Below, piece after piece: positions 1-64,000 of a stretch of DNA of 64,000 bases. The notes beneath the pieces are model-generated. The model saw only the letters and a list, made by a program, of their open reading frames with translations, was not told the DNA's origin and did not search any database. Position 1 is the stretch's first letter. Every line of letters starts with the position of its first letter. Made by a program: the position numbers and the translations under genes. Source of the stretch: Escherichia phage Ec_MI-02; sequence record OP856590.1; one strand, given 5' to 3'.

Positions 1-11
1 AATTTTCCTTA

Positions 12-2189
12 TTAGGCCGCAAGGGCCTTCATAGTTTTAGCGATTTGGGAAACTTCATCATCACTTAAAGAGTTGCGATAACTGATGAAGTCGGAAACGA
101 TACGGAATTTCTTGGTAAACTCAGCAACCATTTTATCACTGTTTTTTGAAGCATTATATGATAGTGTTTCAAAAAGATTAGTTACTGTCCAGATATCATG
201 ACCGATGGTATCTTTTCCACCATTGAAATATATACCCTGCAATGAACTAACCATATTACCAAGGCGAGTATATTCTTCAGAAACTTCATCTACACTGAAG
301 TACTTCATCATAAAATCGAGTTCAGGATACTTGATAATTTTATCAATATATCGTTTAGCTGAACTTGAATAACCTACATACTTATCATAATCTACAGCAT
401 CAAAAGCATCTACATATAAATCACGCAGAGTTTCAAAAATACATTGGCACTGACCAAGTTCTTTTATCTTTTTCTGCAAAAGCGGACGAATAACATAAAA
501 TTCATTAATGCCAATAAGATTAGCCATACGAGTCAAAATACTCGTAGATGGATTACAAAGCGATGTAGTGCCATCCATAGAGAAAATATCAGAACGATGC
601 ATGTATGCTACGTAACCAGTAATTTCATCTGCTTCTGATGTGAGCGTAAACAGTTCCTCTTTTTCCCAGCGCCCGTCTTTAATTTCAAACTTAAATGCAG
701 TAGCAGCTTTAGGACGAGGAGCTTTACTTTTAACTGCCTTCGGAATATAACTTTTAACTAAAGCTTCAATTTCTGACAAATAATGAATGTTAACTTCATC
801 ACTTTCAAACATTGCCATAATATCAGGAAGTAAATCAATCTGCGATTCTACTTCCGGATTAATAAACAGAAGACGCTCATTATGATGAATATTCAAAGTG
901 TTATTAAATTCACTATCATCTAACGCATGCGCTAATCCACGGACAATATTAACACGATTTTTAATATTATCAATAACGATATTGATTTTTGTTGTATTAA
1001 TACCAAACAGACGATAACTTGATGCAACGGCTGAAGTTTCATGACTTTGCTTAATGCGTTTCAGTCGAGGGTCAAGATTTACTTCATACACAACTCCTGC
1101 ATTGCATAGTTTACTATCAGGTTCAAACATGCTTTGCATCTTCTTATATGACAGATTTTTAGTCGTAAATTTGACTGAATTACTAATCATATAATCTCGA
1201 GCAGAATATCCCATCTTCATCAATTCACGGTATGTATGACGAGGAGATGTAGATTCTTTAAATCGTTTTACATCTTCATTGAATGCCTTCTCACTAAGCT
1301 CTTTAACACGCTCAATAATATTTTTACGAGTACGATCATCTAGTGAAAGAGCTTCGCGTGATGGAGCAATATCCAGTGAACCCATTGGAAACTTAATGTA
1401 ATTCACTTCATTGCGGATGCTTAACCAGTTACGGTCTCTAATAACGCCATCGATAGGATAAACAATACCACCATAGATAGCATACAATCCACCACGATCT
1501 GGCCAATATCTTTCTGGATTTACGCCGTAATAGTCATCAAAATCCGGAAAATAATCAATTTCGCGGTCAAGACCATTAATGATAGCCAAATCTTTGAATG
1601 GTCGCATGATATAAGAAACTTCATAAGCAAAGTTTCTAAAGTCCTTTTCTTCAACTGGAACTACGATTTCAATACCAGTTTTATCATCTGGACCCATTTC
1701 TTTTACGAACGTAGGTTTAATTTGCGGACCATCTCCATCCATGTAAGCTATATAACCACGAATTTCACCTTTATGATACGAAGTAATACTAAATGTATCA
1801 GTATAACTAAACGGAGATTTAGAACCTAAACCAAATCCACCAATGAAATCATTAGATTCAGCCTTAGATGAACTAAAGTATGAATTATACAACCCAGGAG
1901 AATTATCATCACCCTGAATATCAAAATCGCTCATACCCGGACCAAAATCTCGGCAAACAAATCGCGGATCTAATCGTCCTGGAACTTGAATGATAAATTT
2001 TTCAGGATTTCCGTTGAGAGCATGGGCATCAATCATGTTGGTAATCAATTCACGGACTACTGCGCGAATCTTGTTTGTATACAAATCAGATGACAGAATT
2101 TTGAATACTTTAGGAGATGCTGTGATGCTAAATGCTTTTGATTTAGAACCATTACCAAGAATTGTTTCTTTTTCAGTGGTGATAATCAT
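12..2189 (-). CDS. rIIA: rIIA membrane-associated protein (725 aa)
   Basis: 725 aa, same length as T4 rIIA; ATG confirmed at 2187-2189; sits directly downstream of rIIA.1 and gene 39/60 as in T4. Confidence 0.9.
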
Positions 2190-2199
2190 AATTTCCTCA

Positions 2200-2403
2200 T
2201 TAATTCATATTGCGTTTAATAACTTCGGCAACTTCTAGTAGTTCATCTTTAGTTGCGGTGTCGGATTGAATTTTATCTCTAATATCCTTAAAGCGGTTTT
2301 TAAACTCTTCGGCTTCTCCCATATCGAAAAAGCGTTGAATGATTCTATATTCTCGATGAACTGCTTTATCAAAAAGTTCTAAATTTACTTTATATGATTT
2401 CAT
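2200..2403 (-). CDS. rIIA.1: small hypothetical protein at the rIIA.1 position (67 aa)
   Basis: ATG start; between topoisomerase gene and rIIA; early promoter immediately upstream. Confidence 0.6.
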
Positions 2404-2428
2404 TTCAATATCCTCATTTGCCCAATTA

Positions 2429-2458
2429 ATTATACCACATCCTTGTGGTAAAGTAAAC
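2429..2458 (-). promoter_or_regulatory. T4 early-type promoter (GTTTAC -35, TATAAT -10) for rIIA.1/rIIA
   Basis: minus strand GTTTAC-N18-TATAAT; near-identical copy at 48083..48112. Confidence 0.6.
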
Positions 2459-4275
2459 TACTGGCTCATCCATTCTTTACGAAGGTCAGCATTATCTCCC
2501 ATGAGCATTTCAAAAAGCTCTTTCCAATTCTCAGGAAGTTTAACAACATCATATACCGGGTTTTGAATCATCTCACGATATTCAGATTTTTCCAAAGAGC
2601 CAAGTCCCTTAATATAACGGATGCTATGTTTAGGTAGAGCATCTTTGGCACTCTCATATTCAGCGACTGTATAAAACCATTCTTGTTTTTTACCGACCTG
2701 AGCGATGATTACAGGAGTTTTGACGAAACGAATTCTTCCTTGTTCAAACAGTTCTGGCCAATTACTAAAAAATCCGAGCAGAGAAGGATAAATGCTTCCT
2801 AGACCATCGTGGTCAGCATCGGTCATAATAGCAATATTATGATAATTCAAGTTTTCGGCTTTTTCACCAAGAACTAATCCAGTGATTGCGCAAATATCAA
2901 ACAGTTCTTTGTTTTTAAGCATATCAGCATATGACATACCCCAACTGTTGAGAACTTTACCACGTAATGGATAACCACCGTGAAGTTCTTTATCACGAAC
3001 ATCAATAAGATATCCGATAGCAGAATCACCCTCAGTCAAGAAAAGAGTCGTGTCAGCATCTTTACCACAAAGATTCGCTTTAATATGTTTATGAACCTTA
3101 GCTTTAGAGGCCTTTTTAGCTGCTTTAGTTTCTGCTGCTTTTTCTGCTGCCAATTTACGAGCCAAGGCAGCTTCAATAATTGGCATTAAAATTGCTTCAT
3201 TGTTTAAAATAGCGCGTGAAATCTTTTTAGCATCAAGCTGAATATGACTACGAATTTCACCAAATGGAGAAGTCAAACGCTCTTTAGTCTGAGCATCAAA
3301 TCGCATGTTTTTCATATCACGAACAAACATAACGATAGTCAAACATTCTTTAACACGTGCTTTAGTTACATCAATTTTGAACTTACGTTTGATTTGTGGA
3401 ATAAGGTCTTCACAAATATCATCCATAACACAGTCAATGTGATGACCACCATTCTTAGTATGAATGTTATTGACGTATGTTAATTGACGAAAACCATCCG
3501 GTGAACGACCAACCGCAATAGAACAATTTTCTTGTTCTTGAACAATAGCATGCTCATCATATTGGCGTGCATATTTCTTAAAATTACCCTGAACCTTTTT
3601 ACCGTTAAAGGTAAATTGAATATCAGGATAAACTACTGCAAGTGTCTGGAGACGATCTAGTGTAATGTCAAGATAAACCTGAGATAGCTCATTAGTTTCA
3701 AATGACATAAAATCAGGAATGAAAGTAACACGAGTTCCTTTCCATTTTCCAGGAATATCTTCCCATGATTTATTTTCCATGCCATTTGAACAACGAACTA
3801 CAATATTATTTTGACCGTCGCCAGTTTCACCGACAAACATTACAGAAAAAATGTTAGTTAAACTAGAACCAACACCGTTCATACCGCCAGTGACGCGTTC
3901 TTTATCATCACCGAAGTTACCACCTGCTTTTGGAATAGTCCAGGCAGCAACAGGACCAGGAATTTCTTCGCCGGTAGGTGTTTTAACCATCGCTTGTGGA
4001 ATACCACGACCGTTATCTTCAACTGTTACTTGATTGTTTTTAATAGTAACATTAATTTTATTCGCGAATTTAAACTTAGTACGAATACCTTCATCTACTG
4101 AGTTATCGATAATTTCATCAATAAGCTTAACAAGACCAGGTACATACTGAACACTTTCCCATTTACCAAACAGAAAGCGCTCATGCATTTCATTAGCAGA
4201 AGAGCCAATATACATGCCGCTACGCTTTTTGATATGTTCAATATCGCTCAGAATTTTAATTTCATTCTTAATCAT
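2458..4275 (-). CDS. 39: DNA topoisomerase II large subunit, fused gp39+gp60 (605 aa)
   Basis: GyrB-like ATPase start MIKNEIKILSDIEHIKKRSGMYIGSS; continuous ORF; track start at 4278 is GTG, ATG one codon later. Confidence 0.9.
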   Translation of the reverse strand: MIKNEIKILSDIEHIKKRSGMYIGSSANEMHERFLFGKWESVQYVPGLVKLIDEIIDNSVDEGIRTKFKFANKINVTIKNNQVTVEDNGRGIPQAMVKTPTGEEIPGPVAAWTIPKAGGNFGDDKERVTGGMNGVGSSLTNIFSVMFVGETGDGQNNIVVRCSNGMENKSWEDIPGKWKGTRVTFIPDFMSFETNELSQVYLDITLDRLQTLAVVYPDIQFTFNGKKVQGNFKKYARQYDEHAIVQEQENCSIAVGRSPDGFRQLTYVNNIHTKNGGHHIDCVMDDICEDLIPQIKRKFKIDVTKARVKECLTIVMFVRDMKNMRFDAQTKERLTSPFGEIRSHIQLDAKKISRAILNNEAILMPIIEAALARKLAAEKAAETKAAKKASKAKVHKHIKANLCGKDADTTLFLTEGDSAIGYLIDVRDKELHGGYPLRGKVLNSWGMSYADMLKNKELFDICAITGLVLGEKAENLNYHNIAIMTDADHDGLGSIYPSLLGFFSNWPELFEQGRIRFVKTPVIIAQVGKKQEWFYTVAEYESAKDALPKHSIRYIKGLGSLEKSEYREMIQNPVYDVVKLPENWKELFEMLMGDNADLRKEWMSQ

Positions 4276-4302
4276 CACTTATCCTCGTTTGGTTTCGGGA
4301 AT

Positions 4303-4327
4303 ATTATACTCCGGTAATCATAAAGCT
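4303..4327 (-). promoter_or_regulatory. MotA-dependent middle promoter for gene 39
   Basis: minus strand aGCTTTA MotA box, 12 nt, TATAAT. Confidence 0.55.
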
Positions 4328-4346
4328 AAAGGCCCGAAGGCCTTTT
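4328..4346 (-). terminator. GC hairpin with UUCG loop
   Basis: AAAGGCC-UUCG-GGCCUUU on minus strand. Confidence 0.5.
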
Positions 4347-4605
4347 ATTTAAAACGGATAGTCGAATCCTTGAAGAATAGACCAGAACATACGGTTCCTT
4401 CTACTTTCTGCCCGGTAGGTCCAATAGCACGAAATCCAGTATGTTGGAAGTCATTTTCAGAGCAACCGAACCAGTTATATCCAGTGATTTCAATATTAGT
4501 AAAACCGCTTGAAGACAAAACTTTGGTTGCATTATCAGCATCAGTACATCCTACTAAAGATACTGCTAATACTAATGCCGCGATAGAACGATTAACATAT
4601 TTCAT
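4345..4605 (-). CDS. small lipoprotein-like protein (86 aa)
   Basis: track start is TTG; ATG at MKYVNRS; signal peptide with LVGC lipobox-like motif. Confidence 0.45.
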   Translation of the reverse strand: MKYVNRSIAALVLAVSLVGCTDADNATKVLSSSGFTNIEITGYNWFGCSENDFQHTGFRAIGPTGQKVEGTVCSGLFFKDSTIRFK

Positions 4606-4609
4606 AATT

Positions 4610-4981
4610 TCACTCAAATTTAATGGCTTGAAGGAGACTAATAATTCTCAAGCGGCTTCTTTCATCTTTAACTGTAAAAGAAAGAGGGTCGCCAGATTTC
4701 ATAGTGATAGTGCATTCAAAATCAAAATCTTCAGGAACTTCTTCGAAGAAGTCAAATTCTTCGTCATAAATTAGAACATTACTCTGAAAACTGTGAAGAA
4801 TTTTTCCATCATTTCCAGATGCTGTACTAATCATTGTAACATTATGGCCTTTCATATCTTCAACGATAAATTCGCTTGTAGATATTACGGCATTAATAGA
4901 ACCATTCCTATAAATAGAAGAAAGCAGATATTTCTTTTCTTCACCTTCGCGAACACGATATTTCTTACCGATTTTAAACAT
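4610..4981 (-). CDS. hypothetical protein (123 aa)
   Basis: ORF; track start is GTG, ATG two codons later. Confidence 0.5.
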   Translation of the reverse strand: MFKIGKKYRVREGEEKKYLLSSIYRNGSINAVISTSEFIVEDMKGHNVTMISTASGNDGKILHSFQSNVLIYDEEFDFFEEVPEDFDFECTITMKSGDPLSFTVKDERSRLRIISLLQAIKFE

Positions 4982-4983
4982 AA

Positions 4984-5160
4984 TCACCCTTTAAGTAAGT
5001 CGTAAAAACCACCATTCACATGCTTAGGAGCAGAAGGCCGACGAGTAGACAGACGATGACATTTAGGGCAAACATCATTTTCTCGTTCAGAAATCTTTTT
5101 AATTTTTTCATATTCATGCCCGCAATCTTCGGATTGGCATTTATAATCATACATTGGCAT
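4984..5160 (-). CDS. small zinc-ribbon protein (58 aa)
   Basis: not in track (<60 aa); ATG MPMYDYKCQSEDCGHEYE...CPKC, two CxxC pairs; fills gap between neighbours. Confidence 0.4.
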   Translation of the reverse strand: MPMYDYKCQSEDCGHEYEKIKKISERENDVCPKCHRLSTRRPSAPKHVNGGFYDLLKG

Positions 5161-5162
5161 AA

Positions 5163-5582
5163 TTATTCCTTAAAGTGTGCTTTCAACATCTGATACAAGG
5201 ACCATGCCTGTTCATTATTTTCAATAGTAACTTTCATGACAGGAAATGCTGTGAAATCTTCTATTTGTTCTTGCTCTTCCTGCTCTTGCTCTTCAGCTGC
5301 CTGATATGGATTTTCAACTTCATCAAAGAACTCAGCTTCGTTAGTAGAAAGCCAGATAAAGTTTTCGTCAAGGATATCGCCATGTTTTGCATATCCAATT
5401 GTGCCAGTAGATGACATAATTTTAGTAGGACGCCCAAGATAATCAGCATCTAAAATTTTAAAAGGTTCCATGCCTAAACGTCGTGCATAGATTCCGTTAT
5501 CAGTATGGTCTTTAATAAAATTTTCTTGAGCTTGTTTATTTTTAAATTGATACCATTTATTAACTTCAAATCTAATAGCCAT
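5163..5582 (-). CDS. hypothetical acidic protein (139 aa), goF-position
   Basis: ATG start; TAATG overlap with downstream gene; position matches T4 goF but identity not verified. Confidence 0.5.
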
Positions 5583-5797
5583 TAATAAATTTCCTTCCAG
5601 TAAGTTGTACCGTCTTCAGTGATTTCACGGAATACACCGTAAATTGGTTGTTTATCACCAACCTTTTCATACACATAAACCGAAGTCAAGTGAGTAAACT
5701 TAACGGTATGTTCCTTTTGAACTACTACCAAATCTGGATCGAATAATACATCTTCAAATTCATCATTAGTGCAATTCTGAACAATTTTACGTTTCAT
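5582..5797 (-). CDS. hypothetical protein (71 aa), cef-position
   Basis: ATG start; size and position as T4 cef; identity unverified. Confidence 0.45.
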
Positions 5798-5810
5798 TAC
5801 AATTTCCTCA

Positions 5811-6080
5811 TTAATTGAACATTGGAGCGATGCGTTTCAGAAGAGTAGCAGCACCTTTGGCGAATTTTACATCATGAAAAACAGTTTCTTCTTCCGTTAC
5901 AACACGAGCTTTAATGTTTTCACAATCCCAATTTTTACGAACAATCTTCAAAAGCTGCAGTAAATCTTTACATTCAGCAATATCGATAACACATCCACGA
6001 GAATCTTCCATTATCGCACGATAACCATAAGCCATACCATAATCGTTGAAAGATTGTTCGATGATAATTAAGTTTTCCAT
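5811..6080 (-). CDS. hypothetical protein (89 aa)
   Basis: track start TTG; ATG preceded by GGAGAA SD. Confidence 0.5.
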   Translation of the reverse strand: MENLIIIEQSFNDYGMAYGYRAIMEDSRGCVIDIAECKDLLQLLKIVRKNWDCENIKARVVTEEETVFHDVKFAKGAATLLKRIAPMFN

Positions 6081-6177
6081 TTTATTCTCCAAATTGTTTT
6101 CTGTATCAGTAGTTGATATTGATATAGTACCATAATCAACTACTGATGTATATAGTTTTATGAAAAAATTTTAAACT

Positions 6178-6675
6178 TTATGCATAGCGGGCTTTACTAT
6201 AGTGTTTAATCCAACTTTCAGGAATGACTTTGTATGTTCCTAAAAATACTGCGTTGTACAACTTAACGCCATCTTCTACCCACTGATCGGTAATGTATGC
6301 ACACATAGCGCGAGTACGATGTTTTTGAACAACCCCTTCCTCATCTTCAGTAAATTCGAATTCATAAGGAGCAACGAACTTAATAGCTTGACCGAGTTTC
6401 CACTTAAAGTCTACACCTACATGCGAAGTATCAATCGTTTCAATTCCTTTAGCAGGAACAGCTTTCAAAAACGCAGACTCAAGAAATTTAGCACGAACAT
6501 AACCAAACTGAGGTTTAGACTTTCCATCTTTAGGAATGATACGCACTTTTACTTCAGAATCTTCATCTTTAACACCATGTTTAAGCTGAATGCTTACAAT
6601 TTCAACCAATTTTCCTGCTGCTTTAGAGCGGGATTTATCAGATACACGAGCTAATTCACCAATATTAATAATCAT
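6178..6675 (-). CDS. hypothetical protein (165 aa), paralogue of 6752..7294
   Basis: ATG start; C-terminal YITDQWVEDGVKLYNAVF shared with neighbour. Confidence 0.6.
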   Translation of the reverse strand: MIINIGELARVSDKSRSKAAGKLVEIVSIQLKHGVKDEDSEVKVRIIPKDGKSKPQFGYVRAKFLESAFLKAVPAKGIETIDTSHVGVDFKWKLGQAIKFVAPYEFEFTEDEEGVVQKHRTRAMCAYITDQWVEDGVKLYNAVFLGTYKVIPESWIKHYSKARYA

Positions 6676-6751
6676 AGTTATCTCTCACTTGTTAAAAAGA
6701 TTTTATACTCCACAGGACCATTATACTCTGGTCCCAAGAGTTTGTAAACTA

Positions 6752-7294
6752 TTAATTCAAAATAGCTACCACTGCACTACGAGGTACTACGCTAAAATCA
6801 CCTGCATGAACAACGTTCAGAAGTTCAACACCATCTTCAATCCACTGGTCTGTTACCCAACCACAGACCGAAATAAATGGGGTCTTAATAGCTACAGCAC
6901 GAGTCAAAAGGTCAGTAGGATCGCATTCTTGAAAGAGGATGAACTCTGCTTCAAAGACTATAGTTTTAATTACTTCATCATTATCTAAGCGTTGTGCTCG
7001 AATCACGTAAGCTTTATTCTTATCATGCCAGTTACTTTTTGAAAAACTTTTAACCACAAACTCGCCTTCACCAAAAACACTAGTCAATGCTTTATAACCC
7101 AAACTTAGTTCAGTAGTTTTAATTTCAGTTTCAACCAGTTTGTAGATTTTACCAATTTCGATGGTCCGAGCAGTCATAAAAGTTTCCTTAATTTCTAATG
7201 GTTTAACAAGAGTACCGTACATGCTTGCTATATCCATATCAAGCAGCTTATATACAGGATTCGGTGTGCATTCAGGATTATAATTAAATTTCAT
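6752..7294 (-). CDS. hypothetical protein (180 aa), paralogue of 6178..6675
   Basis: ATG start; C-terminal WVTDQWIEDGVELLNVVH motif. Confidence 0.6.
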   Translation of the reverse strand: MKFNYNPECTPNPVYKLLDMDIASMYGTLVKPLEIKETFMTARTIEIGKIYKLVETEIKTTELSLGYKALTSVFGEGEFVVKSFSKSNWHDKNKAYVIRAQRLDNDEVIKTIVFEAEFILFQECDPTDLLTRAVAIKTPFISVCGWVTDQWIEDGVELLNVVHAGDFSVVPRSAVVAILN

Positions 7295-7296
7295 AA

Positions 7297-7797
7297 TTAT
7301 CTCATTTCAATAAAATCTACAAGTTCAGCATGGGATTTACGGAACATTACTTGGTGTCCGCCAATGATAACTTCATCTTCAGGAACTTCGTATACAGCAA
7401 GATAAAATCCTTTAGAAGATAATTCTTCACGTTCTTCTCGTGTGAACCATCTCATCATATCATATTCGCTAGCGAAAGCAAAATGATAAAGAGCTATAAA
7501 CCATCCTGGAATATGATATTCTACTCCAACATAATCTTTCTTGAACTTAGTATTAATTACCGTATTAGCGTTTTTAACTAATAGTTTATCTTCATGCGGT
7601 ACAGGAATTCTTTTATTATCATCACTATGATGCATAAAATTAGGTCTACTATAACCTACCCGTAATAGCCACTCTTCGCTCCATGAATCCATTATACTCC
7701 TGTATGGCGTAATTTGAACGCAAAGATTTCGACGTATTGTTATAGCATCTTCATAATTAAGAATACTAAAAGATGATTCAACACGATAAATTTTCAT
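7297..7797 (-). CDS. hypothetical protein (166 aa)
   Basis: track start TTG lies inside the upstream promoter; ATG at MKIYRVESS with GAGGA SD. Confidence 0.55.
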   Translation of the reverse strand: MKIYRVESSFSILNYEDAITIRRNLCVQITPYRSIMDSWSEEWLLRVGYSRPNFMHHSDDNKRIPVPHEDKLLVKNANTVINTKFKKDYVGVEYHIPGWFIALYHFAFASEYDMMRWFTREEREELSSKGFYLAVYEVPEDEVIIGGHQVMFRKSHAELVDFIEMR

Positions 7798-7822
7798 TTT
7801 ATTATCCTCAGTAGCTATGGTG

Positions 7823-7854
7823 TTATAATACCACAACTAACCGAGGAAGTAAAC
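7823..7854 (-). promoter_or_regulatory. T4 early-type promoter
   Basis: GTTTAC-N18-TATTAT upstream of 7297..7797. Confidence 0.5.
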
Positions 7855-7860
7855 AACTTT

Positions 7861-8544
7861 TTATCGTTTTGTTGGAAGAGACAGAGGATCGCACTCTTCC
7901 TCTGACGGAGCATCTTCAAGACCCATAGCATATCGCAAAGCATACTTCATCATCAGGATGTCTTTCGCACAGTCATGAATAGAATCATGTGCAACGAACC
8001 CGTCTAAAGTTCCCTTTGGAAGAGGACATGTGGTCATATCACGAACAAGCAGAAGTGCTTCAATTCTGGTACGAATATCACGCTGATTCCAGAATTTACA
8101 TGGTTCTAACTTAAATGTATCAAGCTCATTCTCGGAAACGCCGTTAAGACGTTGAATATCGCGAATGAGATCAACTAAAATAGGAAAATCAAACGACATT
8201 CCACGGCACCAGCCTTGAGATTTCCAAGGATCGATGTTATGTGCATTGATGTAATCATTAAATTTTGCAATACCATCGATAGTGCTTACATCTTCATCTG
8301 ATGGTGCAATATTTTTTCGAGCTTCAGGAGATTGGTTTTTCCACCATTCGATAGTGCTTTTAGTAAAAAGACGATGTCCTTTTTGGCTTTTTAAATCAAA
8401 TTTGATTTTAATGCCACGTGAAACTAATTCATCAAATGTTTCAACTACTTCTGGATTAGGGTCAAAGGCAATAACAGCCAAATCAATAACAGCTGCCTTT
8501 TCACCGCTTCCCATTGTTTCAAAATCTATAATAAAATCAAACAT
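7861..8544 (-). CDS. dexA: exonuclease A (DEDDh 3'-5' exonuclease, 227 aa)
   Basis: 227 aa as T4 DexA; N-terminal DFETMG exonuclease motif; position upstream of dda block. Confidence 0.85.
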   Translation of the reverse strand: MFDFIIDFETMGSGEKAAVIDLAVIAFDPNPEVVETFDELVSRGIKIKFDLKSQKGHRLFTKSTIEWWKNQSPEARKNIAPSDEDVSTIDGIAKFNDYINAHNIDPWKSQGWCRGMSFDFPILVDLIRDIQRLNGVSENELDTFKLEPCKFWNQRDIRTRIEALLLVRDMTTCPLPKGTLDGFVAHDSIHDCAKDILMMKYALRYAMGLEDAPSEEECDPLSLPTKR

Positions 8545-8786
8545 TAAATTTTCCTCGCTAAATCGCGAATTTGACCTACAGTATAATCTTGGATATAAAC
8601 TTTATTAATGGGCTCATCAATAAATTTTGCCATAGATTCAATATCTTTTTGTATCTCTTCAAGACTGTATACTATCTTTAAAGCTTTTTCGCGAATAGTA
8701 ACATTATCAGGTCCTGAATTTTCTTGGATGACAGCTTTAACATTTGTCATAAGAGATTTAAACTGCTGCAAACTTAATTCAATCAT
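8544..8786 (-). CDS. hypothetical protein (80 aa)
   Basis: track start GTG; ATG at MIELSLQQ; 8-nt ATGATTGA-type overlap with upstream gene. Confidence 0.45.
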   Translation of the reverse strand: MIELSLQQFKSLMTNVKAVIQENSGPDNVTIREKALKIVYSLEEIQKDIESMAKFIDEPINKVYIQDYTVGQIRDLARKI

Positions 8787-9039
8787 TAATAACCGCCTTA
8801 TAAAGATGGCTAATTTCACCTAAAACATAATCACTGATTGTAACAGTTTTCACTTCACCGCAAAAGAATTCTAATGCAATCAAATCTCGTTCAATTTCTT
8901 CCAATTGAAGCATTAACTTGCCTGATTCAATTTTCACGTTTTTGCGATTTTTACTATAAGCTATTTCATAAATTTCGCTTACTTTATCTTGAAGAAGATA
9001 AAACTGGTCTTTAGTTATTTCCACGAATAGCTTCCTCAA
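8779..9039 (-). CDS. hypothetical protein (about 81-86 aa)
   Basis: ORF; start uncertain (TTG at 9039 or GTG at 9024 with AGGAAG SD); LEEIERDL motif shared with 8544..8786. Confidence 0.4.
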   Translation of the reverse strand: MRKLFVEITKDQFYLLQDKVSEIYEIAYSKNRKNVKIESGKLMLQLEEIERDLIALEFFCGEVKTVTISDYVLGEISHLYKAVIND

Positions 9040-9271
9040 ATTTAATCAGCAACTTACAGACACTTTCATCTAATGTAATTACCGTATCTGTATTACTGTG
9101 ATATGATTGTTTTTCAATTCGTTTAATTGCTAGTATAGTATCACTTATAAGATTAAGCTTATAAAGGAGCTCAGCTCCTGTTACCATAACACTGAGATTA
9201 TCTTGCTTATCAGTATGCTTCTTTATACCATCTATTAGACGATTTAAATATTTTGAATTGATGTTAATCAT
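9011..9271 (-). CDS. hypothetical protein (86 aa)
   Basis: ATG start; tiles between neighbours. Confidence 0.45.
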   Translation of the reverse strand: MININSKYLNRLIDGIKKHTDKQDNLSVMVTGAELLYKLNLISDTILAIKRIEKQSYHSNTDTVITLDESVCKLLIKFEEAIRGNN

Positions 9272-9277
9272 ATATCC

Positions 9278-10597
9278 TCACACATAAAACACATCATAAC
9301 GACCACGAGTGACACCAACATAAAGAAGCTGCTGAGCCAATTCAGCATCTGCATAATGAATGCAAGGCGTATAAATGAAAGCACGGTCTACAGACATACC
9401 CTGAGCTTTATGGAATGTTGATGCAGGAAGTGCTTTCACTTTACTAAACTGTGATTTAGCATCCCAAAAATCACTCCACGGAGCTTTTCCACCTTTATTC
9501 CAATTTTTATAAGTTTCTGCCGTTTTACCTAAAAATAAGTTAAACTTATACAGCTCTTCATCAGATGAAATTATTTTAATCTTTTCACGATAATATTCAT
9601 CATCGCCGTAAGTTTCTACTGTTAAATCCCAATGACGAATTAGATATTCTCCGGGAACACCACGAGCTTTAACAAACGTTGATGTATACTCTGCTTCTAT
9701 AATACGAACTAATTGTCCGTTATTAAAAATAATTTCTGACACAGGCTTTCCATCAATTTTATATGTTTTAATTAATGGTTCCTGCATTACGATAATTTCA
9801 CCGACAATAAAATCTTTATCAGTTTCAAAAATCTTTTTGCGAATAATGCTATTTAACTTATCAACAGATTTATTCGTAAATGCCATTACGCGATTTTCAA
9901 ACAAATCATCTAGTGATTTTACGATTGAAAAATAATTTACCATAAAATCGCGTAAAGCGGTATCACCTGTAAATCCACGTACTCCATGCCCGTCAACAAC
10001 TTTATCATAAATCCACTTACCGTTACGAACATCAGTAGCTACATCAATAATAGGAGCATTACTGCGTTTAACTTCAGTGAGTTCACACTGATAAAAATCT
10101 TTATGTGTAAAGAACGGACTGATATAAGCGGTGTTTTCTCCTGGGTCAACAGGTCTAATTTGCTTATTATCGCCTATTCCAATTATAGTACACCACGGCG
10201 GGATAGTTGAAAGCAGAATTTTGAATAGCTTTCTATCATACATTGACACTTCATCGCAGATTAATACTCTACATTTAGCTAAATCCGGTACTTCTTTTTG
10301 TTCAAAAAGAACGTTTTCTTCATATGTTACCGGGTTAATTTTGAGAATACTGTGAATAGTACTCGCTTCTTTCCCTGACAGTTTTGAAAGAATCTTTTTA
10401 GCTGCATGAGTAGGAGCTGCTAAAATAATGCCAGTTTCGCCCGTAGATATTAAGGCTTCAATGATGAACTTAGTAAGAGTAGTCTTACCAGTACCAGCAG
10501 GTCCATTAATAGTTACATGATGTTTCTTTTCTTTAATAGCCTTCATAACAATGTTAAAGGCATTTTTCTGGCCTTCGGTCAAATCATCAAATGTCAT
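9278..10597 (-). CDS. dda: Dda DNA helicase (SF1, 439 aa)
   Basis: 439 aa; Walker A GPAGTGKTT; MTFDDLTEGQKNAF start; ATG confirmed. Confidence 0.9.
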   Translation of the reverse strand: MTFDDLTEGQKNAFNIVMKAIKEKKHHVTINGPAGTGKTTLTKFIIEALISTGETGIILAAPTHAAKKILSKLSGKEASTIHSILKINPVTYEENVLFEQKEVPDLAKCRVLICDEVSMYDRKLFKILLSTIPPWCTIIGIGDNKQIRPVDPGENTAYISPFFTHKDFYQCELTEVKRSNAPIIDVATDVRNGKWIYDKVVDGHGVRGFTGDTALRDFMVNYFSIVKSLDDLFENRVMAFTNKSVDKLNSIIRKKIFETDKDFIVGEIIVMQEPLIKTYKIDGKPVSEIIFNNGQLVRIIEAEYTSTFVKARGVPGEYLIRHWDLTVETYGDDEYYREKIKIISSDEELYKFNLFLGKTAETYKNWNKGGKAPWSDFWDAKSQFSKVKALPASTFHKAQGMSVDRAFIYTPCIHYADAELAQQLLYVGVTRGRYDVFYV

Positions 10598-10905
10598 CGT
10601 AAATTCCCTGCAATTGGTATACTAACAATACGCCCAGTATCTAAAATTCGCTGATATAATCTTTGTGTGTCTACGTCAGGCTTAACATGTTTAACTTCTA
10701 TTTTATTAAACCAAAATTTACGTGGAGTCTCAACTAATCTTGGAATTCCCTTACCTAAAGCTAGTTGATACTGCTCTTTAAGAGTGGTAAATACTTTATC
10801 AGCAATCTTCCATTCAAAAAATACAGCAGGACGATGTTCATCAAGCGGAACTGGCGCCGTAAATCCGTCTTTGTCTCGGTAAACTATCGCATATACATAA
10901 ACCAT
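10594..10905 (-). CDS. hypothetical protein (103 aa)
   Basis: ATG start; ATGA overlap with dda. Confidence 0.55.
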   Translation of the reverse strand: MVYVYAIVYRDKDGFTAPVPLDEHRPAVFFEWKIADKVFTTLKEQYQLALGKGIPRLVETPRKFWFNKIEVKHVKPDVDTQRLYQRILDTGRIVSIPIAGNLR

Positions 10906-10906
10906 A

Positions 10907-11653
10907 TTATCCTCGGATAAGTTTAAAAATTGAACAATTTAGCGGATATCCTCTTTTCAGTTTAAGTTTATCAATAAAAGACAAGTTTTGATACCGCTCT
11001 ACACCTTGAATAATTTTATCACACATATCATATTGCATTTCTGCTTCTGACAACTTTTTCACAGTTTTCCAATCCGAGCCTTTAAGAAGAACGTTCAATT
11101 TAACAACTTCAGCGCCTTCTGCTATGCGAGAACCATCAATACGAGCTTTGAGTGCTATAATCGTTAGCTTAATGTCAGAGGTTTGTTTTGATTTAGAAAG
11201 CTGAGAAATGTGTTCAATTCGGTTTTCACGTTTTTTCTGTATAGCTTTAATTTGATTATAAGTCTTTTTGATTTTAGCCCATTTCTTTTCATCTAAATTT
11301 AGTTTATGAACTTTTTTCGCAGATGAACGACCAATTCGCAAAGCAAATAAATCACGCTTTTCAATCAACTCTTCTAAAGTATAATCAGAACGAAATGTAT
11401 TATACTTTTTCTTTACTGCAATAACATTCCCTTTAATGTATCCAACGTTATTATCAAAACGTTCTAATGATAATTTCTCTCCTTCAATACGATTATCAAA
11501 AGATTCTCCCGAGTAAGCACAAACTTTCTGATCTAAAATGTTCTTAATGTAATTGAAGTCTAAGTTAAAATCTTTAGAACGTCTTTTAGCAGATGCCTGA
11601 GTATGCTCTAGACGACGTTTAATTTTACGAATTTGATTTTTAGACAGTTTCAT
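10907..11653 (-). CDS. lysine-rich hypothetical protein (248 aa) at the srd position
   Basis: ATG start; between dda and modA as T4 srd; contains CAYSG...GYIKGNV HNH-like motif; identity unverified. Confidence 0.45.
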   Translation of the reverse strand: MKLSKNQIRKIKRRLEHTQASAKRRSKDFNLDFNYIKNILDQKVCAYSGESFDNRIEGEKLSLERFDNNVGYIKGNVIAVKKKYNTFRSDYTLEELIEKRDLFALRIGRSSAKKVHKLNLDEKKWAKIKKTYNQIKAIQKKRENRIEHISQLSKSKQTSDIKLTIIALKARIDGSRIAEGAEVVKLNVLLKGSDWKTVKKLSEAEMQYDMCDKIIQGVERYQNLSFIDKLKLKRGYPLNCSIFKLIRG

Positions 11654-11688
11654 ATTTTTCTCACATCTTACGGACGGTTAACTACTTA

Positions 11689-11719
11689 TACTATAACATT
11701 TTTACTTTAACTTGTAAAC
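11689..11719 (-). promoter_or_regulatory. T4 early-type promoter upstream of srd-position gene
   Basis: GTTTAC-N17-TATAGT. Confidence 0.5.
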
Positions 11720-11776
11720 AACTTTGTGTAAAAATGCTTTAAAACTTTCATGGTATAATGAATCTAAGTCCTTCCA

Positions 11777-12379
11777 TTATAGATTAAATCCTTCAAAATC
11801 AAGAGTATAGATAGTGTATGTTGAACACTTTTTATACTCATATCTATCTGCAATTCTAAATACACTTCCAGCCGGTATCATTACTTCTTGTTCATCTGAA
11901 ACTAATTCCATATTACGATAACGATGACTATCCGGAAACTTAAAGTTTGGATTGTATTCTTTACAGCGTAGAGCTTTTATAGCATACTCCTGGAAATTGA
12001 ATACCATAGGAGCTTTGAATTCAAAAATAACTTGCGTGTTATATTCTAATCCAGAAGCAAAATGTAGAGCTATATTTTTATCATATGAAGCTGATACTAC
12101 TTTATCAAATGTAATAATATCAATTCCTTGATTTAACACCTGCTTAGTCTCAACTGGAACACCTCTCCAAAGAGGTTTATCGTTTGGAACCAAACGAGAT
12201 TTGATTATTTCATTTAACCAAGAATGATCGTCTGGCTTATTAGTAATACAATGAATTAAAAGTTCAATTTCGGATAAATTAAATCCTTCAGAAAGTAATT
12301 CTTCACGAATAGAAGCACGCACAGATGCATCCATTGATTTGATTTTAAAATCTTTTAATTGCATTGCTGAATATTTCAT
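11777..12379 (-). CDS. modA: ADP-ribosyltransferase ModA-like (200 aa)
   Basis: 200 aa, tandem with 207 aa paralogue as T4 modA/modB; ATGA overlap. Confidence 0.7.
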   Translation of the reverse strand: MKYSAMQLKDFKIKSMDASVRASIREELLSEGFNLSEIELLIHCITNKPDDHSWLNEIIKSRLVPNDKPLWRGVPVETKQVLNQGIDIITFDKVVSASYDKNIALHFASGLEYNTQVIFEFKAPMVFNFQEYAIKALRCKEYNPNFKFPDSHRYRNMELVSDEQEVMIPAGSVFRIADRYEYKKCSTYTIYTLDFEGFNL

Positions 12380-12999
12380 TCAACTACCTCAATATCATAC
12401 ACTTTAAATGTTCCAAACGAATCGTGTAATTTTTCTTTTGAAATAGAAGTTATTTTATACTTTCCAATTGGAATCATCCATTCTTGTTCACGTACAATCA
12501 TCATTAAGTTATCAGTACGTTCTGAATCTAATCCATCAGTATCTTCATATGTATACTTAAACTCGGTATTAGGAGAAGAAAGTATAATATCGCTGATATG
12601 GTCAGAATAATTAAAAGCTTTATCAGTTTTTAAGCGAAATATTATTTCAGTGAAATACTCAACATAAGAAAAACCGCATGCTGTGTGCAAACTAGTAGTA
12701 AATGAATCTACTCTGTTCGTTGAAAACACTTCTCCAACTTGTAAATCTTTAATGAGTTCTTTTGTCGATTTTGATATACCACGATATAGCTGATAAGGTG
12801 ATTTAGTTAAATGCTTTTTAACGATTTTATTCAACTGCCAATGAAGGGCTTCATTCTTTTTGGCTTCCATACATTGCCAAAGAATTGACTGTTCAAAGTC
12901 AGTAAATTTTTCACAGACCTTTTTATACATATCATATTGAAAATCAACGCTTTCAGCTTTTATAGATAACTGTTCAACATCTGCAAGATTAATAATCAT
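12376..12999 (-). CDS. modB: ADP-ribosyltransferase ModB-like (207 aa)
   Basis: 207 aa; paralogue of modA; early promoter upstream. Confidence 0.7.
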   Translation of the reverse strand: MIINLADVEQLSIKAESVDFQYDMYKKVCEKFTDFEQSILWQCMEAKKNEALHWQLNKIVKKHLTKSPYQLYRGISKSTKELIKDLQVGEVFSTNRVDSFTTSLHTACGFSYVEYFTEIIFRLKTDKAFNYSDHISDIILSSPNTEFKYTYEDTDGLDSERTDNLMMIVREQEWMIPIGKYKITSISKEKLHDSFGTFKVYDIEVVE

Positions 13000-13025
13000 G
13001 ATAGCCTCCGTATACTTCAGAAGCT

Positions 13026-13054
13026 ATCATATCATCGCTAGAAAGGAAAGTAAA
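13026..13054 (-). promoter_or_regulatory. T4 early-type promoter upstream of modB
   Basis: GTTTAC-N17-TATGAT. Confidence 0.5.
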
Positions 13055-13066
13055 CAACTTTTTGAA

Positions 13067-13249
13067 TTATTTTGCCCAGGGAGCCCAAGGCGGAGGGTCA
13101 AGATGGTATGAAGCTAGTTCTTCTAGAAGAGCATCTGGGGCTTCAATTCCATAATTCTGTAATACTATACGGTACTCTTTCTTATAATCACTAGAATCAT
13201 TCTGGATATTCGTAGAATGATTATCTTCTAACATCTCAAATAAATCCAT
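13067..13249 (-). CDS. hypothetical protein (60 aa)
   Basis: ATG start; small acidic ORF. Confidence 0.4.
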   Translation of the reverse strand: MDLFEMLEDNHSTNIQNDSSDYKKEYRIVLQNYGIEAPDALLEELASYHLDPPPWAPWAK

Positions 13250-13257
13250 ATTAATTC

Positions 13258-13728
13258 CTAGCGATAAAAACCAAAATGACGATTAGCTTCAATAATCTTT
13301 CTTTCTTCTTCGGACATTCTCCAGCGTAGTCCAACATCAAAATGAGCCCAGACCATCTTAACAAATGCATTTATATCTTTAATATCTTCAATAATGAATG
13401 TTTTACTTTTAGAAGGTTGACTAGCTAATTTAACTTTATCGTCTTCAAACAGGTCAAAAAGACCATATTCATGAGCTCTTTTATAGCCTTTAATAGTTAA
13501 AGCTTCAGAAGAAGAAAACGGTGAATCAGTATTCTGCAAAATATCTTCAGTATGCTTTATAATTAGAATAACATTTTCTGGATATTTTCTTTCTTTTATA
13601 TCTTTAATTAAAATATCCGGATTTTCTGCTAAAGGAATAATTAATGAGCACTCTTTATCAAGTGTATTTACTGATTTACCTTCTTTAGACATAAATTCTA
13701 TTGAATAATGTTTTGCTACTTCAATCAT
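13258..13728 (-). CDS. hypothetical protein (156 aa)
   Basis: ATG start. Confidence 0.55.
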
Positions 13729-13885
13729 GTGATTTCCTTTTGCCTACTAATGGACCGTCAGGAATTTTGTTTTCCTGAATGTATTTCTCATTTTCTTCCA
13801 TCATTTTACTACCGATTTTAAGAAGCAAATCTAAGGCTTCATTTGCTTTATCCTTAGCCTCTTCTAACGTCATATCTTTGTTCAT
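13721..13885 (-). CDS. small hypothetical protein (54 aa)
   Basis: not in track; [21 protein letters not shown]; ATGA overlap upstream and 8-nt overlap downstream. Confidence 0.3.
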
Positions 13886-14085
13886 GATTTATCCCCATAG
13901 ATGTCTCTCATCAATTTAAGCGCTGAGCGTTCTAATTTCTTTTCTTTCTCAGCACTAATCATTGATTTCATCCATTCTTCTGATTCGTTCTGTATTTCTT
14001 TATTTGCCTGTTCAACCCAACCATCATCAATATACATTGAGTTTGGTCTACTGAACCATTCAAGCATCTTCTTCAGAACTTTCAT
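13882..14085 (-). CDS. hypothetical protein (67 aa)
   Basis: ATG start. Confidence 0.45.
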
Positions 14086-14545
14086 TTGTTTTACCTAAAA
14101 CAATAGTAGGAGCATCGTCAAATTCATGAATTTTTAGCAATTTTGGATTTAAATTATTCCATACATAATAAATAAAGTATGATAAAGCATCTTCACTCGC
14201 AATTATAAATTTATTTCCTTTATCTATTTTCCAGTCATATACTGAATCGTACGAATAAAAAGATAAAGGGTTATCATTATATTGTTCTGCGCTAACATTA
14301 ATGTATTCGGATTTAGTAAATGCTTCAATTGCTCTAAACGGACTATTTGACACAGTTTCAATAATTCCGATCTTTTTAAGTTTTATTTCAGCATCTTCTG
14401 GAACTGGCATTGAAACGAAATTTTCTACGAGATACATAGGGTTACGATAACCCTTATCAATCATTACGGCTACAGTAATTGGAACGTCTTTAGCAAACGA
14501 CATACTATTACTGCTAATATACATTTCAAACAAAATCGCTTCCAT
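14060..14545 (-). CDS. hypothetical protein (161 aa), possible mrh equivalent
   Basis: track start TTG; ATG at MEAILFEMY with GAGGAAA SD; length matches T4 Mrh by memory only. Confidence 0.45.
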
Positions 14546-14553
14546 AATTTTCC

Positions 14554-14892
14554 TCAATCACAAGATGTAGATGAACAACTAGAATCACAAGAACTTCCAC
14601 ATGAATCGCCCGTCCACACATGAACAGGAACATTAGTATCATATGAATCAGAACTAGACTGTGTATTCTGCGTATTAGATGATGTAGGTGTTGACCAGCG
14701 CCAAGGATTTTTATAATATTCTTGGGCTTCTTCATAAGTCATAGTAACTGCTTCTACTGTTCCATCTCCCATATAAACATATTCAACTACAGTTAAAGGA
14801 AGGTAGTCGTTTGAAATAGGAACTACACCTTCTCCGGGAGTTGTAGAGAAAAAATCCGTAAAGAAACTTTTAAACCAATTAAAGATAAACAT
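14554..14892 (-). CDS. hypothetical protein with Cys/Ser-rich C-terminal tail (112 aa)
   Basis: ATG start; C-terminus [17 protein letters not shown]. Confidence 0.5.
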
Positions 14893-15098
14893 TACAAAAA
14901 GCCTCTCTTGAATTCGACTTGCTTTTCGCCATAATCATATCGAATCTCTGCATTAAATTCGACAGAACCATCTGCGTACATCATAAATGAATGCACAACA
15001 ACTTCTGTAGACCATGGCTGCAGTTCATATTTCTTCATTACATGCCGTGAAATGATAATATCTAAATCTTCATTTGGTTTAATCCATCGATTTAACAT
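14892..15098 (-). CDS. hypothetical protein (68 aa)
   Basis: ATG start; early promoter at 15125..15154 upstream. Confidence 0.5.
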   Translation of the reverse strand: MLNRWIKPNEDLDIIISRHVMKKYELQPWSTEVVVHSFMMYADGSVEFNAEIRYDYGEKQVEFKRGFL

Positions 15099-15124
15099 AG
15101 TGCTCTCCTCTATAAGATAATTCT

Positions 15125-15154
15125 ATTATACCATACTCGTTGTGGAAAGTAAAC
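15125..15154 (-). promoter_or_regulatory. T4 early-type promoter
   Basis: GTTTAC-N18-TATAAT; copy of the module at 56381..56411. Confidence 0.6.
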
Positions 15155-15164
15155 CGGTAAAATG

Positions 15165-15189
15165 AAAAAAGGACTCCCCGAAGGAGTCC
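15165..15189 (-). terminator. rho-independent terminator after soc
   Basis: GGACUCC-UUCGG-GGAGUCC followed by UUUUUU on minus strand. Confidence 0.7.
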
Positions 15190-15197
15190 TTGAATTA

Positions 15198-15434
15198 TTA
15201 ACCACCTATTTCTGTAGGCGTAAACATTGCAGCATTCTTAGTTTTCCAAGTTGCTGCATCGGAAACTACATCAGAATAAGCTGCTTTTTCTGACGGAAAG
15301 ATTTGATAATGAGAATCTGCAATACGGTGTTCATTTGAATATACATCAAATGCTACAGAAACTTCCATACCTTTAACTTCTTTGCCTTCACCTGCTGGAT
15401 GAGTAAAGGTCTTGATGTTAACGAAACCACCCAT
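15198..15434 (-). CDS. soc: small outer capsid protein Soc-like (78 aa)
   Basis: VNIKTF...SVAF...HYQIFPSEKAAYS resembles T4 Soc; late promoter TATAAATA and AAGGAG SD upstream; terminator downstream. Confidence 0.7.
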   Translation of the reverse strand: MGGFVNIKTFTHPAGEGKEVKGMEVSVAFDVYSNEHRIADSHYQIFPSEKAAYSDVVSDAATWKTKNAAMFTPTEIGG

Positions 15435-15465
15435 AATAAACTCCTTTATTGTTTAATTACAGATG

Positions 15466-15473
15466 TATTTATA
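15466..15473 (-). promoter_or_regulatory. T4 late promoter TATAAATA for soc
   Basis: exact TATAAATA on minus strand about 30 nt upstream of soc ATG. Confidence 0.7.
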
Positions 15474-15643
15474 TCAGTCTTCAATGAAAACTTGTGCCAG
15501 GAATTCATGTTCATCTTGAATTTGTTTATATAAAGCCATTACAGCATTTATATTAGAGCTATCTACTTTAAGCTGATAGGCATACCACTCGTGTAAATTA
15601 ATTAAAGCTTTTTGTCGTCTAATAAATTCTTCTTTGGATATTT

Positions 15644-15844
15644 TCATTTTGAATGCTCTATAATTAATTTTAAGGCTTCTTTACTGACAAAAATTTCATC
15701 AAGACCTTCTTCTACACCCCAATCAACTGCACGAAGCTGATTAGATAAGAGCTCGTATGTGAGCTCTTTGTCATAATTTTTAAATAGCTGGTCAATACGT
15801 TTCTTGTGGGCTTTCTTAAGCTGGCGTTTATTTAAACGAGCCAT
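15644..15844 (-). CDS. hypothetical protein (66 aa)
   Basis: ATG start; ATGA overlap with gene 56. Confidence 0.5.
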   Translation of the reverse strand: MARLNKRQLKKAHKKRIDQLFKNYDKELTYELLSNQLRAVDWGVEEGLDEIFVSKEALKLIIEHSK

Positions 15845-16362
15845 TAATAACCTCGGTCTTGACGAGCGAAGTTTTCAGCATTTTTCAGATAATAAAGTTT
15901 AAAGATTTCTTCAGCTGACATTCCAAGAGCAATAAATTTATTCATGAAAAAGTGAAATTGATCAATCAATTCAAATTTAATTTCAAGTTGATCTTCAGGA
16001 GATAAATCTTGAATTTTCTTGGATTGCATTTCAGAATAACGTTTCTTCCAAGGTTTCCATACAGCAGAAGCTTCTTTTTCGCCATTACTCATACCACCAA
16101 GAGAAGTATATAGCTCGCGAGTTTCGTCTGCGATATAATCGTCTTGGTTTCGCAGCCAAGCAAGAACTTCTCCTGCAGTTTCAAGTGAATCGGGATGACG
16201 ATTTGTTTCTGGTTTATCATTAGCCAAACGAATCTGTAAATGCCGCTGCATATCAAGCATAACTTGCAGTGGGTCAATATTGTGCATAATATTCTCAGCA
16301 TATGCACGATTTGCTTTATCAACACCTTCGATCAAATGAGCGCATTCATTAAAGTAAGCCAT
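15844..16362 (-). CDS. 56: dCTPase/dUTPase gp56-like (172 aa)
   Basis: position between soc and 61; track ORF (203 aa) trimmed to first ATG with AAGGA SD; identity by position and size. Confidence 0.6.
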   Translation of the reverse strand: MAYFNECAHLIEGVDKANRAYAENIMHNIDPLQVMLDMQRHLQIRLANDKPETNRHPDSLETAGEVLAWLRNQDDYIADETRELYTSLGGMSNGEKEASAVWKPWKKRYSEMQSKKIQDLSPEDQLEIKFELIDQFHFFMNKFIALGMSAEEIFKLYYLKNAENFARQDRGY

Positions 16363-16433
16363 TATTTTTCCTTTCAATTCATGGGTTAGTAGATTAATTA
16401 TACAATAAATATATAAAGCAATAAGGAGGATAT

Positions 16434-16634
16434 ATGGTACAAAAATTAATGGCACTTGTTAATGCCATAAAAGGTAATAAAAAACGTATAGCTTTTACTA
16501 TTTCTGCTATGATAGGAATTTTACTCTGGAATTTTGTTTTATCACCAATTGCTATTGCTCATGGTGTTAATATTCCAGTAATTACTCTTGATACATTCGT
16601 AGATTTAGCATTTGCTTTAGTTGGGTTAATTTAA
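16434..16634 (+). CDS. small single-pass membrane protein (66 aa), plus strand
   Basis: ATG 4 nt after AAGGAGG SD; hydrophobic helix AFTISAMIGILLWNFVLSPIAIA; convergent with gene 61 (stop codons overlap). Confidence 0.45.
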   Translation: MVQKLMALVNAIKGNKKRIAFTISAMIGILLWNFVLSPIAIAHGVNIPVITLDTFVDLAFALVGLI

Positions 16635-17659
16635 ATCTTAGCATATTTAGATAGCCGCATTTTAGCCATCAACCCTTGGGCAATATTATTTTTCATATAT
16701 TCCATAATTTGTTTAGGGGTTGCACCTTCCTTTCTAATCATATCATTAACATCTTTTGATTTCCAGGGAGATTTATCCCAAAACATAACCCTTTCTCCTG
16801 CATCAACTAATTTAGTCATTCGTTTAATAGTGTCAGGGTGACGAGGTTCATTATCTAAAACCCACACACGTCTATCTTTAAATGGAACAATTTCTAGGTC
16901 TAATTGACCGCCCGTAATAGCTATACCATTTTCAATAAAAAGTGAATCTATAGGTCCTTCTAGAACATATACATCACCATCTTTGACTCGTTCAACTCCA
17001 TAAATTTTTGTTGCCTCAGGATAAGCTTTGATGGTGATATATTTTTGAGGAGCATCTTTCTTTAATGCACGTCCTTGAAAAGACTCAGCTTTTCCATTAG
17101 CATTATAAATTGGAATAACAAGACGAGGCTCAGGTATTTCCTTTTTATATGTTCCTGGCGCTATACTATTAACTAATTTAGGCCATTCGGTTGTAAACCA
17201 AAGATATTTCCATTTATCCTTTGGAATACAACGAGCTTTTACATATTTTATAATTGGATGGTCTTCCGCCAATTTATCTAATCTAATGCATGACGGAAGA
17301 GATTTAATTATTTTCTTCTCAGGTTGTTTAGGAAGTTCTTTAGGTTTTTCTACTGGACGACTTTTACCTTTTTCTTTTCTTATTTCAAAGATATATTCAC
17401 GATATAAATCAGGTTCAAACTCCTTTAAATATATTCCGATTGGTGCATGATAGTTACAGTTATAACAATGAATATTTCCTTCATTATTATCGCCATAATA
17501 CCATCCACGGGCTTTATTTTGGTCGGTTTTTGAATCTCCACAAACAGGGCATCTAAACCGTAATTTAAAAGTTGAACTATTATTTACTTGTGCGAATTTA
17601 GGTAAATGAGCTAATGCACGGTATGCAAACTCATTATCAATCCAAGGTATTGATGACAT
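16631..17659 (-). CDS. 61: DNA primase gp61 (342 aa)
   Basis: 342 aa; N-terminal zinc ribbon CPVCGDSK...CYNC; ATG confirmed. Confidence 0.9.
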   Translation of the reverse strand: MSSIPWIDNEFAYRALAHLPKFAQVNNSSTFKLRFRCPVCGDSKTDQNKARGWYYGDNNEGNIHCYNCNYHAPIGIYLKEFEPDLYREYIFEIRKEKGKSRPVEKPKELPKQPEKKIIKSLPSCIRLDKLAEDHPIIKYVKARCIPKDKWKYLWFTTEWPKLVNSIAPGTYKKEIPEPRLVIPIYNANGKAESFQGRALKKDAPQKYITIKAYPEATKIYGVERVKDGDVYVLEGPIDSLFIENGIAITGGQLDLEIVPFKDRRVWVLDNEPRHPDTIKRMTKLVDAGERVMFWDKSPWKSKDVNDMIRKEGATPKQIMEYMKNNIAQGLMAKMRLSKYAKI

Positions 17660-17661
17660 TT

Positions 17662-17826
17662 TTACTCTTCTTTTTCTTTAGATTCCTCTTTTTTCTTTTT
17701 AGGAATCTGTTCAGGACCTTTATTTACTACAGCGCCTGACGTTGTTCCAGTGGAGATATTTTCAGGATTACCACCTGAATCTCCAGCTACCATATCTTCT
17801 TTGATAAATTCTTTATATGTTTTCAT
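17662..17826 (-). CDS. small hypothetical protein (54 aa) with capsid-targeting-like N-terminus
   Basis: not in track; ATG MKTYKEFIKEDMVAG...; directly upstream of gene 61. Confidence 0.4.
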   Translation of the reverse strand: MKTYKEFIKEDMVAGDSGGNPENISTGTTSGAVVNKGPEQIPKKKKEESKEKEE

Positions 17827-17827
17827 A

Positions 17828-18184
17828 TTAACCTCTATTCATAAAAGCATTAAAAATTTGGTCATCAATCGATGGAATAGCAACTTTTTCTGCGTCATTT
17901 AGCAAATCATTAATTTCATCAGATAGCATAACGCATGTACCTTTATTTCCTGTAATTGTTACTGCACAATTACGAACGTTTTCTTTATCAAATTTTAGGT
18001 TAATATTTTCGTAGTGAAAATCCTTTAATGCCGAATATATTTTTAAAATGAAATTGTCTTTTACTACAATAAACCCAACCTCACTATTAAAACGCGGTTC
18101 ATGGAAGCTGTAATAAATCTTTTCATCTATAAAATCGTATGAAATTTTTTCCATTTTTAAATATGAAAATTCAGAACTATACAT
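17828..18184 (-). CDS. hypothetical protein (118 aa)
   Basis: ORF track coordinates kept; printed sequence near the start is inconsistent with the track translation by 1 nt. Confidence 0.5.
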   Translation of the reverse strand: MYSSEFSYLKMEKISYDFIDEKIYYSFHEPRFNSEVGFIVVKDNFILKIYSALKDFHYENINLKFDKENVRNCAVTITGNKGTCVMLSDEINDLLNDAEKVAIPSIDDQIFNAFMNRG

Positions 18185-18196
18185 ACTAACCTCTAA

Positions 18197-18490
18197 TTAC
18201 TCACCTACCACTTCAGCGATGATATTTTTATTATTAAAGTTTTTATCGCAATACAGAACATAATTATACTGCATTACACCACCAGACTTAAGCTGTTTTT
18301 GTACTTCAGCTTTCATTTCAGGACGGTCACGCTCAACGATATTCATAATATCTGCTTCAATTTGAGTTTCAACTTCAGTCTGATCTGCAGTCATAGACCA
18401 TTCACACAAATCTTTGTCATAACCCGCCATAGCAGGCTGAGCAGCGCAAGAAGATAAGGCAAAAATTGCAGCAAAGATAAATTTTTTCAT
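18197..18490 (-). CDS. sp: Spackle periplasmic protein (97 aa)
   Basis: 97 aa with cleavable signal peptide; position between 61 and 41. Confidence 0.7.
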   Translation of the reverse strand: MKKFIFAAIFALSSCAAQPAMAGYDKDLCEWSMTADQTEVETQIEADIMNIVERDRPEMKAEVQKQLKSGGVMQYNYVLYCDKNFNNKNIIAEVVGE

Positions 18491-18515
18491 GATAATCTCC
18501 TCAGTAGTTTATGTT

Positions 18516-18546
18516 TATAGTATCTCAATTTTCAACAAAAGTAAAC
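18516..18546 (-). promoter_or_regulatory. T4 early-type promoter upstream of sp
   Basis: GTTTAC-N18-TACTAT. Confidence 0.45.
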
Positions 18547-18593
18547 ACTAGTAGAAGCAAACAGACAAATTGTAATAATTGGTGATTTCAGTT

Positions 18594-18776
18594 TCATTCT
18601 TCTCCTCCTTCATGTTGATGAACATATTCTTTTTCAAGTCTAGAGCACAAGTTTTCATATTCAACTAATAAAAATGAATCAAGTGCGTTATTTCTATGCT
18701 GACACCGTTCTTGTAAAGAATCCATCTCTGAACGTTGTTCTTGTGTTAATAATTGATAACCTGATACTTTAGACAT
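18594..18776 (-). CDS. hypothetical protein (60 aa)
   Basis: ATG start; early promoter upstream. Confidence 0.5.
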   Translation of the reverse strand: MSKVSGYQLLTQEQRSEMDSLQERCQHRNNALDSFLLVEYENLCSRLEKEYVHQHEGGEE

Positions 18777-18805
18777 TTTGTTCTCCGCAATTAGCTGATA
18801 GAATT

Positions 18806-18835
18806 ACTATAACACAACTCTATCAGCTTGTAAAC
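18806..18835 (-). promoter_or_regulatory. T4 early-type promoter
   Basis: GTTTAC-N18-TATAGT. Confidence 0.45.
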
Positions 18836-18837
18836 TA

Positions 18838-19080
18838 CTATTTTACTAGCATCAATAACTGTTTCTCTAACTTGACGATTTTACGAAAGTATCTTTTGCA
18901 TTGGCGAATCTGTCGCTTCGTAGGACGTACAGCAAACTTAATAAATTCCACTCGACCAAATGGAGGACTTTCTTCTGCTGGAATATCTAGCACCAATTCC
19001 CACGTATCTGCAATAAGTGCTTTGAATTGTGTATTTTTCCTGACGTTATACGGAGTAGGTTTAAATAAAACAATATGCAT
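18838..19080 (-). CDS. hypothetical basic protein (80 aa)
   Basis: ATG start; early promoter upstream. Confidence 0.5.
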   Translation of the reverse strand: MHIVLFKPTPYNVRKNTQFKALIADTWELVLDIPAEESPPFGRVEFIKFAVRPTKRQIRQCKRYFRKIVKLEKQLLMLVK

Positions 19081-19081
19081 A

Positions 19082-19264
19082 TTATCCTCGGCAATCTACT
19101 TCACATACTTTCTTGTCATCAATGAAAGCTTTAACTAATGCTTTATTAACTTCAGCATATTGAGTAGTAGCCCATTGAACGTCATCTTTCATCATTGTGA
19201 TTTCTTTAGTAAACATGCTTTCGTTCTTAAACCACCCCATAAAAACTACCTTTACCAATTCCAT
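19082..19264 (-). CDS. hypothetical protein (60 aa), possible dmd-like antitoxin
   Basis: ATG start; 60 aa, immediately upstream of gene 41 interval where T4 encodes dmd; identity unverified. Confidence 0.45.
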   Translation of the reverse strand: MELVKVVFMGWFKNESMFTKEITMMKDDVQWATTQYAEVNKALVKAFIDDKKVCEVDCRG

Positions 19265-19293
19265 AACAATCTCCTCATTTAACCAACAAGACT

Positions 19294-19323
19294 ACTATAC
19301 CATAGTCTTGTCAGCTTGTAAAC
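19294..19323 (-). promoter_or_regulatory. T4 early-type promoter
   Basis: GTTTAC-N18-TATAGT. Confidence 0.5.
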
Positions 19324-20750
19324 TAAAATTTTAATTCATTTGCCAAAGCATCTAACTGAGCTCGAGTGGATTCATTTCTTTGATAGCGATTCTGCTCAGC
19401 CTGAATCTGTTGTGAACCTGCTACTTCACTCACTTCAGTTGGAGTAGAATCTTGTTCAATTTCTACCCATTTCTGATTTCCTTTTTGAACACCCATCAAA
19501 AACTTATTCCATTTGTTCTTATCGCCATATCGTGATTTGATTTGCTTAATGAGTTGTTGTTCAGCAGCTGCTAACTCCTCAGTTTCAATGACCGCAAGCA
19601 TAAAATCAGCTGTTGCTGGAAGACCAGCAGATTCTGCAATATCGCTCATGTTAACATCAGAAGAATCCCAAGCTTGTTTGCCGACCTGTGCTGCAGTCCA
19701 AAGAACAGTTTCGGTTTCAACAGCCAGAGCACGCAATTCCTCTGCAATAGCTTTAACAGTTGTGTAACTATTTTCTGAATAAACTCTAATGCGGCAAGAT
19801 TTACAAATACCTAGATAGTCGACAATAATGATTGTTGGAATAAAATTCTTCTTGAGCTTCAATTCGTTTAAAAGAGATCGAAATGTATTAGCGTCTGCTC
19901 CACCAGTAGGATATTGCTTAACGATTAAACGACCGAGAGTAGATTTCTCACGCCATTTTTCCATTTTTCCTTTATATTCAGCGTAAGAAATATGCCCATC
20001 ATCAATGTCATCAAGAGAAACATCAAGCATATTAGCATCAATACGTTTAGCACAAACTTCTTCTGCCATTTCCATGGAAATGTAAAGAACATTGTGTCCG
20101 AGCTGCAAATAATCTGCTGCCAATGAACACAATCCTAATGACTTACCAACGTTAACACCAGCCATTAAAACATTCAGTGTTCCAGTTTCAGCTCCGCCTT
20201 TAGTAATTTTATTTAGAATTTTGAGTTTAAATGGAACCTTACGAGCTTTATTCATATAAGATAGCCAACGTGCTTCGTAGTCATCCATCCAATCATGACC
20301 AACGTAACTATCAAATGAAATTGATAATGCTTGGCGCATGATGTCAGGAATAGCACCAACATCCGGCATTTTCTTATTTCGTTTTTCCGGAGGAAGCTCA
20401 GCATTAGTTTGAATTTCAATTATTTTAGATGTGGCGTTAAACATCGCCCTTTGCTGAACATATTTTTCTGTTTCTTTTACTAACCAGCTGTGGTCTTCTG
20501 GAGAATCGGCTAGTTTCGAAATAAGTGTTTTTACACCAGAATATTCTGTTTCAGTAAATGAACTATTTTCTAATGCAACATTTAACGCATTAATAGATGG
20601 AACGCTATGGTACTCATTAACATGAGATTTAATTAATTTGAATGTATTTTTAGCTGGACCACTTTCAAAATATTCTGAATCCATATATGGCCAAACTTTT
20701 GAAAAATAAGCTTGATCAAATATGAGATGAGAAAGAATAATTTCTACCAC
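19323..20750 (-). CDS. 41: replicative DNA helicase gp41 (DnaB-like, 475 aa)
   Basis: 475 aa; Walker A GVNVGKS; track start codon is GTG. Confidence 0.9.
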   Translation of the reverse strand: MVEIILSHLIFDQAYFSKVWPYMDSEYFESGPAKNTFKLIKSHVNEYHSVPSINALNVALENSSFTETEYSGVKTLISKLADSPEDHSWLVKETEKYVQQRAMFNATSKIIEIQTNAELPPEKRNKKMPDVGAIPDIMRQALSISFDSYVGHDWMDDYEARWLSYMNKARKVPFKLKILNKITKGGAETGTLNVLMAGVNVGKSLGLCSLAADYLQLGHNVLYISMEMAEEVCAKRIDANMLDVSLDDIDDGHISYAEYKGKMEKWREKSTLGRLIVKQYPTGGADANTFRSLLNELKLKKNFIPTIIIVDYLGICKSCRIRVYSENSYTTVKAIAEELRALAVETETVLWTAAQVGKQAWDSSDVNMSDIAESAGLPATADFMLAVIETEELAAAEQQLIKQIKSRYGDKNKWNKFLMGVQKGNQKWVEIEQDSTPTEVSEVAGSQQIQAEQNRYQRNESTRAQLDALANELKF

Positions 20751-20759
20751 ACTTACTCC

Positions 20760-21104
20760 TTAAAAGAATTTAAATTTTTTCTTTGGCCTTTTATTAAACG
20801 CATCTTGTAGTTGCATTGTAATACATTTTTCTACATGAGGAGCTAACTCAGCTTTTCTTTCTTGGTCAAGAACAGCAAAGTCCATTACGACTTTTCCATC
20901 AACCCAATCTAATTTTGTCACATACGCGATGTGTGTAGAACCGTCTTCTAGTTTAATGACAATCTCCTGGATAACATTTTCCATGGCAGATTTAATTATC
21001 TTAAGAGATTCATTAAAAAGACGTTCTTTTCTTTCTTCTTCCCCCTCCGAAGAGGGGGATTCATCGATAATTTCTAGATCTAAATCTAAATCATCTTTAT
21101 TCAT
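20760..21104 (-). CDS. 40: gp40 head vertex assembly chaperone-like (about 114 aa)
   Basis: between uvsX and 41; track start 21122 is GTG overlapping uvsX, ATG at 21104 with weak SD chosen. Confidence 0.55.
   Translation of the reverse strand: MNKDDLDLDLEIIDESPSSEGEEERKERLFNESLKIIKSAMENVIQEIVIKLEDGSTHIAYVTKLDWVDGKVVMDFAVLDQERKAELAPHVEKCITMQLQDAFNKRPKKKFKFF
21041..21058 (-). other. stable GC hairpin with UUCG loop inside gene 40 coding sequence
   Basis: CCCCCUC-UUCG-GAGGGGG (7 bp stem). Confidence 0.6.
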
Positions 21105-22278
21105 TAAATTCTTCCATATCACTTAACTGATCTAGGTCAGTTTCTAAATCAGCTGCTGATTTACTTTTACTTTCTGGAGATTTAAATTTTTCAACCTTTG
21201 AGTTAATCAATTCATCAACTTCAGCTTCAACAATTTCATTACTATCAATAGCACCTAACTGATAAGCACGTTTAATAGCATCTCGGAATGGCTGATGCTT
21301 AAATAAAGGACCCCAGAATGTAGTGCAGTTAGTATCTTTTGCACGCCAAGATTTTTCTTCGCGAATCATCTCACCGGTTTCTTCGTCAAGAAATTCACGA
21401 GCATACCAGCCATTTTTAGGTTTTACCACAAATCCTAATTCTAGAGCCATATCTAACAATCCAGAATAAGGATCGATGCCACCGTCAAATTTAACATCAA
21501 TAAAGAATTTACTTTTTTCTTTGACGGTACGAGATTTTTCTACATTTAGAACAAATTGATACCCCTGAAGATCAGAACCATCTTTAATCTGGCGCTTACC
21601 GATAATGAATACGGTATCAGCCGAATACATTACGCCTGTACCACCTGTCATCACGGTTTTACTAAACATTTCAATTGTTTCAATTGTATGGTTAACCGCA
21701 ACGCATGGAATGTTTTTAATACTAAAATAAGGAGTAACAATACGGAATAATGACTTCAGTGATTTAGCACGAGTCATATCTGCCACAGATTTTTCATTCA
21801 AGGCATCTTCCGTTTCTTTCTTAGAAGCCATATTACCGATTGAGTCGATGAATACAATAACTTTTTCACCGCGCTCAATAGCTTCAAGCTGATTCACCAT
21901 ATCAATTTTCAGCTGTTCAACTGACTGGATTGGTGTATGAATTACTCGTTCCGGGTCAACTCCCATGGATCGCAAATAAGCTGGAGTAATACCAAATTCG
22001 CTATCATAGAATAGACATACCGCGTCAGGATATTTGTTCAAATACGCCGCAACCATAGTCAAAGACATATTTGATTTAAAGTGTTTAGAAGGACCTGCAA
22101 AAATGGTTAAACCAGACTGCATACCACCATCAATCGCACCAGAAATAGCGATATTAAGCATTGGGATTTTTGTACGGATTACATCCTTTTCATTAAAGAA
22201 TTTAGATGTAGTCAGTTCAGCAGTCATTTTAGAAGTGGAAGCTTTAATCAAACGGGATTTTAAATCTGCAATAGACAT
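21097..22278 (-). CDS. uvsX: UvsX recombinase (RecA-like, 393 aa)
   Basis: RecA fold motifs; MSIADLKSRLIKASTSK start; ATG confirmed. Confidence 0.95.
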   Translation of the reverse strand: MSIADLKSRLIKASTSKMTAELTTSKFFNEKDVIRTKIPMLNIAISGAIDGGMQSGLTIFAGPSKHFKSNMSLTMVAAYLNKYPDAVCLFYDSEFGITPAYLRSMGVDPERVIHTPIQSVEQLKIDMVNQLEAIERGEKVIVFIDSIGNMASKKETEDALNEKSVADMTRAKSLKSLFRIVTPYFSIKNIPCVAVNHTIETIEMFSKTVMTGGTGVMYSADTVFIIGKRQIKDGSDLQGYQFVLNVEKSRTVKEKSKFFIDVKFDGGIDPYSGLLDMALELGFVVKPKNGWYAREFLDEETGEMIREEKSWRAKDTNCTTFWGPLFKHQPFRDAIKRAYQLGAIDSNEIVEAEVDELINSKVEKFKSPESKSKSAADLETDLDQLSDMEEFNE

Positions 22279-22355
22279 TCATTTTTTCCATAGGCATCAT
22301 TATATTTTCCTCACTGGTTAAAGATAGAGTAATTATAACACAATAAATTTAGGCA

Positions 22356-23198
22356 TTAATCAACTGCTATTGGATGAATAGCATTAAACTTATGAAACGC
22401 TTCTGATTTTTCTTTGCGCGAAACACACATGCGAAGAACCTTTAATGGCTCGTCTTCTTCACCCAACGATTTTCTCTTTTCGATATTCGATGTTTTCCAA
22501 CGAGCTTGCTCTGGAAACTCTCTATTGATTTGCTCAAGAGCTCTATTATGTTTTGAATTACTACGAATTGAACTACACCCGCCAGGAGCTTGTGCTTTTC
22601 CAGATACAACCAGATATTTGAACAAGGCCAAATGCGGATAACCTTGATTAATTAAATTGAGAAATGCATACATATCTTCGCATAAATCAATTTTTCCATA
22701 CCCAATTTGTTCTGTTGTAAGTTTCCCGAGGTCATACCAAGTATTCGTGAATCCATATGAATTTTCACGATAATTACCCCAAGATGAAGTAATTTTAAAA
22801 ATAGGCAGACGAGCATGACCATGATAATACCCGCAATCCATGGCATCTTCAACGTATTGAATCAATTCATAGAACTGTTCACGAGTTAATTGATTAATTT
22901 TATCTACGCAGCGACGATCATCTTTCTTTCGCATTGAACTCATACGAATAGTAGTATCATCATCAATCATCCAAATTCGTTGACCTGCATACATATCAGT
23001 AATTGCTTTACGAGTACCAGCAATTCCGTTAACATCATCAGGAATAGTTATAATTTTAGCTCTAGACCCGTAAGCGTTATAATAAGCTTTTTCTTCGTGT
23101 TCACGTACTACAATATGAGGTTCATAATCAGTCGGAAACATATCAAGGGCAGAAACTGCCCCTACGCGTTGATAGCTTGGAATTACGAATTGAATCAT
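22356..23198 (-). CDS. glycosyltransferase at the beta-gt locus (280 aa), probable HMC-DNA glucosyltransferase
   Basis: between uvsX and 42; WMIDDDT DxD-like motif; not the 351 aa T4 beta-gt; track start GTG, ATG two codons later with ATGA overlap to 42. Confidence 0.6.
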   Translation of the reverse strand: MIQFVIPSYQRVGAVSALDMFPTDYEPHIVVREHEEKAYYNAYGSRAKIITIPDDVNGIAGTRKAITDMYAGQRIWMIDDDTTIRMSSMRKKDDRRCVDKINQLTREQFYELIQYVEDAMDCGYYHGHARLPIFKITSSWGNYRENSYGFTNTWYDLGKLTTEQIGYGKIDLCEDMYAFLNLINQGYPHLALFKYLVVSGKAQAPGGCSSIRSNSKHNRALEQINREFPEQARWKTSNIEKRKSLGEEDEPLKVLRMCVSRKEKSEAFHKFNAIHPIAVD

Positions 23199-23935
23199 TT
23201 CCACTCACCTTTATAATCTTTTTTCACAATATGAGTTTCGCCAGTATTCCACCAATGATCAACCAAGTAAAAATGACGAGAATATACATGAAGACTTCCA
23301 ACATTCCATATAATAGAACCTGCTTTATACTGACGAGTTGAATCGCCTGCATTCAAGTCAGATACTAATTTATCTAGTACGTATTTTTGCCATGCATAAT
23401 CATTACGGAATCCGAAGACCACGTCATTTGAACGCATGCTTACTACTGCATTGACTTTCTTATCACGAATCAGGTACTGCACTGTATTAGTACACATGAA
23501 ATCTGACATACCATCTTTATTGTAGTCAAACTGCATGGATGGACGAGTATAAATCATGATACCACGCCGAGAATCAGGATTTTGACCAAGTTCAGCTAAA
23601 CACATATCATACTGGGCATAGTTATCTTCTGACCAGATGGCCCAACCATAATTCGAGTTAATTTCGCCTTTAGAAGATGCTACCTGCTGCCAAATCTTCG
23701 GTGTTTCACCCGGAATATCTTTAACAAACAAACTTTTAGATTTATACCATTCAAGTTCACGTTGAATGTATTCATCATTAAGAGCGCCAAAAATAAACGG
23801 TTCATCTGCTACAAATGATGCACCAATAATTTCAATAGTTTTAACACCAGTTTTATCAACTACGAAATCTTTTTCTTTTAATGCAAGCCCCAAATGAAGA
23901 CGGATTTCTTCAACTGTCATAGAGTCACTAATCAT
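23195..23935 (-). CDS. 42: dCMP hydroxymethylase gp42 (246 aa)
   Basis: 246 aa; thymidylate-synthase-like fold; ATG confirmed. Confidence 0.9.
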   Translation of the reverse strand: MISDSMTVEEIRLHLGLALKEKDFVVDKTGVKTIEIIGASFVADEPFIFGALNDEYIQRELEWYKSKSLFVKDIPGETPKIWQQVASSKGEINSNYGWAIWSEDNYAQYDMCLAELGQNPDSRRGIMIYTRPSMQFDYNKDGMSDFMCTNTVQYLIRDKKVNAVVSMRSNDVVFGFRNDYAWQKYVLDKLVSDLNAGDSTRQYKAGSIIWNVGSLHVYSRHFYLVDHWWNTGETHIVKKDYKGEWK

Positions 23936-23942
23936 TTAAACC

Positions 23943-24092
23943 TCAATTGATACATTCATATTTAACTTGTAACAGTAATAAACTCCAACCTAAAATAATA
24001 GTTGGAATCATAAGAGGAACCGTTACACTATAGTATATACTTATTATAATCATCAAGATTAAAAGCAACACTGCTATAATTTTGCTTTTCAT
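23943..24092 (-). CDS. small hydrophobic peptide (49 aa)
   Basis: not in track; ATG overlaps imm stop (ATGA); MKSKIIAVLLLILMIIISIYY... Confidence 0.3.
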   Translation of the reverse strand: MKSKIIAVLLLILMIIISIYYSVTVPLMIPTIILGWSLLLLQVKYECIN

Positions 24093-24340
24093 TCCTTCTC
24101 TCTGATGATAATTACCTGATTTGGCTGCGCAGACTTTTTAGTTTCACCAGCAATTGACCAAATAAATGTAATAAACCAACCAATAATTGACCAGTTAAAC
24201 AGTAAAGACGTGAAAAAGATTCCTACTGTCGATTTTGATCCACGCATCAAGGCAATAAACCATGGAAGCATGTATATAATAATAGCCAACACACCTGAAA
24301 CTAAAACCATAAAAATTGAACCTGCTACTAAAGTTTCCAT
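24089..24340 (-). CDS. imm: Imm superinfection immunity membrane protein (83 aa)
   Basis: 83 aa two-TM protein; position downstream of gene 43 block. Confidence 0.75.
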   Translation of the reverse strand: METLVAGSIFMVLVSGVLAIIIYMLPWFIALMRGSKSTVGIFFTSLLFNWSIIGWFITFIWSIAGETKKSAQPNQVIIIREKE

Positions 24341-24347
24341 CTTTTCC

Positions 24348-24728
24348 TCACTTAGTCAAATTTTTTACGCATGAATTATAAGAATTCACTACATACTCCA
24401 TCGGAGCATTTTTACCTGTACGCCACTGGTAATTATTAGCCCAATTTGCCCAAAGCACGGCACAGTAGTTTTCAATTTTTTCTTCGCGTGTAATTACATC
24501 CGAATTACGATATGCTTGAGCATATTCATCTGGACGAATAGCTTCGTCAAAATTCGCCTGCATTTGTTCTACTGTTTGCTTTGGAGCTTCTTTATAACAC
24601 TTGACATTAGGATTATAAAATTTGCTTGAACAGTTTACAATTTTTCCTACATCAGACTGATTTACTACCGGTCCTTGAGCTACACAACCAGTAAGACCTA
24701 ATGCAATAACCAAAATAGCGATTTTCAT
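24348..24728 (-). CDS. lipoprotein (126 aa), imm.1 position
   Basis: track start TTG; ATG MKIAILVIALGLTGC lipobox with GGAGAA SD. Confidence 0.55.
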   Translation of the reverse strand: MKIAILVIALGLTGCVAQGPVVNQSDVGKIVNCSSKFYNPNVKCYKEAPKQTVEQMQANFDEAIRPDEYAQAYRNSDVITREEKIENYCAVLWANWANNYQWRTGKNAPMEYVVNSYNSCVKNLTK

Positions 24729-24800
24729 TTCATTCTCCAAATCCGTATTAGTTGATAGTTGTATAGTACCACAGAGGAACGGTCTTGTAAACAGTTTTGT
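24721..24800 (-). repeat. promoter/5'UTR cassette repeat (copies at 51031..51085 and 52451..52530)
   Basis: about 47 nt plus about 27 nt near-identical to 52451..52530, including RBS and start region. Confidence 0.7.
24762..24792 (-). promoter_or_regulatory. T4 early-type promoter upstream of imm.1-position gene
   Basis: GTTTAC-N18-TACTAT; part of repeated cassette. Confidence 0.5.
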
Positions 24801-24873
24801 GAAAAAATTTTTAGGGAATCCAAAGGGTCCAGAATCATCTCTTTTTCATAAGTATAGATTTATATTACTTGTA

Positions 24874-24896
24874 TGAAAAAGGGACCCGGAGGTCCC
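24874..24896 (-). terminator. rho-independent terminator after gene 43
   Basis: GGGACC-UCCG-GGUCCC followed by UUUUUC. Confidence 0.65.
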
Positions 24897-24909
24897 TAGA
24901 TTTATTCTA

Positions 24910-27606
24910 TCAGCCAAACAGGAAGTCTAACGAAGCTTTTTCTTCATAGTCCATACCTGCCGATTCACACATACCCGCAAGCGGTTTAACAAACGATTTT
25001 TGGAACAAGGTTGAGTAGTCAATCCAAGACAGTACGTCAGAACGAATTTCTTTTGGAAGTTCTGTGCCCGACGGCCAAGCAATACACTTGTCACCAAATG
25101 GATTTCCTTCACGTAATGGAAGAACCATTACTTTATTTCCATCCAAAATTGGAGCTACACCTAGACCACTAACAGCTCGACGATAAGTTAGCACACCACG
25201 AATATGGAACGGGCATTTAAATCCTGGCCAACCTTTATCATCATATTTCGCTATATCGTTCGCAGTTTTTACTTCAGCAATAACTTTATAGTCAAGTTGA
25301 CGATATTCTTTCTCGAAGTTCTTGTAATATTCTTGGACAGACTCTTCACCTTCCTGAAGAATACGACGAATACTTTCTTCGAGAGCTTCTTGTACTGCTT
25401 TTGGTGTTGAACTCTGCTGAGTTTCCATACCCATGATTTTTAGATGCGGTTCAGCAAATCGCTTATCTTCCATATCATAAACGTTCAGAGCATAACGTTT
25501 TTTCGCTTTCCAAAATCCACCGACACCCTTTGAACCAAGCGGAGGGCAAGAAATAGCTTCACGGTCCATATGCATCAGATGCTCGCGGTTATTCATATAA
25601 TCACATAACTCACGATATGCAACATCAATCATAGGTTCCATCTTTTTCTTACCAAACTGATTCATGAATTCAACTAAATCATTTTGTTCTTTAAAGCGAT
25701 CAAGACCTACTTTTTCAATAACTTTATCTACACAAACATATACCGAATCAGTATCACCTGCTGCGATGAAATCTTCACCATTAGTTCCACATACTTTATT
25801 CAGATATTCATTAATTTTGCGAGCAATCCACTGAATACCGACTTGACCGAAAATTGTGATAGCAGTAGCATTTCGCAAATCATAGTAACGGAAATGAATA
25901 TTACCAAGAGCACCATAAAGACTGTTAATAAGAATTTTACGGTTCAGCTGATTTGTGTTAGCAAGTGTAGCTGCTTTTTCACATTCTTCAATCAGACTAT
26001 TGAGAACAGATTCAGTATAATTCGATAGTTCATTTAAGAAATCATCACTGAACTTAACATATCGTTCAACTTCTGGTTTAGTTGAACAAGACCCTGCGCC
26101 TTTCATAATAATCTTTTTAATAGCTTCGGCATTCATTTCTTCCGCGAACATTTTCTTTTTCCAATCTTTACGCTGGAAAAATACTTTAGCGATTTCCTTT
26201 GGAATGATACCTTCTTGATGCTTATCATACATCCATCCATTCGGAGAACAAGAATATTCATCACTTGGCTTAGGAGCTGTTCCTGCGATATATTCATGAA
26301 TTGGATGAACTTTAAACTGCCCACGAATAGTCTCAGGACTAATGTTAACCTGACGAATAATGCTAGGATACAGAGACGTCAAGTCAAAACTCATAATGTA
26401 TCGACGAGCAATTGGTTTAGGTTCAAACACAAATGCACCTGGAAAACTTTGTTTAATGTGCGAACCTTGTTGAGGAATAACCTTATGTTCACATTTCAGT
26501 GAGTTAAAAATAATAGCATCCCAAGTTTTAATAGGGCTCATTACACCAGAAAAAGGCATTTTAGCGTAATAAGACATACTTAAAACTAGATCGATAAACC
26601 CACGAATTTTATCAATTGCTTGAACTGATTCTACGTCAATGATGTTATAACTAATGTATCGCTGATGATTAGTCTCACGAAGTTTATTAATAGGACCATC
26701 GTACGGTAATTTACCTTTTTTGGTTTCATGTTGAGCAACTGATTCCAAAGAGAACGATGGCAAATTAGTAAATGCGAATTTCTTGTACAAATCTAAATAA
26801 TCAAGAATAGATACGCCATCAATAGAATAAATTTCTTTGCTACCGTACATATTTTGAATTAGTTTAGATTTTACTCGACCGATTGGAGAGAAGCGTTTCA
26901 TACTACGTTCACCGAGAACCATTTTAACACGATTCATGATATACGGAACGTCAAATCCCTCAATATTCCAACCGGTAAAAATAGCAGGTCGTTTCTGTTC
27001 CCAGAGATTAATATATTCCATGAGCATATCACGCTCATTATCAAATGGCATATAAATTACTCGGTCAAGAATTTCTTGAGGAACTTCATCACCACCTTCA
27101 CAGTCAAGCTTAGCAGCTAACTTTGCATCCCATTTTGATACTGAACCGTACATTGAATTCAACAAATCAAAGACGTAAAAACGATCATCAATTGAATCAT
27201 AATGAGTGATAGCATCAATTTCATATTCTGCTTTCATTGGGTCAGGAAATTTATCACCGGTAACCTCAATGTCACAGTTAGCTACACGAACAAATTTTCG
27301 GTCATAAACAATTTCTGAACCATATGTATCACTGATATAAGCGAGTTTAAAATCGTTCATACCAAGAGCTTCGAGACCGATGTCTTCCATTCGCTTCATC
27401 CAGTCTCGTGCATCTTTCATTGATGGAAATTTTTGAGGAGCACAGTTTTTACCATAAATGTCTTTGTACTTTGACTCTTCCTTACAATGCCTAAACATAG
27501 TCGGAAGATATTCTACTTCACGAGTACGTTCCTTTCCATTTTCATCAATATAACGCTCAACAATATTATTTCCGACTGTTTCGATAGAGATATAAAATTC
27601 TTTCAT
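24910..27606 (-). CDS. 43: DNA polymerase gp43 (family B, 898 aa)
   Basis: 898 aa; exo and pol motifs (DIE, DTDS); ATG confirmed. Confidence 0.95.
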   Translation of the reverse strand: MKEFYISIETVGNNIVERYIDENGKERTREVEYLPTMFRHCKEESKYKDIYGKNCAPQKFPSMKDARDWMKRMEDIGLEALGMNDFKLAYISDTYGSEIVYDRKFVRVANCDIEVTGDKFPDPMKAEYEIDAITHYDSIDDRFYVFDLLNSMYGSVSKWDAKLAAKLDCEGGDEVPQEILDRVIYMPFDNERDMLMEYINLWEQKRPAIFTGWNIEGFDVPYIMNRVKMVLGERSMKRFSPIGRVKSKLIQNMYGSKEIYSIDGVSILDYLDLYKKFAFTNLPSFSLESVAQHETKKGKLPYDGPINKLRETNHQRYISYNIIDVESVQAIDKIRGFIDLVLSMSYYAKMPFSGVMSPIKTWDAIIFNSLKCEHKVIPQQGSHIKQSFPGAFVFEPKPIARRYIMSFDLTSLYPSIIRQVNISPETIRGQFKVHPIHEYIAGTAPKPSDEYSCSPNGWMYDKHQEGIIPKEIAKVFFQRKDWKKKMFAEEMNAEAIKKIIMKGAGSCSTKPEVERYVKFSDDFLNELSNYTESVLNSLIEECEKAATLANTNQLNRKILINSLYGALGNIHFRYYDLRNATAITIFGQVGIQWIARKINEYLNKVCGTNGEDFIAAGDTDSVYVCVDKVIEKVGLDRFKEQNDLVEFMNQFGKKKMEPMIDVAYRELCDYMNNREHLMHMDREAISCPPLGSKGVGGFWKAKKRYALNVYDMEDKRFAEPHLKIMGMETQQSSTPKAVQEALEESIRRILQEGEESVQEYYKNFEKEYRQLDYKVIAEVKTANDIAKYDDKGWPGFKCPFHIRGVLTYRRAVSGLGVAPILDGNKVMVLPLREGNPFGDKCIAWPSGTELPKEIRSDVLSWIDYSTLFQKSFVKPLAGMCESAGMDYEEKASLDFLFG

Positions 27607-27666
27607 AGATATTCCTTAGTTTATAGCCCGAGTTATTAGGCTCTTGATATATTATACTCCAAATAA

Positions 27667-27680
27667 GGGGCCGAAGCCCC
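27667..27680 (-). terminator. GC hairpin with UUCG loop after regA
   Basis: GGGGC-UUCG-GCCCC then UUAUUU. Confidence 0.5.
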
Positions 27681-27684
27681 TTGC

Positions 27685-28053
27685 TTAATTACCAATCGTA
27701 TATTTTGGAACGAGTTTCCATTCATGTTTTTGTTTAAAAGAAATAACTCGGAAGTTATTAGTTAAATCTTTCATAAAAGTTCTTTGACCAGGAACGATTT
27801 CAATCAGTCCCCAATCTTCTAACAGCCACGCAATCGAATCACGACGAACTTCATCTTCTTCTGTCATTTCAACCTGGCGACCATCCATACGAAGCATTTC
27901 TTTAAAATGAACGATATAGTATAGTCCTTTTTTCTGAAGAATGTGGCAGGACTGATACAGAACTTTATCTTTATTATTAGCAATTCCCATACGAGTCAAA
28001 GTTTCTTTTACTTTCAGAAAATCTTCAGGTTTTTTAAGAGTAATTTCAATCAT
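27685..28053 (-). CDS. regA: RegA translational repressor (122 aa)
   Basis: 122 aa; directly downstream of gene 62; ATG confirmed. Confidence 0.85.
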   Translation of the reverse strand: MIEITLKKPEDFLKVKETLTRMGIANNKDKVLYQSCHILQKKGLYYIVHFKEMLRMDGRQVEMTEEDEVRRDSIAWLLEDWGLIEIVPGQRTFMKDLTNNFRVISFKQKHEWKLVPKYTIGN

Positions 28054-28054
28054 T

Positions 28055-28618
28055 TTACCATTCCAATGCTAGTTTTTTGAGTTGTTTCTGTTCTTTTACG
28101 TTCTTAGTCACTTCTTTCAAAAAATCATCCGTGACTAAACCTTTTAGTTCTTTTAATACTAAAGGAAGTTTTCCATTTTTAGTAAGAATTGATTTATAGT
28201 TAATTGCATCATTTGTATTAACTTGATACCGCTTAGCAAGTAACTTAATAATCAATACTTCAGTAGAATCTTCGACCAGTTTTGCCCATTTACCATATCT
28301 TTTACCACGAGGAACAGCAGCCATCAGATAATTAAAATGGGCTTCATCGCTTAAACCTGATCCAATTAAATTCATAGCATATACAGCTGGCATGCATTCA
28401 GGAAATTGTGATAATGCATTCTCAACCATGTATTTTGAATAATCTTTTTGAGCAATAGAGCATTTAGTTTTATTATTAATAGCTCCAATTATTTCAAAAA
28501 ATTCATTTTCAGCTTTTTCCTTAAAAGAATCAGCAGCAGATTGGACAGCTGTCCAATCTTTTGAATACCAAGCAACTTGATGCTCGTTTAATTGAATATC
28601 ATCTTCAAATAAGCTCAT
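28055..28618 (-). CDS. 62: clamp loader small subunit gp62 (187 aa)
   Basis: 187 aa; between 44 and regA. Confidence 0.8.
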
Positions 28619-28619
28619 A

Positions 28620-29579
28620 TCACTTCCACTGCATTTCGCATGCTAATTGAATGAAAAGATATGCTAAATGCAATTCCGTATTAGCCGCAATTCCATGATA
28701 CTGGTTATTTTCACCAACAATTTCATACATACGAATAATACTTTGCGGAGTTACGCGTGTATAGATTTCTTCGGCAAGTTTACCTACAAACCACGAATAA
28801 TCAGCTGCATATTTTGGTGCTAAAGCTCTGAGCTGTTTAACATCTTTATTTTTGAGAGACTCAAGAACATCATCAATAGCACCACGATCGTTAGTAACCA
28901 GTGATAAAATACCAGCATCCAAAACACCTTTAGATGAATAACTATCGAGCTCACCAATAGTTTTACGAAAATCAGGAAAATTCTTTTTAACCAAAGCTGC
29001 TACAACTTTCATATCAGCTATAGCAATTCCTTCATGCTTGCAGATTTCAGTCAATCGACGAATCATCTGCTTCATCATTTCAATTTTATCTTCATCGGTC
29101 GGTTGACCGAATGTAATAACTCGGCAGCGTGACTGAAGCGGTTTAATAATACCATCAATATTGTTAGCAGTAATAATAATACTACAGTTTGAACTATAAG
29201 CTTCCATAAAGGAACGAAGATGTCGCTGAGACTCTGCTAACCCTGAGCGGTCAAATTCATCAATAACGATTACTTTTTGACGACCATCAAATGAAGCTGC
29301 ACTAGCAAAATTAGTCAAAGGACCACGAACGAAATCAATTTTACAGTCTGATCCATTCACAAACATCATATCAGCATTTACATCATGACACAATGCTTTT
29401 GCTACAGTTGTTTTACCTGTTCCTGGAGAAGGAGAATGAAGAATAATATGTGGAATTTTACCTTTACTTGTAATAGATTTAAAGGTTTCTTTATCAAAGG
29501 CGGGAAGAATACATTCATCGATAGTAGATGGACGATATTTTTGTTCAAGAATGTGTTCTTTTTCATTTACAGTAATCAT
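28620..29579 (-). CDS. 44: clamp loader AAA+ subunit gp44 (319 aa)
   Basis: Walker [11 protein letters not shown]; track start TTG trimmed to ATG with GAGGAAAT SD, giving the T4 length. Confidence 0.9.
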
Positions 29580-29610
29580 AATTTCCTCATTCAAGTTTTA
29601 GTGTAAATTT

Positions 29611-29626
29611 AAGGGCCGAAGCCCTT
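29611..29626 (-). other. GC hairpin with UUCG loop between genes 45 and 44
   Basis: AAGGGC-UUCG-GCCCUU; weak U tract. Confidence 0.45.
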
Positions 29627-29628
29627 TA

Positions 29629-30315
29629 TTAAAAGTCGTGGGTAGAATCAGCTTCAAGAGCTACTACATAATTCGCGTGTTCACCTTCAAATTTAGCAGC
29701 ACCTTGTTTACCTTTTGCCCAAAGCAGAAGTTTATAATTTCCTGGTTGCATTTTCATATTTGCCATATTGATAATGAAATTAAATGTATTTTCACCATCA
29801 TAATCACCAAGAGTCAAAGAATATTTAACACGGGTCAAAGCAGAATCTTCTACTTTATTAAAACCGTTAATTACGATTTTACCTTCTTTTACTGTGATAG
29901 CAATTGTATCAATCTGCAGACCGCGAGATACACGCAACAGCTGTTGAAGGTCTTCAGCTTTAATTTCGGTAACAACAGATGCTACCGGGAATGGAATTGG
30001 TTTATTAGGAGCAACTACTGTGCTCGGATCAGCTGCTGGCCAAAAAATTGTTGAACGAGCATCAGCAATTTTAATATTTCCATCTTCTGACTGGGAAATT
30101 TCTGCATCGTCATTAACTAGGGACAGAATACCGAGAAAACCGTTCAAATCGTAAATTGCTACATCAAAATCAATAGTGTCAGAAATATTTGCTTCCGCAT
30201 AAGTTGTACCATTAACTGCGCGAGTCATAATAAATTGACCAGATTTAAGCATAATGCCAGAGTTAATAGTAGCGAAATTTTTAAGCAGAGCAGTAGTATC
30301 TTTAGACAGTTTCAT
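29629..30315 (-). CDS. 45: sliding clamp gp45 (228 aa)
   Basis: 228 aa; upstream of gene 44. Confidence 0.85.
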   Translation of the reverse strand: MKLSKDTTALLKNFATINSGIMLKSGQFIMTRAVNGTTYAEANISDTIDFDVAIYDLNGFLGILSLVNDDAEISQSEDGNIKIADARSTIFWPAADPSTVVAPNKPIPFPVASVVTEIKAEDLQQLLRVSRGLQIDTIAITVKEGKIVINGFNKVEDSALTRVKYSLTLGDYDGENTFNFIINMANMKMQPGNYKLLLWAKGKQGAAKFEGEHANYVVALEADSTHDF

Positions 30316-30370
30316 GTAATTTCCTTCAATTCAAATGAGATTTAATTTTATAACTAATTTAATAAAGCAA

Positions 30371-30760
30371 TTAACGATTAAAATCGGCAGCAATTGTTTC
30401 CGCAACAAGTTGAGCAGCAACAATTAGACGTTCATCTGCATTACCGCAATAATCATCTTCAAGACGTTCACCACATGAAGTCATAATAAATTTAGCACCA
30501 GCATTTAAAGATTCTGTCGTATGTTTGCGCATTAGTTCAATCCATTTATTACTTACTTCACGATCGATAGCTTCATAATACGCATGACGAGCAGGTGCAG
30601 ATTTAATTTTATTCTGAATAACTTCCATCGCGTTATCAGAAAGAGACAAAACCCATGCTCGACGAATTTTATTTTGGTTTTGTGGATTTGAATCAGAACG
30701 CACGTGTTTTGGCTGAATATCTTTTACATCAACAGTATAATTCACAGTAATTTTAGTCAT
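30371..30760 (-). CDS. rpbA: RNA polymerase binding protein RpbA (129 aa)
   Basis: 129 aa; between 46 and 45. Confidence 0.6.
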
Positions 30761-30769
30761 AATACACCT

Positions 30770-30958
30770 TTAGTCATAATAATCAGTAACAGTCCAAGCT
30801 TCATTTCTGTTGGACATTATTTTCGTATATTCTGCTTTAAATGCATTCTTAAGCATAGATTCAGTAACTATATGCTCTTCATTAGAAAAATTATTTCTCA
30901 GAATATATCGTTTTATTTCAGGAATAGTTAATAGATGCTGTCCAGTTGAATATTCCAT
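30770..30958 (-). CDS. hypothetical protein (62 aa)
   Basis: ATG start. Confidence 0.45.
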   Translation of the reverse strand: MEYSTGQHLLTIPEIKRYILRNNFSNEEHIVTESMLKNAFKAEYTKIMSNRNEAWTVTDYYD

Positions 30959-31013
30959 GTTTTTCCTCCATAGAGATTATACTCTAATAAATTAAAGCAT
31001 AATCTCTTATAAA

Positions 31014-32696
31014 TTAAACCATTACAGTAAATCGACCAACTTTCTTCATTTGAAGATGCTGACCATATGCTTGCGGGTCGTGGTCTCTATGTGAAATAAC
31101 AAAAACATTAGTATTTTTTAAACTATCTAAAATAGTTGAAATAGCTTTTACACCTTCAACATCAGTTGCTGAATCAAAAACTTCATCGAGAATTAGTGTG
31201 TTTATTTTAACACCTGAAACTTTTTCAGCAATATCACGCCAAGTAAATAGAAGAGCAATATCAATTCGTGCTTTTTCGCCTTGACTAAATGAAGCATAAC
31301 TAAAATCTTCACGACCGCGGGATTTAATTGTCTCATTAAATTCTTCATCTAATGTAAACACATAATCCGCTTCCATTATTTTAAGATAATGGTTAATCTG
31401 CTTATTAAATAATGGAATGTACTTTTTAATAATAGCACCTTTAATACCAGAATCTTTGAGCATATCAGTCAAAATTCCTCTGTGGTATTTTTCCATTACT
31501 AAATTAGTTTTTGTCTTAACAATTTTATCAAGTTCTTCTTGAAGCAGTGCTATTTCATCAGCATGGTCAATAAACTCGGATGATGCTTTTTCTATAGCTG
31601 CTTTAACTTTTTTAGCTTTATCTACAGTCGTGATTAGAGATTGCTTTTTATTACGAATATCATTCGCCAACGTCTGCTGGGTTTTAATATTATCTCGGTA
31701 TTCATCAACGAGAACTTTTAAATTATCACGATGTGTTGAAAGCTGTTCAAACGAATGCGTGCATTCAGAAACTTTATCTTTAATTTTAGAAACAACTTTA
31801 TCACCGGAACTTAATTGTGACAAACAGGTTGGACATAATCCACCTTCGTGATACATATTAATGACTTTATTATACGAGTCAATTTTTGATTTAATTAAAA
31901 ATGCTTCTTGACCGATTTTATTAAATGCATCAGTCGGGTCTTCATCCAAAACAATATTAACTAATCTTTCATTAGCTTCTTCTATTTCCGATTTTAGCGT
32001 TCTAGCTTCTTTTGCCAAATCATCATACATATTCTGTAGACGAGTAAGGTTATCACCAGTTAATTTTTTCTGGCGTTCAACGTTATCATTATATATTTTA
32101 ATTTGTTGGATAATACTATCTTTTTTAACATCAAGCACTTGGTTTTGTGAATTTAATTCACGTATTAGTGCTTTATTAAGCTTATCCATTTCAGCTAATG
32201 TTCCTACCTCGAGCAGGTCTTCCACAAGCTTTCTTCGTGCAGGGGTCGACAAACCCATGAAAGGGGTATACCCTGCTGTACCAAGGACAACAATCTGCTT
32301 GAAACTGGCATATGACATTCCGATAAGCTGTTCAAATTCTGCTTGGAAATCTTTACTGCTGGCAGATTCATTAAGACGTGTACCGTTAACGGTGATTTCG
32401 AAAACGTTTGGTTTTTGTCCTCTTTTGATATAGTACTTTTTCTCATCATATTCCATCCACAGTTCAACTAAAAGTTCTTTCTTATTTGTGCTGTTTATTA
32501 ATTGACCTTTCTTTACATCACGAAATGGCTTGCCAAAAAGCCCAAATGTGATGGCTTCTAACATAGTAGACTTACCACCGCCATTTCGTCCAGTAATAAG
32601 AGTTTTTTGAACCTTATCTAGTTGAATGTCAATAGGATTTCCACCTACTGACATTATATTTTGATACCTAACTCGGTTTAGTTTAAAATTCTTCAC
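31014..32696 (-). CDS. 46: recombination endonuclease subunit gp46 (SbcC/Rad50-like, 560 aa)
   Basis: Walker A GRNGGGKST; coiled coil; CPTC zinc hook; GTG start codon. Confidence 0.85.
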   Translation of the reverse strand: MKNFKLNRVRYQNIMSVGGNPIDIQLDKVQKTLITGRNGGGKSTMLEAITFGLFGKPFRDVKKGQLINSTNKKELLVELWMEYDEKKYYIKRGQKPNVFEITVNGTRLNESASSKDFQAEFEQLIGMSYASFKQIVVLGTAGYTPFMGLSTPARRKLVEDLLEVGTLAEMDKLNKALIRELNSQNQVLDVKKDSIIQQIKIYNDNVERQKKLTGDNLTRLQNMYDDLAKEARTLKSEIEEANERLVNIVLDEDPTDAFNKIGQEAFLIKSKIDSYNKVINMYHEGGLCPTCLSQLSSGDKVVSKIKDKVSECTHSFEQLSTHRDNLKVLVDEYRDNIKTQQTLANDIRNKKQSLITTVDKAKKVKAAIEKASSEFIDHADEIALLQEELDKIVKTKTNLVMEKYHRGILTDMLKDSGIKGAIIKKYIPLFNKQINHYLKIMEADYVFTLDEEFNETIKSRGREDFSYASFSQGEKARIDIALLFTWRDIAEKVSGVKINTLILDEVFDSATDVEGVKAISTILDSLKNTNVFVISHRDHDPQAYGQHLQMKKVGRFTVMV

Positions 32697-32956
32697 AAAA
32701 GATTCCTTTTAATGTATCTTTTAGACCATTCTATCATATCATCATAATCTAAAAAGTATTCATCAAATTCAGCCATGCAAACAACACCTTGTGCTGCTTT
32801 TGATGTGATATAAATTATTCCAACATATCTAGAATCTTCTTCGGTGTAATCAATATTTGCTATGAATTCATCGTTAATGTCAAATGTCGAAAACTTCACA
32901 GTATGCATCCTTAATACAAGATACAGCCATATCTTGTAATGATTTAGGTGTATCAT
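32693..32956 (-). CDS. hypothetical protein (87 aa)
   Basis: ORF; overlaps upstream ORF, start uncertain. Confidence 0.4.
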   Translation of the reverse strand: MIHLNHYKIWLYLVLRMHTVKFSTFDINDEFIANIDYTEEDSRYVGIIYITSKAAQGVVCMAEFDEYFLDYDDMIEWSKRYIKRNLL

Positions 32957-33143
32957 TATCTAAAATGTTGAAGTTAAAAGATACAGCCCAGTCAGTGCAG
33001 ACCGTAACCTTTTTAATACAATTATCTTCAACCTCTAGCGGTTCAAACCAATATTCAATAATTTCTTTATGCCCAATATCATCTTTTACTTCGCATTCAA
33101 AATGCTGACTCATCATAACATTTTTAAATTCATCAAAAGTCAT
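32880..33143 (-). CDS. hypothetical protein (87 aa)
   Basis: ATG start; ATGA-type overlap with gene 47. Confidence 0.45.
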   Translation of the reverse strand: MTFDEFKNVMMSQHFECEVKDDIGHKEIIEYWFEPLEVEDNCIKKVTVCTDWAVSFNFNILDNDTPKSLQDMAVSCIKDAYCEVFDI

Positions 33144-34159
33144 TGTGTTGCCTCTACATATAACTGATTTGCATATTGAATAAGTGCTTCGCGATCAGAA
33201 TCAGTGATGTCTGGAATTGCATTAATGTATTCTTCCATCAACGTCTGAAGAGATTGAACTTCAACTTCTTCACTATCATCTGACTCGACAGAGTTATCAA
33301 TCTTTGACACAACTCGTAATGAATGCACAACTTTTTCTAGTTCAGATTCGAACTTCGTTAGATTTTTGTCTACTTCAGTTACTATAACACGTACTGATAG
33401 ATTTGTAAAATCTTTATAGTCAATTTTTCCTTTAAATGGATAATGAATTCTACGATGCCAGGTAGTGTTGTTTGGAATAAATTCCATTCGTTCTGTTTCT
33501 GTATCAAACATCCAGAACCCACGAGGGTCATTCTCGTCACCTGCAGTTAGTGTCCATGGTGTCCCAATATATCTGACGTTAGCAGCCTCAGAAATAGTAT
33601 GGAAGTGACCAGACCACACCTCTTTATAAGTCTTAAGGAAATCAGGTTCAAGACCGTGAGATTTCATTCCTTTATAAAAATAAAATCCATTCAGCTCCCA
33701 GTGACCAACACAAAAAGAAGCAGATGAAGTTTTGATGTGTTCAAGAATTTCACCAGTATTTTCTTCACACATCCAAGGAATTAAATCAATCAAACATCCG
33801 TCAAAATCTACTGTAGTAGGCTTATCATATACTTTAACATTAGGGTATTTAGCCAAAAGCTCAGTAGAAGCATTTGGATGCATTACATTTTTGTAGTGGA
33901 GATCGTGATTTCCTACAATAGTATGTAATGTGATTCCAGCGTCATCAAGCATTTGAACTATTTCACGAGCAAACTCCATAGTTTTATGTGTGATTGCTTT
34001 TCGCACATCAAAAATATCACCATATTGAATCCATACAGTAATTCCATTTTTCTTAGAATATTCTATCGCTTGCTTAATTCCATCAATTTGAATACCGCGA
34101 ATCCACTCATCATCAGCTTTAACGCCTAAATGCCAATCACCCAAGTTTAGTATTTTCAT
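33140..34159 (-). CDS. 47: recombination nuclease subunit gp47 (SbcD/Mre11-like, 339 aa)
   Basis: calcineurin-like phosphoesterase motifs GDWHLG, GNHD; 339 aa. Confidence 0.9.
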   Translation of the reverse strand: MKILNLGDWHLGVKADDEWIRGIQIDGIKQAIEYSKKNGITVWIQYGDIFDVRKAITHKTMEFAREIVQMLDDAGITLHTIVGNHDLHYKNVMHPNASTELLAKYPNVKVYDKPTTVDFDGCLIDLIPWMCEENTGEILEHIKTSSASFCVGHWELNGFYFYKGMKSHGLEPDFLKTYKEVWSGHFHTISEAANVRYIGTPWTLTAGDENDPRGFWMFDTETERMEFIPNNTTWHRRIHYPFKGKIDYKDFTNLSVRVIVTEVDKNLTKFESELEKVVHSLRVVSKIDNSVESDDSEEVEVQSLQTLMEEYINAIPDITDSDREALIQYANQLYVEATQ

Positions 34160-34760
34160 GGTGTCTTTTCCATCCCAATTTAGCTGCTTTTGAAACTAGT
34201 TCTTTAATTTTTCCTTTTGTCCATTCAGGACCAGGAGGTTCATGACATAACATTTGCTTAACTCCGTTATTATACCATTTTTTACCTTTATTATGTGATG
34301 AAGCTTTAAATTTATTTGACCTTCCTTTTACATAACCTTCTGGAATATAAGGTAAAAAGGCAGATTTTCCTGTTAATGGATCATGTGAATGTATATTTCC
34401 TTTACAATTATGAGAACCATATAATGGATGATTTTGTCCTTTATTATCTCTTCCAAATGAACCTTTTGGAGCAGCATATGACATATTAAAGAATAATGGA
34501 TTTTTAACTGCATCGTGCAATCGTTGATAATATAACTCGCATTTAATAGCTTCTTCACGCGTATCAAATTCAGCTAAAATGCATGAATCAAATAAATGAG
34601 GATTATCTGAAAGCTCTTTATTATAAATTTTCTTATACTTTTTAGATAAAACTGACCCATGATATCCAGCTAAATGCCTATCTAAAGATGTAGATCCAAT
34701 ATAAAAAGGAGGAAGTTTATCTCCACTATATATGGTTAAATAAGTTATATATTTTTTCAT
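34137..34760 (-). CDS. GIY-YIG family homing endonuclease-like protein (seg-like, 207 aa)
   Basis: N-terminal TIYSG...FYIGST...R..H...E motif; C-terminal NUMOD3-like GKKWYNNG; overlaps gene 47 start by 23 nt. Confidence 0.65.
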   Translation of the reverse strand: MKKYITYLTIYSGDKLPPFYIGSTSLDRHLAGYHGSVLSKKYKKIYNKELSDNPHLFDSCILAEFDTREEAIKCELYYQRLHDAVKNPLFFNMSYAAPKGSFGRDNKGQNHPLYGSHNCKGNIHSHDPLTGKSAFLPYIPEGYVKGRSNKFKASSHNKGKKWYNNGVKQMLCHEPPGPEWTKGKIKELVSKAAKLGWKRHHENTKLG

Positions 34761-34897
34761 ATATCAAGAACCGTCATTGAAATGCAAAATAAAATTATTG
34801 AAATAAATCCATCTGGAGTGCTAAAGAACCCAATCCAACATGCTCTAGTGAATAGATAAAATGCAAGAAAAAGTATCACATATCCAAGAAATATCAT
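34757..34897 (-). CDS. possible hydrophobic micro-ORF (46 aa)
   Basis: not in track; ATGA overlap with seg-like gene; but its ATG lies inside the -10 of the middle promoter. Confidence 0.2.
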   Translation of the reverse strand: MIFLGYVILFLAFYLFTRACWIGFFSTPDGFISIILFCISMTVLDI

Positions 34898-34920
34898 TAT
34901 ATCAAACTCCGTATAAAGCT
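34896..34920 (-). promoter_or_regulatory. MotA-dependent middle promoter
   Basis: aGCTTTA, 12 nt, TATAAT on minus strand. Confidence 0.5.
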
Positions 34921-34938
34921 AAAGGGCCGAAGCCCTTT
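34921..34938 (-). terminator. GC hairpin with UUCG loop after a-gt
   Basis: AAAGGGC-UUCG-GCCCUUU. Confidence 0.55.
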
Positions 34939-36139
34939 ATTTTGTAATAATGTCAAACTGTTCTTTAAAGCAGAAGCTTGAATCTTGATGTTGATACAAA
35001 AATTCATACGCTTTTTCTCGCTCACGGTCATAAAGAGCTCGGTCAGATGACAGTTCTTTAATACGCTCGAATGTTGATTCCATATCATTTTCATCAAACC
35101 AAACGATACCGCTATCATGCGAAATTAGCGGAGTATTATCAACACGGAATTTTAAATTTTCGCCAGTAGATTTCCAAAATACCGGAATTGTTCCACATGC
35201 ACCAAGCTCGAGATGAGTATATTCTAAAGAACGTTGTAGATATTTTTTATCCAACTTACTCAACTGATAACCAAATCCGGATTTACTCATACGTTCAAGC
35301 ATTTCGCTATTTACATAACGGTCAAGAATTTGCGTTGGCAAATTAGGAGCAATTTTAATTTGGTCTACTTGATGAAGACGATAATATTCGTATGGAATTC
35401 CTTTTTCTTTAATAGGAATGAACGCAGGAGAACGTTCCAGACCTTCCATAATAGTACTTAGCCCAGCAGGTTTAAGATGTTTTTCGTGAAAATCAAACAT
35501 CTGATAAAAACCTTTCCATGTAGTCGTACGACCAATCCAACGGTTGACATTCATATTAATTTCAGAAACATCTTTCCAGTATGTTGATCGAACCTTCGCA
35601 ATATCCATAGGAGGCTGAAAGTTGTATACAGTCGGTGCTTCTTCAATATCATCAAACAGAGAAACTGTTTCTGGATACCATTCTTTCATCAAAACTTTAT
35701 TAAAATCGCCATTATCAGAATGGCTAAAAATAACATCAGCTCGACGAACAGTTTCTTCTAATCCCAAATTTCGGCGCAAAGAAAGAGAAGAATGGTCATG
35801 TTGATAAACTACAACACGAACCGAAGGTTTAATGTTATCAATAATTTTTTTATAGTTATTAATAGTGTCTTCTTCGACTGAAGTAGCAGGAACTGAATTG
35901 ATAATTAGAATATCACAATCATTTACCAGCTTAAGTGTTTTATCGTATTCTTTTGCCAATAAAACCGGAATTGAAAATGATTTATAATCATGCGCGCAAT
36001 TACGGGTAAATGATTTATCTTTAGCATAAACCAAAGTTACTTCATGACCATTTTTAATAAACCAATCACGTTGCTCGAGAGAAAATTTAGTTACGCCGCA
36101 ACCTTCAAGACCTCGAGCCATAAAAATGCATACTTTCAT
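34937..36139 (-). CDS. a-gt: DNA alpha-glucosyltransferase (400 aa)
   Basis: 400 aa; MKVCIFMARGLEGCGVTKFS start; ATG confirmed. Confidence 0.85.
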   Translation of the reverse strand: MKVCIFMARGLEGCGVTKFSLEQRDWFIKNGHEVTLVYAKDKSFTRNCAHDYKSFSIPVLLAKEYDKTLKLVNDCDILIINSVPATSVEEDTINNYKKIIDNIKPSVRVVVYQHDHSSLSLRRNLGLEETVRRADVIFSHSDNGDFNKVLMKEWYPETVSLFDDIEEAPTVYNFQPPMDIAKVRSTYWKDVSEINMNVNRWIGRTTTWKGFYQMFDFHEKHLKPAGLSTIMEGLERSPAFIPIKEKGIPYEYYRLHQVDQIKIAPNLPTQILDRYVNSEMLERMSKSGFGYQLSKLDKKYLQRSLEYTHLELGACGTIPVFWKSTGENLKFRVDNTPLISHDSGIVWFDENDMESTFERIKELSSDRALYDREREKAYEFLYQHQDSSFCFKEQFDIITK

Positions 36140-36163
36140 TTAATATCCTCATTGTTTTGGTTT

Positions 36164-36187
36164 ATTTTACCAAAAATTTATAAAGCA
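36164..36187 (-). promoter_or_regulatory. MotA-dependent middle promoter for a-gt
   Basis: tTGCTTTA, 11 nt, TAAAAT. Confidence 0.4.
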
Positions 36188-36191
36188 ATAT

Positions 36192-36207
36192 AGGAGCCGA
36201 AGCTCCT
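36192..36207 (-). terminator. GC hairpin with UUCG loop
   Basis: AGGAGC-UUCG-GCUCCU. Confidence 0.45.
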
Positions 36208-36382
36208 ATCCGCATAATACACCATACAGAGGCTCATTAGAGCTTCTAAATTTTATACGCTTATATGTTATAGTTCCTTCTGCTTTAGCTTTATCATGAG
36301 ACTCTTTAAAGCGTCTCATCATTTCTACTTTAGAGGAACGAATTTTATTATAATCTATTTCAGAAGTCTGGGTGTTCATCTT

Positions 36383-36589
36383 TCACAGTTGCCACCATTT
36401 TTTGACTTGATAAGAATCAACCCACACTTTCATATTAGGGTCTGCTCTTACAATAGGAGGATTAACTTCTTTAATTGAACTATCGTGGTATTCTTTTTCA
36501 GAAATTTTCACACAAAGATGACCATTCAAAGATTCAGTAAATCCTGCATTAATTTTAAGACGCTTGAATTTTACGCGTGTAAGCATCAA
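36383..36589 (-). CDS. hypothetical protein (68 aa)
   Basis: ORF; overlaps upstream ORF end. Confidence 0.4.
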   Translation of the reverse strand: MMLTRVKFKRLKINAGFTESLNGHLCVKISEKEYHDSSIKEVNPPIVRADPNMKVWVDSYQVKKWWQL

Positions 36590-36872
36590 TCATATCCTCA
36601 ATCTGCGATCTAGTAGTCTTCCAAAGAATACTAATGAGTTCATCGTTATATGGCTGTTTTAAAATATCCCGACTTTTCTTGATAGCATATTCGTATTGAG
36701 CGAAATTATTGTTTTCAGCTGCAATCTGAGCGTGCTTATAAAGACGATTCAGTTCGCGTTTGTTTTTAGACAATAACTTATTTGCTTTTCTTTCTGCTTC
36801 AAGACGGTTCTTTTCTTCAATAGAAGAAATAAGCTTTTCCACTTCATCATTAATTTCGGGTTTATCAGTCAT
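36555..36872 (-). CDS. hypothetical protein (105 aa)
   Basis: ORF, helical/charged. Confidence 0.5.
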   Translation of the reverse strand: MTDKPEINDEVEKLISSIEEKNRLEAERKANKLLSKNKRELNRLYKHAQIAAENNNFAQYEYAIKKSRDILKQPYNDELISILWKTTRSQIEDMIDAYTRKIQAS

Positions 36873-36873
36873 A

Positions 36874-37092
36874 TTATTTCTCTAATATAAAATAAAAATC
36901 ATCATCTGTTAAATGATACCGATAGTTTAATTCTACACCATTAGATTTAAAAGCGGTATCATACGGATTTTCTGGATCAATATCAATGTCAAGAGCTAAA
37001 ACTTCCCTGAGATACATTTTAAGTAAATAGGGAATAGCTTCAACTTCAGGTATTTCTTCCAAGAATCCGGAGAGGTTAATCGTTAGCCTCAT
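36874..37092 (-). CDS. hypothetical protein (72 aa)
   Basis: ORF downstream of gene 55. Confidence 0.45.
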
Positions 37093-37633
37093 ATAAAAAA
37101 TCCAAACTAGGAGAATCGTCTACAACACTTTTCTTTTCAGCCCCCGGTGTTCTATAGGTTGATTCTTCGTAATGCGTCATTTTATCGTAGATGTCTTGAA
37201 TAAAAGTTTCATCCACTAACGCAACCATATCGTCGTCACGACTGTCATAGACATTGTGAACGAAGTAACTGTATTTCTTTGCAACTTCCTTACGTTCTTT
37301 TTTAATACGTTGGACGAATGCATTAAAACAAGCTTGAGTTATATATGCATGTGGGTTTTTATATTTCGTTTCATCAAAATTATGAAGCCCCTTAATAGAA
37401 GCTTCTATACCATCTGCAATCATTTCTTGTTTCCAAGATTGGGTGTATCCTGAAAAGTTGAAACGTTTAGATAAGCCTTCTGCAATAAGCATAATGGCTA
37501 ATCCGATAGTATCATTCTGACGAACTACTTTATTTGGGTCTTTATTATTTGCTAATTCTGTTTTCCAATCAATAATAGCTTGTAAAAGCTCTTTATTGTT
37601 TACGTAATTATATTTAGGCTTAGTTTCTGACAT
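37076..37633 (-). CDS. 55: late sigma factor gp55 (185 aa)
   Basis: track start GTG; ATG two codons later gives the T4 length. Confidence 0.85.
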
Positions 37634-37711
37634 TTTCACCTCTTAGCTCAATTCATAGATCTATTATATCATAATATTTGAAGATCTATCTTAAAGCATA
37701 GAGGATATCAG

Positions 37712-37981
37712 TTATCTAAGTAAGCAGTATGCTTGGAACACTTTCTCCATCATCTTTTTAAATTCATGAATATCTATATAATGACTAGTTAAATCAGCAT
37801 GATATAAAAAATCTAAAAACTTTTCATGCGTGCTAACATATTCGCTTTCATTTAATTCAGAAACATGGCTTTCCCAATATCCAACACCAGTCTTATTTGG
37901 GAAAAATGAAATTTTCATATATTGATCAACATAGAAAATGCCATAATTTTCAATAGTAATAGAAATATTAATAAATTTCAT
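37712..37981 (-). CDS. hypothetical protein (89 aa)
   Basis: ORF. Confidence 0.45.
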   Translation of the reverse strand: MKFINISITIENYGIFYVDQYMKISFFPNKTGVGYWESHVSELNESEYVSTHEKFLDFLYHADLTSHYIDIHEFKKMMEKVFQAYCLLR

Positions 37982-38199
37982 GCATTCATCAACTTAGCCG
38001 CTTCAAGAGCTGCATCTAGTGAATCAAACTGGTCAACGTATTCAATCAACTCGCCATAATTAGCGTATAACCACCATTGGCTAAATTCATACTCAAGGAT
38101 GAATCCATTTCCTTCAATTTGAGTTAAGCCAATGCCATTTGTATTTACTTCATATCCGGCAAGACGCAAATCGTTAATAAGAGCTTCGTTCATATTCAT
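37978..38199 (-). CDS. hypothetical protein (73 aa)
   Basis: ORF; ATGA overlap. Confidence 0.45.
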   Translation of the reverse strand: MNMNEALINDLRLAGYEVNTNGIGLTQIEGNGFILEYEFSQWWLYANYGELIEYVDQFDSLDAALEAAKLMNA

Positions 38200-38522
38200 A
38201 CCTTAGCAATTTTCAGGTCAGCAAATTTTTTCTTGCGTTGATTTTTCATACGACGAATAGTTTTATCGGAAATTTCATGCTTTTGATAAGCTTTAGATTC
38301 TACACCAAAAGCTTTAACATCAAATTCTGACAAGATATATTGAACCAACAATTCACGGACAGTATTGCGCCCAATTTTCTGATCATTCTGTTTCATCGTC
38401 TGATGAAGCTCTTTTTCCCATTTATCCAAAATTTGAGGAGTTACAATATCGCCTTTTTCTAGCAAAGAAACTACTTTATCATATGCATAAGAATTGATGG
38501 CGTTTTTAATTTGAATAGTCAT
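38196..38522 (-). CDS. hypothetical protein (108 aa)
   Basis: ORF; terminator upstream. Confidence 0.5.
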   Translation of the reverse strand: MTIQIKNAINSYAYDKVVSLLEKGDIVTPQILDKWEKELHQTMKQNDQKIGRNTVRELLVQYILSEFDVKAFGVESKAYQKHEISDKTIRRMKNQRKKKFADLKIAKV

Positions 38523-38560
38523 ACATTATCCTCAATTACATTAAAATTTTATTATCCAAA

Positions 38561-38577
38561 AAGGGCCGAAGCCCTTA
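38561..38577 (-). terminator. rho-independent terminator
   Basis: AAGGGC-UUCG-GCCCUU followed by UUUUUGG. Confidence 0.55.
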
Positions 38578-38775
38578 GCTAAACTTTTTGGCACCCTTCC
38601 AGCCTTCGTACATCATTGCGGCTGATATTAATATTGCTCCTGAGCAACTTGAATATTTGTGATTCCAAAACCAGTTTAGAAAAATTTCGTCATCAATACC
38701 TTGGGCTATCATATTTTCAAAGAACTGACGACGAGCTTCAGCAATTCGTTGCGATAATTTAGATTCAGGATTCAT
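38575..38775 (-). CDS. hypothetical protein (66 aa)
   Basis: ORF. Confidence 0.45.
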   Translation of the reverse strand: MNPESKLSQRIAEARRQFFENMIAQGIDDEIFLNWFWNHKYSSCSGAILISAAMMYEGWKGAKKFS

Positions 38776-38907
38776 TTAAATTTTCCAGTTACCATTTTCA
38801 TCAATAAATTTAATCCAGTCATTTACTGACCACTTGGTCGTATCGCCCTTTGGAGCAACATTTAAAGTGTATAATCCTTGTTTAAAAAGCATGCGTTTGA
38901 TATTCAT
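38776..38907 (-). CDS. small hypothetical protein (43 aa)
   Basis: track ORF trimmed to ATG with GAGGAAAA SD to remove overlap with upstream gene. Confidence 0.35.
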   Translation of the reverse strand: MNIKRMLFKQGLYTLNVAPKGDTTKWSVNDWIKFIDENGNWKI

Positions 38908-38914
38908 ATTTTCC

Positions 38915-39208
38915 TCAGCTGTAACGATAGCACTCGTTTGATTTGCGCTTAGCAACTCGTTGAGAAGTATTATAATCAAAATCATCATCAATGTAAACTG
39001 ATTTTTTCAACTTTCTTACTTCACCACGTAATTGGCGATTTAGCTCATCTTTAACTTCTGAGTCAATGCCTTTCATTCTACGCCATTTATCTGAGCGAAA
39101 AATGTTTTCAACCATATCTTTATGACTTACACCATCAGGAGCTTTACGCTTTCCGAAATAGTCATAATCACGAACTTTTAAGTCTTTACGACGATACGTT
39201 TTACCCAT
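38915..39208 (-). CDS. basic hypothetical protein (97 aa)
   Basis: track start GTG; ATG with AAGGAAAT SD. Confidence 0.5.
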   Translation of the reverse strand: MGKTYRRKDLKVRDYDYFGKRKAPDGVSHKDMVENIFRSDKWRRMKGIDSEVKDELNRQLRGEVRKLKKSVYIDDDFDYNTSQRVAKRKSNECYRYS

Positions 39209-39377
39209 GGAGTTTAATTTCCTTAGCAACTGAACTAAATACAACACGATCGCAAATCATCTGTTTATTCCATTTAAGTACAGTATAATGAACATCTAGA
39301 TCATCTACTGCTGTAACAATAACAATATGTCCGTTAACACGATAATACTGATCTCTTTTAATCTCTTTATCAACCAT
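39201..39377 (-). CDS. small hypothetical protein (57 aa)
   Basis: not in track; promoter - GAGGAT SD - ATG arrangement. Confidence 0.4.
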   Translation of the reverse strand: MVDKEIKRDQYYRVNGHIVIVTAVDDLDVHYTVLKWNKQMICDRVVFSSVAKEIKLHG

Positions 39378-39407
39378 ATCAAATCCTCAAAGGCAATTCA
39401 TATGTTA

Positions 39408-39437
39408 ATAATACCACAGTTTGAACTTCTTGTAAAC
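39408..39437 (-). promoter_or_regulatory. T4 early-type promoter
   Basis: GTTTAC-N18-TATTAT. Confidence 0.45.
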
Positions 39438-39535
39438 AACTTTGTGAAAATTATTTTAGGGAACGATAAGAAGGGAACGATAGCTTAGAATGGTAATATA
39501 CGGAATGTGAGAAAGAAAGGCCCAGAGGGCCCGTC

Positions 39536-39844
39536 TTAATCTTCTATGATATCTCTATCATATCCAAGTGAAATGAGAGTTTCTTTGAAGTGTTTAATAT
39601 TCTTTTGTCTAGAATCATTAATGAAAATGACTGGATAACGAATGTTAAGAGATGTGAATCCAGCGCGTTTAGCAAGAGATACAATCAGTGGACGATCATA
39701 CTCAATCTTACCATTATTTGTAAGAACTTTATAGAAAGTAAAAGGAGCATTGAGCTCCTTTAGAAGTTTTGTAACTGATTGACATCCAGGACAACGACCT
39801 ACTTCATCTGGAATTCCATAGACTTCAATCTTGTTCTGTTTCAC
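39536..39844 (-). CDS. nrdH: NrdH glutaredoxin-like protein (102 aa)
   Basis: CPGC redox motif; GTG start with AAGGAA SD (no internal Met); UUCG-type terminator downstream. Confidence 0.75.
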   Translation of the reverse strand: MKQNKIEVYGIPDEVGRCPGCQSVTKLLKELNAPFTFYKVLTNNGKIEYDRPLIVSLAKRAGFTSLNIRYPVIFINDSRQKNIKHFKETLISLGYDRDIIED

Positions 39845-39846
39845 AA

Positions 39847-40059
39847 CTATTCCTTACTAAGAGCAGCATTCAGCTTATTAGTAATTTTATCCAGACGCTC
39901 ATTGAACTCACTAGAAGACAGTCCTTTTTCTGGAGAAATCAAACTAATCACGAAAAATATAGCAATAAAAGGAATAAGGAAAATAGCTCCAACTGCCATA
40001 AACAAAAAGAACGTTACAGTTGTAAGAAAATCAGCTAAACCTTTACGAAATTTATACAT
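39847..40059 (-). CDS. small membrane protein (70 aa)
   Basis: ATG start; one TM helix. Confidence 0.5.
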   Translation of the reverse strand: MYKFRKGLADFLTTVTFFLFMAVGAIFLIPFIAIFFVISLISPEKGLSSSEFNERLDKITNKLNAALSKE

Positions 40060-40174
40060 ATTTTACCCTTAATTGATTAACCAAGCATTGATAAGCACTA
40101 AACTATATTGCGAATAAAATTCTGGACCAAAATGAAAAACCATATCATTTATAGTGTCCATAATATAATTCAAT

Positions 40175-40645
40175 TTAATCATGTTTCCACACCCCATCGG
40201 TATTTGACCAAAGTCGCTGATTATCTGATCCTCGCCACAACTTTTTGGTCGGAAGATTTTTCTCATACTTCCCATCAATAATAACATCAACATATTTAAG
40301 CATTTCTAGTTGTTTAATATCTTCAAATTTATATCCTGTCCACAACCAAATGCTTTTATTTGGATAAAGATTTTTTACTGTTTGAACAATGCAATGAATA
40401 ACATCTCGGTTATCAGGATAGAGAGGGTCTCCTCCAGTTATAGTTAATCCTTCTATATAATCATTATTCAAACATTTAATTAATTGTTCCAGCGTTTCAC
40501 CAGTGAATGGAACACCGTTTCTAGCATTCCATGTTGATTTATTATAACACCCTTCGCATTTATGCAAACAACCTGTAACGAAAAGAACAGTTCGGCACCC
40601 AGGACCATTAACAAAGCAACACGGATATATTCTGTCATAATTCAT
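40175..40645 (-). CDS. nrdG: anaerobic ribonucleotide reductase activating protein NrdG (156 aa)
   Basis: radical-SAM cluster CLHKCEGC; 156 aa. Confidence 0.85.
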   Translation of the reverse strand: MNYDRIYPCCFVNGPGCRTVLFVTGCLHKCEGCYNKSTWNARNGVPFTGETLEQLIKCLNNDYIEGLTITGGDPLYPDNRDVIHCIVQTVKNLYPNKSIWLWTGYKFEDIKQLEMLKYVDVIIDGKYEKNLPTKKLWRGSDNQRLWSNTDGVWKHD

Positions 40646-41474
40646 TTATATATTTCCAATTATAGCCTTCAACACTTTTACGTTCGCCATTTAAACATTT
40701 TAAAATATTTCCTTTGCTAGAAATATTAAAATATTTTGCTGCGTCTGGTATATAATTAAATGTTTTTAAAAGAACACCATCTTTGTATGCGCCAAATAAA
40801 TTAAGAGTATATTTTTCTCGAAGACGCTGATGTTTCCTTTTCATAACCTCAGGATTTGCATACGCCAGCTTTAATGAATTTCTATGTTTTTCTTTTACTT
40901 CAGGTTTTTGCATTGCTAACTTAGTTAGCCTGGAAATTTTATTTCTAACTTTATCAGTTTTCATTGCATTTGACAAATTTAATAAAGTTTTATTTCTAAC
41001 TTCAGGTTTTTGCATTGCTAACTTAGTTAGTTCGCTATGTCTTTTTCTAAAATCGTCATCTTTCCATATATTTTTCGATAATTTTGACATAGAGCGGTGA
41101 AATAATTCCCTTTCTTTGGAATACAGTTTAAAAATTTCATCCAATTCATCAGTATTAAATCTATCAGTATTCGAGTTTATCATTCTATGAAAGGCATAAC
41201 ACATTTTACTATTACTTGTTTTAGCTAAATAGTAATGAGCCAATGCATGGTCATAATATGACAAATTAACAATATTCCATTTATCTGTTTTATATTCAGG
41301 AAATATAGATTTGGGAAGCACGTGATGTGCTTCCGTTTTCCCCTTTATTTTAGGATTATTATAATTTTTTATTATCAAATCAACATATGACAATAATAAA
41401 TCATTATTTTCTTCAAATATTAAAGTTAATTTATCATTCACAAAATCACAGGGATAAAATCTATCGTAATTCAT
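40635..41474 (-). CDS. HNH homing endonuclease-like protein (mob-like, 279 aa)
   Basis: HNH motif AHHVLPKS...NIVNLSYYDHALAH; inserted between nrdD and nrdG; N-terminus MNYDRFYPC mimics nrdG start. Confidence 0.7.
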   Translation of the reverse strand: MNYDRFYPCDFVNDKLTLIFEENNDLLLSYVDLIIKNYNNPKIKGKTEAHHVLPKSIFPEYKTDKWNIVNLSYYDHALAHYYLAKTSNSKMCYAFHRMINSNTDRFNTDELDEIFKLYSKERELFHRSMSKLSKNIWKDDDFRKRHSELTKLAMQKPEVRNKTLLNLSNAMKTDKVRNKISRLTKLAMQKPEVKEKHRNSLKLAYANPEVMKRKHQRLREKYTLNLFGAYKDGVLLKTFNYIPDAAKYFNISSKGNILKCLNGERKSVEGYNWKYINEL

Positions 41475-43288
41475 TGGTGTTTAACCCTATGCATGATTTC
41501 TTTATTTTTTCCAAGATTAAATCCGCGTTCATTCGGATTTCCCAAATAACCACATGTTCTTCTTATTGTGTTCATCTTTTTAGGATCAGTTTCTCCACAA
41601 ATAGAACAAACAAACCCGTTTTCAGTAGGAGTCATTTCATGGGTACTTCCACACGTAAAACATTTATCTACTGGCATGTTAACACCAAAATAATCTAAAT
41701 GTTGTGCAGCATAATCCCATACAGCCTCAAGACCTTTTAGGTTATTTTTCATATCAGGAAGTTCAACATAAGAAATGTGACCACCTGTCGCAATGAAATG
41801 ATATGGTGCTTCGCGAGAAATCTTTTCAAACGGAGTGATATTTTCTTCTACTGAAACATGGAAACTGTTAGTGTACCATCCTTTATCAGTAACATCTTTT
41901 ACACTTCCATATTTTTCAGTATCAAGTTTACAGAAGCGATAACAAAGGTTTTCAGCAGGTGTAGAATACAAACTAAAAGCAAAACCGGTTCTTTCAGTCC
42001 ACTGCTTAAGACGAGCATTCATTTTAGTTAAAATTTCTTGTCCAATATCACGACCGACAAGAATATTCAATTCGTGAATACCAATGTATCCCAAAGACAC
42101 TGAACTTCTACCGTTTTTAAATAACTCAATTATATCATCATCGGGTTTAAGACGAACCCCGAATGCACCTTCTTGGTAAAGAATAGGAGCAACAGTCGCT
42201 TTAACTCCTTTTAAAGAATTAATTCTACACATCAAAGCTTCAAAGCATAAATCCATTCGCTCATTGAACAATTCGGCAAATTTTTGTTCATTGAACTGTG
42301 TTCCAATATAAGAATCTAACGCAATGCGAGGAAGATTCAGTGTTACAACACCAAGATTATTACGTCCATCAAGAATTTCATTACCAGTCGAATCTTTCCA
42401 TACGCTCAAGAAACTACGGCAACCCATTGGAGAAACAGGAATAGATGAACCGGTGATAGCTTTATTGTTCTTAGCTGAAATAATATCAGGATACATTCTT
42501 TTGCTTGCACATTCTAGAGCAAGCTGCTTAATATCATAGTTCGGATCGTCTTTATAAAGATTAACGCCTTCTTCAACAAACATAACAAGCTTAGGGAAAA
42601 TAGGAGTTATCCCATCGCGACCAAGACCTTTAATACGATTTTTCAGAATTGCTTTCTGAATCATTCGTTCAGTCCAGTCAGTTCCCGTACCAAATGTAAT
42701 TGTTACAAAAGGCGTTTGTCCGTTTGAACTAAAGAGAGTATTTACTTCATATTCATAAGCTTGGAATGCATCGTATACGTCTTTTTCTGTTTTAGATTGG
42801 GCATAATTCAACGCATCAGCGATTTGCCATTTTTCTGCGTCCTCAATATGTTTTGCATAGGTGCGTTTAACATAAGGAGAAAGTACTTTATCTACATTCG
42901 CAAAAGTCGTTCCACCGTATTGGTGAGAAGCAACCTGTGCAGTAATTTGTGCCATAATTGCAGTAGCGACGCCGATTGATTTAGGAGTTTCAATCTGCGC
43001 ATTACCGAGCTTAAATCCGTTCTCAAGCATTCCTTTTAAATCTACTAAACAGCAATTAGTAAATGGAAGAGCAGGGGAATAATCAATATCGTGGAAATGG
43101 ATAATTCCGCTTTCATGCGCTTTCATAATAAAAGACGGGACCATATTTTTGGCAATGTGTTTAGACACAATACCGGCCATAAGGTCCCGTTGAGTTGGAA
43201 AAACACGAGAATCTTTATTAGCATTCTCGTTCAAAAGGTCTTTATTAGTTTTATGAATCAATCCTTCAATTTCTTTTTCAATTGTCAT
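41471..43288 (-). CDS. nrdD: anaerobic ribonucleoside-triphosphate reductase NrdD (605 aa), intronless
   Basis: 605 aa contiguous ORF; C-terminal glycyl radical and zinc ribbon (CFTCGS...CSICG). Confidence 0.95.
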   Translation of the reverse strand: MTIEKEIEGLIHKTNKDLLNENANKDSRVFPTQRDLMAGIVSKHIAKNMVPSFIMKAHESGIIHFHDIDYSPALPFTNCCLVDLKGMLENGFKLGNAQIETPKSIGVATAIMAQITAQVASHQYGGTTFANVDKVLSPYVKRTYAKHIEDAEKWQIADALNYAQSKTEKDVYDAFQAYEYEVNTLFSSNGQTPFVTITFGTGTDWTERMIQKAILKNRIKGLGRDGITPIFPKLVMFVEEGVNLYKDDPNYDIKQLALECASKRMYPDIISAKNNKAITGSSIPVSPMGCRSFLSVWKDSTGNEILDGRNNLGVVTLNLPRIALDSYIGTQFNEQKFAELFNERMDLCFEALMCRINSLKGVKATVAPILYQEGAFGVRLKPDDDIIELFKNGRSSVSLGYIGIHELNILVGRDIGQEILTKMNARLKQWTERTGFAFSLYSTPAENLCYRFCKLDTEKYGSVKDVTDKGWYTNSFHVSVEENITPFEKISREAPYHFIATGGHISYVELPDMKNNLKGLEAVWDYAAQHLDYFGVNMPVDKCFTCGSTHEMTPTENGFVCSICGETDPKKMNTIRRTCGYLGNPNERGFNLGKNKEIMHRVKHQ

Positions 43289-43758
43289 TTTAAACTCTTT
43301 CTAAGCTGCTTCTTAAATGAAGCTATTAATTGTGTTTTAGTGTCAGATTCATTATATTCAAATCCTCTTTGAAGCATCTCAGCCATCATTTCCTCTTTTC
43401 CTAAACGAGAAAATTCCTTTGATTTATCTCCAACGAAGTTAGGGTGAATATTATTTTGGGTGTAATCGGATTTTAAATAAGTAAGTAAATTTTCTAACCA
43501 TTCAAGATAATCAACGCCTTGCCCCTTTAAGCCAGAACGATTAAATTTGTGTTTCATTTGACCTTCCGCTGCATTGCAGAGATTACAGAGCAATCCACGT
43601 ACCTTTCCTGCTTTTGGTCCATTTAATTCATGGTCATGGTCAAGGTGATTAGCTTGAACATCAGGATTTAGTTCTCGTTGGCAAATTAAGCATTTACCGT
43701 TTTGTGCGTTATAAAATTTCTGTTTTTCTTCTTTGTATAATTTGCCAGTCAATAACAT
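43285..43758 (-). CDS. 49: endonuclease VII (Holliday junction resolvase, 157 aa)
   Basis: 157 aa; zinc motif CLICQ...CNLCN. Confidence 0.9.
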   Translation of the reverse strand: MLLTGKLYKEEKQKFYNAQNGKCLICQRELNPDVQANHLDHDHELNGPKAGKVRGLLCNLCNAAEGQMKHKFNRSGLKGQGVDYLEWLENLLTYLKSDYTQNNIHPNFVGDKSKEFSRLGKEEMMAEMLQRGFEYNESDTKTQLIASFKKQLRKSLK

Positions 43759-43803
43759 AATAAAACCCTTACCTTGAATAGATAAGGGTATTTATTATTT
43801 TCA

Positions 43804-43977
43804 AGTATTGTAAAACATTCGATGCAATCGCTTATATTGCCGAATCATCTTTTTAGTAGGACGAGAATAAGTTCCTACACAAGTGGTCATATTAGAGTCG
43901 GTAGGACTTCCTTTAATAAAAAGTTTCCAAACCTTACCACCATTTAACTTTTCAGTATAAATTAATTCGGTTTTCAT
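43804..43977 (-). CDS. small hypothetical protein (57 aa)
   Basis: not in track; TAATG coupling with upstream gene; MKTELIYTEKLNGGKVWK. Confidence 0.35.
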
Positions 43978-44423
43978 TAAAACGCTCGGTCAGAAAAAGA
44001 ATTTTGAGTTTCAAGCCATTCAATATATTCTGCCGCAGCTTGCATCAAATTTCCTTCATAACCATCGTTATTTTCTTGTGCAGCTAATTTAGCTAATGCA
44101 TATGAAATGCGTTCACCTTGAAAAGCGGCTTTAGGTTTATGAATAACTTGATCAACTCGTTCTACGACCTCTTCAATTTCGCCATTTTCTACTGATTCAG
44201 TATTCCATAAGCACCAATAGGCAGTTGGCTTATCGTAGATGTTAATAATCTTTCCACCAGAAAGTTCAATTTCAATAATTCCAGTATCAGGTTCTATATC
44301 ATCTTCACATTCTTTTACAAGTTCACGAACTTTAAAGACAGTACCTGCACCAAGTTCCGGCCAGTAATTACACAGCTCTTTATCAGCACGATTAATTTTA
44401 AACCACTTATCTACTGCAATCAT
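43977..44423 (-). CDS. hypothetical protein (148 aa)
   Basis: track start TTG; ATG with GGAGATGG SD. Confidence 0.5.
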   Translation of the reverse strand: MIAVDKWFKINRADKELCNYWPELGAGTVFKVRELVKECEDDIEPDTGIIEIELSGGKIINIYDKPTAYWCLWNTESVENGEIEEVVERVDQVIHKPKAAFQGERISYALAKLAAQENNDGYEGNLMQAAAEYIEWLETQNSFSDRAF

Positions 44424-44546
44424 ATCCCATCTCCATATCAATTAAGTCGTTTATCGTTGGTTCATTATATACTGTTTCTTCATCAGTGTAAACCGGTTCT
44501 TCCGGCTCTGGCTCTACAGTTTCCCATCTAGCCGCCCACCAAGGTT

Positions 44547-44867
44547 TTATAGCGTAATCCATTCTCGTATTGTCTGAGTTACTACACGTTCATGGGGCTC
44601 GACTAGTTCAACAGTCGGAACTGCATAATACCAGTCAGAATGGTAAGAACCTGAGCGAGTTTCATTTACAGACACATGAACGTTATGTTTTGGACTAAAA
44701 TAAACACACTGACGATATTGGCATTTGCCATCTTGTACCCAATCTTCTATTTCGACAGGTTTAAGATAATCCGAAAAATCGAAATCATAATTTTCTGAAA
44801 ATCCATCATGGTCTTCGATGATTTCGCTCAGAACTGCATCAACATCTAATTTATTTTCAATATTCAT
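44547..44867 (-). CDS. hypothetical protein (106 aa)
   Basis: ATG start. Confidence 0.5.
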   Translation of the reverse strand: MNIENKLDVDAVLSEIIEDHDGFSENYDFDFSDYLKPVEIEDWVQDGKCQYRQCVYFSPKHNVHVSVNETRSGSYHSDWYYAVPTVELVEPHERVVTQTIREWITL

Positions 44868-44877
44868 TTTTCACCAA

Positions 44878-45087
44878 TTAATTTCGCAATTTATTAAGTT
44901 CTTCATAATCAATCCAGGATTCTAGTCCTGATGGCAAATCAGATTCAATTTCCCAAAGAAGTTCTTCAATTTTCTGAAGACGATCTAGTTCTTCAGCTGG
45001 AATAGTAACCATTGATGGAGCTCTTGATACACTAATATCGTAAATCATATTTACCCCAGTTTGACCATACAATCGCCATATTTCCAT
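44878..45087 (-). CDS. hypothetical protein (69 aa)
   Basis: ATG start. Confidence 0.45.
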   Translation of the reverse strand: MEIWRLYGQTGVNMIYDISVSRAPSMVTIPAEELDRLQKIEELLWEIESDLPSGLESWIDYEELNKLRN

Positions 45088-45266
45088 TTAGAAATAGACT
45101 TTTCACCATTAGAATAATAAACTTCGAGTTTAGCGCGGCCATTTTTAATTTGAATAACCTTTGCTGTCATCAAAGTTCCATATCCATAATAAACTGCAAC
45201 CTCATCACCTACATATACCGCGCTTCCGCGGTAGTCATGGATATAATCAGTTCTTTCGAGCATCAT
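45051..45266 (-). CDS. hypothetical protein (71 aa)
   Basis: ATG start. Confidence 0.45.
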   Translation of the reverse strand: MMLERTDYIHDYRGSAVYVGDEVAVYYGYGTLMTAKVIQIKNGRAKLEVYYSNGEKSISKWKYGDCMVKLG

Positions 45267-45526
45267 TTAAAGTATTCCCGCAATTGATCAAATCCACCAA
45301 TATGACTTCCATCAGGAGCAAATACTTGTGGCATTGTCAAACCAATTTGAGTATCACGACCTAGTTTCGTCAGAAGCTCAGCGATTTTCTCATCATCAAA
45401 AACACCTTTTTCCGGCATAATATTGATAAATTCAAACGGCTGTTTCTTCACAGTCAAAAGACGTTTTGCATTATCGCAATACACACATTTGTGGATGTTG
45501 CTATCATAACCATATACTTTAAACAT
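45263..45526 (-). CDS. nrdC: glutaredoxin/thioredoxin NrdC (87 aa)
   Basis: 87 aa; CVYC redox motif. Confidence 0.8.
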   Translation of the reverse strand: MFKVYGYDSNIHKCVYCDNAKRLLTVKKQPFEFINIMPEKGVFDDEKIAELLTKLGRDTQIGLTMPQVFAPDGSHIGGFDQLREYFK

Positions 45527-45527
45527 A

Positions 45528-45770
45528 TTATTCCTTAATTCCTAGTACTTGTTTAAAAGTCTCGTCGTAATCAAGACTTTGGCCCGTTTGTTCTTTATGT
45601 TTGTATATAATATCACTTACTTCTGATAGCATATTTTTATATGAACGAGTTAAAGCAGATTTAAGCACGCTGTATCTATCAGGAAATTTACCATGTTCAT
45701 TATAATACGCTATTGCTAATTCACGGACTGCCTTTTCAGCAGTCTCCATATATTCTTTACGCTTTGTCAT
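45528..45770 (-). CDS. hypothetical protein (80 aa)
   Basis: ATG start. Confidence 0.5.
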
Positions 45771-46074
45771 TTTCTTCTCGGTTAAATCGGTGTTTGCAAT
45801 GACGGCATTTATAACGAAGAATACTAGTCTGCCAATGAATTAATTGAACCTGTTCAGTACCGCATTCAGGGCAATTAGGAACGTTTTTAGAAGCCCTTTC
45901 GCGACGTTCAACCATAGCCATAATAGCATCCCATGCTGGAGGTTTAAAATCTAAATCGTCACAACCATGAATCTTTCCACGCATTTCCAGATCGTCTTCT
46001 TCACCAGCCATAATAATTTTAATTAGACTGGAATTACTTGAAGCTGCAATATCTTCTAATAAGCGCTTTTTCAT
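45757..46074 (-). CDS. zinc-ribbon hypothetical protein (105 aa)
   Basis: CPECG...CRHCKH. Confidence 0.5.
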
Positions 46075-47000
46075 TTCAATACCTCAATAGCATTACGTAA
46101 ACCATTTGCTTTTGCATTAAGAGCTTTTAACAATTTGGTGTGTTCGGCAATCTGGGCTTCAACTTCAATTAAACGAGCATTGAGATATTCACGTTCTTCG
46201 CTCAGGTTATCAACCTTTTCTACTTTAGGTTCTTTTACAACTGGCTTATACGTATTAGGGTTCTTCAGTTTAATTAGAATGCGTGAGCTGTATAACATTG
46301 AACCATTATCTTCGGTTTCATCATACATTTCCACTACGTCCATAATTTTTAACATCATGCGAAGTTTATAAGACAACGAACGAATAGTTTTGTTGTGCTT
46401 ATTAATTTCTTTAGCTGTCATGGTGCCGAGATTACGTGAGTAATAATAAGGAACCTGGATATTAATTAATACTGATGAACCACCTGGCTTGTGTGTTACT
46501 TCATCAGCAATAACCCAATCCTTAACATGAACTGTATTTGTACGGTCATCGCCTGCGGTAAATAGTTTGCGAGCATGCTTAAAAAGCATATTCACTTGGG
46601 TATTGAATTGACAAGCAAATTTATCAGCAAATTTAGTTTCAGGAATGGTAGATAACCAATCAGCTAAATGGGTCTTTTTAACATCGTTAACAATAGTAAA
46701 TTCAACCAAATCGGTTATAGATGTCGCAGATTTAATGAAGCTCGGCTTCATAAAGTTTTTAATGTTATCGTGAGCTACAGTAGAAGATAACATACGAGAA
46801 CGTTTAAACCATTCAAGCAAATTGCCTAACGAATGAGAATAAGCGTTTTGAGTATCTTTACAGATATGATTTTCCTGGCCAACATATTGAAGGAAATCAC
46901 GAAGAATATTATTGATTACTGCTCTGTGTCCGATCTGATAATTACGGTGTTTAGTAATAAGACTGTCAAAATAATCAATATAATGTTTACGAGTTTTCAT
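46071..47000 (-). CDS. coiled-coil paralogue family member 1 (309 aa)
   Basis: ATG; C-terminal coiled coil; member of four-gene tandem family. Confidence 0.6.
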   Translation of the reverse strand: MKTRKHYIDYFDSLITKHRNYQIGHRAVINNILRDFLQYVGQENHICKDTQNAYSHSLGNLLEWFKRSRMLSSTVAHDNIKNFMKPSFIKSATSITDLVEFTIVNDVKKTHLADWLSTIPETKFADKFACQFNTQVNMLFKHARKLFTAGDDRTNTVHVKDWVIADEVTHKPGGSSVLINIQVPYYYSRNLGTMTAKEINKHNKTIRSLSYKLRMMLKIMDVVEMYDETEDNGSMLYSSRILIKLKNPNTYKPVVKEPKVEKVDNLSEEREYLNARLIEVEAQIAEHTKLLKALNAKANGLRNAIEVLK

Positions 47001-47052
47001 GTTCTTCTCACTTGGTTAATGATTTATACTCCGAGCCATCCTTGGCTTTAAA

Positions 47053-48054
47053 TTACTTAATTAATTGTAAAGCTTGTTCAAGACGATCCAGGCGATTAAC
47101 AGATTCTTCCCAAATCTTTTTAGCCTGCTCATATTCTTTCTGCGCTTTATTAGAAATTTCTAGAACTTCCTTATAAGCTTTTTCTAATGCAATAACTTCT
47201 GAACGAATTTCTACTGGTTCAGGTGAATCATCAAGATTATCCATTAGTTCCTCAAGGGTAGTTTCTTCTTTAGGAGTATTCACAATTTCATCACATTTTT
47301 GTTGGTAAATTTCTTTATCAGTCGGTGAGTACGCACACTTTACTTCACGGAGACTAACTACAATTTTATATCCTTCCCAACCGCATATATTCTTAAAAGG
47401 ATAAGTATGAATATTTTCTACTGTTTCCATACAAAGTAATGCAGTCTCTAATTGACGAGTTATATCGCTAGCAATTGAGAAAAATTTATTGATGTTCTTT
47501 TGATTAGCTTCTGGTGTAAAAAATTCATAATTCACAAAAATAGCTGCTTTATTTTTATCAAGTTCATATTCTTTTATGATAATCATATCAGAAGCCCAAG
47601 GATGAATTTGACGATAATCGCCATAGCATAATTTAGAAGCTGATTTTAGAATTTGCTTTTTGAAAAGTCTGAAATTACTAATCCAACGACGAGTAAAAAT
47701 ATTATCAGGATCTTCTTTAATATTACGATGATATGAATTAACATCACCGAACCAATTATATCCTACTACATCTTTAGTTCGTTTAATTTCTTTCCCAAAT
47801 TTACCGAGAATATCTTGATTAACTAAATATGAAAGAAGACGAGACCTTTTAAAGGTTTCCTTAATATCATCTTTATATTCGCGACTAGAAATTTTATGAA
47901 CTTCATGAATAAATTTGCTTGAAGAAACAATACTTGCATCAGTATTATTGAGCCACTGATTGATAATAGAAAGAACACTATTCTGACTAGACATAGGTTT
48001 AACTTTATCATCAATAACGCTATTGAATGATTTGATATATTCGTTACGAGTCAT
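47053..48054 (-). CDS. coiled-coil paralogue family member 2 (333 aa)
   Basis: track start TTG lies in promoter; ATG MTRNEYIKSF with GAGGAG SD; motif FRLFKKQILKSASKL. Confidence 0.6.
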   Translation of the reverse strand: MTRNEYIKSFNSVIDDKVKPMSSQNSVLSIINQWLNNTDASIVSSSKFIHEVHKISSREYKDDIKETFKRSRLLSYLVNQDILGKFGKEIKRTKDVVGYNWFGDVNSYHRNIKEDPDNIFTRRWISNFRLFKKQILKSASKLCYGDYRQIHPWASDMIIIKEYELDKNKAAIFVNYEFFTPEANQKNINKFFSIASDITRQLETALLCMETVENIHTYPFKNICGWEGYKIVVSLREVKCAYSPTDKEIYQQKCDEIVNTPKEETTLEELMDNLDDSPEPVEIRSEVIALEKAYKEVLEISNKAQKEYEQAKKIWEESVNRLDRLEQALQLIK

Positions 48055-48082
48055 ATTAATCTCCTCAGTAGAAAGTAAGAAC

Positions 48083-48112
48083 ATTATACCACATCCTTGT
48101 GGCAAAGTAAAC
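48083..48112 (-). promoter_or_regulatory. T4 early-type promoter
   Basis: GTTTACTTTGCCACAAGGATGTGGTATAAT; 29/30 identical to 2429..2458. Confidence 0.6.
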
Positions 48113-49134
48113 TAGTTCAGTGCATTTAGTGCATTGTTCAGTTTAGAACGTTGCTTTGTCAGATTTTGAACCCTTGACTGAGCTTGTTCTAACACCTTTT
48201 CAGCTTCTAGCACTTCATTGGTCGCTTTAACGAGTTCATCATCTACTGCCTTAAGAGACTTCTTAATCGCGTCAGCGTGCCATTTTTCTACAGGTTTAAA
48301 ATTTGAATTTTCAGTAGGAAGAAAACTCACTTTATTAAGTTTACATGCATCTATATTGCTTGAGCTATACATCCAAAATTTAGGATCGTTTGATGAGTAA
48401 TTGGATAAATTTAAGTTATCTTGCACTTCCTGCTTTTTCTCTTGCGGGATTTCGTCCTTTCTCAAAAAATCGTATTTAAATGAAACGATCATATCAAGTT
48501 CATATGTTGTTGTGTCTAATTTAAATCGCTCAAAACGAGGTAAAATCTTAGACTGAACAGCGGCAACAACATCCATATACTTAAATGCTTCTGTCAACTG
48601 CGATTTAAGGCATTCGCAAATTGAAAGAGAATTTTTTGTATTAGGTTTAAAGCTAATTCGCGCAGTTCTGTTATTTTCTTTTAATGGTCTTACTTCCATC
48701 TGAAGAGTATAACCATCAAATTTCAGGTTCTTTAAGTTAATGTCAGAACCTTTTAATCGACTAGCAGTCGACAAAATTTGCTTTAATTGTCTACGGAACA
48801 GAGCAATAAATCTCCATTCAATACGATAATGATTTGGATTGAAAAATCCAGATGATAAATCGACCTTACTTTGACCAACGCCTTGAACAAATAGAGGATT
48901 TTTATAATCAATAGTTTTACAGAAATCTGTGAGCTGCTCACGAGCAGTCATTTGTGTAATATACCCCGCTTTACTAAAATTACTCACCCATTCACTGCTA
49001 TTTAGATATTTAAAGTGATGAATAGCACGATTAACTTTATCAGGGTCTAAATTATTTTCACACAAAAATGTCATAACATTACGAGTATCGCTGGCAGTAC
49101 GAACCATATCTTCAATTTGAGAACGAGTTTTCAT
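48112..49134 (-). CDS. coiled-coil paralogue family member 3 (340 aa)
   Basis: ATG; motif FRRQLKQILSTASRLKG; C-terminal coiled coil. Confidence 0.6.
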   Translation of the reverse strand: MKTRSQIEDMVRTASDTRNVMTFLCENNLDPDKVNRAIHHFKYLNSSEWVSNFSKAGYITQMTAREQLTDFCKTIDYKNPLFVQGVGQSKVDLSSGFFNPNHYRIEWRFIALFRRQLKQILSTASRLKGSDINLKNLKFDGYTLQMEVRPLKENNRTARISFKPNTKNSLSICECLKSQLTEAFKYMDVVAAVQSKILPRFERFKLDTTTYELDMIVSFKYDFLRKDEIPQEKKQEVQDNLNLSNYSSNDPKFWMYSSSNIDACKLNKVSFLPTENSNFKPVEKWHADAIKKSLKAVDDELVKATNEVLEAEKVLEQAQSRVQNLTKQRSKLNNALNALN

Positions 49135-49142
49135 GGTGTTCC

Positions 49143-50033
49143 TTAAGATTTAAGTAAATCAATAATTTTAATTAACTTTTCACGCTCAGATTTAGCTTTA
49201 CTACTCAATCCAGATAGTCTGAAAATTTCATCATCATATTGTTGAATGGAAATATTCAGCTCTTCAATCTGTTTATTAAAATAATCAATTTGTTCAGAAT
49301 GTTTTTCGTTACTACGAACTGGTACAGGTTTTGTAGGCAATTTAGTTGAACTGGATTCATCCGGGCGATAAATTAAAATACAACTTGAACCAATAGGGCA
49401 TTTTGCACCAGATGAATATTCTAATGTTCCAGCTTCTTTTAAAACTTCAAAAGCTAAACAGAGATGATGACCCATATTGACATAATCTGTAGAGTGAGCT
49501 CTGATGTAATAATCAATGCCACGAGTACTAAATTTAAAGCATTTAAGGTCTTCTGTATTATTGGTCTTAAAAATCATTTGTTTATCTAGACCTTTAGCTA
49601 ATCGAGCGCCTAATGCTAATAATCGTCGTTGATTTTCCCACAAATCCGCAATCATTTGATCGAATGATAATTTTGGCATTAGTCGACCATAAAGGTCATA
49701 TCCTTTATTATAATTACGAAGGATTTCACTCGCGTTAATACGAGACAATGCTCCAATTTTATTAAGGGCTTTCATAATGCGATTAGATAAACTCATTCCA
49801 GACCCATTTGTTCGCTGCAAATGTTTTTCTAATCCAAATCCAATATCAACTTTAAACTTATCTAAAATTTCTGCATGAACATCTCTGTCAATAACATTCA
49901 AATCCAAAGTTGGGTTAAATCTATGAAAAAATTTATCCGGCTCTCCACGGCGAAATACAGTCCATTCATTCATCATTTTTTTATTAACTAAAGATTTAAT
50001 TACTGCATTGACATTATTAATTACTACTGACAT
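49143..50033 (-). CDS. coiled-coil paralogue family member 4 (296 aa)
   Basis: track start TTG; ATG MSVVINNV with GAGGAAAA SD; motif ENQRRLLALGARLAKG. Confidence 0.6.
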   Translation of the reverse strand: MSVVINNVNAVIKSLVNKKMMNEWTVFRRGEPDKFFHRFNPTLDLNVIDRDVHAEILDKFKVDIGFGLEKHLQRTNGSGMSLSNRIMKALNKIGALSRINASEILRNYNKGYDLYGRLMPKLSFDQMIADLWENQRRLLALGARLAKGLDKQMIFKTNNTEDLKCFKFSTRGIDYYIRAHSTDYVNMGHHLCLAFEVLKEAGTLEYSSGAKCPIGSSCILIYRPDESSSTKLPTKPVPVRSNEKHSEQIDYFNKQIEELNISIQQYDDEIFRLSGLSSKAKSEREKLIKIIDLLKS

Positions 50034-50040
50034 ATTTTCC

Positions 50041-50442
50041 TCACTCAATTTTACTAATTACGCGAAATAAGATTGAACAGACTATATAAGTACCGCATAT
50101 AGACTGAACTAATGCCATTCCAAAGAACCAAATAATATTATCAAACCATGTCTGTTTTACGTCGAAAGGACGTAAACTTACAGTAATATTATCACCTTTT
50201 TCTATTGAAGAATACATCTCTGGGGAAATATATTCACTAAATCTATAACCGTCTTTGAGTTCATATACGGCAATAAACGATAAACTAGACCCTTTTCCTT
50301 GTGTTCCTGTAATGGTATTAACTACAGTAACATCATAATCTTTATAATGCATATAATCATTAATTGCGTAATAACCATATGCAATTACTACACATAAACA
50401 ACATATCAATAAATTCAATCTTTTAATTATCAACTGTTTCAT
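50041..50442 (-). CDS. membrane protein (133 aa, two TM helices)
   Basis: ATG; hydrophobic N- and C-terminal segments; middle promoter upstream. Confidence 0.55.
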   Translation of the reverse strand: MKQLIIKRLNLLICCLCVVIAYGYYAINDYMHYKDYDVTVVNTITGTQGKGSSLSFIAVYELKDGYRFSEYISPEMYSSIEKGDNITVSLRPFDVKQTWFDNIIWFFGMALVQSICGTYIVCSILFRVISKIE

Positions 50443-50471
50443 AATAATCTCAATTAAAAGGGCTTAGAACC

Positions 50472-50496
50472 ATTATACCATCCTTGGTATAAAGCG
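50472..50496 (-). promoter_or_regulatory. MotA-dependent middle promoter
   Basis: cGCTTTA, 12 nt, TATAAT. Confidence 0.45.
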
Positions 50497-50497
50497 G

Positions 50498-51025
50498 TTA
50501 TGCGAGTACCGTCTTTAACCGTTCTTCAAACTTCCGAAGAGTATTTTGGCGTTCAGCTCTTTGCTTTTTGTAAGTTTCAATACGCTCTGAAATGAGAGTG
50601 TATCGTTCATTTACTGATTCTTTCATAAAATCAGGAATTTGACGAGAAGCTTTAATCTCGTCAAATTTATCAATAACAGCTTGCTCTTCAGCAATTAAGT
50701 TATCATACATTAAAATATCTTTCTTGATGAACTCAATATCTTCTTGAGTTACACGAGATAATTTAGATGCTTTATCCTTTTTGTACTGTTCGTTAGTATC
50801 ACGAGACCAGTGTAATGTACGATTTTTATTCGTATTCTTATAAATTTCTACAATACCAATCTCATCAATAATAACGATCCAATTCCAACGGGATTTGTAA
50901 ATTTGTCCTCCATCAACAGTGATTTCACCTCCGATTGAGATGTCATTAAAGAACTTGCTTTGTGCTTCAGATTTAAATTTACCATCGTTGTAATTTACCA
51001 AGTTGAAAATATCTTTAGCGTTCAT
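50498..51025 (-). CDS. hypothetical protein (175 aa)
   Basis: ATG; early promoter upstream. Confidence 0.55.
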   Translation of the reverse strand: MNAKDIFNLVNYNDGKFKSEAQSKFFNDISIGGEITVDGGQIYKSRWNWIVIIDEIGIVEIYKNTNKNRTLHWSRDTNEQYKKDKASKLSRVTQEDIEFIKKDILMYDNLIAEEQAVIDKFDEIKASRQIPDFMKESVNERYTLISERIETYKKQRAERQNTLRKFEERLKTVLA

Positions 51026-51052
51026 TTTCTGTTCCTCCGTAGTTGATAGTTG

Positions 51053-51083
51053 TATAGTACCACAGAGGAACAGTCTTGTAAAC
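51053..51083 (-). promoter_or_regulatory. T4 early-type promoter
   Basis: GTTTAC-N18-TACTAT; repeated cassette. Confidence 0.5.
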
Positions 51084-51085
51084 CA

Positions 51086-51388
51086 CTAAAAGAAACTTCT
51101 TTCACAATTTTTTCCACTGAACCAGGCGCTCACTGCTTTCTTGGTCTCAGGAGCAGTGTTATCCATAAACCATTCAAAGGCAGCCTTTTTATGATTCTGG
51201 AGGGCTTCTCGGGCTTTAATCTGCTCACGGTCTATTAACACTAACATATGAGCCTTTCTTGTCACCATGGGCTTCTTATGATTTTTTGAATACTCCCAGT
51301 CATTTGTCCATCGCATTGTTGTTGCGAACTGAAATACTGCTTCTTTAATTTTAGTTTCGTAAATTTCACGAGCCTTTGAGTATAACAT
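51086..51388 (-). CDS. hypothetical protein (100 aa)
   Basis: second ATG chosen (GGAGGT SD). Confidence 0.5.
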   Translation of the reverse strand: MLYSKAREIYETKIKEAVFQFATTMRWTNDWEYSKNHKKPMVTRKAHMLVLIDREQIKAREALQNHKKAAFEWFMDNTAPETKKAVSAWFSGKNCERSFF

Positions 51389-51489
51389 CACTACCTCCAT
51401 TCATCAGTTTAATTCTAGTCATCTTTTTAATGGCAGTCCATATAATCTATTTCTGAACTGCCTTTTTGTCATAGAAGTCCTCTTATGAA

Positions 51490-52458
51490 TTATTTCAAAA
51501 GAGTAACCTCAGCAATTTCTTCCCAACCGTTTTTGTCGGTCATAATAAAGTCAGCAAGATAAAGAGCAGTACGCAGTGAAACATTGCGTAAACGATTAAC
51601 ATTAACTTTCATCCATGATAATGCTTTATAAGTTTCTTCATCAGAAAGACCGCGCTTTTGCATCATGTCAGTTGAAAGAATAACATCTTCAACCCTGACC
51701 ATAATTTCTTCATTAGTGTGAACACCCAAATCTAAATAAACCGAGCGGGACACTAATGCTTGTAAATGTGGAGCAAGTTTAGTACCACGGTCTAATTCGC
51801 GGTCAATGTCAACGTTTGTGATAAAAACAATCGTTCCTTTAAATTCAAACTCACGCTCAATGCCTTTTTCTTCTAAGTAAGAAGACGCAGTGCTCCAGCA
51901 GACTTTACGGGTCTCTCCAGTGTCCAGAGCGGCTTTTAGAAGATTAAGAATGTCCATATCAGAGAAAACATCTACATCATCAATCAAAAGGACAGAATTC
52001 TCTTCACGATTATTCCAAAGCTGCTCATAAAGACCAATACCAGAGATTTTACCATTAATGCTTTTATATTCAATGTATCCAATATCATTTGCTTTATTTA
52101 AAGCTTTATCTAAAGAATACGTTTTACCAATACCTGCTGCGCCAGAGATAATTAATGAACGAATATTTCCGTTAATAATACCATTCGTCATCATTCCCAT
52201 AACATTAAATCTTTTATTAATGCGGGTTTTCATATCTTCATATGATTCTTTAACTTCTTCAACTTTTACACCATCATATGAAATATCTGATTTGTAAACC
52301 CAAACACCGCGACGTTTACCGTCAATTTCAACAAAAACTTTACCATCTCCTTGTGCATCTACCGGAGCATTATCTGGGAACCATTCGCCTAAGAGCTCAA
52401 AAGTTCCAGAGATTTCTTTACCGAAGTAGATACCCTTATTGATAGTTACAGTTTTCAT
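51490..52458 (-). CDS. P-loop AAA-type ATPase (322 aa)
   Basis: Walker A GAAGIGKT, Walker B VLLIDDVD; track start TTG trimmed to ATG. Confidence 0.7.
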   Translation of the reverse strand: MKTVTINKGIYFGKEISGTFELLGEWFPDNAPVDAQGDGKVFVEIDGKRRGVWVYKSDISYDGVKVEEVKESYEDMKTRINKRFNVMGMMTNGIINGNIRSLIISGAAGIGKTYSLDKALNKANDIGYIEYKSINGKISGIGLYEQLWNNREENSVLLIDDVDVFSDMDILNLLKAALDTGETRKVCWSTASSYLEEKGIEREFEFKGTIVFITNVDIDRELDRGTKLAPHLQALVSRSVYLDLGVHTNEEIMVRVEDVILSTDMMQKRGLSDEETYKALSWMKVNVNRLRNVSLRTALYLADFIMTDKNGWEEIAEVTLLK

Positions 52459-52491
52459 TTTATTCTCCAAATCCGTATCAGTTGATAGTTG

Positions 52492-52522
52492 TATAGTACC
52501 ATAAAGCTTTATGCTTGTAAAC
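52492..52522 (-). promoter_or_regulatory. T4 early-type promoter upstream of AAA ATPase gene
   Basis: GTTTAC-N19-TACTAT; repeated cassette. Confidence 0.45.
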
Positions 52523-52552
52523 CGTTTTGTGAAAAAATTTTGAAATAAAAAA

Positions 52553-52570
52553 GGGAGCCCGAAGGCTCCC
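52553..52570 (-). terminator. rho-independent terminator after NTase-like gene
   Basis: GGGAGCC-UUCG-GGCUCCC followed by UUUUUUAUUU. Confidence 0.7.
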
Positions 52571-52572
52571 TA

Positions 52573-53586
52573 TCATTTATAATAACTTCGATGGTTTTCA
52601 AGATAAACCCTCTCAAGGAAGTCATCCCAGAAACCCATGTCTACTTTTTGCTGCATACCGTTCTTAGAAGCTTCAATGGATGCTGCTTCTACTTGATCGA
52701 CCACATCTTCCAAAAACTCTTGAACAGTTTTAAATGGATGTTTACCCAACTTCACGTCGAGAATAAATGGAGCGTCTTGAAGTGGATAGACTAAGTCACC
52801 AGTTTTGTAAATTTCCAATAGTTGGAGTCCACCACGGCAAGCATGACTCAGAGCTTTCCAGTCAATGCCCTCATTCGCTTCAGCCTTACGAGCACGTTCG
52901 CCGTATTCAGCATCAAGTTTATTCAAAGACTGCTTAAGCTCAATAAGAGAAAGCGTTGTTTGATATTTACGACCCAACACAGTGTAGAACGTTTGTGGAC
53001 CTGTTTTCTCATGATTATGGAATACCCATTCACAGAATTCGTTCTCTGGAAGACGATGCTTAATATCTTCAACTTTAGTTCGACGCTGCTTAATGGAACC
53101 GTCTTCTTGGTAATCAACCCATTGCTCAGGGATTTGATTAACTACTTTCAACACATCACGTAATGCGGCCAAACGAGAACCCTTAACACCGTATTTAGAA
53201 GCTTGCTTGCGAACATATCCTAAGTAGGATTTCATGTTGGTCGTATAAAAACGAGAACGATTGTCTTGAATAAACTTCCATACATCAGGCAAATCAGATT
53301 TAACTACTAGTTCCGGTGGAGTGTGGAGCATATCCAATGCTACAGTTTCACCATCTGCTGCTAATTTAAAGAAATACTTAAGACTGTATAGTTCATGGTC
53401 AATATCATCTTTAGTGTTTTTAGATGATGTGTTGTTAGTGTTTTTACTCATATGCTCTTTAACATTTCCGATAAGAATATCGCGAGCACGAGGAACAAAG
53501 ATTTCTTTAAAATCTACATCAGATTCTGGAGTAGAAGTTCCATAAAGATGACTACCAAAATAGCTTTTCATTACTGTTTTCATCAT
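52573..53586 (-). CDS. Pol-beta superfamily nucleotidyltransferase-like protein (337 aa)
   Basis: N-terminal FGSHLYGTSTPESDVDF (hG[GS]x9-13 DhD) plus downstream DDIDHE acidic motif. Confidence 0.55.
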   Translation of the reverse strand: MMKTVMKSYFGSHLYGTSTPESDVDFKEIFVPRARDILIGNVKEHMSKNTNNTSSKNTKDDIDHELYSLKYFFKLAADGETVALDMLHTPPELVVKSDLPDVWKFIQDNRSRFYTTNMKSYLGYVRKQASKYGVKGSRLAALRDVLKVVNQIPEQWVDYQEDGSIKQRRTKVEDIKHRLPENEFCEWVFHNHEKTGPQTFYTVLGRKYQTTLSLIELKQSLNKLDAEYGERARKAEANEGIDWKALSHACRGGLQLLEIYKTGDLVYPLQDAPFILDVKLGKHPFKTVQEFLEDVVDQVEAASIEASKNGMQQKVDMGFWDDFLERVYLENHRSYYK

Positions 53587-54044
53587 TCAGCCTTATATTC
53601 AATAACAGGACATACTTTAGCTTTACGCGCTTTTAAAAATTCGACGATAATAGATTTCTTGGGTTGAATAGGAGGTAAACCTTTATACGCCCTATCAATA
53701 TTTTCTACATGTAAAGCATAATCCTTTTTCCATTTATAATCTTTATATTTTTCATGTAGTTGTGCAGGAATAACAAATGAACCAATAATAAGTAAAACAA
53801 GCAAAATGGCAAGTATAAATGCTGATGGAATAAGAGTCCATAAACTACCAAAAATAAGCCATTTCTGTATGATTTCTGCACAGATAATAGTTAGACCTGC
53901 GAGTATAGTACATCCGAAAAAAGAAACGAAAAATGTAGGGATAACAATAGACCAAAAATATGCACAAAGTGTCTTAGGTCGTTTCCATTCGTCGTTAAAC
54001 ATTTTGAATAATTTATAATGCCAAGAGTTTTCATTAATAATCAT
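53583..54044 (-). CDS. membrane protein (153 aa)
   Basis: two long hydrophobic helices; ATGA-coupled to the NTase-like gene. Confidence 0.55.
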   Translation of the reverse strand: MIINENSWHYKLFKMFNDEWKRPKTLCAYFWSIVIPTFFVSFFGCTILAGLTIICAEIIQKWLIFGSLWTLIPSAFILAILLVLLIIGSFVIPAQLHEKYKDYKWKKDYALHVENIDRAYKGLPPIQPKKSIIVEFLKARKAKVCPVIEYKAE

Positions 54045-54046
54045 AA

Positions 54047-54568
54047 TTATCCTTTCATTGAAGGTGTAACAGTTGTTAAATACTTAATCATAGCTTCAGC
54101 TTCTGATTTTGATAATGAAATTTCTCCATTATTTTGACGAATAGAAATAAAATCCGGATGACGGTCACCACCAGCTTTTAAAACACACATATAAGTATCA
54201 GTTTCATCTTCAATATTTGAAATGATTGAAGCAGTTCCACATGAATGTGGTTTTTGATAAACTAATACAGCTTTTCTTCCACCGTTTGACTGTTCATAAA
54301 CTTTTAATACATCAAACAAATCACTTCTTTTATCAATAGCTAAGATGTTGTTTTCATCTTCAATATTAAATCCTTCGGATACTTCATAAAGTGTCACCCA
54401 TAAATCACCTATATCGATAGTAGCATTTCCTTTTCCACGACTTTCAAGAATGTGACAAATTTTCTTAATTTCATCATAACTCATTTTAATAATATCATCT
54501 CCTTGACTAAGGAAGATGTCATTTTTAAATTCAACGCGAATTAAACCACTTCCACTTGAAATAAACAT
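54047..54568 (-). CDS. hypothetical protein (173 aa), paralogue of 54575..55108
   Basis: shared GFNIE and C-terminal KYLTTVTPSM motifs. Confidence 0.55.
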   Translation of the reverse strand: MFISSGSGLIRVEFKNDIFLSQGDDIIKMSYDEIKKICHILESRGKGNATIDIGDLWVTLYEVSEGFNIEDENNILAIDKRSDLFDVLKVYEQSNGGRKAVLVYQKPHSCGTASIISNIEDETDTYMCVLKAGGDRHPDFISIRQNNGEISLSKSEAEAMIKYLTTVTPSMKG

Positions 54569-54574
54569 ATTTCC

Positions 54575-55108
54575 TCACTTTGAAATCATAGTTGGAATGA
54601 CAGAATCAAGATAAGTCTTTAGCGCAATAGCTTCGTCTTTGGTAAATGTGACAATATGCGATCGAAAATCATCAATTTGACGAATAGTTAAGACATCTCC
54701 ATCTTCATAACATTTTGATACGTTTAAAACAGTTTCATCATTCTGATTGCAAGCGTTAGTAATAATAGCATTGCAATTTTTAAACCATTTTAAACTATGT
54801 TTTCTTTCATTAGAATAATAAAAATATTTAATCTTATCTATAAAACTGTCCCAATGAATAACTGATAGGCATATTGACTCGCTTTCAATATTAAATCCTG
54901 GGCATGAAGAATAAAAATGAATTTTATGCTCATCATTAATGCTTACAATTTTATCAGTATAAGGATTTTCAATTTGGGTTAAATGAATGATTTCACTAGG
55001 CGTAAAATACATCATATCATCTTCTTGCGTCAAACGATACATATTATTTACTTTTTCTATAGCTAATTCACCAAAAAGTGAACTAACTTCTAGTACTAAT
55101 CGTTTCAT
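54575..55108 (-). CDS. hypothetical protein (177 aa), paralogue of 54047..54568
   Basis: second ATG chosen (AAAGGA SD); C-terminal KTYLDSVIPTM. Confidence 0.55.
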   Translation of the reverse strand: MKRLVLEVSSLFGELAIEKVNNMYRLTQEDDMMYFTPSEIIHLTQIENPYTDKIVSINDEHKIHFYSSCPGFNIESESICLSVIHWDSFIDKIKYFYYSNERKHSLKWFKNCNAIITNACNQNDETVLNVSKCYEDGDVLTIRQIDDFRSHIVTFTKDEAIALKTYLDSVIPTMISK

Positions 55109-55109
55109 A

Positions 55110-55388
55110 TTAATCCTTTTTATTGGCATGAATTTGTTTTAAAATTTTAGAGTATTCCTTTGTATCAGATTTACGCACAATCGATACACTATAAGGCATA
55201 CTATCGGTGTCTTTTATAAAACGTTCCAAATGACACTCTAACAAAATTTCTGGGTTATAAATCGTGTACATCAAATTACCTGTTGCTCCACGATATTGAC
55301 AGATTTCTACTGATTGAGCGTCATTCCACAATTTTGTTAAGACTAAATCACCTACTTCTAATTTCGGAAAGCTCACATTATTCACCAA
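55110..55388 (-). CDS. hypothetical protein (92 aa)
   Basis: ORF; start codon uncertain (TTG/GTG). Confidence 0.4.
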   Translation of the reverse strand: MVNNVSFPKLEVGDLVLTKLWNDAQSVEICQYRGATGNLMYTIYNPEILLECHLERFIKDTDSMPYSVSIVRKSDTKEYSKILKQIHANKKD

Positions 55389-55569
55389 TTAAAGTTTCAA
55401 TTAATTCTCTTAACTTAAAAGCTTGTTCACTTGTCATTACATACTCCTTTGAATAATATCAATAATATTGTTCACCAGATTATAAGTAAACATTGGGTAA
55501 TTATATTGAATCATCACATACACAACAAACAAAACTTTCATTCTCTTCTCCTTGGCAGTTGACAAGATT

Positions 55570-55599
55570 ACTATATCATAACCTTGCCAACTTGTAAAC
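55570..55599 (-). promoter_or_regulatory. T4 early-type promoter
   Basis: GTTTAC-N18-TGATATAGT. Confidence 0.5.
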
Positions 55600-55601
55600 C
55601 A

Positions 55602-55775
55602 TTAAATGACGTTTTCAATAAAATTCTGAAGCTTTGTGTGAGCATCAACCATAATTTTCATTTCTTCCTTTGCGAAAGCTGTACCTCTTTCTCGAGCAGA
55701 ATACTCATAGTCAGAAACTGCATTAGCATATTCTTCAATTAGCTTCATTAAAAACATCTGCTTTTCAGTTTTCAT
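55602..55775 (-). CDS. small hypothetical protein (57 aa)
   Basis: not in track; ATG with GGTGGA SD. Confidence 0.3.
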   Translation of the reverse strand: MKTEKQMFLMKLIEEYANAVSDYEYSARERGTAFAKEEMKIMVDAHTKLQNFIENVI

Positions 55776-55959
55776 TATTCCACCTAATCATTTCAAGATA
55801 TTGAACTAACTTAGCTTTGGATTTATCCAAATCCTTTTTAGCTGCTTCTATACCATCATATGAATATCCTTCACAATGCTCAACTGCCAATTGGTATGAA
55901 TCTATTTCAATATCACGTGCTAATTTAATGATTTTTTCAAACTGTTCACGTGTTAGCAT
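55765..55959 (-). CDS. small helical protein (64 aa)
   Basis: ATG; MxTREQ family start. Confidence 0.45.
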   Translation of the reverse strand: MLTREQFEKIIKLARDIEIDSYQLAVEHCEGYSYDGIEAAKKDLDKSKAKLVQYLEMIRWNNEN

Positions 55960-55961
55960 AC

Positions 55962-56165
55962 TTAAACTCTCGTATTATGATCGATAATTTCATCAAGAAA
56001 CATATCTAAAGCTTCTACAGCATTATCAACTTTAGCTTCAAATTTTTCAATACCTTTATTTGCAATGCCTGACGAAAACCAGGCAAAGTCACTAAGTTCC
56101 TCATCTGCTTTGCGAATTAAAGCTACCAATTCTTTAATTTTATCTGCTTGTTCAATGCTAATCAT
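55962..56165 (-). CDS. small helical protein (67 aa)
   Basis: trimmed to ATG with TAATG coupling. Confidence 0.45.
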   Translation of the reverse strand: MISIEQADKIKELVALIRKADEELSDFAWFSSGIANKGIEKFEAKVDNAVEALDMFLDEIIDHNTRV

Positions 56166-56353
56166 TATTCCACCACATATGAAAGAGAGAATATTGCACA
56201 CGCCATGTGAGTTGCAGCTTCATCACACATATCATAACGTTTCTTAAGAAGTTCTACAAGTTCTTCACTAGTAACTTCATCCATGTCGACGAAAAAATCA
56301 CCATTAATGATGACGTAGATATTTCCTTCTTGATTGAGTGCTTCAATTTTCAT
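56165..56353 (-). CDS. small acidic protein (62 aa)
   Basis: track ORF ran through promoter; [11 protein letters not shown] with AAGAGGAG SD. Confidence 0.45.
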
Positions 56354-56380
56354 GATGTTCTCCTCTTTATCCGATAGTTG

Positions 56381-56411
56381 TATAGTATCACAGCTCAAAT
56401 GGAAAGTAAAC
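56381..56411 (-). promoter_or_regulatory. T4 early-type promoter (copy of the 15.1 kb module)
   Basis: GTTTAC-N18-TACTAT; adjacent degenerate UUCG hairpin. Confidence 0.5.
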
Positions 56412-56450
56412 CGGTAAAATGAAAAAAGGACTCCCCGAAGGAGACTAATG
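56400..56450 (-). repeat. promoter-terminator module repeat (copy of 15141..15189)
   Basis: about 45 nt near-identical: ggaaagtaaaccggtaaaatgaaaaaaggactccccgaaggag. Confidence 0.7.
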
Positions 56451-56837
56451 TTATTCGAGGGAAAGAAGATATTTGCTCTGGTAAAACATCCCAGTAATAT
56501 CATCTATCGTGCTTTGAATGGCTGGAGGCATTTCTTTATAAATGCTGTTAGATTGGTCTAGTATGCGATCAATCATTTTAATTGTGTCGGTAGGAAGTTT
56601 ACTGGCATCTGGAATAGAAGGCGTGTATTTTCTACCAGAATACCCTAAATATTGCTCACCAAATTTATCAATCAAATCTGGCAACTCAGAGAAAATAAAA
56701 TCGTATGCTTTGTGTCTAGCATAACTTTTAGTTTCAAAATGTGCAGAATGAAAATAAGCTTGTGCAGCCATTAATAAACCTAAGTATTCATCTGCCTTTG
56801 AAGGTTTTCCACTTTGTGAAAAGTCGCTGAATTTCAT
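56451..56837 (-). CDS. hypothetical protein (128 aa), rI.-1 position
   Basis: ATG; immediately downstream of rI. Confidence 0.55.
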
Positions 56838-57127
56838 TCAGTCTCCAATTTAATGTTCATAATTCTAGCGTATGATTGTGCCATCTCCGCGCCTCGCTCT
56901 ATACATTCAAAATCGGAAGAGCACGGGTCATTTTTATAAGTCGTTCGCATAAAACTATAGAACTGTTCAGATGATTCTACGCTTTTATTTTCAAAAAGCA
57001 TATAAACATGTCTAATACCAGATTCCATAAATTTATCAAAATGAGGATCGACATTCGCTTCAATCGGTGGAGATAAAACAAACGCTAATCCTAGCATGGC
57101 AAATAGTGCCGTTGCTTTTAAGGCCAT
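56834..57127 (-). CDS. rI: antiholin RI (lysis inhibition, 97 aa)
   Basis: 97 aa; N-terminal signal-anchor MALKATALFAMLGLAFVL; position next to tk as in T4. Confidence 0.7.
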   Translation of the reverse strand: MALKATALFAMLGLAFVLSPPIEANVDPHFDKFMESGIRHVYMLFENKSVESSEQFYSFMRTTYKNDPCSSDFECIERGAEMAQSYARIMNIKLETE

Positions 57128-57139
57128 AAAGGCCTCCTA

Positions 57140-57352
57140 TCATTTTTGTCCTGTATTTACTTTATGCCGATGCACGGCCTTAACTTTATCAAGGTATTTT
57201 TCAAAATTTCGCAATCTAGTATAGTCTGCCGGAGATTGGTTGAGTGATACTTCTCGACGCAAAGCTGAAATGATATTTCCAACTTCCCTACGAATTTCAT
57301 CTAATTGAAGAACAGTAAGATTGCGAAGTTGCTTTTCAGTTAATTGTAGCAT
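57140..57352 (-). CDS. hypothetical protein (70 aa), rI.1 position
   Basis: ATG; late promoter TATAAATA upstream. Confidence 0.5.
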
Positions 57353-57377
57353 ATATACCCCTTTAGTTAGATAAACC

Positions 57378-57385
57378 TATTTATA
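57378..57385 (-). promoter_or_regulatory. T4 late promoter TATAAATA upstream of rI.1/rI
   Basis: exact TATAAATA on minus strand about 25 nt upstream of ATG at 57352. Confidence 0.6.
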
Positions 57386-57394
57386 ACTTTTGCA

Positions 57395-57976
57395 CTAACC
57401 GAGCTTTTTAGTTAATTCATTCCAGTGTTTTCTACACAAAGAAACATAAATTTCATCACCAATACAGATTTGATTACCTTCTTTAACTGGTGTTCCATCT
57501 TCCATTAATCGAGCTGTCATAATCGCTTTTTTACCACAATGACAAACTGCTTTTAGTTCAATAAGTTTATCTGCAATCGCCAAAAGTTCTTTAGAACCTT
57601 CAAATAATTTTCCAGCGAAATCAGTCCTTAGACCATAAGCCATAACAGGAACATTATATGTATCAACAATTCGGCTTAATTGATGCACCTGTTCAGTTTT
57701 TAAAAACTGGGCTTCATCTACAAATACACAATGAATATCTTTTTGTGCTTCTGCCCATTTATAGAACTCAAAAATATCCATATCATCCGTAATAATATTC
57801 GCTTCCTGTTTAATTCCAATGCGAGAAACGACTTCACAGACAGAATCGCGAGTATCAATAGCAGGCTTAAGAACTAATACACCCATTCCGCGTTCTTTAT
57901 AATTGTGTGCAGCAGTCAAAAGAGAAGCAGATTTTCCAGCATTCATTGCTGCATAAGTAAAAATTAAACTCGCCAT
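57395..57976 (-). CDS. tk: thymidine kinase (193 aa)
   Basis: P-loop NAGKSASLL; C-terminal zinc motif CHCGKK...C..H; 193 aa. Confidence 0.9.
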   Translation of the reverse strand: MASLIFTYAAMNAGKSASLLTAAHNYKERGMGVLVLKPAIDTRDSVCEVVSRIGIKQEANIITDDMDIFEFYKWAEAQKDIHCVFVDEAQFLKTEQVHQLSRIVDTYNVPVMAYGLRTDFAGKLFEGSKELLAIADKLIELKAVCHCGKKAIMTARLMEDGTPVKEGNQICIGDEIYVSLCRKHWNELTKKLG

Positions 57977-57977
57977 C

Positions 57978-58166
57978 TTAGTCCTTAGTTAAATTTTCTA
58001 AATATGTTTCTAAATCATTTTCAGCTTTATCGATAGATTTTACTAATTCGTAATATGTTTTGGCATCTCCGTATTCAGAAGATATTTCAAAAGACAAATC
58101 CTTTTCTAAACTAATAATTTCACCAACTAAAAATAATATTTCGTTCTTTTGTTCGCGAGTAATCAT
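57978..58166 (-). CDS. small helical protein (62 aa)
   Basis: ATG; paralogous to 58163..58348. Confidence 0.45.
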   Translation of the reverse strand: MITREQKNEILFLVGEIISLEKDLSFEISSEYGDAKTYYELVKSIDKAENDLETYLENLTKD

Positions 58167-58348
58167 AAGGAATTTATATAATTAATAAGTTCTTGTTCTT
58201 TATCGTCGAAATCTTTACACAGTTCTTCGTATTCGTCGGTATTAAAAGGACCGCATTCATCACAAACTTTTTCCAATTCGCTATTTTTATCCATAACTTC
58301 GTGAATAAGAGAAAATAGTCTGTCTTTTTGTTCTTTGCTTAGGCTCAC
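58163..58348 (-). CDS. small helical protein (61 aa)
   Basis: GTG start; similar to neighbour. Confidence 0.4.
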   Translation of the reverse strand: MSLSKEQKDRLFSLIHEVMDKNSELEKVCDECGPFNTDEYEELCKDFDDKEQELINYINSL

Positions 58349-58521
58349 AGTATGTCAATCCCCAAAAGTTTTAAAATGACTCGTTTCTGATTCATAACCG
58401 CTACGATTGAATGACCGTTGGGGTCTTTTTGACCTGATCCAATTATAAATCCTTTTTGCGCAGAAAGTTCAATCAAAACATCAAGTTCACGTAATAATTG
58501 ATATTTTAGATCATCGTTCAT
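58345..58521 (-). CDS. small hypothetical protein (58 aa)
   Basis: not in track; ATG MNDDLKYQLLREL; GTGA overlap downstream. Confidence 0.35.
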   Translation of the reverse strand: MNDDLKYQLLRELDVLIELSAQKGFIIGSGQKDPNGHSIVAVMNQKRVILKLLGIDIL

Positions 58522-58724
58522 TTTGGTTTACCTTCTTTAACGAAATCAGGATAAGGATAAAATCCTGAATAAAATCCTTCACCTTTATGATTGATGCATC
58601 CTTTATTAGAACAATAGCACCAATAATCGAAATCACAAGCCATTTCATCATTACATAAAGCAAAAACAACCGGCCATTCACACTTTTCGCAGTGGGCATT
58701 TTTAAGAATACTAGTTTGGCTCAT
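58518..58724 (-). CDS. Cys-rich small protein (68 aa)
   Basis: trimmed to ATG with ATGA coupling; seven Cys in CEKCEW...CNDEMACDFDYWCYC...C. Confidence 0.45.
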   Translation of the reverse strand: MSQTSILKNAHCEKCEWPVVFALCNDEMACDFDYWCYCSNKGCINHKGEGFYSGFYPYPDFVKEGKPK

Positions 58725-58933
58725 AACCATGTAACCTTTAAGCAATATTCTTCTACATGTTGTTTACGACCTTTCTTATCAATAAAGGTATATTCAACGA
58801 ATGTTCCAATATAGTCTTTATCTACATCATGTGGACTATTAATTGGGCATTTAGTACGGCAAATGCGTTCCCATTGACGAATAATTTCCACTTTGTTTTT
58901 AGGATCAAACGGATGCGGGTAATGTACTTTCAT
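58721..58933 (-). CDS. hypothetical protein (70 aa)
   Basis: ATG. Confidence 0.45.
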   Translation of the reverse strand: MKVHYPHPFDPKNKVEIIRQWERICRTKCPINSPHDVDKDYIGTFVEYTFIDKKGRKQHVEEYCLKVTWL

Positions 58934-59384
58934 AATCCACCACTATTAAATCAATATCAGGAGTAAACATGTCAATTAATTTAGAAACCTTATCCCAATC
59001 ACCACCAGCAATACCGCAACCTATGCGTGGAATGTAAATTACTGGTTTAAACAAAAGGGTTTCTGCCTGTAGATTTAATTCTATCATGCAATTTACTAAA
59101 GCACCATAATCAAGATTAGGACCCGGTTCGTATTGCGTATACAAATTATAGCACATACTAAATCCTGTAGGATTATGTTTAAAAACAATAGACATATCGC
59201 CTAATTTATCACGAGAACCGTACTCGGTAGTGGTTTTATCTATTTCTAAAATTTTGGGATAGGCTCTTGCTAATTGACCCGCTACGCCAGAGCCCATTGT
59301 GTGGAAGCAATTGCACCCGTGCGCAATAATATTACCTTGAAGAAATAGGGCGACAATATCGCCCTTGATATATTTTACAATCAT
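58905..59384 (-). CDS. macro-domain protein (159 aa), predicted ADP-ribose binding/hydrolase
   Basis: macro motif IAHGCNCFHTMGSGVAGQLA and C-terminal GCGIAGGDW. Confidence 0.65.
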   Translation of the reverse strand: MIVKYIKGDIVALFLQGNIIAHGCNCFHTMGSGVAGQLARAYPKILEIDKTTTEYGSRDKLGDMSIVFKHNPTGFSMCYNLYTQYEPGPNLDYGALVNCMIELNLQAETLLFKPVIYIPRIGCGIAGGDWDKVSKLIDMFTPDIDLIVVDYESTLPASV

Positions 59385-59728
59385 CTAGTACTCAATCCTC
59401 GATTATAAGAATCTACTAAACGGTCAACCATTGAATGACAAGCGGCTTTATCTTTCTCCTCCGCAACTGAACATTCTAAGGTATTCCACTTTTTAGCATA
59501 TCGCTTTAACAATGTATCATTTTTGTATCTGCTTGATTTATCTCTTTCTCCGTCTTTATATGCATATATTAATTTCTGTGCAAATTCAGCTTGGCATGCT
59601 TTATTTTTCCCGCAATAATCCGCGGCAGTACGATTTACATACTCTCTAATTTCAGTATATGATGTATCTGCTGATGCAGAAGCAGAAAATGAAATTAATC
59701 CTATACATAAAACCAAAATTTTAGTCAT
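59381..59728 (-). CDS. secreted hypothetical protein (115 aa), vs-position
   Basis: signal peptide; 115 aa as T4 vs by memory; identity unverified. Confidence 0.45.
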   Translation of the reverse strand: MTKILVLCIGLISFSASASADTSYTEIREYVNRTAADYCGKNKACQAEFAQKLIYAYKDGERDKSSRYKNDTLLKRYAKKWNTLECSVAEEKDKAACHSMVDRLVDSYNRGLSTR

Positions 59729-60266
59729 TTACTATTTCCAAAAGTTTATTATTTTTAAGGTAATTAGCCTTTTCTAGGACTTCAGAAGCATATTTAGAAC
59801 CTGCTTTAACATTCCATCCCGAATTATAAGAGGATATTGCTTTTCTTATATCGCCCTTATGTATATTTAACCAATAAGAAAGTTCAATGTACGCCCAGGA
59901 AGCTGAATTGGACCGTTTATTCAACATTCTTTTTATTTCAGCATCGGTCATATTATAACCAAGTTCCTTAACTCTTGCTCGCATGGTCGGCAAATAATTT
60001 TGGAACATTCCATAGGCATGATGCTTTGGTTTAGATTTTAAATTAACTCCGGCAGAGCTTTCTTGCCATAAAATAGCAGCCATTATATGACCCAATCCGC
60101 TCTTGTGGATATTTTTGTGTGTTTTATATTTTCCATCCTTAGAAAATTGTTCCCCGAATTGATATGCGTAACGCATGTTATCGAGTTGGACATTACTGAA
60201 AGTATGCTCGGAGCTATGTGCCATCATTGAAATGGCCAATAGACCAGCGAGTAGTGCTTTTCTCAT
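59721..60266 (-). CDS. secreted lytic transglycosylase/lysozyme-like protein (181 aa)
   Basis: signal peptide; Slt-like core ILWQESSAG...YGMFQ. Confidence 0.55.
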   Translation of the reverse strand: MRKALLAGLLAISMMAHSSEHTFSNVQLDNMRYAYQFGEQFSKDGKYKTHKNIHKSGLGHIMAAILWQESSAGVNLKSKPKHHAYGMFQNYLPTMRARVKELGYNMTDAEIKRMLNKRSNSASWAYIELSYWLNIHKGDIRKAISSYNSGWNVKAGSKYASEVLEKANYLKNNKLLEIVND

Positions 60267-60273
60267 GCTTACC

Positions 60274-60735
60274 TCATTGAGTTTTAATTACTGCTTTAGA
60301 AGCCTTTCCTGGTAAACGACGACTGTTGATAATTGCCATCCTGCATTGAAGCGACGGGTCTTTGAACTTTGCATTAGGTTTACAAACTGTAAATCCAAGC
60401 CAAAGATTTCCATCTGTGATTTCTAAACGCCCAGGACGATATTCAACCCCATCAATAAAATCCTCGTCAATGTCAGGACGCGGAGGCATACTCAGGAATT
60501 CATTAACTTCTAAAACATGGTCTTTTATTTTGTGGAATAATTCAAAAACATATGTCTCATCAATCTCCCGTTGAATTGCACGATCAAGAAGATGCTGAGA
60601 ATATTTTAGATGAAACGATGAGACCCCTGCTGCTTTTGATGCCTCACGAATCTCATTGTTAATTTGACGAAACTCCGACTCAAAGTGACGACGAAGCTTA
60701 TTTCGACGGATAAAAACTTCTGTGTTGATAGTCAT
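60274..60735 (-). CDS. regB: RegB endoribonuclease (153 aa)
   Basis: 153 aa; position upstream of vs block; early promoter with perfect TATAAT upstream. Confidence 0.8.
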   Translation of the reverse strand: MTINTEVFIRRNKLRRHFESEFRQINNEIREASKAAGVSSFHLKYSQHLLDRAIQREIDETYVFELFHKIKDHVLEVNEFLSMPPRPDIDEDFIDGVEYRPGRLEITDGNLWLGFTVCKPNAKFKDPSLQCRMAIINSRRLPGKASKAVIKTQ

Positions 60736-60762
60736 GTTATTCTCCTCTTAACTGATAGAAAA

Positions 60763-60792
60763 ATTATACCACAGTCAAGAGGAAAAGTAAAC
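60763..60792 (-). promoter_or_regulatory. T4 early-type promoter for regB
   Basis: GTTTAC-N18-TATAAT. Confidence 0.6.
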
Positions 60793-60794
60793 AG

Positions 60795-61073
60795 TTATTC
60801 TTTAAATCTAATCAATTTATTCATAGACTTTGAAACTTCTGCACGGACCTCATGCAGGTTTTTAAGCTGTTCAAGACGTTGCTCATAGTAAGCAATTTCA
60901 TCTTCTTCAAGACAGTCCTGTGAATCTTCTTTAAGATAACGCGCATAGTCCTGGAAAGCTTTACGGACTACTTCTTGGAAGTCATCAAGACTTTGAATTT
61001 TCTTAGGAGCAACAGATACACGACGAGGGGCAGTATAATACTCATAACCAAACCCTGCGCTTAATTGAGCCAT
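60795..61073 (-). CDS. hypothetical protein (92 aa)
   Basis: track start GTG; [11 protein letters not shown] with TAATG coupling. Confidence 0.5.
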
Positions 61074-61339
61074 TAATATTTTTCCTCTGGTTGGAACACA
61101 GCACGACAAGCCCACATACTGGCTTCTTTGAGTTTCGTTTTAGCAATAGTTAACTGATCGAGGCTTTCAGCATAATTCTTCGCGAATTCACAGTCTTCAC
61201 AATTATCTAGTGCTTCCCAAAATTCATCGTATAAAGCGTCAAAGATAAGTCCTAAACGAACTTCAGCATCTTTGATAGCATTCACTTTACCGATTTTCTC
61301 TTCAGTATGTGGCTTATAACCTTTAATATCTTCAATCAT
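61073..61339 (-). CDS. small helical protein (88 aa), vs.4-position candidate
   Basis: trimmed to ATG (GAGGAAG SD, ATGATTGA overlap); fourth ORF above vs counting regB. Confidence 0.45.
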
Positions 61340-61553
61340 ATTTGACTTCCTCACCAGTACATAAATCATATTCAACTAAACGAATAGGTTCATGAATGCC
61401 ATATCCTTGAACAGAAATTTCTGTCGTAGGATAAATTCCATCAATATCACCCATGGTCCATGCTTCATTAAATTGCTGTTCGCCTGAATTACTAAACCAC
61501 TCGGCGAAAGCATTTAACACATCTTTAGAACCTTCAATAATTATCTTTGCCAT
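61332..61553 (-). CDS. hypothetical protein (73 aa)
   Basis: ATG; TAATG coupling. Confidence 0.5.
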   Translation of the reverse strand: MAKIIIEGSKDVLNAFAEWFSNSGEQQFNEAWTMGDIDGIYPTTEISVQGYGIHEPIRLVEYDLCTGEEVKYD

Positions 61554-61915
61554 TACAAGCTCTCAGTAAAGGTACGAGCGATAACGTCGCGCTGCTGTTC
61601 CGGAGTCAGAGAGTTAAAGCGAACTGCATAACCGGATACACGGATGGTCAGCTGCGGATATTTTTCCGGATGCTTAACTGCATCTTCCAGAGTTTCACGA
61701 CGCAGAACGTTAACGTTCAGGTGTTGACCACCTTCAATTTTAACTGTAGGATGTGATTCAATTTCAATTTCACGGGTGTGCAAACCGTAGAAAATTTCTG
61801 GGTCTACAAAAGAGTCCTCTTTAAAGGTTTTAGAAACAATAATTCGTGCTTGAATACCATCTTCAAAATAAATAGTACCTTTATGTGTGCCTTCAAGAAT
61901 TTGATATGCTTTCAT
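61553..61915 (-). CDS. autonomous glycyl radical cofactor GrcA/YfiD-like (120 aa)
   Basis: C-terminal [24 protein letters not shown] glycyl-radical signature. Confidence 0.7.
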
Positions 61916-61921
61916 ATAACC

Positions 61922-62251
61922 TCAATTAGAAAATAAATTTATCCAAGACTGTTCTTTAATTAAAAATGGCTCAGAATCATATGCCATTAAACTTTGGGTG
62001 ATTAGTCCTTTAAAAGGTCCATCAATAAATTCCATGGTAAAATATGGAATTTTATTCATTAATCTTGCATTAGGAGCAGTACACAAAACTCTGCATCCTT
62101 TGAATACACCTTTTTGTAATTTGTATTGCTTAGGATAAAATTCGCTCAAGACATTATTATTTGCCAAAATTTCAAAATGATTCACCAATTTATTTTTAAT
62201 AGTTTTTGGCGAAAAATAAAGATATTCGAAAAGCTGTGTGTCTGTCATCAT
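61922..62251 (-). CDS. hypothetical protein (109 aa)
   Basis: track ORF trimmed to ATG with ATGA coupling. Confidence 0.5.
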   Translation of the reverse strand: MMTDTQLFEYLYFSPKTIKNKLVNHFEILANNNVLSEFYPKQYKLQKGVFKGCRVLCTAPNARLMNKIPYFTMEFIDGPFKGLITQSLMAYDSEPFLIKEQSWINLFSN

Positions 62252-62835
62252 TGCATTCCGATCACAAAAAATTGAGGACGAGTAATACCACCGGTGCAAC
62301 ATTTACTATTGCAACAGTATTGTACAGTTTCAATATGAATATCGTAAATTTTATCCATATCGGGAGATTTAACAGGCTCATCGATTATATACAAAATCCG
62401 CGAAAGCGATAAACCTCTGAACTTGCTGCCTCTATTACCGATAAAACTACGGACAGAATCAGTAAATAAACGAAAACGTATATCATCACTAGAATAACGA
62501 GAAAATTCTTTTTTAATGTGGCCTGCAGAAATTTTAGCGTAAGCTGAAGTATTAGAAAGAACAATAACTGTTCCACCGTCATACAGCCAATTAGCAGCAA
62601 AGTTAGTCACAGCAGTTGATTTACCAGATTGGCGTCCACCATCTAGTCGAAGTGTACAATATTGTTTAAGCAAGTCTTCAAATGGTGGAATATAATCGTT
62701 TTTACAAATTTCTTCTACTCTAGCATCAGAATGGTGTGTAAAAGCATTCATCAGGGATAGATAAGGACCAGTTAAAAATGTTCTCATTTTATTCTCTCTA
62801 AATTTGGGCCATTCCATGGCGCATGAATTGTCCAT
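62248..62835 (-). CDS. P-loop NTPase-like protein (195 aa or 179 aa from second ATG)
   Basis: Walker A GGRQSGKST; start ambiguous (62835 or 62787). Confidence 0.55.
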   Translation of the reverse strand: MDNSCAMEWPKFRENKMRTFLTGPYLSLMNAFTHHSDARVEEICKNDYIPPFEDLLKQYCTLRLDGGRQSGKSTAVTNFAANWLYDGGTVIVLSNTSAYAKISAGHIKKEFSRYSSDDIRFRLFTDSVRSFIGNRGSKFRGLSLSRILYIIDEPVKSPDMDKIYDIHIETVQYCCNSKCCTGGITRPQFFVIGMQ

Positions 62836-62940
62836 TTCTGTATTTACCCATTACCGCACTTGGGCTCGACCTTATTACAGGTTGGCGGGAATCCCTCATA
62901 GAATCATGAGGTCCAGCTTGTTCCCATATTTCTTATTTGC

Positions 62941-63414
62941 TTATTTGAATGATTTGACGTACTGAATAGAGCCTTTGCTATTCACGAAAGCGATTTTACC
63001 ATTTTTGTTATACATGGTAGCAGTACGCTGATAACCATAAGTTTGTTTACCAGATTGATAACCAACTAATGCGAAATTATCTTCACCCATTTTATTCTGC
63101 TTAGCGCGGATACGTTCATGACCGTGTGCCATAAGAACCTTAGCGTCGCCAGTTGCAATGGATCTACGAGTTTTTTCATCTTCAACTGTATTAACAAAAT
63201 CGTCAAATGAATCAAATTTAGCATGAGATTTATTATACAGTTTTCCATCTACTGCATAATTATATCCCTGTACATCCATCTCAACTTCTGTACCATCATC
63301 CAATACAGCAGTGATTTTTTGACCTTTTTTAAATTTCAAAAGATCAGTAAAAGATTCAGCGATAATTTGAGAATTAATAGCTGCTTCAGTGATAAATTCT
63401 TGATATGTTTTCAT
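62941..63414 (-). CDS. internal-protein-like protein with capsid targeting sequence (157 aa)
   Basis: N-terminus MKTYQEFITEA matches the T4 internal protein CTS; basic protein. Confidence 0.6.
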   Translation of the reverse strand: MKTYQEFITEAAINSQIIAESFTDLLKFKKGQKITAVLDDGTEVEMDVQGYNYAVDGKLYNKSHAKFDSFDDFVNTVEDEKTRRSIATGDAKVLMAHGHERIRAKQNKMGEDNFALVGYQSGKQTYGYQRTATMYNKNGKIAFVNSKGSIQYVKSFK

Positions 63415-63423
63415 GTGTTTCCT

Positions 63424-63840
63424 TTAAATGTAAATAGTTTTACCGTAGTATTTATACCAGTATGGCTTCATTAAAATTTTTTCATCGAGTCGTTGTTGAC
63501 TCAACTTAATAGCTGATTTGCATGGATTATAATCATTTTTCCATTCTGCTGGAATATCGCTGATGTCAGGAACTTCAGTATCTTTTATACTAAACCCACG
63601 TTTTAAGCATTCCGTTATAATGTCTGATTGACGCTTTCGCAAAAATTCTAACTTATCGTAAAAGAACGTGACATGACCAGAACCTAAAATAAACTCGGAA
63701 GATATTTTAAAATCTTTAACCCGCTTACCATTTGCAACATGTTTACGAACTATACCAAAAACACGCGGCAGTTCACGGTATTCTGCGATTAAATGTTGAT
63801 CAGCAAGTTCAGATACTAAAGTCAAATTAATACGAGTCAT
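63424..63840 (-). CDS. denV: endonuclease V (pyrimidine dimer DNA glycosylase, 138 aa)
   Basis: 138 aa; [17 protein letters not shown] start; ATG confirmed. Confidence 0.9.
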
Positions 63841-63864
63841 TTTATCCCTCCAAGTAACTGTTAA

Positions 63865-63895
63865 TATACTATCACAATTCTAGGAGAAAGTAAAC
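63865..63895 (-). promoter_or_regulatory. T4 early-type promoter upstream of denV
   Basis: GTTTAC-N18-TAGTAT between e stop and denV start. Confidence 0.45.
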
Positions 63896-63899
63896 AACT

Positions 63900-64000
<101 letters not shown>

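Follow-up and report, generated by a model that had tools for sequence, protein, structure and literature searches.

The ip4 gene and the slot between e and vs.8

The window analyzed in this study, that is the whole stretch of 64 kb, is 100% identical to Shigella phage pSs-1 (Tequatrovirus). At 62941–63414, on the minus strand, it carries the coding sequence of ip4 (ipIV), which specifies an internal virion protein precursor of 157 aa and was assigned from the ORF list and from matches to Pfam DUF7412 and phrog_3155. The frame opens with ATG and its product reads MKTYQEFITEAAINS...KSFK in the ORF listing. A sequence-only reading of the window had proposed a basic protein of 157 aa at this position without giving the strand. 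The ORF was indeed found and the full-length protein is mildly basic (pI 8.9; 18 K and 5 R vs 11 D and 9 E); without residues 1–10 it has a pI of 9.1 and 17 Lys. The predicted structure, of moderate confidence (pLDDT 71.9), has helices at its N-terminus and, after them, a small beta-barrel into which helices are inserted. Comparison of this fold with known structures yielded nothing informative, and sequence and profile searches of PDB chains with Ip4 returned no credible match.

The upstream neighbor of ip4 is denV (63424–63840, minus strand), encoding the pyrimidine-dimer glycosylase endonuclease V, as identified by Pfam Pyr_excise, phrog_1183 and the pSs-1 annotation; only 9 bp lie between the end of denV and ip4. 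Ahead of denV we found the 3′ end of the lysozyme gene e (63900–64000, minus strand), which is cut by the window end and was assigned from its sequence and the pSs-1 annotation. It encodes the T4-lysozyme C-terminus and its stop codon is located at 63900–63902. The intergenic region between e and denV (63841–63899, minus strand) measures 59 bp, in agreement with the ∼60 bp noted beforehand for e lying directly upstream of denV. In alignments its first ∼45 nt proved homologous to the spacer that follows e in T4 and T2, before ipIII and ipIV, respectively.

On its other side ip4 is followed by a vs.8-like gene (62248–62787, minus strand; phrog_1488, pSs-1 annotation and T4 vs.8 translation), which forms the right-hand boundary of a variable slot. 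The spacer between the two genes (62788–62940, minus strand) aligns with conserved 5′ vs.8 sequence that follows denV in T4 and ip4/ipIV in pSs-1 and T2. We also considered this spacer as a structured RNA. It contains a CCUCAUG...UAUGAGG hairpin, the structure was not significant on folding of the spacer (z = −0.28), and an Rfam search of the same spacer gave no family match of note; the idea was rejected, the spacer being the conserved 5′ end of vs.8. In pSs-1 this gene shows a frame difference from T4 close to its start. Here the first 31 residues of T4 vs.8 (MRDSRQPVIRSS...) fall in an ORF of their own, which has 33 aa and stops early (62798–62899, minus strand), and the rest (62248–62835, minus strand) is in another frame and runs from an internal ATG; RefSeq annotates 179 aa. 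The vs.8 product carries a P-loop and has weak similarity to the ATPase part of the large terminase (phrog_2, E 3.6e-6; Terminase_6N, E 0.025). A vs.6 homolog at 61553–61915 (minus strand) encodes a stand-alone glycyl-radical domain of 120 aa (Gly_radical, E 2.3e-18; RVSGYAV motif), annotated by RefSeq as autonomous glycyl radical cofactor GrcA.

Of the two variable ip loci, one from e to vs.8 and the other beside 57B, the ip4 gene is situated in the first, between denV and vs.8. The T4 record gives the order e-ipIII-ipII-denV-vs.8, so that a gene downstream of denV does differ from the T4 arrangement, as the earlier reading had it. The slot between e and vs.8 holds ipIII-ipII-denV in T4, denV-ip4 in pSs-1 and RB51, ip4-ipII in a Klebsiella Jiaodavirus and ip4 alone in T2, RB32 and SG1, where ip4 comes directly after e without denV. 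The possibility that the e-denV-ip4 order is unusual was rejected, since at least 164 phage records cover at least 80% of the 1.2-kb vs.8-ip4-denV-e segment and the order e-denV-Ip4-vs.8 is already annotated in RB51. The hyperplastic regions of T4-type phages have been described as undergoing modular shuffling among short repeated cassettes (PMC2839356; review PMC3012670 citing Repoila et al. 1994), and the contents of the e-to-vs.8 slot represent this kind of shuffling. On a JGI metagenome contig (Ga0485749_006685; L005, 139–1215) a distant DUF7412 homolog with the leader MNFKDFLNE/S (the slash marks the cleavage site) lies directly downstream of a Pyr_excise gene, and hence the denV-ip4 linkage recurs in a remote T4-like phage.

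The Ip4 family among T-even internal proteins

Ip4 matches Pfam DUF7412 (PF24183) with E 5.7e-96 and 319.4 bits, against a cut-off of 27, over residues 1–157 (158 model positions), and it matches phrog_3155 'internal virion protein' over its full length (E 6e-102). The protein is 100% identical to 'ipIV' of T2 and of Yersinia phage PST and to 'Ip4' of RB32, 99.4% identical to Ip4 of RB51 and 99% identical to Ip4 of K3 (UniProt Q38388), which was also the only real match among predicted viral structures. Ip4/ipIV of K3, T2, RB32, RB51, RB70 and PST are the same protein (99–100% over 157 residues) with the same flanks, whereas the leader is of the T4-ipII type in pSs-1 ip4 and of the ipIII type in T2 ipIV. 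The ORF is therefore ip4, which belongs to the interchangeable genes for internal proteins of the T-even phages: leader, phrog_3155, DUF7412 and the identity to ip4/ipIV all bear out the initial reading of an internal-protein gene. The gene, its name, its family and its gene order are already known from public annotation (K3, T2, RB32, RB51). As the K3 'Ip4' entry and the T2 and RB32 annotations indicate, the name ip4 has been held since early work on T-even polymorphism.

Using tblastn we found Ip4 homologs in 470 of 50,697 phage records, which places Ip4 among the most widespread internal proteins. With 14 clusters at 90% identity the family is a small one, and its members are restricted to T4-like phages; homologs from Klebsiella phages (Jiaodavirus and relatives) and Salmonella phages (Gelderlandvirus) are ∼70% identical to Ip4. 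When 1.8 billion representatives were searched exhaustively with a profile, only seven matches were obtained, five of which are full or partial members of the Ip4 family, and there was no bridge from Ip4 to a known family. A tblastn search of the phage collection with the distant Ip4 homolog P0016 found no match, text searches of the literature for Ip4 as a phage protein returned nothing relevant, and the fPS-2 paper contains no proteomics.

Internal proteins had been described in the sequence-only reading as hypervariable. This holds for which ip genes a phage carries and not for the sequence of Ip4, which is at least 99% identical in 290 of the 470 records and is conserved between genera about as well as its neighbors: between pSs-1 and a Klebsiella phage the identity is 70% for Ip4, 66% for lysozyme and 82% for GrcA. 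An alignment of Ip4 from four phage genera showed 68 invariant positions in the mature domain, implying a specific, selected function. IPII of T4 and of the Klebsiella Jiaodavirus ValerieMcCarty04 (L004, 3173–3475) are 92% identical while the neighboring lysozyme is only 66% identical between pSs-1 and this Klebsiella phage, which suggests that the ipII cassette was exchanged horizontally between the genera in recent times. Judging from these identities, Ip4 seems to be a long-standing resident kept by purifying selection, and IPII seems to have been exchanged recently.

Ip4 has in common with T4 IPII and IPIII the leader, the nucleotide block around it, the e-to-vs.8 slot and the basic character. 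After residue 11, however, Ip4 has no detectable similarity to either protein, and it measures 157 aa vs 100 aa and 193 aa. BLASTP of the mature parts found no similarity (E 0.46 against IPII and 5.2 against IPIII), and matches of Ip4 to other ip families in phrog were restricted to residues 1–14, 1–21 or 1–65 with E 0.0009 or worse. Thus, in the comparison with the IPI/IPII/IPIII families a relationship holds for the leader, shared with IPII and IPIII, and not beyond it. The view of ip4 as a diverged ipII or ipIII was rejected on the BLASTP values of the mature parts; the locus is identical to another known ip gene, namely ip4 itself. T4 IPI (Ip1), which inhibits the GmrSD enzyme of E. coli CT596, and Ip4 are both small proteins with a compact mixed alpha/beta body (PMC3012670; for Ip4 according to the model), and both are packaged and processed (for Ip4 according to its ortholog). 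Ip1 differs in its locus beside 57B and in its longer leader MKTFKEF...ITE/A, cut after residue 19, and it has no sequence similarity to Ip4.

Leader, expression and packaging of Ip4

The N-terminus of Ip4, MKTYQEFITEA, equals that of T4 IPII and IPIII, MKTYQEFIAEA, at 10 of 11 aligned residues, and its designation as a T4-type capsid targeting sequence was correct. According to the T4 and family alignments the targeting sequence comprises residues 1–10, MKTYQEFITE (63385–63414, minus strand), and ends in a site of the prohead-protease type, I-T-E/A. A relaxed leader pattern (M[KR][TS][YF][QKE][ED]F) had only two matches in the six frames of the whole 64-kb window, which argues that the leader match of Ip4 is not due to chance. 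The consensus of the T4 prohead protease gp21 is (L/I)-x-E. In the Ip4 family an (I/L/M)-x-E site at Glu10 is kept in 12 of 12 aligned members, and three distant homologs, which are among the seven matches of the profile search, have diverged leaders of the same design, MNFxxFLNE/S. The family alignment revealed a second conserved (I/L/M)-x-E motif at residues 18–20 (I-A-E; 63355–63363, minus strand), in which E20 is invariant. Peptides from virions carrying an ortholog span this position (LATVGVMTESVGSNLLK), so the second motif is either uncut or incompletely cut.

The DNA in front of the targeting sequence is likewise shared. The alignment identified a leader and ribosome-binding block of ip genes, TATTTACATTTAAAGGAAACAC (63415–63436, minus strand), which is the same before T4 ipII and near-identical before T4 ipIII and T2 ipIV. 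These ∼22 nt together with 30 nt of targeting-sequence DNA make up a unit common to T4 ipII, T4 ipIII, T2 ipIV and the ip4 gene of the window. Since the block extends over the final four codons of denV and its stop codon, the denV C-terminus here is ...GKTIYI vs ...GKAIYA in T4. The junction between denV and the ip leader falls within an ATTTA microhomology.

A motif scan detected a T4-type late promoter consensus, TATAAATA, at 63449–63456 (minus strand), 34 nt upstream of the ip4 ATG and inside the 3′ end of denV. The motif occurs four times in the 64-kb window vs 11.4 times expected by chance, and two more copies are found upstream of e, as in T4. The denV gene of T4, which has no downstream ip gene, reads TACAAATA at this position; relative to T4, the motif arises by a synonymous substitution in the codon for a Tyr. 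In RB51, where the genes stand in the same order, this position reads TATAAGTA; the motif, its conservation having been judged from a small hand comparison, is not conserved, and for this reason we regard it as only probably a promoter. A pattern scan of denV 3′ ends in IMG/VR for co-variation of TATAAATA with a downstream ip gene gave no matches, and a generic scan for sigma-70 promoters and terminators yielded nothing informative.

Virion mass spectrometry and the processed N-terminus, named beforehand as the means to check the internal-protein assignment, gave a positive answer in published raw data, for an ortholog of 70% identity. CsCl-purified virions of the Klebsiella phages ValerieMcCarty03/04 contain a 'gp127/119 internal virion protein' with 66/66 peptide-spectrum matches (PMC13119998 Table 3; Zaugg-type virion proteomics, with the raw table as Supplementary Data S2). 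The protein VMC04_119 (WKM80649.1) is the Ip4 ortholog; it is 69.8% identical to Ip4 and its gene comes directly after e. None of its raw spectra cover residues 1–10 (PMC13119998 Supplementary Data S2). Two spectra, E.SRLATVGVMTESVGSNLLK.F, begin at Ser11, right after Leu-Asn-Glu10 (LNE/SR), and one spectrum, R.LATVGVMTESVGSNLLK.F, spans the second motif (PMC13119998). The two N-terminal spectra have modest scores (20.7 and 18.1), and other semi-tryptic peptides are found in the data set. The soluble lysozyme (e homolog, WKM80650.1) is represented by 17 spectra in the same 'purified virion' sample (PMC13119998), so presence in the data set alone is no proof of packaging. It is the start of the spectra after the leader, with none for residues 1–10, that indicates a packaged and processed ortholog in the Klebsiella phage. 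The N-terminus of VMC04_119 is the one expected from a prohead-protease cut at the end of the leader. Published raw mass-spectrometry data therefore already hold the processed N-terminus of an Ip4 ortholog, and pointing this out is a small addition of the present analysis. By analogy with the ortholog, Ip4 of pSs-1 is very probably a packaged and processed internal protein as well. For the IPII homolog of ValerieMcCarty04, the most N-terminal peptide within the part of the published data covered here starts at residue 13 (R.VSAGKLEAAINK.K; PMC13119998).

Function of Ip4 and further leader-bearing genes

Between 2022 and 2025 it was established that T4 Ip2, T4 Ip3 and a Bas37 protein are injected and inhibit type IV restriction enzymes; internal proteins are among the determinants of host range in therapeutic T4-like phages. 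In our view the best explanation overall, and a fairly probable one, is that ip4 encodes an internal protein that is packaged, cut and injected and that blocks one specific first-line nuclease of the host, most likely of type IV. Following established T4 biology, the precursor would be expressed late. Its transcription would start at the pair of late promoters ahead of e and probably also at the TATAAATA of ip4 itself, and the precursor would enter the scaffolding core of the prohead via residues 1–10. Cleavage by gp21 after Glu10 would then leave a basic protein of ∼16.5 kDa, whose N-terminal peptide is expected to be AAINSQIIAESFTDLLK, starting from Ala11. This mature form would be injected with the DNA and, by analogy, might bind and block one specific first-line nuclease in the cell. 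The likeliest candidate would be a type IV (modified-DNA-dependent) restriction enzyme, as for Ip1–3 (GmrSD variants) and Bas37_0260 (McrBC).

The analogy is drawn from several characterized proteins. IPII and IPIII of T4 undergo packaging and processing, and the T4 internal proteins are injected and act against GmrSD: Ip1, Ip2 and Ip3 each inhibit one distinct GmrSD-type type IV restriction enzyme, and the authors of that study proposed that all proteins of both ip loci target GmrSD variants (PMC12373910). IPIII is active in the cytoplasm without its leader (PMC9391042). The leader-bearing protein Bas37_0260 inhibits McrBC (HIDEN-SEQ preprint, bioRxiv 10.1101/2025.11.20.689424), which means that the targets of internal proteins reach beyond GmrSD. 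It shares with Ip4 the same class of N-terminal packaging signal and a variable Tequatrovirus ip locus; unlike Ip4 it belongs to the ipI locus, and the two were likened by description only. Since four of the four characterized leader-bearing internal proteins inhibit type IV restriction, the same activity is the most likely one for Ip4. Reasoning by analogy, we would give a type IV enzyme about an even chance of being the target and would assign most of the remainder to another host target.

Such another target could be a non-restriction nuclease, a retron, a toxin-antitoxin system, an abortive-infection sensor or a target of host takeover, on which Ip4 would act after being packaged and injected like its relatives. 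Jointly these candidates appear unlikely, while carrying appreciable weight. They would accommodate the outcome of Silas et al., in whose work none of the GmrSD variants acting on T-even phages was reproducibly inhibited by 'ip4-10' (PMC12373910 Supplementary Fig. 9), with their 'ip4' being presumed from nomenclature to be the present sequence. They would also fit T2, which encodes an identical Ip4 and is still restricted by GmrSD-ECOR21 and GmrSD-ECOR17 (PMC12373910); T2 has Ip4, lacks Ip2 and Ip3 and is restricted by the targets of Ip2 and Ip3. In addition, Ip4 is conserved about as well as neighboring housekeeping-like genes across phages of Escherichia, Klebsiella, Salmonella and Serratia, and a conserved target is in better accord with this than a fast-diversifying one. 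However, every one of the four leader-bearing internal proteins with a known target inhibits a type IV enzyme, and the GmrSD family is very diverse, with only 15 groups sampled. The lack of a specific host target altogether, with Ip4 serving as a generic basic head filler that neutralizes or condenses packaged DNA, seems improbable to us. The basic nature of the mature protein, the abundance of its ortholog in virions and the contacts of internal-protein lysines of T4 with DNA phosphates (review PMC3012670) are what one would expect of a filler. Yet the body of Ip4 is a well-conserved folded domain and not a low-complexity basic tail, with many Gly, Tyr, His and Asp among its 68 invariant positions; phages swap Ip4 for unrelated internal proteins or carry several of them together, and three T4 internal proteins once viewed as fillers have proved to be specific inhibitors.

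It is also conceivable that the leader is a relic of recombination and that Ip4 is an ordinary cytoplasmic early protein which is not packaged in pSs-1. The leader and its targeting block constitute a shared recombination module, whose presence alone does not prove its use, and ip4 is located in a region of early genes and shares their orientation. Against this stand the abundance of the ortholog in purified virions with its leader removed, the preservation of leader and cleavage site even in distant homologs with diverged leaders, and the late-promoter motif directly upstream of ip4, and we consider a relic very improbable.

Within the reading of Ip4 as an injected inhibitor of a first-line nuclease, the conservation of the protein leads to a more specific proposal that we put forward only tentatively. 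Ip4 might be an old, vertically inherited internal protein of the Tevenvirinae, sometimes linked to denV, that neutralizes a conserved first-line defense for which a paired phage inhibitor is still missing. This defense may be common to Escherichia, Shigella, Klebsiella, Salmonella and Serratia, and the target may be either type IV restriction enzymes of a further clade or a nuclease of another kind. If true, this would add a fifth pair of internal protein and defense, possibly with a new class of target.

Leader-type N-termini were noted in other genes as well. The second match of the leader pattern in the window belongs to an ORF of 54 aa (17662–17826, minus strand) directly upstream of the primase gene 61, which starts with MKTYKEFIKE/D, a near-perfect leader of the capsid-targeting type with an I-K-E motif. 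This ORF matches phrog_1823 (unknown function) and bears the name 61.1 in the annotation of Edwardsiella phage PEi20; 1228 phage records contain it, T4-like phages of Acinetobacter and Aeromonas among them. Outside the window, pSs-1 possesses three further genes with N-termini of this type, at 71997–72560, 72686–73159 and 75437–75694 (L008, 998–1561, 1687–2160 and 4438–4695). The products gp150 (MKTYAEFLTEA...) and gp151 (MKSYAQFLNEA...) belong to phrog_2280 'unknown function' and are annotated as hypothetical, and gp155 (MKTFKEF...ITE/S) belongs to phrog_3499 and adjoins 57B. A TATAAATA motif is located ∼40 nt upstream of the gene for gp151.
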